In this document: piece by piece, positions 1 to 64,000 of the stretch
Layout: every line of letters starts with the position of its first letter
Position numbering within the stretch: the stretch's first letter is position 1
Assembly: GCA_002269645.1 (NCBI GenBank)
Contig: NIVC01000073.1
Coordinates: forward strand, 880,460 to 944,459
Origin: Macrostomum lignano
Taxonomy: Eukaryota
DNA: 64,000 nucleotides
Direction of reading: 5' to 3'
Made by a program: the position numbers and the translations under genes
The notes under the pieces: model-generated
What the model saw: only the letters and a program-made list of their open reading frames with translations
The model's database searches: none
Told to the model about the DNA's origin: nothing

Positions 1-260
1 TACAAAATGGAATTCAGACATACAAAATGGCATCCAGACATACAAAATGGCATCCAGACATACAAAATGGCATCCAGACATACAAAATGGCATCGAGGCA
101 TCCAAAACGTCATTCAAACATACAAAATGGCATTCAGACATACAAAATGGCATTCAGACATACAAAATGGCATCCAGACATACAAAATGGCATCCAGACA
201 TACAAAATGGCATCCAGACATCCAAAATGGCATCCAGACATCCAAAATGGCTACAAAAAG
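1..260. repeat. Tandem minisatellite, 20-bp unit TACAAAATGGCATCCAGACA, truncated by the window edge
   Basis: About 13 near-identical units read directly; degenerate copies continue to ~360. ORFs 7..285, 27..425 and 47..322 are by-products. Confidence 0.95.
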
Positions 261-741
261 ACCAAAAATGGTACCACAACACTAAAAATATTCACCCCAG
301 ACACCAACAAAAATGGCAATAAGCCGCTCAAAATGGCATCCAGACACCCACAATGTCATCTCCAATCACGCATAGCAGCGGAAGCAGTCGGTAGTCCTCA
401 ATCTACATGGAAATATTTGCTTTAATTTCCGTCAATTTCGGCGAGTGCCACAGAGGATTAAGCCACTGAAAGAGAGAGGGGGGATGAAGAGAGAGAATAA
501 ATAAATTTTTACGACCCGACCAGGAGAGCTCAAACTGGCAGGGCTGTAAATCCGAGGGCTGTAAAATTCTCAGCGGCCCCGCGGGGGCATCCATCAAGCT
601 CAGCTCAGCTCAGCGTCTGGTAATCTTGATCGACTCAAACCATGGCATATGGGAGGGAATTTCTCCCCGCCTTCTATGGCGCTAATTCTTTGCCTATCAA
701 CGGAACAAGCAGCTAGTGCTCACTTTGAGCACAGAATCCCT

Positions 742-1312
742 CTCCCCTCTCTACTCTCCCGTCTCCCCTCTCTACTCTCCCGACTCCCTTCTCTACTCTC
801 CCGACTCCCTTCTCTACTATCCCGTCTCCCCTCTCTACTCTCCCGTCTCCCCTCTCTACTCTCCCGTCTCCCCTCTCTACTCTCCCGACTCCCTTCTCTA
901 CTCTCCCGTCTCCCCTCTCTACTCTCCCGTCTCCCCTCTCTACTCTCCCGTCTCCCCTCTCTACTCTCCCGACTCCCTTCTCTACTCTCCCGTCTCCCCT
1001 CTCTACTCTCCCGTCTCCCCTCTCTACTCTCCCGTCTCCCCTCTCTACTCTCCCGTCTCCCCTCTCTACTCTCCCGTCTCCCCTCTCTACTCTCCCGTCT
1101 CCCCTCTCTACTCTCCCGTCTCCCCTCTCTACTCTCCCGTCTCCCCTCTCTACTCTCCCGTCTCCCCTCTCTACTCTCCCGTCTCCCCTCTCTACTCTCC
1201 CGTCTCCCCTCTCTACTCTCCCGTCTCCCCTCTCTACTCTCCCGTCTCCCCTCTCTACTCTCCCGTCTCCCCTCTCTACTCTCCCGTCTCCCCTCTCTAC
1301 TCTCCCGCTCTC
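742..1312. repeat. Pyrimidine-rich tandem array, 21-bp unit CTCTCTACTCTCCCGTCTCCC
   Basis: About 27 units plus a degenerate tail to ~1510. Reads (LPSLLSR)n and (SPLYSPV)n in two frames. Confidence 0.95.
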
Positions 1313-2022
1313 TCTACTCTTTCGTCTCCCCTCTCTACTCTCCTCCCTCTACCCTCCCGTCTCCTCTCTCTACTCTCCCTTCTCTCCTCTCTACTCTTCC
1401 GCCTCCCTCTTTATCCTCCCCTATCTACTCTCCCCTACATACCATCTACTCACTCTACTCTTTTCATTATTCTTCTATTTCATCTTTTCATTATTCTTCT
1501 ATCTCCCCTCGCTCCTTAATCATCTCAATGTCAATCTGACATTTACTTCTTTCGCTGAAAATGTTCAACCTTTGTATCATGAAGAAATTTGCCCTTCAAA
1601 TAATAAGCTAATGTAATTAATTCCCCAGGACGATATGCAGTTTGCTAGTACATTTGCTAGACATTTCTCCCAAAAATTACTTTGCTCAGTAAGCCCCACC
1701 GGAGGCCAGACCGTATGCCATATTTCCAACAAAAGTTCAACAGTCTAAGAGAAAAAAGACAGACTGACTTTGAGCAAACACAGACCGGCACTGAGCCAGG
1801 GCCTCCAGAATTCCTCTTGCTCGGATATTTGATCCCGCCTCATCGAGATCGGTTTGAGGCCTCATCTGCCTAGCAACTGAGATGCCGAAGTGAATAAGGA
1901 TAACCGGATAGGGGCAGGAGTTCGAGTTCTGACTCCATCTCTGAGTTTTTCTTTTCTACTCAAATCCAAAAACCTGTTCTCGGAATTAACAGAATTCCGC
2001 TAAATAATTGCGATTTTGTGTT

Positions 2023-2900
2023 CTTAAAATATGATGATTTTTTGTCCCTAAAATATGATTTTGTGTCCCTCAAGTATGATGATTTTGTGTCGCTAAAATA
2101 TGATGATTTTGTGTCGCTAAAATATGATGATTTTGTGTCGCTAAAATATGATGATTTTGTGTCACTAAAATATGATGATTTTGTGTCGCTAAAATATGAT
2201 GATTTTGTGTCGCTAAAATATGATGATTTTGTGTCGCTAAAATATGATGATTTTGTGTCGCTAAAATATGATGATTTTGTGTCGCTAAAATATGATGATT
2301 TTGTGTCACTAAAATATGATTTTGTGTTGCTAAAATATGATGATTTTGTGTCGCTAAAATATGATGATTTTGTGTCACTAAAATATGATTTTGTGTTCCT
2401 AAAATATGATGATTTTGTGTCACTAAAATATGATTTTGTGTTGCTAAAATATAATGATTTTGTGTCGCTAAAACATGATGATTTTGTGTCACTAAAATAT
2501 GATGATTTGTGTCACTAAAATATGATGATTTTGTGTCGCTAAAATATGATGATTTTGTGTCACTAAAATATGATTTTGTGTTGCTAAAATATGATGATTT
2601 TGTGTCGCTAAAATATGATGATTTTGTGTCACTAAAATATGATTTTGTGTTGCTAAAATATGATGATTTTGTGTCACTAAAATATGATTTTGTGTTCCTA
2701 AAATATGATGATTTTGTGTCACTAAAATATGATTTTGTGTTGCTAAAATATAATGATTTTGTGTCGCTAAAACATGATGATTTTGTGTCACTAAAATATG
2801 ATGATTTTGTGTCACTAAAAAATAATGATTTTGTGTCGCTAAAATATGATGATTTTGTGTCGCTAAAATATGATGATTTTGTGTTTCTAAAATATGATTT
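2023..2900. repeat. Tandem array, 24-bp unit CTAAAATATGATGATTTTGTGTCG with 21-bp deletion variants
   Basis: Periodicity read directly; (SLKYDDFV)n ORFs are artefacts. Confidence 0.95.
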
Positions 2901-3270
2901 TTGTTCAACCGTGTTCTATAATAGCACAGAAAACCATCTTATTTTGTGGTCACAAAGACATTATTTCAGCAATAGCGATATTTTTTGCGCAAAGTTACCC
3001 TTAACTAACAAGACAAAAGTCAAAGTGAAATCAAGATGTTAAAGGTGCATATGGGTCCAGTTGTAAAAGTACAACTGGCATTTGCCCGCCGACTGCCTAT
3101 TTGAATAATTGCGCTCGTGCAAAGAAATAATTGCGCATCGCATCAAGACTTTTGCTTTGTTGCAGAAAACTGAAGCATACTTTGTGCATACAGTGTAGTG
3201 TAAGGTTAGGATGGGGTGTACTCTAATTATAGACAGGCTTACATGTAAGCACAGAATGGTGTCTGCGGTA

Positions 3271-4890
3271 CGAGATGCGACTCTTCCATTAGGGAGATGC
3301 GACTCTTCCATTAGAGAGATGCGACTCTTCCATTAGGGAGATGCGACTCTTCCATTAGGGAGATGCGACTCTTCCATTAGGGAGATGCGACTCTTCCATT
3401 AGGGAGATGCGACTCTTCCATTAGGGAAAGGCGACTCTTCCAATAGGGAGGTGTGACTCTTCCGTTAGAGAGATGCGACTCTTCCATTAGGGAGATGCGA
3501 CTCTTCCATTAGGGAGATGCGACTCTTCCATTAGGGAAAGGCGACTCTTCCATTAGGGAGGTGCGACTCTTCCATTAGGGAGGTGTGACTCTTCCATTAG
3601 GGAGGTGCGACTCTTCCATTAGGGAGGTGTGACTCTTCCATTAGGGAGCTGTGACTCTTCCATTAGGGAAAGGCGACTCTTCCGTTAGAGAGATGCGACT
3701 CTTCCATTAGGGAGGTGCGACTCTTCCATTAGGGAGGTGTGACTCTTCCATTAGGGAGGTGTGACTCTTCCATTAGGGAGCTGTGACTCTTCCATTAGGG
3801 AAAGGCGACTCTTCCATTAGAGAGATGCGACTCTTCCATTAGGGAGATGCGACTCTTCCATTAGAGAGATGCGACTCTTCCATTAGAGAGATGCGACTCT
3901 TCCATTAGGGAGATGCGACTCTTCCATTAGGGAGATGCGACTCTTCCATTAGGGAAAGGCGACTCTTCCATTAGGGAGGTGCGACTCTTCCATTAGGGAG
4001 GTGTGACTCTTCCATTAGGGAGGTGCGACTCTTCCATTAGGGAGGTGTGACTCTTCCATTAGGGAGCTGTGACTCTTCCATTAGGGAAAGGCGACTCTTC
4101 CGTTAGAGAGATGCGACTCTTCCATTAGGGAGGTGCGACTCTTCCATTAGGGAGGTGTGACTCTTCCATTAGGGAGGTGCGACTCTTCCATTAGGGAGGT
4201 GTGACTCTTCCATTAGGGAGCTGTGACTCTTCCATTAGGGAAAGGCGACTCTTCCGTTAGAGAGATGCGACTCTTCCATTAGGGAGGTGTGACTCTTCCA
4301 TTAGGGAGGTGTGACTCTTCCATTAGGGAAAGGCGACTCTTCCGTTAGGGAGATGCGACTCTTCCATTAGGGAGGTGCGACTCTTCCATTAGGGAGGTGT
4401 GACTCTTCCATTAGGGAGGTGTGACTCTTCCATTAGGGAGGTGTGACTCTTCCATTAGGGAGGTGTGACTCTTCCATTAGGGAAAGGCGACTCTTCCGTT
4501 AGGGAGATGCGACTCTTCCATTAGGGAGGTGCGACTCTTCCATTAGGGAGGTGTGACTCTTCCATTAGGGAGGTGTGCCTCTTCCACTAGAGAGATGCTA
4601 CTCTTCCATTAGGGAAAGGCGACTCTTCCGTTAGAGAGATGCGACTCTTCCATTAGGGAGGTGTGACTCTTCCATTAGGGAGGTGCGACTCTTCCATTAG
4701 GGAGCTGTGACTCTTCCATTAGGGAGCTGTGACTCTTCCATTAGGGAAAGGCGACTCTTCCGTTAGAGAGATGCGACTCTTCCATTAGGGAGGTGTGACT
4801 CTTCCATTAGGGAGGTGTGACTCTTCCATTAGGGAGGTGCGACTCTTCCATTAGGGAGGTGTGACTCTTCCATTAGGGAGGTGCGACTCT
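3271..4890. repeat. Tandem array, 22-bp unit GACTCTTCCATTAGGGAGATGC
   Basis: About 73 units with recurring variants (GGAAAGGC, GGAGGTGT, GGAGCTGT). Confidence 0.95.
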
Positions 4891-5004
4891 ACCAGATAGA
4901 AGATCATTTTATTACGTAGATGATTTCATAAGGCAAAATAAGGGCAGAAAATTTTACTGTCCATAAATTTAACTAATCTAACAAACTACTCAAACAAATG
5001 CCAG

Positions 5005-6697
5005 GTTCTGCCCGTCTGCCTTTTTCTACCTGTTAGTAACTGTGCCAAGCACCTGGTTTCTGGAACTGGAACTGGTGGACTGGCGAATCGAATGCAACAG
5101 GACCTACAGAACTACAGACGATATTCTGTGCAAGCATAGGCGAACTGCTAATGCTTCTGCGGTGCACGTGAGTGGTCAAAAATTGTGTCCGGCTGGGGTG
5201 TCAGGTTAGGGTGTCCGGATGATGTGTCCGGATAGGGTGTCCGGATAGGGTGCCCGGATAGGGTGCCCGGATAATGTGTCTGGATAGGATGTACGGACAG
5301 GGTGTCGGCCGGATAGGGTGTCCGGTTAGGATGTACGGACAGGGTGTCGGCCGGATAGGGTGTCCGGTTAGGATGTACGGACAGGGTTTCGGCCGGATAG
5401 GGTGTCCGGTTAGGATGTACGGACAGGGTGTCGGCCGGATAGGGTGCCCGGATAGGGTGTCCGGATAGGGTGTCCGGATAGGGTGTCCGGATAGGGTGTC
5501 CGGATAGGCTGCCTTGATACGGGTGTGACCAGAGCATCATGCTGCAGTGTCAGATTCATCTGTCAATCAAAAAGTACATAGGGAACTTTCATACGCTTGA
5601 CTCCGCATCGCCTCCGTCCACTCTTCGTCCAGACCAAAGGAGACGAGGACTTTCTGGGCGCTCAGGACTTTGAGCAGACAATACGGACTCTCGAACAGCT
5701 GCTTCTGCTTCTACTCATCCTGGGTCGCTGGATGCTGCCCAAGGGCAAGCTGACTCACGACCAGCTGTCCCAGCTGCTTCTCGTGTACATCGGCACCGCG
5801 GCCGATATTGTCGAATTCTTCGAAGCCTTCAAAGAGGAAGTGGTGAAACGCGATCGAAACCTCATCATGTTGATCCTGACCATCTGGACCTGGTCACTGC
5901 TCCAGTTCGTCCTGGTCATAACGGCGCAACGAGCGCGCAAAGACCACTCAGGCCTGGTGGCGTCTCGACGTCGCACTGTGAAGGAGTCGCCAGCAACGCC
6001 AGAAGAAGAGGAGAATTACTGCTACTGCTCACCCGAGGTGTTCGGCATCGTGATCTCCATGCTGCTGCAGGACCTGCCCTACCTAGTGACGCGGCTGTAC
6101 ATGATGTTCAACTACAACACCACCAGTTACACAAACGTGTTCTTCACCCTCAAGAACAGTCTGGTCTGCAGCCTGCTGACTTACCGTCTCGTGGTCATCT
6201 ACTCGGAGCGATTCCGTCGAATTAGAAAGGCCAGACGGGCCAAGCTGGCCGGAGCGCCCAGAGTCGTGCTGCTGGATGACGGGTCCGAGGCTGGCGGCGA
6301 CGTGCCCGAATCGATGCTCACCAGCGCTGGGGGAGATGCTCGAGGCTCCTTGCTGGCTAACGGCGGCGGAGCGTCCAGCAGCACCAGCTTGGTGAAGCTG
6401 TGCCTCCGGGAGAAGTACCAGCAGCCCGGGCCTCCTGAGCCGGAGCAGATGCCCCGCTCGGTGTCCCTGCGGCTGGTGCGCTACTCATCCTCGGATAGGA
6501 ACCCCCCGACGGCGATGTCGCATTCGGCCACGACGGCTGGCCTGTCGCCGACACCGCCGCGGTTGACTCTGCGGCCGCACCGGCCGGCTTCGTTAGCGGG
6601 CGACGAATCAGTGCCGGTGGACAGCGGCAAACTGGCTGGTGGCGGAGGCAGGCCAGCGATTGCAGCTGCGCACCTGGCTGACAAGTCCGACTTGTAG
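5005..6697 (+). CDS. TMEM26: Transmembrane protein 26 homolog, last two coding exons (5005-5167, 5633-6697); 5' exon(s) not found
   Basis: Exon 5005-5167 (ccag|G ... CAC|GTGAGT) reads FCPSAFFYLLVTVPSTWFLELE, like TMEM26 [22 protein letters not shown]. It splices in phase 0 to CAG|ACC at 5633, then LEQLLLLLLILGRWMLPKGKLTHDQLSQLLLVYIGTAADIVEF...IWTWSLLQF...QDLPYLVTRL...KNSLV, matching TMEM26 family motifs from memory. Confidence 0.88.
5195..5510. repeat. Intronic array in TMEM26, 13-bp unit GGATAGGGTGTCC with 42-bp composite units
   Basis: Lies between donor 5168 and acceptor 5632; periodicity visible. Confidence 0.9.
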
Positions 6698-6764
6698 CTT
6701 CTCCGGCCGGCGTTGTGCACTGATCCAGGGGCTGGTAGAAGGCTTTTTCATGGCTTTAGAATTG

Positions 6765-6925
6765 AGGGGCTTTAGCACCATGGGCTTTAGCACCGGTGGC
6801 TTTAGCACCATGGGCTTAAGCACCAGGGGCTTTAGCACCAGGGGCTTTAGCACCAGGGGCATTAGCACCGGTGGCTTTAGCATCAGGGGCTTTAGCATCA
6901 GGGGCTTTAGCACCAGGGGCTTTAG
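6765..6925. repeat. 15-bp array GGGGCTTTAGCACCA just downstream of the TMEM26 stop
   Basis: About 10 units starting ~70 bp after the stop codon. Confidence 0.9.
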
Positions 6926-9045
6926 GCCGAAAATGGAAACTGTCTTTAGTAAAACAAAGTACATTTACAATGCTGAAACTCAATGCTGCAGCTCTCTAAT
7001 GGTGTCGTCAATTGTTTTGTACCAGTATGTGCGTTGTACCTCGCAGTTTTTCTTATTGGTCAGAGACTTTTTAACTGAACTAAATATTGCATTAACAGAA
7101 TTCTAGTTGATGTCTAGGAGACACTGTCGTTATCACTTTTCTACTTTTGTACTAGCTTATACCTAATCATATATCCCTAGTATATTCCATTGAATTGCTT
7201 TTGTTGTCAATTGTCAAAGACATTCGGTGTCCGGTCTGGAACGCCCTGGTCGATCAGCTACGTTGCTATTGTCAGTCAAGTTTATAGTAAATCCAACCAA
7301 CTTTGAGAAATGCCATTTGGCAGCAGTAGATTCGGTCTTGCCCATAGACATAGACATAGACGGGAAAAGGCAAGCAACTTGATACTGCCTATGTCTATGG
7401 CCAACAGCCCATTCACTGATTTCTGCTTAAAAGTACATTTATCTAATAGATTTTTATCGATGTCACAATTTTTGAAAAGAATTACTGCAATTTTAAACAA
7501 ATTATATCTGTACAAGTAAATGCACAATTTACCGTGTCTTTTCACATTTCAATAAATTTGTTATTATTGTATCAAATGCGAAATCAATTATTGTACCAGT
7601 AGTAGTCATGGACAGCGCTGTACTCGAAATCGTGATAAAATGTTGCTGTTGGTTGCGGTTTTCGATGCTAAAAATTCATTTTTTTCAATTTTATTTAAAA
7701 TATTAACTCCCGGCTTCCCTAATAGTGCATTGCGAGTTCCGAATATACTATTATACTACAAGTATCTATCTGAATTGCCATTTATCAAACTATATTGTAA
7801 TGGAACATGATTATTTGTTATGCATCAATCAGTGTATTGTTTTGTCTTAGTTATAGTTAGCCGCATGTACCTGAATCAGCCTCTCTCAGTCCTTCATTCC
7901 GCTATCTAACTTGTGGCGTCTTGTAGCAAGCCACGCCAAAGTGTGCAGTAGGATGCATACAAGTGGCTTCAGATTTGGAATAAATTCTTTTTGCTCTCTG
8001 GCTTCGGCTACAGGATTTAAACCCGTAGAAACTACAAGGCATAGCATCAAGATTGTGTATTATATATGCAGTATTGGTAGTAGCTCGATGTAGGTAATAT
8101 CGGTATATCCGTCTGCCACTGTAAATAAACATCAGTAGGTGAAAAGTACTTTATTATTAACTACTGTGTAGCTAAAAAGATGGCATCACCAAGAAAGTAG
8201 CATAAAATTGCTACCACCTGTGGCGACTAACCGGTAGGTATAGTAATTATTGGAAAAAATAATTTCCACAATATGCTACTGTTAAGTAACAAAAATAAGT
8301 AGTATAGCTTATGATTAAAAGGCTATACACGCTAAACAATAAATTGGTTGAAGGGTCAAAATTTTTCTACCTTACAAAAGTTCTTTAATTTAAGCATCAT
8401 ATTGAAATTTAAATTGAAGAAATATAAATAGAACAGACCCCGCATCTATGCTACTTTTAGTAGCTTACTAACTGCACTTGCAACCTGCTTTGCTTCCCAA
8501 CCAGTTGATCTGATGGTCCATGACATAAACAGCAGTGGGCTTGAAAAAATTTAAAATTTTTCTTTAAATTTAGATTATATTGGTAAAAAGCTACTCAGTA
8601 AAGTAGGCAGTTAGTTTGCAAAACTAGAATTGTTAAGGTTTCTATAAATAGCAACATTTTTAGGAAGGTTAACAGCTTTGCTATGCTTCATTAAGACTCA
8701 TTAAGAGATTTCTACTTGATAAAAATTCGAGTTTATTTAGTTTGAAACGAAAATTTGCGTTGTTTGGTCCAGAGCTGAAGGGTAAGCGTGATTGACGCTC
8801 GAGTCACGGGTCATGGTTGGGGCTTGTGTGCATAAAAAATGGACCAGGTTGGTTTTCCTGCGACTGCGAGGCACAGTGTACATGCCTGACCGATTAGAAA
8901 GTCAGGGCCACTGTTCACCCTGCATGAGCGAGTGTACAGCATTGGCGCGCTTGTACTCATGTGCTCAGGAGTCTGTGGATTGGGCAGAATTGCCTCTCGG
9001 CTGTGGGACGATTATCATTTATACGATTTTGAGTCATCCCGTCAG

Positions 9046-9864
9046 TCAGATTCGCACCAACTTCATCCAGTCGGGCTTCTCAAACTCCAGCTCTGTCTCC
9101 GAGTCGCTGAACTCCGTCACCCGGCACCGCATGAGCCCGCCGTGGTACAGGAGGCTGCGACTGAACGGCCTCAGAGCAGCCAGCAGGGTGCAGTCGTCCA
9201 GGCTTGGCACGGGCCGATCCGCCTCCCAGAAGCAGTAGCGCTCGGGCTTGTTGAAGCCAGTCGTTGGCACTTCACGCCGGGCTGCCCATCGCCAACGCGA
9301 TTTCGTCGGGCAGCCGCCGTCATCGGCTGCTGGCGGCTGCAGTTCGCAGACAAATCCGCTGAGCTCTTCGCACTGTTTGTCCATCAGCCCCACACCGCGG
9401 GTGCCGTTTGAGAGCATCAAACAGTCCTGCTGGCCGTTGAAGTTGTTCGGATCAAAAGAGTACCAGATCGAGTCGCTCTCGGGCATTTGGCCTCGTCCGT
9501 TGACCAGCTGCCAGCCCAGCTTTGAGTTGACTCTCTCCTCAGCCAGGTCGCTGACTCCAATCCAGAACTGGGCGCCCGGCTCAGCTACCAGAGAGCTCAG
9601 ATTGCCGACCAGCGACCAGCTCGTGACGAGTTCGGCTCCCAGAGCGGCGCATCGATGGTTGGCCTCGCACCAGCTCACCTTGGCTGTCAGGTTGATCAGT
9701 ACGCAGTGGCTTCGGATTCTTGAAAAGCCAGGTGGGCAGCTTGCTCCAAGCGCATCCGATACAGCTTGTACTGTTCCCAGTGTATCGAGTAAATTTGCGA
9801 TAGCCCCCTGTAGAAGAACAGCTGACAACGCAACGATGGCAGTAGACTGGCAGAGCAGCCGCAT
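9046..9864 (-). CDS. Secreted C-type lectin domain protein with a degenerate C-terminal PAN/apple-like module, intronless coding region, 272 aa
   Basis: Hydrophobic signal peptide; CPPGFSRIRSHC...SWCEANHRCAALGAEL...FWIGVSD...W...DPNNFNGQQDC...DKQCEELSGFVCE is a CTLD pattern. Confidence 0.88.
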   Translation of the reverse strand: MRLLCQSTAIVALSAVLLQGAIANLLDTLGTVQAVSDALGASCPPGFSRIRSHCVLINLTAKVSWCEANHRCAALGAELVTSWSLVGNLSSLVAEPGAQFWIGVSDLAEERVNSKLGWQLVNGRGQMPESDSIWYSFDPNNFNGQQDCLMLSNGTRGVGLMDKQCEELSGFVCELQPPAADDGGCPTKSRWRWAARREVPTTGFNKPERYCFWEADRPVPSLDDCTLLAALRPFSRSLLYHGGLMRCRVTEFSDSETELEFEKPDWMKLVRI

Positions 9865-10454
9865 GACAACCGACAGTGTTGTCTGTTAAGATTTTAACTT
9901 CAGCTAGTTCGAGTGAAGAAACTCACTGGAAAAGTTCCAGCTAACACATGTAGATATAGCTATTAGTGCCAGTCACAGGAAAGTGAAAGGAAATCTTTCT
10001 TCCTTTCGTAGGTACTAAAATCGATGCTATCACAAAGGGAAGTCAGACAGACAATGCCTCAATGCGATTAGTTTCTCAGTCTGTCATTGCTTGTTTGCTT
10101 CAACTTGCTTCTCAACTCCGGAAGCCATGTCCGGGAAATCCCCTCCGAGACTTTTTGGAACAGGCGAATCGATTTAAGCTTTCTTCTACGCTAATCCTGA
10201 TTCAACACTTTTGGCTGTTTTTGTAAGGAATCAAAGCCCCCGCCCCCCTCACAATATTGACTGTTGGGCGAAAAGTTAGCAGCTGCATCAGACCCATGGA
10301 TGAAGCACGAAAAGGTGTTTCTAGTGAGCAACAAATGCGACTTGTTGCTAGTTTTATAAGCACAAAGCCTTGGAATTGTAAATGGCAACGCCCAATGACG
10401 TAAGCAGCAGTTTTTCTGGGACCGCAACCCTACGGGGCGCCAATATTTGGTGAT

Positions 10455-11145
10455 TTGGTGGGCGGCCCCTGTCTCTTGGTGGGCGGCCCGTGTCTCTTGG
10501 TGGGCGGCCCGTGTCTCTTGGTGGGCGGCCCGTGTCTCTTGGTGGGTGGCCCCTGTCTCTTGGTGGGTGGCCCCTGTCTCTTGGTGGGTGGCCCCTGTCT
10601 CTTGGTGGGTGGCCCCTGTCTCTTGGTGGGTGGCCCCTGTCTCTTGGTGGGTGGCCCCTGTCTCTTGGTGGGGGTGGGTGGCCCCTGTCTCTTGGTGGGG
10701 GTGGGTGGCCCCTGTCTCTTGGTGGGTGGCCCCTGTCTCTTGTTGGGCGGCCCGTGTCTCTTGGTGGGCGGCCCGTGTCTCTTGGTGGGCGGCCCCTGTC
10801 TCTTGGTGGGCGGCCCGTGTCTCTTGGTGGGCGGCCCGTGTCTCTTGGTGGGTGGCCCCTGTCTCTTGGTGGGTGGCCCCTGTCTCTTGGTGGGTGGCCC
10901 CTGTCTCTTGGTGGGGGTGGGTGGCCCCTGTCTCTTGGTGGGTGGCCCCTGTCTCTTGGTGGGCGGCCCGTGTCTCTTGGTGGGTGGCCCCTGTCTCTTG
11001 GAGGGTGGCCCCTGTCTCTTGGTGGGGGTGGGTGGCCCCTGTCTCTTGGTGGGTGGCCCCTGTCTCTTGGTGGGGGTGGGTGGCCCCTGTCTCTTGGTGG
11101 GTGGCCCCTGTCTCTTGGTGGGTGGCCCCTGTCTCTTGGTGGGCG
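10455..11145. repeat. Tandem array, 21-bp unit GGTGGGYGGCCCCTGTCTCTT with 27-bp variants
   Basis: Read directly; the (LLVGGPC)n ORFs are artefacts. Confidence 0.95.
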
Positions 11146-11740
11146 CCCCAGCTGTCTCTTGATAGGTCCCCTACGTCTATCTCCTTGGTGGGCGCCCCAG
11201 CTGTCTCTTGATAGGTCCCCCTACGTCTATCTCCTTGGTGGGCGCCCCAGCTGTCTCTTGATAGGTCCCCCTACGTCTATCTCCTTGGTGGGCGCCCCAG
11301 CTGTCTCTTGATAGGTCCCCCTACGTCTATCTCCTTGGTGGGCGCCCCAGCTGTCTCTTGATAGGTCCCCCTACGTCTATCTCCTTGGTGGGCGCCCCAG
11401 CTGTCTCTTGATAGGTCCCCCTACGTCTATCTCCTTGGTGGGCGCCCCAGCTGTCTCTTGATAGGTCCCCCTACGTCTATCTCCTTGGTGGGCGCCCCAG
11501 CTGTCTCTTGATAGGTCCCCCTACGTCTATCTCCTTGGTGGGCGCCCCAGCTGTCTCTTGATAGGTCCCCCTACGTCTATCTCCTTGGTGGGCGCCCCAG
11601 CTGTCTCTTGATAGGTCCCCCTACGTCTATCTCCTTGGTGGGCGCCCCAGCTGTCTCTTGATAGGTCCCCCTACGTCTATCTCCTTGGTGGGCGCCCCAG
11701 CTGTCTCTTGATAGGTCCCCCTACGTCTATCTCCTTGGCG
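11136..11740. repeat. Tandem array, 50-bp unit GGTGGGCGCCCCAGCTGTCTCTTGATAGGTCCCCCTACGTCTATCTCCTT
   Basis: About 12 near-identical units with period 50, directly abutting and related to the 21-bp array. Confidence 0.95.
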
Positions 11741-12248
11741 GGTGGACAGCGCGTCCAAGATTTGGCAAAGAAAACTCCAAAATAAAAGCGTTTCCGATTC
11801 TGCTACGAAACGTTGAATTTGTCGGTTTTGGCCATAGATAAAAGCTCAGAGCCAATGAAAAGTTCGATTATAATTGGCTGTGGAAGCTCTGAACAAGCGA
11901 TTAAATGAAATTCTAGACAGTTAACTAATAAAAAATAATTATGAAACTTCTACTGGCTTCATTGTGAGAAGCCATTAGCTAAAGGTGTTCGATGATACTT
12001 CGCACAAAATGACAAAAATATCAGAAAAAAGGGTGTAGGTCTACGACAACCAACCTTGTAGGATAAATATTGTAATACTTAGTGGAAGGAAACTTTATCG
12101 TTCTTGTTCTTGTGTAAATCCACTCAATGCACTTGAGTATTCGTAAGTTGCTTAGAGAATATACATGGGTTCACTGGCTTAATTTGGCATAGTTTAACCG
12201 GATTAAACAAGTCGAAAAATTTCAGTTAGTCACCTCTCGACCGGCAAT

Positions 12249-14153
12249 TCAGTCAGCTGTCGGGGGCACACCTCTTGTCAGCGTGCAGTTCAGGTTGCTG
12301 AAGTGACGAGACATGTTCGTACTTCTATAATAGTTGATCAGTCCTTCCATGGTGGGGAACCAGCGCTTCTGGTTGAGGCCCAGTCCGTACTGGCCGTCCT
12401 TTCGGAGTATCTCAATATGTACAACGTCGCCTGAGACATTGAGAGACAGCACTCTGCCCTCATCACTGCTGCCTTTCGGTCGAATTAGAAAGGCGCCGTT
12501 CTCTTTGTACTTGAGCAGCTCGGCCGCTCTATCTCGGTTCGCTGTTCGATGAAAGAAGTCTTCCGAACAAAAATTCGACGGCTGAGAGATGCGCCGTGGC
12601 TGGCAATTCTTTTTGGCTTGGGCCTCGAAGCAGGCCCGGTCAACACGGCAGCCGCAGTTGTTGCACAGGTAGCCCTGCAGTACGGTGCCGTTCATGATAC
12701 CGCCGCAGCCCTGGCATTCCGTGCCAGACGAGAATGTAGTGAGCTTGAACTCGTGCCCGTTCTTATCCCAGCCAGTTGGGAAACAGTCGGCCTTGGCCTT
12801 ATTGAGCAACTCGATCCAATCAGCCGGGTCGGCATCCCGCGGTGACTTGTGCTTCTCGAGCTTCAACCGAGCCCCGGCCTCGAGAGCAATCTCCAGAGTT
12901 GTCGCGTCCTTGCGTTTCACGCCCTGCACCTGATCCATTGGCACGGACATCCAATGGCACAGAGGATCTTTCTTCGTAGCTCTGGACGCTACAAAGAGAT
13001 ACTTGGTTGTGAGAATGCAGTTGCACAGCTCTCTGATCTCCTTGCGCTCCCCCTGGCTGCCCGAGGCCCGGTAGCGAACACGAAACGACGCGTCCGCCTG
13101 CAGCAGCCCGATCTCGGACGGCTGCCTGAGCTCCGCCTTCAGACCAGTAACCTCGGACAGCACCACGATGGTGTCGTCAGTCTGTTGAGCCTCGCTCTGG
13201 TAGACGTCGGCCCTAGTCAGCAGGGACTTCAGGTCGGAGAGAGCCTTGGACACGGATGGCAGAGTTTCTGGAGCCTCCTTTTTAGCGGTCTTTTCTAACC
13301 GGATGAAAAGCTGCTGGTAGTTGGGCAGCTGACGAATTGGAGCGTCGTAAACGTAGTTAAAGGTGTTTGGGTCACAGATAAGCTTCTCAAGCATCTCCAA
13401 CTGGTCGTTCTTCTCAGGAAACCGCTCCAATTCGGCCTTCAATCTAGCATTAGCCGTTGGCAGGTGCGAAAAATACTGAAAATAGATTTCAATTCGAGGC
13501 AGCATGCCGGCGAATACGGAGGAAATGTTCTGGCAGAAGTGCTCGCAACCCTTCGAAGCTAGAGCGGTGAGCTTGCTGTGGAGCTGCTTGTGCAGCAGGT
13601 AGAGCTGGTCAGTGTACCTGAACACAACAGCGACCAGCTCCTCGTCCCATTCGGACAGGATGCCCAGGAGTTCTTTGCGAAATAGTAGCACTTTGAGCAG
13701 CTTCTCAGTGAGCTGCCTCTCGTGATCGCAGATCTCCTGCACAACATTGGCCAGGATTCCGCTGTCTCGCGATTGAGCAGCTTTCGATCTCCGCTGGAGC
13801 AGGCCGTGCAAAACCCACACGACGCGATCGGGGTCGTTCATCTCTACGAGGTCGTCCACTTCGAACAGCTCCTTCTCGCTGGTGCCGAATGCGGTCCAGC
13901 ATTGACGCAGGAAGTTGCGAATATTGCGCCTGGCCAACAGCTGCGAGTTGCGCATGTAGTAGGACGTGTAGGCCACCTCGGCCAGGTCCTGTCCTTGGCT
14001 CAGCTCTGCCAGCACGCTGCAAAGAATCTCGCCATCGCTTAGCAACTCGCACAGCTCCGAAGAGGTGGCGCACCCGTCTGCAAAGTCTGGCGACGATAGC
14101 AGAGCTCGGATATGCTCGATGCACTCCTTGACTCGCCGGCTTTCAACTGACAT
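12249..14153 (-). CDS. Vav-like Rho-family GEF (CH-DH-PH-C1-SH2), intronless coding region, divergent, 634 aa
   Basis: CH: LSDGEILCSVL...SQLLARRNIRNFLRQC...ELFEVDDL. DH: PIRQLPNYQQLFIRLEK. A PH-like segment follows. C1: HEFKLTTFSSGTECQGC...GYLCNNC. SH2: GAFLIR...HIEI...LINYY...NMSRHFSNLNCTL. This domain order is diagnostic of the Vav family. Confidence 0.85.
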   Translation of the reverse strand: MSVESRRVKECIEHIRALLSSPDFADGCATSSELCELLSDGEILCSVLAELSQGQDLAEVAYTSYYMRNSQLLARRNIRNFLRQCWTAFGTSEKELFEVDDLVEMNDPDRVVWVLHGLLQRRSKAAQSRDSGILANVVQEICDHERQLTEKLLKVLLFRKELLGILSEWDEELVAVVFRYTDQLYLLHKQLHSKLTALASKGCEHFCQNISSVFAGMLPRIEIYFQYFSHLPTANARLKAELERFPEKNDQLEMLEKLICDPNTFNYVYDAPIRQLPNYQQLFIRLEKTAKKEAPETLPSVSKALSDLKSLLTRADVYQSEAQQTDDTIVVLSEVTGLKAELRQPSEIGLLQADASFRVRYRASGSQGERKEIRELCNCILTTKYLFVASRATKKDPLCHWMSVPMDQVQGVKRKDATTLEIALEAGARLKLEKHKSPRDADPADWIELLNKAKADCFPTGWDKNGHEFKLTTFSSGTECQGCGGIMNGTVLQGYLCNNCGCRVDRACFEAQAKKNCQPRRISQPSNFCSEDFFHRTANRDRAAELLKYKENGAFLIRPKGSSDEGRVLSLNVSGDVVHIEILRKDGQYGLGLNQKRWFPTMEGLINYYRSTNMSRHFSNLNCTLTRGVPPTAD

Positions 14154-15045
14154 GGCCTCTGGAAGCCGAAGTTAGCGTCAAATTTGGATAAAAAAACAGT
14201 ATTATTTGAGAAGGTTTTGGTAGAAACTTCTCGCTGACACTTTATACAGCAACTTACAGTAAGTCTGCCTCTTCCAACAGTGTACACTCGTTGAAAGCCA
14301 TTGTGCAAAACTATTATATTGTGCTGTACAAAGTTCGCGGCTTTTTATAGTAATTAAACTGTACTGAAAGCAGCTGCAGGATAGAAAAGAATGGATGCAG
14401 GGGCCGGGCGAGACAGGTCGAACTTCGGTTGTCACTTGCTTACCTCCTCATTAGCTTGCGAAGTTCTGCCTTTGACTGTCTGCCAAAAGACTAACTAAAT
14501 TGTTATTTTCTTCTTACTCGTAATACAGGTGCCAGTTGAATAAGCAATGAGCAGACTTCGCCTCAGCCTCTTGGTAGGCGCGATCCTGTCTCCTAGACAG
14601 GTGGGTGCCACATCCAAGAGATAGCAAACTTTCAAAAGCTGTCATTCGTCGAGATTAACCAGCCTGCAATTTTTTACCGGCTATTGTGGAGGGGGACCTC
14701 TGCCCCCCTCTGCGTACGTTACGCTTTTTCTTAAGAGTCAACCGCCCAAAATTATCACTGGGCCACTCTGTCCCTCTCTTAAAATTGAACTTTAGACGAA
14801 CTTCACGAACGGGCACATCATTCACTTAATGTAATACTAATAGTAGAAAAAAGTCACGAGAGCAAAGTAGAGCCAAGTATGAATAGAATTCATATATTTC
14901 TGACAATTTTTCACGGGTGTTAGCAACTAGCAGGACAATCACCAACCAGCAGACAAACGGAAGCTAACGAAGGCCCTGAAGCCGGCGATAACGGCGCAGT
15001 CTCGGACAGCTCACAACTGGCGAGAGGCATTACTGCCCACTCCGC

Positions 15046-15420
15046 AGACTCCCCTGAGCAGGCACACTAGCGCTCGGATACGTACGCGGTCATACGCACA
15101 GGAACACTCACACAGGAGTGTACAGCGGCCCTAACTTTATTTATCGTTAGGCATGTACACTTCACTGTGCCTTGGGGGTTGGTTCTCAAGCTGGGCGTTA
15201 ATTGCACGAGCAGAGCCAAGCCGAGATTCCAATTCAGCCCCAAATTAATGTGACTGCACTTGGAATCGAGCCTGGGCCGCTGGCACATCACATTGACCAC
15301 ATGGACCATGCACTGGGCTACGGCAGCCTGTCAGTTGTACCTCTCTCACCTGCCACGGGTCGATCACACTGATTCAGGGGTTTTTATTTGAGCCCTGACT
15401 TTCTAATCGTCAGGCATGTA
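15046..15420 (+). mobile_element. Dispersed modular repeat, copy 1 (unclassified non-autonomous element)
   Basis: About 230 bp of high identity to the reverse complement of 39987-40284 (GCGCTCGGATACGTACGC...CTGGGCCGCTGGCAC); also shares blocks with 34326-34465 and 36928-36982. Confidence 0.75.
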
Positions 15421-15934
15421 GACTTAAATTTTTCAGAGTATTTTTTGCATCGATGCATTCAGACTACTACTACTCTATAGTAAGTAATAAGTATGATCGT
15501 GTCCGTGTGCTGTTTTACACAACTAGACTATATAACAGCCTGTCACTTTCACAATGTTTATTTTCAAATTCACAGATCGAATGAAACAAATCGAATTTGG
15601 ACCTCTCCAGTTAATTAAAAAGGAGGTACATAAGTTTATGCATAAAAAGAAGAGTAGTAATTAATAATTATTTTTGAATGACTACAATTGCTTCAGCTCA
15701 ATTTAAGTAGATTTTAATTAAATAAGTAATTTCGAAAACACAGATAACTAAAAACAGACACTAAAAACTGTTAAAAATGACAATGGAAAAGTATAAGAAA
15801 AGTATAAACAGTTCAACGAAAATTGATAAAAATAAACGAACAGACAGAAACTTAAAGACCAACGAAAAATTCCTAGTAGGCAGAGCTCAAACACTACTGT
15901 CTTGAGTAGCTTCTGGAATGTATTCCTACTTCAT

Positions 15935-18900
15935 CTGCTACTCTACCCAATCTGCCGCTCTACCCCATCTGCCACTCTACCCAATCTGCTACTCTACCCA
16001 ATCTGCCGCTCTACCCAATATGCCACCTTACCCAATCTGCAACTCTACCCAATATGCCACTCTACCCAATCTGCCGCTCTACCCCATCTGCCACTCTACC
16101 CAATCTGCTACTCTACCCAATATGCCACTCTACCCAATCTGCCGCTCTACCCCATCTGCCACTCTACCCAATCTGCTACTCTACCCAATATGCCACTCTA
16201 CCCAATCTGCCGCTCTACCCCATCTGCCACTCTACCCAATCTGCTACTCTACCCAATATGCCACTCTACCCAATCTGCCGCTCTACCCCATCTGCCACTC
16301 TACCCAATCTGCTACTCTACCCAATATGCCACTCTACCCAATCTGCCGCTCTACCCCATCTGCCACTCTACCCAATCTGCTACTCTACCCAATATGCCAC
16401 TCTACCCAATCTGCTACTCTACCCAATCTGCCGCTCTACCCCATCTGCCACTCTACCCAATCTGCTACTCTACCCAATCTGCCGCTCTACCCCATCTGCC
16501 ACTCTACCCAATCTGCTACTCTACCCAATCTGCCACTCTACCCCATCTGTCACTCTACCTTATCTGACTCTACCTTATCTGTCACTCTACCTTATCTGTC
16601 ACTCTACCTTATCTGACTCTACCTTATCTGTCACTCTACCCCATCTGCCACTCTACCTTATCTGGTACTCTACCCAATCTGCCACTCTACCCCATCTGCC
16701 ACTCTACCCAATCTGCCACTCTACCCAATCTGCCACTCTACCCAATCTGCCGCTCTACCCAATCTGCCGCTCTACCCAATCTGCCACTCTACATTATCTG
16801 CTACTCTACCTAATCTGCCACTCTACCTTATCTGGTACTCTACCCAATCTGCCACTCTACCCCATCTGCCACTCTACCCAATCTGCCACTCTACCCAATC
16901 TGCCACTCTACCCAATCTGCCGCTCTACCCAATCTGCTACTCTACCCAATATGCCACTCTACCCAATCTGCCACTCTACCCAATCTGCTACTCTACCCCA
17001 TCTGCCACTCTACCCAATCTGCTACTCTACCCCATCTGCCGCTCTACCCCATCTGCCACTCTACCCAATCTGCTACTCTACCCAATATGCCACTCTACCC
17101 AATCTGCTACTCTACCCAATCTGCTACTCTACCCAATATGCCACCTTACCCAATCTGCTACTCTACCCAATATGCCACTCTACCCAATCTGCTACTCTAC
17201 CCAATCTGCCGCTCTACCCCATCTGCCACTCTACCCAATCTGCTACTCTACCCAATCTGCCACTCTACCCCATCTGTCACTCTACCTTATCTGACTCTAC
17301 CTTATCTGTCACTCTACCTTATCTGTCACTCTACCTTATCTGACTCTACCTTATCTGTCACTCTACCCCATCTGCCACTCTACCTTATCTGGTACTCTAC
17401 CCAATCTGCCACTCTACCCCATCTGCCACTCTACCTTATCTGGTACTCTACCCAATCTGCCACTCTACCCCATCTGCCACTCTACCCAATCTGCCACTCT
17501 ACCCAATCTGCCACTCTACCCAATCTGCCGCTCTACCCAATCTGCCGCTCTACCCAATCTGCCACTCTACCTTATCTGCTACTCTACCTAATCTGCCACT
17601 CTACCTTATCTGGTACTCTACCCAATCTGCCACTCTACCCAATCTGCCACTCTACCCAATCTGCCGCTCTACCCCATCTGCCACTCTACCCAATCTGCTA
17701 CTCTACCCAATCTGCCACTCTACCCCATCTGTCACTCTACCTTATCTGACTCTACCTTATCTGTCACTCTACCTTATCTGTCACTCTACCTTATCTGACT
17801 CTACCTTATCTGTCACTCTACCCCATCTGCCACTCTACCTTATCTGGTACTCTACCCAATCTGCCACTCTACCCCATCTGCCACTCTACCCAATATGCCG
17901 CTCTACCCAATCTGCCGCTCTACCCAATCTGCCACTCTACCTTATCTGCTACTCTACCTAATCTGCCACTCTACCTTATCTGGTACTCTACCCAATCTGC
18001 CACTCTACCCCATCTGCCACTCTACCCAATCTGCCACTCTACCCAATCTGCCACTCTACCCAATCTGCCGCTCTACCCAATCTGCTACTCTACCCAATAT
18101 GCCACTCTACCCAATCTGCCACTCTACCCAATCTGCTACTCTACCCCATCTGCCACTCTACCCAATCTGCTACTCTACCCAATATGCCGCTCTACCCCAT
18201 CTGCCACTCTACCCAATCTGCTACTCTACCCAAAATGCCACTCTACCCAATCTGCTACTCTACCCAATCTGCTACTCTACCCAATATGCCACCTTACCCA
18301 ATCTGCTACTCTACCCAATATGCCACTCTACCCAATCTGCTACTCTACCCAATCTGCCGCTCTACCCCATCTGCCACTCTACCCAATCTGCTACTCTACC
18401 CAATCTGCCACTCTACCCCATCTGTCACTCTACCTTATCTGACTCTACCTTATCTGTCACTCTACCTTATCTGTCACTCTACCTTATCTGACTCTACCTT
18501 ATCTGTCACTCTACCCCATCTGCCACTCTACCTTATCTGGTACTCTACCCAATCTGCCACTCTACCCCATCTGCCACTCTACCTTATCTGGTACTCTACC
18601 CAATCTGCCACTCTACCCCATCTGCCACTTTACCCAATCTGCCACTCTACCCAATCTGCCACTCTACCCAATCTGCCGCTCTACCCAATCTGCCGCTCTA
18701 CCCAATCTGCCACTCTACCTTATCTGCTACTCTACCTAATCTGCCACTCTACCTTATCTGGTACTCTACCCAATCTGCCACTCTACCCCATCTGCCACTC
18801 TACCCAATCTGCCACTCTACCCAATCTGCCACTCTACCCAATCTGCCGCTCTACCCAATCTGCCGCTCTACCCAATATGCCACTCTACCCAATCTGCTAC

Positions 18901-19645
18901 TCTACCCAATATGCCACTCTACCCCATCTGTCACTCTACCTTATCTGACTCTACCTTATCTGTCACTCTACCTTATCTGTCACTCTACCTTATCTGACTC
19001 TACCTTATCTGTCACTCTACCCCATCTGCCACTCTACCTTATCTGGTACTCTACCCAATCTGCCACTCTACCCCATCTGCCACTCTACCCAATCTGCCAC
19101 TCTACCCAATCTGCCACTCTACCCAATCTGCCGCTCTACCCAATCTGCCGCTCTACCCAATATGCCACTCTACCCAATCTGCTACTCTACCCAATATGCC
19201 ACTCTACCCCATCTGTCACTCTACCTTATCTGACTCTACCTTATCTGTCACTCTACCTTATCTGTCACTCTACCTTATCTGACTCTACCTTATCTGTCAC
19301 TCTACCCCATCTGCCACTCTACCTTATCTGGTACTCTACCCAATCTGCCACTCTACCCCATCTGCCACTCTACCCAATCTGCCACTCTACCCAATCTGCC
19401 ACTCTACCCAATCTGCCGCTCTACCCAATCTGCCGCTCTACCCAATCTGCCACTCTACTCCATCTGTCACTCTACCTTATCTGTCACTCTACCTTATCTG
19501 TCGCTCTACCTTATCTGTCACTCTACTTTATCTGTCACTCTACTTTATCTGTCACTCTACCTTATCTGTCACTCTACCTTATCTGTCACTCTACCTTATC
19601 TGTCACTCTACCCAATCTGCCACTCTACTCAATCCGCCACTCCAC
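15935..19645. repeat. 3.7-kb tandem array, 17-bp unit CTCTACCCAATCTGCCA, with higher-order variant blocks
   Basis: More than 200 units; a block of CCTTATCTGTCA/CCTTATCTGA variants recurs about six times. Confidence 0.97.
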
Positions 19646-19649
19646 CCCA

Positions 19650-20375
19650 TCAGCCGGTCAGCACCTTGACAAACTTGCGCCAGTCGGGATTCTTCTCAAT
19701 GCCATCCCCAACGCTCGCATCCGAATAGTCCAACATGCGGCAGCGGCCCAGCTTTGTGTTGACCAGCGCGGCCCGGCACTCCCAGCGGGAGGCGCAGGCG
19801 TCCAAACAGCGGAACAAGCCGGCCTTCACATCTTTCTCAACCTCAATATCCGTGGAGCAGTAGAATGGAGTAATATCACCCAGCTGCAGGAAGTCGGCCG
19901 GCTCAAAAGTGCTGCTGTTTGGCGTCTGCACAGGCTGGCACAGGCAGGCCTTCTTACATTTAGTACAGGCGTCCCTCAGACCGTTTCCCCTGACGGCCAT
20001 GCAGTCGTCGTTCTGGGATTGGTCGTCCGGCATGCCTGACTCCCAGTCGGAATCGCCCAGTTCGGGCAGCTGGGTGCCGTTGGCCCACAGCCAGCCGGTG
20101 CGGTTGCGGTAGCGCTCGACTAAGAAGTCGTTGGCGCCGATCCAGAGCTGCGAGCCGCCAATCAGCGGCCTGACGGCTCTGGCGCGCTCGATGCCGAGTG
20201 CCAGCTCCCCGTTGATGCTCTGGCAGAACTTGGCCGAGTCCCACCAGGACCGCTTTGTGTCCGACAGGTTCCAGAACAGGCAGAACCCATTCACCAGGGT
20301 GTAGGGTGATGGACAGGCGGCCAAGGAGGCTGGAAGGATCACCAGCGCGATGATGACTGCGAATGGTTTCTTCAT
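19650..20375 (-). CDS. Secreted C-type lectin plus PAN/apple-like protein, intronless coding region, 241 aa; paralog of 9046-9864
   Basis: Signal peptide MKKPFAVIIALVILPASLA; CPSPYTLVNGFC...SWWDSAKFCQSINGEL...LWIGAND...GWLWANG...W...PDD...DDC. The C-terminal RC..SD..E.PDW.K.V motif is shared with the first lectin. Confidence 0.88.
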   Translation of the reverse strand: MKKPFAVIIALVILPASLAACPSPYTLVNGFCLFWNLSDTKRSWWDSAKFCQSINGELALGIERARAVRPLIGGSQLWIGANDFLVERYRNRTGWLWANGTQLPELGDSDWESGMPDDQSQNDDCMAVRGNGLRDACTKCKKACLCQPVQTPNSSTFEPADFLQLGDITPFYCSTDIEVEKDVKAGLFRCLDACASRWECRAALVNTKLGRCRMLDYSDASVGDGIEKNPDWRKFVKVLTG

Positions 20376-20805
20376 GACGAAATTTGTCGTATGGCAGATT
20401 CAACTGTTCGCTCCAGCCTCAGACTGACTTTGATGACGGCCGACAGAATATATAAATTGCTCTGGCTCTAGAATTCCTTTGTCTAAAGCGGATCACTTCT
20501 CTGTTTGCTTAGCAACAGAAAGATATCAGATTAAAAAATTGCTTACTCCTGTCTGCGCCCCCTTGGTTTATCTTGATTGCCATGCAATAAATGCTCTGAG
20601 AATCTGGGAATCGCCATCAAAGGCTTCCAGCCGCCGAACCTGTTTTTCTCTATTGTTTGTTTTATTGTTTCAATACAATGCTTCTGGTAGAAAATGATAG
20701 AAAAATCATTTGATAAAGAATTGGCTAGACTATACGAGTATCTCCTTTAAATTGAAGCAGATCCCACACTGCAAATCGATGCGGGTTAACCTATATGAAT
20801 TTGTG

Positions 20806-21335
20806 ACAGGCGGCCCAACCTAGATGATTTTGTGACAGGCGGCCCAACCTAGATGAATTTGTGACAGGCGGCCCAACCTAGATGAATTTGTGACAGGCGG
20901 CCCAACCTAGATGAATTTGTGACAGGCGGCCCAACCTAGATGAATTTGTGACAGGCGGCCCAACCTAGATGATTTTGTGACAGGCGGCCCAACCTAGATG
21001 ATTTTGTGACAGGCGGCCCAACCTAGATGAATTTGTGACAGGCGGCCCAACCTAGATGATTTTGTGACAGGCGGCCCAACCTAGATGAATTTGTGACAGG
21101 CGGCCCAACCTAGATGATTTTGTGACAGGCGGCCCAACCTAGATGATTTTGTGACAGGCGGCCCAACCTAGATGAATTTGTGACAGATGCCCCAACCTAG
21201 ATGAATTTGTGACAGATGCCCCAACCTAGATAAATTTGTGACAGGCGCCCCAACCTAGATGGATTTGTGACAGGTGCCCCAACCTAGATGGATTTGTGAC
21301 AGGTGCCCCAACCTAGATGAGTTTGTGACAGGCGC
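20806..21335. repeat. Tandem array, 29-bp unit TGTGACAGGCGGCCCAACCTAGATGAATT
   Basis: About 18 units read directly. Confidence 0.95.
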
Positions 21336-21419
21336 TCATCTTTGCTTATTTTATTTATTTTTATGTTTAACATTGAATCGTTTTTAGCATTTCGTATTTT
21401 TATTGAACTGAGGCTCTGA

Positions 21420-21995
21420 TTCTTAATGAACAGGTGTCATTCTTAATGAACAAGTGTCATTCCTAATGAACAGATGTCATTCTTAATGAACAGGTGTCAT
21501 TCTTATTGAACAGGTGTCATTCTTATTGAACAGGTGTCATTCTTAATGAACAGGTGTCATTCTTAATGAACAGGTGTCATTCTTAGTGAACAGGTGTCAT
21601 TCTTAGTGAACAGGTGTCATTCTTATTGAACAGGTGTCATTCTTAATGAACAGGTGTCATTCTTATTGAACAGGTGTCATTCTTAGTGAACAGGTGTCAT
21701 TCTTATTGAACAGTTGTCATTCTTAGTGAACAGGTGTCATTCTTATTGAACAGGTGTCATTCTTAATGAACAGGTGTCATTCTTATTGAACAGGTGTCAT
21801 TCTTAGTGAACAGGTGTCATTCTTATTGAACAGTTGTCATTCTTAGTGAACAGGTGTCATTCTTATTGAACAGGTGTCATTCTTATTGAACAGGTGTCAT
21901 TCTTAATGAACAGGTGTCATTCTTAATGAACAGGTGTCATTCTGAATGAACAGGTGTCATTCTTAATCAACAGGTGTCATTCCTATTGAACAGGA
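21420..21995. repeat. Tandem array, 20-bp unit TCTTAATGAACAGGTGTCAT
   Basis: About 28 units read directly. Confidence 0.95.
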
Positions 21996-22614
21996 AGCAG
22001 CAGTGATATAAAAGGGGAAAAATAAATAAGAGAATTGAAAGATCCAAAAAAGAAATCTAAAAAAAACATTTAACAATTCATTATTAGCTAAATTTAGTCA
22101 ACTTATTTTTATTTATTATTGATTAAATACTCTGTATTTGGCATAGAACTAAAATAACAACTAGTGCTAGCATACAAAATATATTGGAAAAATGGCAGAC
22201 AACTGTCAATCAATGCATCAATTAAAAATGCCAACCTACAAGAACTGGAAATTTTATCATACATTCATAATTGGTTCAAAATCATAAAGATGGTCAGTCA
22301 ACATACCAAAACGAATTAAACAAACTACATTCATGTGATATAAACTATAACTATAAATCAATTTAATGACGTAATTAAAAAGACTAAAAAAACTGAAATT
22401 TGCATTGAAAAACATACAAATAAAATCGTGACAATTATTACCGAACAATATGAGATTATTGTTTGTGGCTGTAGTGGAAATGCTTAATGCATAATTGATT
22501 CAACTAGGATTACAGAGATACTAGATAGTTTTCGACCTTGATAGTTCTTATTAAGTTGCAAGTCGCATATATTAATATTGATACTCGCAAAATAGTTTGA
22601 GCAGCTTCAGTCTT

Positions 22615-25600
22615 TCATTCGGTCTCGCAGCAGAACTCGTAGGCGTTGACAAACATTTTAAACCAAGGCGACGCCAGATTATTGTCATCACTACTATTAG
22701 TAGACGCTTGCTGTCCAGCCGGACACTGCCAGGTGAGGAAGCTGCGCTCCGGATGCGGCATCATCGCCAGGTGACGGCCGCAAGGGCTGCAGACGGCCGC
22801 CAAGCCTTTAGGCGAGCCGTTCGGATTGCACGGATACGACTCGGTGGCCTCGCCGGCCTGATCGACGTACACCAGCGGCACCCGGCCAGCCGCCAGCAGG
22901 CTGTCGGCCGAGGCCACCGAGAACCGACCCTCGCCGTGGGCGCTCCACACGCCCAGCCGGCTGTCCGACATGCCGCGAAGCAACGGACAAGAAGTTGGCA
23001 AAACTCGGACAGTCGGATAGCGAGACTCGAAACGGCCGCTCAAGTTCGGCTCCAAGGTCACCGGGGCGCTGGAGTCGCTGCTGCCGCTATCGGAGTCGCC
23101 GTCAAGCCAGCCGATGCGAGCCATGAGCTGGCAGCCGTTGCACACGCCCAGGCTGAAACTGTTGCCACGGCGACGGAGGGCGTCCAGTTCGCGATGAACG
23201 CTGGGATGAAATTGCACCTGCGCGGAGATTAGTGGGAATCTTGCTTTGCATTGGGAATTGAAAGAGACAAGGGGACTTAAAATTGGATGAAGGACATGGG
23301 ATTAAGGACTGATATGGGATATTTCTCCGCTGGGGTTAAGGACTGATATGGGATATTTCTCCGCTGGGATTAAGGACTGATATGGGATTTTTCTCCGCTG
23401 GGATTAAGGACTGATATGGGATATTTCTCCGTTGGGATTAAGGACTGATATGGGATATTTCTCCGCTGGGATTAAGGACTGATATGGGATTTTTCTCCGC
23501 TGGGATTAAGGACTGATATGGGATATTTCTCCGTTGGGATTAAGGACTGATATGGGATATTTCTCCGCTGGGATTAAGGACTGATATGGGATATTTCTCC
23601 GCTGGGATTAAGGACTGATATGGGATTTTTCTCCGCTGGGATTAAGGACCCCTGATATGGGATATTTCTCCGTTGGGATTAAGGGGAGAAACGGGATATT
23701 TCTCCGTTAGGTTCAGCGGGAGATATATTATTGTAGGGTATTTTCCCCGTTGGGATAAAAGGGAAAATAGGGGATACTTCTTCCTTGGGATTTGGGATTC
23801 GACTTTAGCCGTGAGCACATCTCTCACCTGAGCTGCCCAGCCCTTGGCGGAGCCCAGCACGTCGGCATAGCTGAATCCGCCAACAAACGCCACGCCGCGA
23901 CAGTCGGCTAGGCTGACCCCGTCTTCGCCGTCGCCGTCGGCAGCCAGGTCGCCAGTGGTGACGTCCAAGACTCGAAAGCCAGCGGCGTAGAAGGCGGCGG
24001 CCATCTCCCTGTCGCCGTTGGACCCCTCCTCGCGAATGATGGCCACAGTGAAGCGCCGTTCCATAGCCAACAGTCGGTCAACGCTTGGCAACAAGCAGGG
24101 TTCCGTTGCCGTGGCAACGTACTGATTGGCGCCGCCGGCTTCTCTTAGGTAGCGCAGCTCGGACCTGGCGCAGTCCGGCTGGCACTGAGCCAACTCCAGC
24201 TGGTGCGACGGCCGCTCCCAGGCTTCTCGAAGGTCTGCGAGGCTGACTTTGTCCAGCAGCTGCGGTGAAAGTGTCAAATCATCATCATCTGACACTAATT
24301 CAAGCCATCATCTGACACTAATTCAAGCCATCACCTGACACTAATTTAAGCCATCATCTGACACTAATTCAAGCCATTACCTGACACTAATTTAAGCCAT
24401 CACCTGACACTAATTCAAGCCATCATCTGACACTAATTCAAGCCATCATCTGACACTAATTCAAGCCATCATCTGACACTAATTCAAGCCATCATCTGAC
24501 ACTAATTCAAGCCACCATCTGACACTAATTCAACCCATTATCTGACACTAATTAAAGCCACCAACCGACACTTTGAAGTTATTGTCTGACACTCACCACA
24601 CGATCCCCGGCAACGATCCTCAGTTCCCCGGCAACGGTTGCTAGGCCAACAATGCGCACTCCAGTCGATAGTCCGGCGGAGTTCAGCCGATCCAACACCT
24701 GATTGGCTGCCTCATTAGACGCGGCCTGAAGCAGCCAGCCCGGCTCTTCGGACATCAGCCAGGCTGTCGGACAGGCGACACTGTCCGGCACTCGAAGCTC
24801 CAAGCCGCAGCGGCCGCCAGCAGCCAGAGCCATCTCGATAGCCGCCACGGCCAGGCCGCCATCGCTGATGTCGTGCCCGGCAGTCAGCAGCTTCGGCGAA
24901 GTCTCCGACAACAACGATTGGACAGCGGCGAATCCGGCCGCTAGTCGGAGGGCGTCCGGGTTTGGACAGTCCCGGCCGAAGATGTCGCCGCCGCCGGAGC
25001 TGCAACGGGCGAAAGCCGAGCCGCCCAGGCGGCAAGCGTCGGGTAGGTCGCCGAGTGGCACGTGGATCAACGGTCCAGCGTGGGGTTGCAGCACCGGCTG
25101 TAGGGTCAGCGTGATGTCCGGACACACGGCATAGACCGAGACTACAAGCTGTCCGGGACTGCGGATCACCTGCACCAGTTTGAAAAAAAATTCTTTACAT
25201 TTTTTATGCTATTTTACTTGTATTTTACTTGCATTGCTACTAACAGTAGTGTATCTAGAGTAGCTATTTTTGGAAATATTTTCGAGCGTCACACCTGCGT
25301 CTCTCCCGTAGTCTGATTAGTAACGCTGGCGGCCATACTCAGGGAGTCTTTGCCTCCGTCGATGGCCACGCCAAGCTGTTTCATAAAATCCACCGTAGCC
25401 AAGGCCGTAGCAACCAGCTGGCCGCCATCGGCGCCGCGTTTACCTGGCCACATCCAATTAGTGGAGCATTTCACATCGGCCAGACTTGTGACCCGGGCCA
25501 TCGCCAGGTTAGTGAGAGCTTCGCAGACGGCCATACGACCGGCGCGCGACGGGTCTAGCAATCCTTTGATTGGCTGCTCGCCAATAGCGGTGGCGCCGCC

Positions 25601-28600
25601 GACGCGGTCGAAATAGCTCAGAGCGACAACGGCCACGTCGGCTAGAGGCGTGTGCAGCGGCCCGACGCACTGCTGCTGGGCCACAAGGCCGGTGACAGAA
25701 CGATCCACCTTGTTAGTTAGGAACCGCTTGCTGCCGACGTCTGGGCAGGAGAGAACTGAGAGCAGGCTGGCTAGGAGATATGATTGGCTGCACTCCAGCG
25801 GCGAAGGCGGTTGCTGGGGGAGAAGGGGAATATAATAGTAACTACGGTGCGATTAGGAATCCGTTGTTATTATTTATAGTCTGAATAGGCCAGATTAGCA
25901 ATCCGTTTCTATTATTTATAGTCTAGATAGGCTAGATAAGCAATCCATTCTCAATGCCTATTAACCCATAGACAGGCTAGATTAGCAATCCATTCTCAAT
26001 GCCTATTAACCCATAGACAGGCTAGATTAGCAATCCATTCTCAATGCCTATTAACCCATAGACAGGCTAGATTAGCAATCCATTCTCAATGCCTTTTAAC
26101 CCATAGACAGGCTAGATTAGCAATCCATTCTCAATGCCTATTAACCCATAGACAGGCTAGATAAGCAATCCATTCTCAATGCCTATTAACCCATAGACAG
26201 GCTAGACTAGCAATCCATTCTCAATGCCTATTAACCCATAGACAGGCTAGACTAGCAATCCATTCTCAATGCCTATTAACCCATAGACAGGCTAGATTAG
26301 CAATCCATTCTCAATGCCTATTAACCCATAGACAGGCTAGACTAGCAATCCATTCTCAATGCCTATTAACCCATAGACAGGCTAGATTAGCAATCCATTC
26401 TTAATGCCTATTAACCCATAGACAGGCTAGACTAGCAATCCATTCTCAATGCCTATTAACCCATAGACAGGCTAGACTAGCAATCCATTCTCAATGCCTA
26501 TTAACCCATAGACAGGCTAGACTAGCAATCCATTCTCAATGCCTATTAACCCATAGACAGGCTAGACTAGCAATCCATTCTCAATGCCTATTAACCCATA
26601 GACAGGCTAGACTAGCAATCCATTCTCAATGCCTATTAACCCATAGACAGGCTAGATTAGCAATCCATTCTCAATATCTATTAACCCATAGACAGGCTAG
26701 ATTAGCAATCCATTCTCACACACCTCATCCGTCAGTCGATACGGCTTCAAGTTGCTGCAATCCAACAGGAACTCCTTCTGTGGCACCCCGCTGAGCACGG
26801 CGTCCAATGGCAGACAGACGGGAGTTGCCTCCGGATCTCGCACTCTGGCCCGCTTTGCTCCATCTCCACCGTCGCTAACAACGCTGTCGCCGCGGCCGAA
26901 GCTGTACAGCGTGACCACACCAGTGTCGCGTACAACTCCAACATCGATGGCAGGACACCGTTCTCTGGCTCCAATCCGCCTGAGCCGCTCCATCAAGTCT
27001 GGCGGTACGAGGCAAGCGTCAGACTCTTGATACTCGGCGCCCCAGAGTTCGAGAGGGCTCAGTGTTGGATCGCCTAATTGAAATTTGTCGGCGTAGATAT
27101 CGGCGCCAAGCGGCTCGCAGATCTCTTTTAATACGTTGGCGTTGCCGCCAGCGCCCTGAGCAAAGAATGAAAAATTGCGCTATTAGTTTTATTTCAGGTA
27201 TTTTAGCATTGAAAGCTACATTCTTAGGGGCGTTTTAACATTATCTCAATCAGGGGGTATTTCAGCTTCAAAAGCAGATATCAATCAGGGGGTATTTCAG
27301 CTTCAAAAGCAGATCTCAATCAGGGGGTATTTCAGCTTCAAAAGCAGATCTCAATCAGGAAGTATTTCAGCTTCAATAGCAGATCTCAATCAGGGGGTAT
27401 TTCAGCTTCAAAAGCAGATCTCAATCAGGAAGTATTTCAGCTTCAATAGCAGATCTCAATCAGGGGGTATTTCAGCTTCATTAGCAGATCTCAATCAGGG
27501 GGTATTTCAGCTTCAATAGCAGATCTCAATTAGGGGGTATTTCAGCTTCAATAGCAGATCTCAATCAGGGGGTATTTCAGCTTCAATAGCAGATCTCAAT
27601 CAGGGGGTATTTCAGCTTCAATAGCAGATCTCAATCAGGGGGTATTTCCGCTTTAATAGCAGATCTCAATCAGGGGGTATTTCAGCTTCAATAGCAGATC
27701 TCAATCAGGGGGTATTTCAGCTTCAATAGCAGATCTCAATCAGGGGGTATTTCAGCTTCAAAAGCAGATCTCAATCAGGAAGTATTTCAGCTTCAATAGC
27801 AGATCTCAATCAGGGGGTATTTCAGCTTCATTAGCAGATCTCAATCAGGGGGTATTTCAGCTTCAATAGCAGATCTCAATCAGGGGGTATTTCAGCTTCA
27901 ATAGCAGATCTCAATCAGGGGGTATTTCAGCTTCATTAGCAGATCTCAATCAGGGGGTATTTCAGCTTCAATAGCAGATCTCAATCAGGGGGTATTTCAG
28001 CTTCATTAGCAGATCTCAATCAGGGGGTATTTCAGCTTCAATAGCAGATCTCAATCAGGGGGTATTTCAGCTTCAATAGCAGATCTCAATCAGGGGGTAT
28101 TTCAGCTTCATTAGCAGATCTCAATCAGGGGGTATTTCAGCTTCAATAGCAGATCTCAATCAGGGGGTATTTCAGCTTCAATAGCAGATCTCAATCAGGG
28201 GGTATTTCAGCTTCAAAAGCAGATCTCAATCAGGAAGTATTTCAGCTTCAATAGCAGATCTCAATCAGGGGGTATTTCAGCTTCATTAGCAGATCTCAAT
28301 CAGGGGGTATTTCAGCTTCATTAGCAGATCTCAATCAGGGGGTATTTCAGCTTCAATAGCAGATCTCAATCAGGGGGTATTTCAGCTTCAAAAGCAGATC
28401 TCAATCAGGAAGTATTTCAGCTTCAATAGCAGATCTCAATCAGGGGGTATTTCAGCTTCATTAGCAGATCTCAATCAGGGGGTATTTCAGCTTTAATAGC
28501 AGATCTCAATCAGGGGGTATTTCCGCTTTAATAGCAGATCTCAATCAGGGGGTATTTCAGCTTCAATAGCAGATCTCAATCAGGGGGTATTTCAGCTTCA

Positions 28601-31600
28601 ATAGCAGATCTCAATCAGGGGGTATTTCAGCTTCAATAGCAGATCTCAATCAGGGGGTATTTCCGCTTTAATAGCAGATCTCAATCAGGGGGTATTTCAG
28701 CTTCAATAGCAGATCTCAATTAGGGGGTATTTCAGCTTCAAAAGCAGATCTCAATCAGGGGGTATTTCAGCTTCAATAGCAGATCTCAATTAGGGGGTAT
28801 TTCAGCTTCAAAAGCAGATCTCAATCAGGGGGTATTTCAGCTTCAACAACAGGATTTACCTGATCATGCACGCTCTGTATGGGGTTGCAGTCCGCCCCCA
28901 GCTCGGCGCAGGCCCGCACCAACCGGTTGAGTTTGCCGCCCATCTGCGCGTCGCCGCGCTGCACGGCGTTAAAGTTCAACTCGTCAGCGGCCGCCCCGCC
29001 TTCGCCTTGGACGCCGACTGAGCTGGCGGCGCCGCCACCGACGCCGATCCGATAGGCCGGCCCGCCCAGCTTGACTACCAGATCGCCTGGCTTGGCCGGT
29101 CGCTTAGCAACCAATCCGTCGTCAAGGGCGCCGATACCGCCGCTGAACATGACCGGTTTGACCCATTCCCGACGCTCGCCGCCTTGAAAGACGTCGCCGA
29201 ATGCGCGGCAGAAGCCGGCAATCAGCGGCTCGCCAAATTTGTTGCCGTAGTCGCTGGCGCCGTCCGAGGCTTCGAGTAGAACTCGGCGAGGCCGAGCCAT
29301 GCCGGCTGCGTAGCCTTCGACAGCGAATCGTTCGTCTAAGTCGCCGACGCAGTAGCCCGCTGTGCCCGCGATGGTGTACCTGAAGCCATGTGTTGAAGCT
29401 CGAGGCTGGCCCAGCAACTGAGGATCTGGGAGGCTGGCCCAGAAACTGAGGATCTGGGAGGCTGGCCCAGCAACTGAGGATCTGGGAGGCTGGCCCAGCA
29501 ACTGAGGATCAGGGAGGCTGGCCCAGCAACTGACACTCTGGGAGGCTGGCCCAGCAACTGATACTCTGGGAGGCTGGCCCAGCAACTGAGGATCTGGGAG
29601 GCTGGCACAGCAACTGAGGATCTGGGAGGCTGGCCCAGCAACTGAGGATCTGGGAGGCTGGCCCAGCAACTGACACTCTGGGAGGCTGGCCCAGCAACTG
29701 AGACTCTGGGAGGCTGGCCCAGCAACTGAGGATCTGGGAGGCTGGCCCAGCAACTGAGGATCTGGGAGGCTGGCCCAGCAACTGAGGATCTGGGAGGCTG
29801 GCCCAGCAACTGAGACTCTGGGAGGCTGGCCCAGCAACTGACACTCTGGGAGGCTGGCCCAGCAACTGATACTCTGGGAGGCTGGCCTAGCAACTGACAC
29901 TCTGGGAGGCTGGCCCAGCAACTGACACTCTGGGAGGCTGGCCCAGCAACTGAGCATCTGGGGGGGGGGCTGGTGGCCAAGCAACTGAGCATCTTGGGGG
30001 GGGGCTGGTGGCCAAGCAACTGAGCATCTGGGGGGGGGGGCTGGTGGCCAAGCAACTGAGCATCTGGGGGGGGGGGGCTGGTGGCCAAGCAACTGAGCAT
30101 CTGGGGGGGGGCTGGTGGCCAAGCAACTGAGCATCTTGGGGGGGGGCTGGTGGCCAAGCAACTGAGCATCTTGGGGGGGGGCTGGTGGCCAAGCAACTGA
30201 GCATCTGGGGGGGGGGGGGGGGCTGGTGGCCAAGCAACTGAGCATCTTGGGGGGGCTGGTGGCCAAGCAACTGAGCATCTGGGGGGGGGGGCTGGTGGCC
30301 AAGCAACTGAGCATCTGGGGGGGGGGGGGCTGGTGGCCAAGCAACTGAGCATCTGGGGGGGGGGGCTGGTGGCCAAGCAACTGAGCATCTGGGGGGGGGG
30401 GCTGGTGGCCAAGCAAACAGCTGAGCCATTAACCAGCTTCATAAAGCAGAAATCTTTCATACCCGCCCCGACCAGTCGCGTGCACGTCCCGAATTCTACC
30501 GCCGGCGCCAGTTGCCGCGCCCTCAAACGGCGCCACAGCGGTTGGGAAATTGTGCGTCTCGGCGGTGAGGATCACGTGACGCAGCTGGGGATCTGGCAAC
30601 AGGCGGAGCTCGGAGCCGCGAGCGGGGTCAACGGGGCACAAGACGGGCACACGGAGGCCGCGGATGGCGCTGCTGTTGTCGCACATGGCCAGCACGCTGT
30701 TGGACGCCGATTCGGCCAGAGTTGATGAGACCAGCGCCATCAGATGGGGATATTTGTTGCCTAGCAACGGCTCGCGAGTCGATGCGTTGAGTAGGCGGCC
30801 TGGTTTGAGATTTTTTAAGATCTATAGTAGAACTTGAAAAAAACATCCAATTTTGGGATTTTTAGGTATCTGGAACTTTAGATATCCCAGTTTGGATTTT
30901 TAGGAATCTGGAACTTAGGATATCCCGTTTTAAGATTTTAAGGATCTGGAACTTGCGATATCCGGCTTTGGGATTTTTAGGGATCTGGAACTTGTGATAT
31001 CCCGCTTTGGGATTTTTAGGTATCTTGAACTTGAAATATCCCACTTGGGATTTTTAAGGATCTGGAACTTGGGATATCCCGTTTTAAGATTTTAAGGATC
31101 TGGAACTTGAGGTACCCCATTTTGGGATTTTTAGGGATCTGGAACTTGGGATATCCCGTTTTAAGATTTTAAGGATCTGGAACTTGCGATATCCGGCTTT
31201 GGGATTTTTAGGGATCTGGAACTTGTGATATCCCGCTTTGGGATTTTTAGGTATCTTGAACTTGAAATATCCCATTTGGGATATCTAAAGATCACACGTT
31301 TTAAAACAGACTGCGAACCTTTAAAGAACCAATGCCTGCAGTGCTCGCTATTAGACTGGGCCAAATCGAAGCATTCAACGCTAGTAGGATTTCTGCCAAT
31401 AGTTTCAGCAAACAATTTCGTATAATAGTCCAAATCCCAGTCGTCCATAGACAGGCCCATAGTAGCGTTGACTTCGGCCAGGGCTTCCCTGCCTCGGCCG
31501 CAGACGTCAACTTCGAAGACCGGCTGAGGCGGACAGCGCAGCAACTCGGATCGGTAGGAGTCGGCAGTGAGCGGCGCCGGGTACACAGACTGGGTCATGC

Positions 31601-32099
31601 GATCGCACAGTTTGTCGCTGTGTACAAATTCAGTCAATCTACGATGCACAACGCTATCTGGCCAGTTGCTAAGCAACCTATTATAAACAAACCGATAAAC
31701 TATGGAGCTTTCAACGCGTTGAACAGGCGGAGCCAAACCGATGCCGGAGCAAATCGCTACGCAGTTAGTTGAGAAAGCGGTGGTGACGCTTAGCCGAGGC
31801 CCGACCTCGGCTCTATAGGCACCGTGGAATGCTGCTTCAACGCTTGAAGATTCCGATGAAGCTGACAGCTGGGAACTGGTTTTATCTGTGCCCAGCAGGT
31901 AATGCAGCTGACACTGCTGCTCTGGGCTAAGCTGCTGGCTGCACTGGACATAGAAGCAGCGCTCTGTGGCTACAGACTCAACTGGTGGACAGGCATCGCG
32001 GCAGCTGGCTAGCAGGTTAGACAGCTGCTCAGCTGTGTGACAGTCCGACAGGTAGAGCCGATAGAAGGCCTGCAGTGTCCAGGTGCGAACAAAATAAGC
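22615..32099 (-). CDS. PFAS: Phosphoribosylformylglycinamidine synthase (FGAM synthase, large PurL type); exons 32099-31319, 30799-30463, 29379-28860, 27155-26724, 25813-25295, 25169-24597, 24259-23828, 23217-22615
   Basis: All junctions are GT-AG and phase-compatible; the 4197-nt total gives 1398 aa plus stop. Hallmark motifs: [117 protein letters not shown]. No in-frame ATG in the first exon. Confidence 0.96.
23300..23700. repeat. PFAS intronic array, 34-bp unit TTAAGGACTGATATGGGATATTTCTCCGCTGGGA
   Basis: About 11 units within intron 23218-23827. Confidence 0.93.
24280..24560. repeat. PFAS intronic array, 23-bp unit CCATCATCTGACACTAATTCAAG
   Basis: Fills most of intron 24260-24596. Confidence 0.93.
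25960..26718. repeat. PFAS intronic array, 45-bp unit AGATTAGCAATCCATTCTCAATGCCTATTAACCCATAGACAGGCT
   Basis: About 16 near-identical units ending a few bp from the donor at 26723. Confidence 0.95.
27245..28845. repeat. PFAS intronic array, 35-bp unit GCAGATCTCAATCAGGGGGTATTTCAGCTTCAATA
   Basis: About 45 units filling intron 27156-28859. Confidence 0.95.
29402..29955. repeat. PFAS intronic array, 28-bp unit GGGAGGCTGGCCCAGCAACTGAGGATCT
   Basis: About 19 units. Confidence 0.93.
29945..30420. repeat. PFAS intronic array with variable poly-G tract, GCAACTGAGCATCT(G)nCTGGTGGCCAA
   Basis: About 13 units with G-runs of roughly 8-14; shares GCAACTGAG with the adjacent 28-bp array. Confidence 0.93.
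30855..31285. repeat. PFAS intronic degenerate ~32-bp array (GGATTTTTAGGGATCTGGAACTT...GATATCCC) with an internal duplication
   Basis: ORF translations 30862-31044 and 31084-31275 are nearly identical, showing block duplication. Confidence 0.88.
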
Positions 32100-32104
32100 C
32101 TGCA

Positions 32105-33760
32105 AAATGTACTTCCCAAATCTTAAATACCCCTAGAAATGTACTTTCCAAAGCTTAAATACCCATAGAAATGTACTTTCCAAAGCTAAAATACCCCTAG
32201 AAATGTACTTCCCAAATCTTAAATACCCCTAGAAATGTATTTCCCAAATATTAAATACCCCTAGAAATGTACTTTCCAAATCTTAAATACCCCTAGAAAT
32301 GTACTTCCCAAAGCTAAAATACCCCTAGAAATGTACTTTCCAAAGCTTAAATACCCCTAGAAATGTACTTCCCTTCCCAAAGCTTAAATACCCCTAGAAA
32401 TGTACTTTCCAAAGCTAAAATACCCCTAGAAATGTACTTTCCAAATCTTAAATACCCCTAGAAATGTACTTCCCAAATCTTAAATACCCCTAGAAATGTA
32501 CTTCCCAAAGCTAAAATACCCCTAGAAATGTACTTTCCAAAGCTTAAATACCCCTAGAAATGTACTTCCCTTCCCAAAGCTTAAATACCCCTAGAAATGT
32601 ACTTTCCAAAGCTAAAATACCGCTAGAAATGTACTTTCCAAAGCTTAAATACCCCTAGAAATGTACTTCCCTTCCCAAAGCTAAAATACCCCTAGAAATG
32701 GATTTCCCAAATCTTAAATACCCCTAGAAATGTACTTCCTAAAGCTTAAATACCCCTAGAAATGTACTTCCCAAAGCTAAAATACCCCTGGGAATGTACC
32801 CGTCAGAGCTAAAGTACCCCTTCGAATGAGCCCCCCAACCTCTAGGAATGTACCCCTCAGAGCTAAAATAGCCCTAGCAGTGGCGTAGCTAGGATTTTGA
32901 AAAGGGGGGGGGATAACTTTCAGGGACAAAATTATAGACTAATAAAATATTTTCTTCGTATTTTTTGCTGAAATAATGCATTTTAAAAGTATCAAAACCA
33001 TGTTTTTAGGCTAAAAATACTTTACTTTGGTAAAATCAGAATAAAGTCTGTCCTGACTAGATCCGTTTAGGAACTAGGGATTCGCGGAAATATCATTTAA
33101 AACATTTTATTAGTAATTTCCGAGTGAAATAGGCCAATTTTTGGCAATTTTGCAAGTCTAAGCCTCAGAAGTCTAAGCCGCTTTATTCGCATTTTTTCAA
33201 AAAACCTTATTTTCGTTTCCTATAAATCATCAAAATGGGGGGATATATCCCCGTATCTCCCCCCTAGCTACGCTACTGAGCCCTAGGAATGTATCCTTCA
33301 GAGCTAAAATACCCTAGGAATGTACCCCTCAGAGCTAAAATACCCTAAGAATGTAACCATTGAAGCTAAAATACTTATAGAAATGTATCCTTCAGAGCTA
33401 AAATACCCAAGGAATGTACCCCTCGGAGCTAAAATACCCAAGGAATGTACTCCTCGGAGCTAAAATACCCTAGGAATGTACCCCTCGGAGCTAAAATACC
33501 CTAGGAATGTACCCCTCGGAGTTAAAATACCCTAGGAATGTACCCCTCGGAGCTAAAATACCCTAGGAATGTACCCCTCGGAGCTAAAATACCCTAGGAA
33601 TGTATCCCTCGGAGCTAAATACCCTAGGAATGTACCCCTCGGAGCTAAAATACCCTAGGAATGTACGTATCTCTGAGGTTAAATACCCTAGGAATGTATC
33701 TCTCAGAGCTAAAATACCCCTAGGAAGGTACCCCTGAGCTAAAATACCCAAAGAAATGTA
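32105..33760. repeat. 31-32-bp array (AAATACCCCTAGAAATGTACTTCCCAAATCTT grading to AAAATACCCTAGGAATGTACCCCTCGGAGCT), split by a MITE
   Basis: Starts in the PFAS first-exon acceptor region and is interrupted at 32878-33278. Confidence 0.93.
32878..33278. mobile_element. hAT-type MITE, 401 bp
   Basis: TIRs CAGTGGCGTAGCTAGG / CCTAGCTACGCTACTG (16 bp, 1 mismatch); perfect 8-bp TSD AGCCCTAG at 32870-32877 and 33279-33286; no ORF. An 8-bp TSD with CAG termini is typical of hAT. Confidence 0.9.
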
Positions 33761-34325
33761 CCTGAACCGCGAGCGTCAGAATTCCTTGGTAATACCTAGT
33801 TAAGATTCATTTTATAAGATTTTATTTAATATACATACCTATCGGATGTTATCATAAATGTCTACTGAAAGAAGCACAAAAAATAATAGAGAAAACGGAC
33901 ACAGTGTTATTTTAGATTAAAGAAAGATTTTATTTATTTATTAAGCATTCTACGAGTATACACCAGATTAAAAGTCGTAACAAAGACTAGATTGTAAACA
34001 ATTGTATGGGAATTGTTAACAACATGCTACCAATAGTTAGTGGCATGCTACTAACTATAGTTACAACCGGGACTCGGACTCATTAACTCAGAAATGAGAT
34101 CACAATTCATAGACAGACAATATAAGCAACAGAAGACCTTCTACAGAATACAGAGTTGATTAGATTATGCAGCGTTAAAATTTGAAAATACTTGAAATAA
34201 TTGACAGCATGATTAGTCACTATATTACACAACTAAGCATATCTCATATCAACAATGACAGCCTAAGCCAACTATGACGTAGGATTATCACAGTTATAAA
34301 GTGCAAGTCAAATAGTCAGGGGGCG

Positions 34326-34465
34326 GGGCTGTGTGCGCCCTGGCGCACTTTAAGCGACATTGTCACACAACCGGCGAGATGCAGTACTTCTCATTCCACC
34401 GACTCCCCTGAGTAGGCACACACTCACACAGGAGTGTAAAGCGGTCCTAACTTTATCTATCGTTA
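34326..34465 (+). mobile_element. Partial, rearranged copy of the dispersed modular repeat
   Basis: GGGCTGTGTGCGCCCTGGCGCACTTTAAGCGACATTGTCACACA matches the reverse complement of 40240-40284; GACTCCCCTGAGTAGGCACA and ACTCACACAGGAGTGTA...CTAACTTTAT match 15046-15148. Confidence 0.72.
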
Positions 34466-34484
34466 TTTAAAGGGATGTGGGATG

Positions 34485-35750
34485 TACCGTATCATAGGGA
34501 TCCGGGATTTGGGATCTACTATCATAGGGATCCGGGATTTGGGATCTCCACTCATAGGGATCCGGGATTTGGGATCTCCACTCATAGGGATCTAGGATTT
34601 GGGATCTACTATCATAGGGATCTGGGATTTGGGATTTCCTATCATAGGGATCTGGGATATTCTATCATAGGGACCTAGGATTTGGGATTTCCTATCATAG
34701 GGACCTGGGATTTGGGATTTCCTATCATAGGGATCTAAGATATCCTATCATAGGATCTAGGATTTGGGATCTCCACTAATAGGGATCGAGGATTTGGGAT
34801 CTACTATCATAGGGATCTGGGATTTGGGATTTCCTATCATAGGGATCTGGGATATTCTATCATAGGGATCTAGGATTTGGGATTTCCTATCATAGGGACC
34901 TGGGATTTGGGATTTCCTATCATAGGGATCTGGGATATCCTATCATAGGATCTAGGATTTGGGATTTCCTATCATAGGGATCTGGGATTTGGGATCTACT
35001 ATCATAGGGATCTGGAATTTGGGATTTCCTATCATAGGGATCTGCGATATTCTATCATAGGGATCTAGGATTAGGGATTTCCTATCATAGGGACCTGGGA
35101 TTTGGGATTTCCTATCATAGGGATCTGGGATATCCTATCATAGGGATCCGGGATTTGGGATTTCCTATCATAGGGATCCGGGATTTGGGATCTCCTATCA
35201 TAGGGATCCGGGATTTGGGATCTCCTATCATAGAGATCTGGGATTTGGGATCTCCTATCATAGGGATCCGGGATTTGGGATCTCCTATCATAGGGATCTG
35301 GGATATCCTATCATAGGAATCTAGGATTTGGGATTTCCTATCATAGGGATCCGGGATTTGGGATCTCCTATCATAGGGATCCGGGATTTGGGATCTCCTA
35401 TCATAGAGATCTGGGATTTGGGACTTCCTATCATAGGGATCCGGGATTTGAAATCTCCTATCAAAGGGATCCGGGATTTGGGATTTCCTATCATAGGGAT
35501 CTAGGATTTGGGATCGCCTATCATAGGGATCTGGGATTTGGGATCTCCTATCATAGGGATCTGGGATTTGGGATCTCCTATCATAGGGATCTGGGATTTG
35601 GGATCGCCTATCATAGGGATCCGGGATTTGGGATCTCTTATCATAGGGATCTGGGATCTCCTATCATAGGGATCTAGGATTTGGGATCGCCTATCATAGG
35701 GATCCGGGATTTGGGATCTCCTATCATAGGGATCCGGGATTTAGGATCCT
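34485..35750. repeat. Intergenic array, 30-bp unit CTATCATAGGGATCCGGGATTTGGGATCTC with 23-bp variants
   Basis: Read directly; lies between the SOCS-box gene stop and PFAS. Confidence 0.95.
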
Positions 35751-35814
35751 CTATAGTTTTCGGAAAGGCAAGTTTATCTACTGAACCTATTTACGCACAC
35801 AATGCAGCAATATA

Positions 35815-38339
35815 TTAGCTAGGAGAAACTGACTGCAGCCTTGGCAACCTATCCAATATCTGGCAGAGCTCCCCGTGACTAAGGTAAACAATGGACTCGC
35901 GCAGCATAGGCGGCAGATTAGTTAAAGTTGCTACGCGTTTTTGAAAATGAACGCCGCCAATGCAACGGCGAACAGAATTCCTGGCTAGCAAGTAGAGCGG
36001 CAGTGGCTGCACAAACAGTTGGCCGACTTTGCTCACCCGATCGTAGAACACTCTTCGCTGTCGGACGAACAGCGCCTTCTCGGCGTCGTTGTGAAATTTT
36101 CGACCGTGTAAAAATGAGGCCACGTGAGAGAAATCGTTTAAAAAATCGTCCATGGTGATGTTCATGTCCGTGAGGTGCTTCACCTGTGTACAAATAAGGG
36201 CAGTGTGTTAGTTGTTTAATGGCTTTATTTTATTTTTTATTTACTAACGCAATGTTTTTATGTCAATATTAAACCTGTATAGCTAAGGTCTTTGTTGTAG
36301 GATACTGGACCTGCATAACTAAGGTCTTTGTTGTGGGATACTGGATCTGCATAACTAAGGTCTTTGATGTGGGATATTAAACCTGCATAACTGAGGTTTT
36401 TGTTATGGGACATTGGACCTACAAGTACATGTAAGCTACCAAAAAGTAGGTCTTTGTAGTGGATACTGAACCAAATGAAACATTCACCTGCGCGGGAGTT
36501 CCGCAAAATGTCAGAAACAGATTTAGAAAAGCGTCCTCATAGCCAATGACATCGCAGGCGGTCATAATGTCCACCAGCAGCCGTATTAGACAGAGCGAGA
36601 ACTCCCGCTGTTCCGGGCGAATCTTTGGACAGCCAACGCAGGTGTCATGCAGATGAAGCCCATTGCGCAATAGCGGCTCAAGCATCTGTAGTCGAAGCTT
36701 GAAATGCGATTTCCAATCAACCTGGTGCTGCAATAGGCAATTAACATTGTTGCCAATGCGAACTAGTTCGGCTAACTCGTACTCCATTCGGTCCAGCACG
36801 ATCTTCCGCCCGAATACCATGCGGGCGCCGATGTCGAACCAGAATGCTAACAGAGGGAACCGGCAGTCCCTGCGTATTGGAGTGGCGAGTTAAAGACTGC
36901 GTTTACCGTCGCAAATTATTCGGTAATCTGACTTTCTAATCCTAGGCATGTACACTACACTCTCTGTGGCTTGGGGGTTGGCACTCGGGGCTGCGAATCG
37001 CACGACAATCCACCAGCCAATTTTCGTGAGCAAGTCCCGAAAAATGTGTATCCGGGATACGGGTGAATGGCCGGATCAGACAGGAGACCCGGGGGTGAAT
37101 GGCCGGATCAGACAGGAGATCCGGGGGGGTGAATGGCCGGATCAGACAGGAGACCCGGGGGTGAATGGCCGGATCAGACAGGAGACCCGGGGGTGAATGG
37201 CCGGATCAGACAGGAGAACCGTGTGAATGGCCGGATCAGACAGGAGACCCGGGGGTGAATGGCCGGCTCAGACAGGAGACCCCGGGGGTGAATGGCCGGA
37301 TCAGACAGGAGACCCGTGTGAATGGCCGGATCAGACAGGAGACCCGGGGGTGAATGGCCGGCTCAGACAGGAGACCCGTGTGAATGGCCGGATCAGACAT
37401 GAGACCCGGGGGTGAATGGCCGGCTCAGACAGGAGACCCGGGGGTGAATGGCCGGCTCAGACAGGAGACCCGTGTGAATGGCCGGATCAGACATGAGACC
37501 CGGGGGTGAATGGCCGGCTCAGACAGGAGACCCGGGGGTGAATGGCCGGATCAGACAGGAGACCCGGAGGGGGGGAGAATGGCCAGATCAGACAGGAGAC
37601 CCGGGCGTGAATGGCCGGATCAGACAGGAGACCCGGGGGTGAATGGCCGGATCAGACAGGAGACCCGGAGGGGGGGGGGGAGAATGGCCAGATCAGACAG
37701 GAGACCCGGGCGTGAATGGCCGGATCAGACAGGAGACCCGGGGGTGAATGGCCGGATCAGACAGGAGACCCGGGGGTGAATGGCCGGATCAGACAGGAGA
37801 CCCGGGGGTGAATGGCCGGATCAGACAGGAGACCCGGGGGTGAATGGCCGGATCAGACAGGAGACCCGGGGGTGAATGGCCGGATCAGACAGGAGACCCA
37901 GGGTTGAATGGCGATCAGACAGAAGACCGGGGGGTGAATGGCCGGGTCAGACAGGAGACCCGTGTGAATGGCCGAACACACAAAAGACACACCTATGCAG
38001 AGCATAATCTTCAGCTTCGTCTAATCGCCTGTCAACTCGTTCCACGTGATGCGGATTAAGACCGGCCGCCACCAGCTGTCTCAAGACGTCAAAGCTGTTC
38101 ACCTCCAGAGCGTAGGCCAGGGGACTAATACATCTAGGCTTGTACATTGGCGCCATTATTGATCGATTATTTTTAATAGGCGAATACCAGCCCCACATGA
38201 TCTCTTCATTCTGGTCATTGTCTTTCAATACGCGTCTAACCAGTTGAGTTAGCTGGTTAATCTCTTTGCTATCAATCAGTTGCCTGATTTGCTTGGTGAG
38301 CTCCTCGACTTGCTGTTGTTGTTGTCCGGATTGGGCCTC
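35815..38339 (-). CDS. SOCS-box protein with an ankyrin-like repeat (ASB-like, unassigned); exons 38339-37993, 36869-36488, 36183-35815
   Basis: Phase-compatible GT-AG junctions (CATAG|GTGTGT to gcag|G GAC; CAG|GTGAAT to acag|GTG). C-terminal PLPLYLLARNSVRRCIG...LPPMLRESIVY fits a SOCS box; SPLAYALEVNSFDVLRQLVAAGLNP resembles one ankyrin repeat. The 5' end is unresolved. Confidence 0.75.
36280..36440. repeat. Intronic degenerate 36-bp array TAAGGTCTTTGTTGTAGGATACTGGACCTGCATAAC
   Basis: About 4-5 units in intron 36184-36487. Confidence 0.85.
36928..36982 (+). mobile_element. Short fragment of the dispersed modular repeat
   Basis: CTGACTTTCTAATC matches ~15395; TAGGCATGTACAC..CTGTGGCTTGGGGGTTGG matches 15148-15183. 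Confidence 0.5.
37062..37975. repeat. Intronic array, ~32-bp unit GTGAATGGCCGGATCAGACAGGAGACCCGGGG
   Basis: About 28 units in intron 36870-37992. Confidence 0.95.
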
Positions 38340-38481
38340 CTGAAATTGAAATATTAATTAGAAATATTAATTGGGCTAATGGCACACAATAGAAACTCTG
38401 GACCGGTATTAAATTAGTATTATTACATTACTGTTATTATATTCTCGACCATAAATATTATCCATATGTAATCAAGTTTTG

Positions 38482-38775
38482 CAAGCTGGAATCTGTTACA
38501 AGCAGGAATCTGTTCCAAGCTGGAATCTGTTACAAGCTGGAATCTGTAACAAGCTGGAATCTGTTACAAGCTGGAATCTGTTACAAGCAGGAATCTGTTA
38601 CAAGCTGGAATCTGTTACAAGCTGGAATCTGTTACAAGCTGGAATCTGTAACAAGCTGGAATCTGTAACAAGCTGGAATCTGTTACGAGCTGGAATCTGT
38701 TACAAGCAGGAATCTGTTACAAGCTGGAATCTGTTACAAGCTGGAATCTGTAACAAGCTGGAATCTGTTACAAGT
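38482..38775. repeat. 17-bp array ACAAGCTGGAATCTGTT
   Basis: About 17 units. Confidence 0.93.
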
Positions 38776-39986
38776 AGAAAATTTTACACACTGTCCAAAA
38801 CTATATTTGAAGCAAAAACTTTGGCGCTGGCCTATGAAAATTATAACCATCCTACTCCTACAGTTGTAATATAAAATAGACGAAATTAATGGGCAAAACG
38901 CAAAAGTCCAAACACGGGTAGTGCTGCTTCTTTTACTTCAAAATTTAATAAGTAGAAAGAAACGAATGTTCTCTCAGATCCAAACAGGTTAGCGATTTTA
39001 TTTGGTGTCGTCATGCAACCACTTGACGAGCGTGTCTCAGTAGTGTCTATCGTAAAAATTACCCGTAAAAAATTGCCCAGCGAACCAATGCGTTATCTAG
39101 CTTTGTATACAAATAAGCAACGTTTATTTACAGAAAAAAACCAAAAAGCAAACATTAAAAGACACTTATGAAGCAGGCAAAAGCACAAAGAAAAGCAAAC
39201 AAGAAAAAGCAAACAACTACAGTTAGCAATATACAAGCAAGCAAGCACGCACTCAACAATTACCATTGATATAAGAAATTTGTCTCTCTAGCTGTCAGTT
39301 CTACTTTGGGCACTCCGTTTAAACGAAAATGAACCGATAAAACAAAACAATTGTTTATATTTAAATTTGAAAAACAAACAATCCAACATGTTACGACCCA
39401 AGCGGACGTCTAAAATGAGAACTAGTAAAAAAGCAACACATCATTCCTATACAGGAATTGGCACGAAATGTTAATGAATTTGTGGCATTATATTAAAAAC
39501 CAACTCAAAGCATGCATTTTGGTTTGCGCAAACATTTCTAAAGATAGCAATTTTTGCACCACAGCCGAAAAAAATAACAAAATTAACAAAGTGCACACAA
39601 ATTCGAAACATTTTTTATAACTGGGTCACGGGCCAGACGCCTCAACAACAAATATTGAGCCAAGTTTCGGAATGACAGACAGGACTAATTGTACAAATTT
39701 TCGTATTAGTTTAATAAACAAAATTTAATAAACAGAAACCGAAATAATTATAAATAAACATGGAACCGATTTTATACGCAAATAATGAAATGATTTCTAT
39801 ATGATTTCCTCCACTCTACAATCGTTAACACAAAAGAAAAACACACATTTTACTTGAAGCAACAGAAAATATCGCATTAATTATATATGAATAAAAGGAC
39901 CAATCTCTCCCCCCCCCCACAAACAACTGACTAGGTAAAAAATATTTCATAGGCAAAATATGAGGATTTTATTAACAAAAGGTGTT

Positions 39987-40284
39987 CAGGATGCAGTAGC
40001 CCAGGGTGGCGCTCTCAGGTGCCAGCGGCCCAGGCTCGATTTCAAGTGCAGTCGCATCAATTTGAGGCTAAATTGGAATCTCGGCTTGGCTCTGCTCGTG
40101 CAATTAACGCCCAGCTTGAGGCCCAAACCCCCAAGGCACAGTGAAGTGTACATGCATAACGATAAATAAAGTTAGGGCCGCTGTACACTCCTGTGTGAGT
40201 GTGTGCCTGCGCGTATGACTGCGTACGTATCCGAGCGCTTGTGTGACAATGTCGCTTTAAAGTGCGCCAGGGTGCAGACAGCCC
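39987..40284 (-). mobile_element. Dispersed modular repeat, copy 2 (inverted relative to the copy at 15046)
   Basis: Long high-identity reverse-complement match to 15069-15287, which is why ORFs 15067..15309(-) and 39960..40169(+) share peptide sequence. Confidence 0.78.
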
Positions 40285-40422
40285 TCCTGCCTACAAATAG
40301 AAAAGGTACCAAGGATACTGGGTAAAAGGCGAGAACTTAGCTGCCTCGTCAGCTAATTAGTTCACTCATCCTGAACTTATATTGAATGCCAGTAATTTAT
40401 GTGCAAAACAACAACAAGACAA

Positions 40423-58545
<18,123 letters not shown>

Positions 58546-59904
58546 GGCTGGAGCCTGGCAAGCTGCCAAAAATTATTAGTTATTAAATTAGGTGCACAGT
58601 TTAGCTTTAAGCAGTTTGTAGCATTGAAGTACAGTTGATTTACTAATGCAGATGCTCTTGAAGCAGGTTTAGACTCATGCAGTCAATAAAGATAGCAGGT
58701 TTAACTAATGTAGTAAAAATCAGGAATGACTATAAACTAACCTTTATTATCATCTATTTAGTGCTTGGAAAACAACTTTAAATACTGATGACAAATTTAG
58801 GAAGACATATTTGTCAATTCTAGCAAAAATCATTCAAAATTCACTTTTTGGATATCTTTGATTTTCTATGTCACTTTTTTCTTCCTCACTATTTCTTTCC
58901 TTGTTTCTTTGCATTTTTAGAGTTGCTAATTTTGCAATTTACAATTGATTACCCACAGAAATAGCATAAAACTAAATTATCCATTGTACAATGCATATGT
59001 ATAGATGCAAATATGTTTAAGTATAAGTATATAATAAGTATAAAAACAAAAACATTTATGTAAGATTTAAGAATGTTATTAGAGTTCCACTTTACTCATA
59101 GCTATAGATATGGTTATAGGAAGTTACAAATACAAAGGTTCTTAGACAGAACATGCAAATGTGGATATTGTTATAGTGTTAATTATTAATTTTTATATTT
59201 TCTACATCCAGACCACTTCATAGCTTGGAAGAATTGAGACTTGGAAAGGGGAGAGGAGAAAAAGAAGAAGTAAGGAAAGAAGGGGGAGGGAAGAGAGAAG
59301 AGAGAAGAAGAGGGATGAAAAGGGGGATAGAAGAATAAAAGAAAAAAGAGGGAAAAACAGCCAAAAAATGAACAAATTATTAGGAAATTAGTGTTATAGA
59401 TATATTCTAGATTACCTACATGCATGTGCAACCCCCTGATATACACTGGCTATATGTCTTACTTTTTTTACAAAAAATGCAACTAACCTCTAAAAGACAC
59501 CAAAGCAAAATTAATGTGATTTTGTGTAAATGACTTATGGATATAGAAACATTTTTGTTATATCATAACTTTAAATTTGTATTAAATTATAATGTATATA
59601 CATTCTATAGATATTTTACATAAATAATATTAAATAATAATAATAGTTAATTAATATGTGCCCCATACATGCCCAACACCTGTCCAACCTATCTGAACTA
59701 GACAGGTAAAATTGCTCCCAGCCAAGGTAAGTTGCAAAATTGAAAATGCAAAAAACAAAAAATTGGGAGAAGAAAGAAAGGGGAGGAAGAGAAAAGGAAA
59801 AGAAAAAAAAGGAGAAGAGAGAGGAAAGAGGAGAGAGAAAGAGAAGAAAAGAGAAAAAGGCAAGAAAAGTCATATACAAAATGAAAATTAAGTCGCAATC
59901 AGGG

Positions 59905-60025
59905 GAACTAAGTCATAATTAGGAAGAAATAAGTCCAAATTAGGAGGAACTAAGTTGAAATCAAGAGGAACTAAGTTGCAATCGGGAGGAACTAAGTCAC
60001 AATTGGGAGGAACTAAGTCACAATC
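59905..60025. repeat. Degenerate 21-bp array GGAGGAACTAAGTCACAATT
   Basis: About 6 diverged units. Confidence 0.75.
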
Positions 60026-61255
60026 AGAGTTCCTGGCAGAGTTCCTGGCCAGAGTGCATTCAAGAGCTTGGTCATCCACCCTATAGCCCTGACCTGGCCC
60101 CCTGTAATTTTTTTGTGTTTCCACAAATCAAGCGCAAGATACGTGGAATCTGCTATGGATCACCAGAAGCTGCAATAGAGGCCTTCACCTGGCATGTTTG
60201 CTGTTGTTGTATAGTGCATCTAAAAGCTGTATATGGCTTTTTAGTCTAAGTAATAAAGGGGGAAGGGTTACCACATACCTTCAATTACCCCAACTAATGC
60301 TAGCACCTATTTTACAATTGGATAAGTCATGTAAACTATTATTTATAAATATATTGTATAATGGAAATGATTCAAAACCTTTTTGTTAATATGACATTGA
60401 TAGAAAAAGAGCCTTTCAAAAATTAAAATATTGTTATCAAGATCATTAACTAAAGACAAAAAATGTATAAAAATATAAAGCAATAGTTGGAACACATAGG
60501 AATCACTAAGATTTTGAGACCCAAGTTGAATTGCTGATATATTAAGGCTTACTAAGAGAATTACTAAGATATCATGGCTTATCACTACAATTGCTAAGAT
60601 ATCAAGGCCAAGATAGAATTTTATAAAAAATCCTAGACATGTTTTATGCATGCTAAAAAAACTTGTGCACTTGCACTTATATTGTTAATAAACTTGCACA
60701 TTTGAATAGACTTTTATAAAAATATTGTATAATAAAAACTAGAAGGTAGGATGAATTATCTGAAAAGTTTATATTCTGTATATGACATATAAATCAAAGT
60801 TTTTGCAAGGAAGAGACAATGTAAATAGGCTTCCCAAAAAGGTCCTTGATTGTCAAAATTGTAGAAAAGGTCCTTTATTATTGGAACTACAAAAAAGTCT
60901 TATTATTAGAAGTCAAAAAAAAATTGCACATTAAAAGATAAGAAACTTGTGCTTGTGCAAAATATTTCTATACAAATTTCTATTCCAAAATTGCCATGTA
61001 AAGATTCTATCCTGGCATCAAAGATTATTAGGCCTAAGAGTTTCTAAATTGCTATAATGGTAAGACTTAGGGAGAGGGGAATCATTGAGATGTCAAGGCA
61101 AATATGATTTATACAAATAATTTGTGTTCTTCGCTTATTGGCCATCCTAAAGTGGGACACTAGATTGATAATAGATCTTTACCTTTTATATGCATTATTA
61201 TTAGTAGCAAGTAAGACCAATATTCAATAAGCATGACAAATATACAAAAAATGAT

Positions 61256-61416
61256 CAGGGGCATAGCTAGGAATTTCCTATGGGAGAGATATACCAAGGT
61301 AAAAGTGCTATGACAAAGTCACATGGTAGCATGTATAGCAACAAAGGGCAATAAGAAAGTTTTGGTCAGGCTCTTTGGGGGATATATCCCCCTATCCCCC
61401 CCTCTCTACATCCTTG
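61256..61416. mobile_element. Second, older hAT-type MITE (161 bp) related to 32878-33278
   Basis: Left end CAGGGGCATAGCTAGG; decayed right end CCTCTCTACATCCTTG; perfect 8-bp TSD AAAATGAT (61248-61255, 61417-61424); same subterminal palindrome GGGGATATATCCCC. Confidence 0.8.
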
Positions 61417-62222
61417 AAAATGATCAAGGATGATCAAGGATCCTTGATTATGATTTATGAAGCATAAAAACTTCAAAATAGCAATAAGCAACAGCATAGC
61501 CATAGGCCTATGCAAAAGCCATAATTAAAAAAAACACATTTAAGACAGATATAGGCTCAGATCTCATACCCAACCCACAGACTCCCATGTAACGAAAAAA
61601 AAATTCTAAAAAACAACTTTTAATTAGAGTTGCAAATGCATAGATCAATCTTGGGACAAGGGCATAACCTGCGAGGCTGCGACTGCCTATTGGGGTACTG
61701 ATAGCAAATGACTTACTTAACTAGGCCTAACAGCTAACACTGAATTGTTTGTTACTTCTTTCAACAAGCGACTTTTTAGAAATTATTATGTGAGCAATAA
61801 ATCGCACTTGCACTAGTCATATTAGTTCGTTGTTAAGTATGCCGAGGGAGTGCCTAGCCGGCAACTCCCTGGCCGCGCGTCACTCGCACTAGTCATATTA
61901 GAGTTTGCAACTCTCACATTTATATTGCTATCGATAGATAATTTCTTTGAAGACCAACAAGGAGTGTTTTTAAAAATATTATCAGTTTTAACAAAAGTTG
62001 TATAAAATGTTTTCTAAAGCCGCAAAAAGCGGTGGCATTTTAAGATTTTTAAAATAAATAAACAGTAAAAAGTTGAAAAAAATTGGATTTTTTGGCAATT
62101 AAAAGCCTTTACACTAAAACAGCACTAATTCGTCAAAGAAATATGTGACATTTTACCATCAGTTGAGGCCGCTAAACTATAGACTATAATTTTTCGTGAG
62201 TGCTTAGATAAAAGGATTATCA

Positions 62223-63885
62223 ATGAAATCAGAATCTCTATGGGTAGATAAAGTTGTCGATCGCGACAAGAATGACCAATGGTACGTGCGTTTCTTCATT
62301 TTCAGTTTGATAACTGTTAGTAGACATTTCCCTTTTAGCTACATTTTTTAATTATACGGCTACATCTACTTTATCTGACAACACTTAACAAAAATATTAT
62401 TTTTTAACAAAAAATTAGGCTGAAGTCGAGGCTTTATTTGATTTTTTTATTCAACTCTGGTGAATAACTCATGAGTCTGCGTTGCCTTTCATGTGCTTTT
62501 TAGTATCTGGGACCTCTGCTTCAGTCCTGACGGAATGCAGATTGTGGCCGCTGCAGGAAGCAGGGTGCTTGTATACAACGCCGAAGACGGAGCACTTATT
62601 CAGGCCCTGAAAGGTCACAAGGACGCAGTTTATTGCGTGACTTACGCCAAGGATGGCAAACGCTTTGCCAGCGGTTCTGCAGACAAGATGGTTATAATTT
62701 GGGCAACCAAGCCGAAGTTGGAAGGAATTTTGAAATACTCGTGAGTTCTTTGATTCCATTTGCATATATAAATATAATGATCCTGATTTTGCTTAAACTA
62801 TCATCACTAGTACCAAACTCTTTCTTGCAGGCACAACGATAGCATCCAGTGCCTGGCATTCAATCCCCTTAGCGGCCAGTTGGCCTCCTGCGCCTGCTCC
62901 GACTTCGGTCTCTGGTCGACGGAACAAAAATCTGTTAATAAAAGCAAAGTAGCTGCCAGAGTTACCTGCTGCAGCTGGACTAAGGATGGGCAGTACCTTG
63001 CTATAGGATTGTACAACGGTGTCATCAGCATTAGGAGCAAGGTGAGGCAGTTCATATCGATGTTTTTTGTTTGGAGTAGTACATTCGTTGCTATTAAATT
63101 GTCCAAATCTCTGCCAATTATTGCTACCAAAATTACCAAAAGTGATGGTGCGTGCTAGTTGTATTTTTCTAAGAACCCCCCCCTTAACTATCTTTTAGCA
63201 AACGTCTTGCCAGTTTTATATTATTAGAAACACTAATGAAAATTAATTTGTCCCCTGCATAGTGTCCCAACTACTGTGGCTTTCCCAGTGTCCACCCCGA
63301 GTCATCTCTGTCTTTGTATCTGCCCTCCCATGTCTCCCCTGTTGGCCTCCATACCTCCCAGCTTGCTATCCACCTATTTGTCCTCCCCTGTCTCCTGTTC
63401 TGTCCTGTTCCCATGCCTCTATTATCCTTCACGCGACCCCCTATAACCGGTGTCCACCTTCTGTCCTCATATACCGTCCCATCTCTCCGTGCCACTGTCC
63501 CTCCCCCTGCTCATTCATTTCTCCTCTTACCCCCCTGTCTGCAACTGAAACTGAAGCAATTCCCAGCCTATTTCGCTATCTCTGCCCCCACCACAGACCG
63601 GAGAGGAGAAGCGCAAGTTTGAACGACCTGGCGGCGCCCTGAGCCCAGTCTGGTCTCTGGAATGGTGCCCGTCAAAGTGAGCCTTCTTTATTATTACGTT
63701 CGTATATTTGTTTATCTGGGTTTTTGTGACAAATAATACCGTTAAAAAGCAACAGTGTAAGTGCAAATGTTTTAATTTGCTCATTTAAACAAATTAAAAA
63801 ATTTTACAGAGACGATAAGCTGTACACTCTAGCCGCTGCAGACTGGGGCCAGAAAGTGGCTTTTTATCGTTTGCTGGAGAAGTCG
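62223..63885 (+). CDS. IFT122: Intraflagellar transport protein 122 (IFT-A, WD40), first five exons 62223-62281, 62504-62740, 62831-63041, 63597-63676, 63810-63885; continues beyond the window
   Basis: [10 protein letters not shown]...[25 protein letters not shown]...[27 protein letters not shown]...[15 protein letters not shown]...[12 protein letters not shown]...[11 protein letters not shown]...[18 protein letters not shown]...ADWGQKV closely follows the IFT122 N-terminus; all junction phases fit. Confidence 0.95.
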
Positions 63886-64000
63886 GTAAGAAGAAATCGC
63901 CTCTCAATAGCTCTTTGAGAAATATTTTTTTAATAGCCAATTGTTCGTATTTAAGAAATAGCTCGTTGATTCTCCACATAAGAACTTTGTAAGAGCGCAT

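Follow-up and report, generated by a model that had tools for sequence, protein, structure and literature searches.

In flatworms, the AUG that ends the spliced leader is established as an initiator codon (Cheng et al. 2006, as cited in PMC9851317), and initiation at the leader AUG has been acknowledged for Macrostomum (PMC10468722). Macrostomum lignano carries a single leader of 35 nt, CGGTCTCTTACTGCGAAGACTCAATTTATTGCATG, ending ...TTGCATG, and its trans-splice acceptors follow the motif [T/C]TNCAG (PMC8629364). Some 30–39% of its genes are trans-spliced, with an enrichment for genes conserved in human (PMC8629364, PMC5730564). The leader AUG as a start codon is absent from the discussion in these two studies of trans-splicing and operons in M. 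lignano (Wudarski 2017, PMC5730564; Ustyantsev and Berezikov 2021, PMC8629364).

We infer, with respect to both trans-splicing and AUG initiation, that the M. lignano PFAS gene probably takes its start codon from the trans-spliced leader. The locus resembles the described flatworm ORFs of this kind in that the leader ends in AUG, an in-phase acceptor lies at the first codon of the conserved ORF and the recipient lacks an AUG. It differs in belonging to a free-living basal flatworm, in its recipient, PFAS, in being known from sequence alone, and in having two tandem in-frame acceptors 30 nt apart. With the M. lignano systems it shares the [T/C]TNCAG motif, a conserved gene and an apparently trans-spliced gene on the same strand, ending 3.7 kb upstream. 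With the large PFAS/PurL proteins of metazoans it shares domain order and 48–50% identity to animal PFAS, and it is set apart from them by the lack of a genomic start codon and by the presence of three near-identical copies.

A sequence-only reading of this DNA had proposed a Met supplied by trans-splicing, on the general ground that flatworm leaders end in AUG, and had named a species lacking trans-splicing as the contrary case. M. lignano is a flatworm with spliced-leader trans-splicing, and its leader does end in AUG. The proposal itself is supported, short of proof, by in-frame acceptors that match the motif, the missing genomic ATG, purifying selection, the Met-less public models, the lack of a conserved cis exon upstream and the like architecture of the neighbouring gene.

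The PFAS gene and its product

The gene lies within a 64-kb stretch of one contig (the window), and its features are as follows, with splice sites marked here and below by a slash. The window is placed on NIVC01000073.1 by a 634-aa ORF that this contig encodes exactly, at a distance from PFAS that also agrees.

32069 to 22615, minus strand: PFAS, 8 exons (Macrostomum lignano Mlig_3_7, NIVC01000073.1, GCA_002269645.1)
31319–32069, minus strand: exon 1, 751 nt, donor AAAG/gttcgc, coding for the FGAR-AT_N and linker domains (spliced mapping of PAA91816.1; Pfam)
30799–30463, 29379–28860, 27155–26724, 25813–25295, 25169–24597, 24259–23828 and 23217–22615 (including the stop), minus strand: exons 2–8 (spliced mapping)

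The reading frame is intact across the eight exons, with canonical GT-AG introns that read GT...CAG throughout and mostly carry a minisatellite of their own. In a full-length protein search the product showed 48–50% identity to metazoan PFAS across 97–99% of its length, and its domain order (FGAR-AT_N, linker, PurM-like/AIRS_C twice, GATase_5) places it among the large PFAS/PurL proteins. FGAR-AT_N occupies residues 38–167 (Pfam). The genome contains PFAS in three near-identical copies.

Absence of a genomic start codon

Two positions delimit the stretch that has to be translated from some other start.

32133–32135, minus strand: in-frame TAG shutting the PFAS frame upstream, with no ATG from there to codon 158
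31596–31598, minus strand: earliest genomic ATG in the PFAS frame, at codon 158 when numbered from 32069 and at codon 168 from 32099

The sequence-only reading had put the first in-frame Met about 170 codons downstream, past VGPRL, in good agreement with these values; the ATG at 31598–31596 lies downstream of EVGPRLSV, inside or after FGAR-AT_N. PFAS is thus left with no usable in-frame AUG of its own upstream of essential sequence. The codons preceding this ATG are, on comparison of the copies, under purifying selection: nine of the ten paralogue differences 5' of Met158 are synonymous (binomial P ~2e-5, with 24% of possible changes synonymous), and for this reason the stretch is taken to be translated.

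None of five public models (three from NCBI, two from UniRef), spanning the three genomic copies, begins with Met. The three NCBI entries, all designated 'partial' (PAA91816.1, PAA93688.1 and PAA78925.1), open with RLYL or YRLYL, 6–9 nt 3' of the acceptor at 32069; given this offset, they were probably not cut on a peak of leader reads. The UniRef model A0A1I8IYT1 (P0245) starts precisely at the 32099 acceptor.

Two candidate trans-splice acceptors

Candidate acceptors occur at the 5' edge of the PFAS ORF, positioned such that a leader AUG would be in frame.

32070–32075, minus strand: favoured acceptor CTGCAG, exon start 32069 (GCC TTC TAT CGG...), phase 0, matching [T/C]TNCAG
32100–32105, minus strand: second acceptor TTGCAG, exon start 32099 (GCT TAT TTT...), phase 0, matching [T/C]TNCAG and adjoining the last minisatellite unit

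The region reads, on the minus strand, ...acattttgcag/GCT TAT TTT GTT CGC ACC TGG ACA CTG CAG/GCC TTC TAT CGG CTC TAC CTG..., and agrees to the letter with the two phase-0 exon starts given earlier. The window has 34 YTNCAGG sites on its two strands, against 84 expected from shuffles, and two of these flank a 30-nt interval where PFAS homology begins. Both acceptors have identical status in all three genomic copies, and the 30 nt between them show a single paralogue difference, a non-synonymous TAT to AAT. Use of the 32099 acceptor would add ten residues with no counterpart in orthologues. A cTTAt 25 nt upstream of the 32069 acceptor, followed by TTTTGTTC, is a possible branch point to judge from its letters. 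The sequence-only reading had treated 32099 as the main site and 32069 as the alternative; we reverse this order and regard 32069 as the more likely junction, with 32099 possibly used in its place or besides it.

Alignment of the N-termini bears on the same choice. The pairing of LQAFYR with human VLHFYV had been offered earlier; it was right in locating the extreme N-terminus of PFAS and wrong in register, as MAFFT alignment with 12 orthologues places the pairing three residues further on. The register of AFY with HFY was therefore dropped in favour of RLY with HFY, and M-A-F-Y-R-L-Y pairs with M-x-V-L-R/H-F-Y. It follows from this shift that, with the 32069 junction, a leader-derived Met falls at the orthologous position, sharing its alignment column with the Met of most of these 12 sequences.

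Proposed route to the PFAS start codon

PFAS pre-mRNA would be trans-spliced to the single 35-nt leader at CTGCAG/, with the exon running from 32069, or alternatively or additionally at TTGCAG/ with the exon from 32099. The minisatellite and MITE-like DNA upstream would form the outron and be discarded. At the 32069 junction, the mRNA is predicted to read ...TTGCATG/GCCTTCTAT and to be translated as M-A-F-Y-R-L-Y-L-S, the terminal AUG of the leader abutting the first genomic PFAS codon in frame and serving as initiator; the product would then have 1389 residues, leader Met included. The alternative junction strings expected in PFAS mRNA are ...TTATTGCATG/GCCTTCTATCGG or ...TTATTGCATG/GCTTATTTTGTT, and the expected junction-spanning sequences are TTATTGCATGGCCTTCTATCGGCTC for 32069 and TTATTGCATGGCTTATTTTGTTCGC for 32099.

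The protein collection searched contained no RNA-derived M. lignano PFAS. The protein search with exon 1 gave distant matches only (at most 45% identity), among which there was no N-terminus from M. lignano or from a transcript, and it also missed the annotated M. lignano PFAS recovered by the full-length search, such that its absences are weak evidence. PFAS was not found in the tables searched from the supplements to Grudniewska 2018, Ustyantsev 2021 and Grudniewska 2016, nor were the gene ids Mlig011100 and Mlig014508 in those of Grudniewska 2018 and Ustyantsev 2021. Within the window, no leader RNA gene was found with the leader sequence, and Rfam gave no matches across its whole length.

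Upstream DNA and other sources of a start codon

Upstream of the acceptors the DNA is largely repetitive, and contains one short ATG-plus-donor candidate.

32105–32821: minisatellite, period 32 nt, ~21 copies, directly upstream of the PFAS acceptors (outron)
32878–33278: MITE-like element, ~400 bp, with 16-nt terminal inverted repeats at 32878–32893 and 33263–33278, 94% complementary
33281–33762: second minisatellite array
33839–33855, minus strand: ATG-plus-donor candidate ATGATAACATCCGATAG/GTATGT, 17 nt, phase 2

The minisatellite and MITE described earlier at this position are borne out in the first case and plausible in the second, where terminal inverted repeats are present. 

The start codon might instead be given by an unannotated cis-spliced 5' exon coding for Met and a few residues and ending in phase 0. 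Such a micro-exon is compatible with the sequence and, if very short, would escape a reading of it; moreover, the annotated 5' ends do not all fall exactly on an acceptor. The candidate at 33855–33839 had been noted as out of the PFAS frame, and its phase of 2 confirms this. There is a weak phase-0 donor 4 nt past it, TAT/GTATAT, that would yield the exon ATG ATA ACA TCC GAT AGG TAT (33855–33835). Against this, the 33855 candidate is missing from both other genomic copies, whose ORFs are under selection and stay intact. A scan of the 3.7 kb upstream of PFAS for the donor typical of M. lignano, GT[GA]AG, found it in 0 of 21 phase-0 ATG-to-GT candidates, all of which have weak donors, and that interval holds no conserved cis exon combining an in-phase ATG with a consensus donor. 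None of the five independent models of the three copies includes such an exon and, furthermore, the 32069 junction already puts the leader Met at the orthologous position. We consider a cis-spliced exon unlikely.

Non-AUG initiation on a PFAS mRNA that lacks the leader, such as at TTG 32105–32103 or CTG 32075–32073, is very unlikely. Upstream of 32099 the frame does contain 11 open codons, near-cognate ones among them, but this stretch consists of the end of a minisatellite unit and the acceptor motifs, the sole paralogue change between the acceptors alters an amino acid, and the public models stop short of it, bar the one that begins exactly at 32099. M. lignano also has a leader AUG available.

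That PFAS starts at 31598, the sole in-frame genomic ATG of exon 1, or that this copy is decaying or was misassembled, is scarcely credible: initiation there would forfeit almost the whole of FGAR-AT_N, the region before Met158 can be aligned to the N-termini of orthologues beginning at residue 1, and all three copies agree at both acceptors. The pattern of synonymous substitutions, together with the intact 8-exon ORF, led us to reject pseudogene, misassembly and internal start alike.

The neighbouring upstream gene

The gene preceding PFAS on the same strand shows the same architecture, lacking an ATG and beginning at a phase-0 acceptor.

35815–38315, minus strand: upstream gene, annotated CDS (38315–35815), 357 aa, no ATG
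38339–38345, minus strand: its acceptor TTTCAG/G, exon GAG GCC CAA, phase 0, with an in-frame TAA 21 nt upstream

In two paralogous copies of this gene, the acceptor reads TTTATG/GAGG and TTCATG/GAGG, with (C)ATG for CAG. Among all the loci compared, this acceptor alone shows CAG to ATG changes, and the PFAS acceptors carry no such leader 'imprint' in the three genomic copies. The Mlig_3_7 assembly was polished by Pilon with RNA-seq reads, and (C)ATG most likely stems from leader-bearing reads used in that polishing; it seems to record directly a junction between leader ATG and exon. A biological origin, in which the copies lost the acceptor and the leader AUG became hard-wired at the junction, for instance by RNA-templated conversion, seems to us quite unlikely. 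Were it correct, PFAS and its neighbour would represent the 'before' state, in which a gene can obtain its start codon from the leader alone.

The two genes may also be compared with M. lignano operons, defined as genes on the same strand, within 1 kb after adjustment for repeats and both trans-spliced. From the stop of the upstream gene at 35815 to the PFAS acceptor at 32070 there are 3745 nt, of which by our own subtraction ~2.9 kb are repeat (three minisatellite arrays, ~2.5 kb, and the MITE-like element, 0.4 kb). The adjusted distance of ~0.85 kb falls below the 1-kb threshold, with leader evidence for the upstream gene and with PFAS trans-splicing by inference only.

Implications

PFAS is most likely an ordinary case of a mechanism known in flatworms since 2006, and the finding mainly explains a database label: the M. 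lignano entries are 'partial' in GenBank and would be complete once the leader Met is added. Other genes whose sole start codon is borne by the leader are probably labelled 'partial' too, and pipelines which trim the entire leader, ATG included, would produce Met-less models systematically. Users of Mlig_3_7 may note that a genomic acceptor was apparently overwritten with the leader ATG when the assembly was polished with RNA-seq reads. Dependence of PFAS on the leader would fit the enrichment of trans-splicing reported among conserved and stem-cell genes. If the proposed route is true, an essential enzyme of de novo purine synthesis, present in three copies, would be untranslatable in M. lignano without trans-splicing.

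Structure of the PFAS gene and its copies

The flatworm Macrostomum lignano is free-living and is a hidden polyploid. The window is identical base for base to scaffold NIVC01000073.1 across the aligned region, and the assignment to this species was borne out by exact protein and scaffold matches to GCA_002269645.1 (Mlig_3_7), with PFAS spacing agreeing with that scaffold. In particular, the gene of a 634-aa ORF, clustered with the protein BOX15_Mlig030523g2 (Macrostomum lignano), lies at the same distance from PFAS as on NIVC01000073.1. There are three near-identical PFAS copies, on scaffolds 73 (locus L003), 23 (L004) and 660 (L005). Spliced mapping of the annotated protein onto the window yielded eight exons separated by canonical GT...CAG introns, and the product, which carries a complete domain set, shows 48-50% identity to animal PFAS across 97-99% of its length.

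32069-31319, 30799-30463, 29379-28860, 27155-26724, 25813-25295, 25169-24597, 24259-23828, 23217-22615, minus strand: PFAS exons
PFAS residues 38-167: FGAR-AT_N domain
PFAS residues 198-247: linker domain
32135-32133, minus strand: in-frame TAG closing the PFAS frame on its 5' side
32105-32821: minisatellite upstream of PFAS
32878-33278: element of about 400 bp with 16-nt terminal inverted repeats
33281-33762: second array upstream of PFAS
12249-14153, minus strand: single-exon ORF of 634 aa, coded exactly on two GCA_002269645.1 scaffolds

At the 5' edge the minus strand reads ...GTACATTTTGCAG/GCT TAT TTT GTT CGC ACC TGG ACA CTG CAG/GCC TTC TAT CGG CTC TAC CTG TCG GAC TGT... The sequence-only reading had PFAS starting at a phase-0 acceptor at 32099, with an alternative at 32069, and both positions and their phase are seen in this sequence; the minisatellite and MITE that it placed upstream correspond to the two arrays and the inverted-repeat element. 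Its estimate of a first in-frame Met about 170 codons in also held, the first in-frame ATG (31598-31596) being codon 158 from 32069 (Met158) and codon 168 from 32099. No ATG occurs in the PFAS frame of the window sequence between the TAG and this codon, and, since FGAR-AT_N spans residues 38-167, the first genomic ATG is reached only at the distal end of this N-terminal domain.

Nearly all PFAS introns are filled with minisatellites, each with its own (e.g., 23297-23706, 24283-24572, 25924-26718, 27243-28846, 29402-30416 and 30852-31282), with periods of 23-45 nt, 12-46 copies and 82-97% identity, and the intergenic spacers are filled likewise (32105-32821, 33281-33762, 34472-35748 and 37061-37974).

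Coding status of the ATG-less stretch

Of the 11 positions at which exon 1 differs between scaffolds 73 and 23, 10 precede Met158, and nine of those 10 differences are synonymous; between scaffolds 73 and 660 all six differences are synonymous. Given that 24% of the possible single-base changes in the stretch before Met158 are synonymous, nine out of 10 has a binomial probability of ~2e-5, and this pattern of substitution indicates that the N-terminal 157 codons are translated in the PFAS frame. Both acceptors are alike in all three copies.

The spliced leader as probable source of the start codon

A single 35-nt sequence, CGGTCTCTTACTGCGAAGACTCAATTTATTGCATG (PMC8629364), serves as spliced leader in M. 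lignano; it is present on 30-39% of genes and strongly enriched in those conserved with human (PMC8629364, PMC5730564). Its 3' end, ...TTGCATG, is in accord with the earlier expectation of a trans-splicing species with an AUG-ending leader. The motif [T/C]TNCAG is enriched at the trans-splice acceptors of this species (PMC8629364), and both PFAS sites fit it; YTNCAGG occurs at 34 sites in the window, both strands together.

32075-32069, minus strand: acceptor CTGCAG/G, phase 0
32105-32099, minus strand: acceptor TTGCAG/G, phase 0

Because both are in phase 0, a junction of ...TTGCATG/GCC TTC TAT... or ...TTGCATG/GCT TAT TTT... places the leader ATG in frame from either acceptor. Taking several indirect lines of evidence together, we consider it likely that M. 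lignano PFAS takes its start codon from the trans-spliced leader: the pre-mRNA would be trans-spliced at 32069 or 32099 and the leader AUG joined in frame as initiator. The same mechanism is established in Schistosoma mansoni, where the leader AUG can initiate and some mRNAs depend on it (Cheng et al. 2006, as cited in PMC9851317).

Public gene models are consistent with this. Met is missing from all five models in the PFAS protein cluster, and the GenBank proteins PAA91816.1 (scaffold 73), PAA93688.1 and PAA78925.1 are labelled "partial", with N-termini RLYLSDC or YRLYLSDC. The CDS of PAA91816.1 starts at 32060, 9 nt downstream of the 32069 acceptor, and those of the other two copies at the equivalent of 32063, 6 nt downstream. 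The annotation was built from genome-guided transcripts, with ORFs called by TransDecoder and RNA reads mapped end-to-end (PMC5730564). We infer that each transcript model begins at most 0-2 nt from such a 5'-partial start, because a longer one would hit the TAG and the caller would pick Met158. RNA coverage appears to set in close to the 32069 acceptor in each of the three copies; that it is a few bases off plausibly has a technical cause, since end-to-end mapping would presumably lose leader-bearing reads at the junction. The UniRef model A0A1I8IYT1, from an older assembly, starts exactly at 32099 (AYFVRTW...), and this site may also be used.

No leader imprint was seen at the PFAS acceptors of the three genomic copies, no transcript-derived M. 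lignano PFAS was found in the protein collection by exon-1 and full-length protein searches or in the protein cluster, and PFAS was not found in supplementary tables of Grudniewska 2018, Ustyantsev 2021 and Grudniewska 2016. The 261-aa exon-1 peptide missed the M. lignano PFAS containing it, which the full-length query matched at 98% identity; all matches to the short query were under 450 aa, and negatives from short queries call for caution.

Choice of acceptor

The two possible N-termini were aligned with 12 animal orthologues using MAFFT. From the 32069 junction, M-A-F-Y-R-L-Y-L-S aligned with M-P-V-L-R-F-Y-R-T (Lingula), M-V-V-L-H-F-Y-R-S (Xenopus), M-A-I-L-R-F-Y-Q-S (tick) and further orthologues. 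The Met that the leader would donate shared a column with the Met of most of the 12, and the ten extra residues of the 32099 site fell opposite gaps in nearly all of them. Within the 30 nt between the acceptors the sole difference among paralogues is non-synonymous (TAT to AAT). This interval also holds a plausible branch point for 32069, cTTAt (its A, at 32095, is 25 nt away from the AG), with TTTTGTTC after it, in what we take to be a normal 3' splice-site layout. On the basis of the Met column, the non-synonymous change, the branch-point layout and the adjoining GenBank starts, 32069 is moderately favoured as the acceptor predicted to be used, with 32099 minor or alternative.

The acceptors and their following codons, exactly 30 nt apart, are themselves alike (comparison by eye of GCAGGCTTATTTTGTTCGC-ACCTG and GCAGGCCTTCTATCGGCTCTACCTG gives about 16 matches in 25 bases) and possibly represent an old in-frame tandem duplication of an acceptor and first codons.

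Alternative sources of the start codon

It is unlikely that a genomic cis-spliced 5' exon supplies the ATG. Scanning every ATG that reaches a phase-0 GT without a stop, from the stop of the upstream same-strand gene (35815) to the acceptors, gave 21 candidates, mostly within minisatellite units, and the GT[G/A]AG donor that is usual in M. lignano is found at none of them. An ATG with a donor at 33855 (ATGATAACATCCGATAG/GTATGT) had been described as out of frame, and it is indeed in phase 2; 4 nt further on there is a weak phase-0 donor. Scaffolds 23 and 660 lack the whole motif, and, in a comparison of the three spacers, their homology to scaffold 73 ends at precisely this ATG. With the leader Met already in the column of the orthologous Met, an upstream cis exon would need to code barely more than Met. 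The candidate falls in an AT-rich segment of about 90 nt (33763-33855, minus strand) specific to scaffold 73.

The predominance of synonymous differences, together with the intact eight-exon ORF, led us to reject a start at Met158, a pseudogene and an assembly error alike.

Neighbouring genes

Leader-related features were also found at the genes on either side.

38315-35815, minus strand: upstream gene, annotated CDS, 357 aa
38339-38345, minus strand: upstream gene acceptor (L003:3716-3725, L005:4559-4568, L004:4332-4341)
20592-20581, minus strand: 12-nt copy of the leader end, ATTTATTGCATG (L005:21396-21432)
14158-14160, minus strand: Vav-like gene acceptor cttccag/AGGCCATG, first exon base 14158

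The upstream gene has the acceptor aatTTCAG/GAG GCC CAA TCC GGA CAA...; the exon starts in phase 0 at 38339, 21 nt downstream of an in-frame TAA, and the gene has no ATG of its own. The acceptor reads TTTCAG/GAGG on scaffold 73, TTTATG/GAGG on 660 and TTCATG/GAGG on 23, the replaced bases matching the leader 3' end (...GCATG); it is alone among the loci compared in this CAG to ATG change, and the 365-aa CDS on scaffold 660 begins exactly at the first exon base, after the ATG. As the Mlig_3_7 assembly was polished by Pilon with RNA-seq and genomic reads (PMC5730564), the (C)ATG is probably a polishing artefact, the acceptor having been overwritten by reads that carry the leader; it would then be an accidental record of an in-frame leader-ATG/GAGGCC junction.

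On scaffold 660 the annotation of the Vav-like gene (P0122, MSIPRFSEHLLHE/AMSVES...) joins a 5' exon ending in the leader-end 12-mer, an exact copy present in all three copies 6.4 kb upstream of the gene, to the cttccag acceptor. This exon is most likely a mapping error, in which reads carrying the leader were placed across a GC-AG pseudo-intron; the Vav-like gene would then be trans-spliced, with the leader AUG out of frame relative to its own ATG (8-nt offset).

Signs of trans-splicing are thus present in at least two consecutive same-strand genes around PFAS, and probably in three. With repeats subtracted, about 0.85 kb separates PFAS from the upstream gene, below the 1-kb operon criterion for M. 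lignano (PMC8629364), and PFAS may therefore be a downstream operon gene.

Significance

PFAS probably adds one more case to a known mechanism. That the leader of this species ends in ATG was no new finding, GenBank already labels the gene "partial", and the case will not surprise the specialist. Its value lies in the correct annotation of the gene and in a caveat on the polishing of assemblies with RNA-seq reads.
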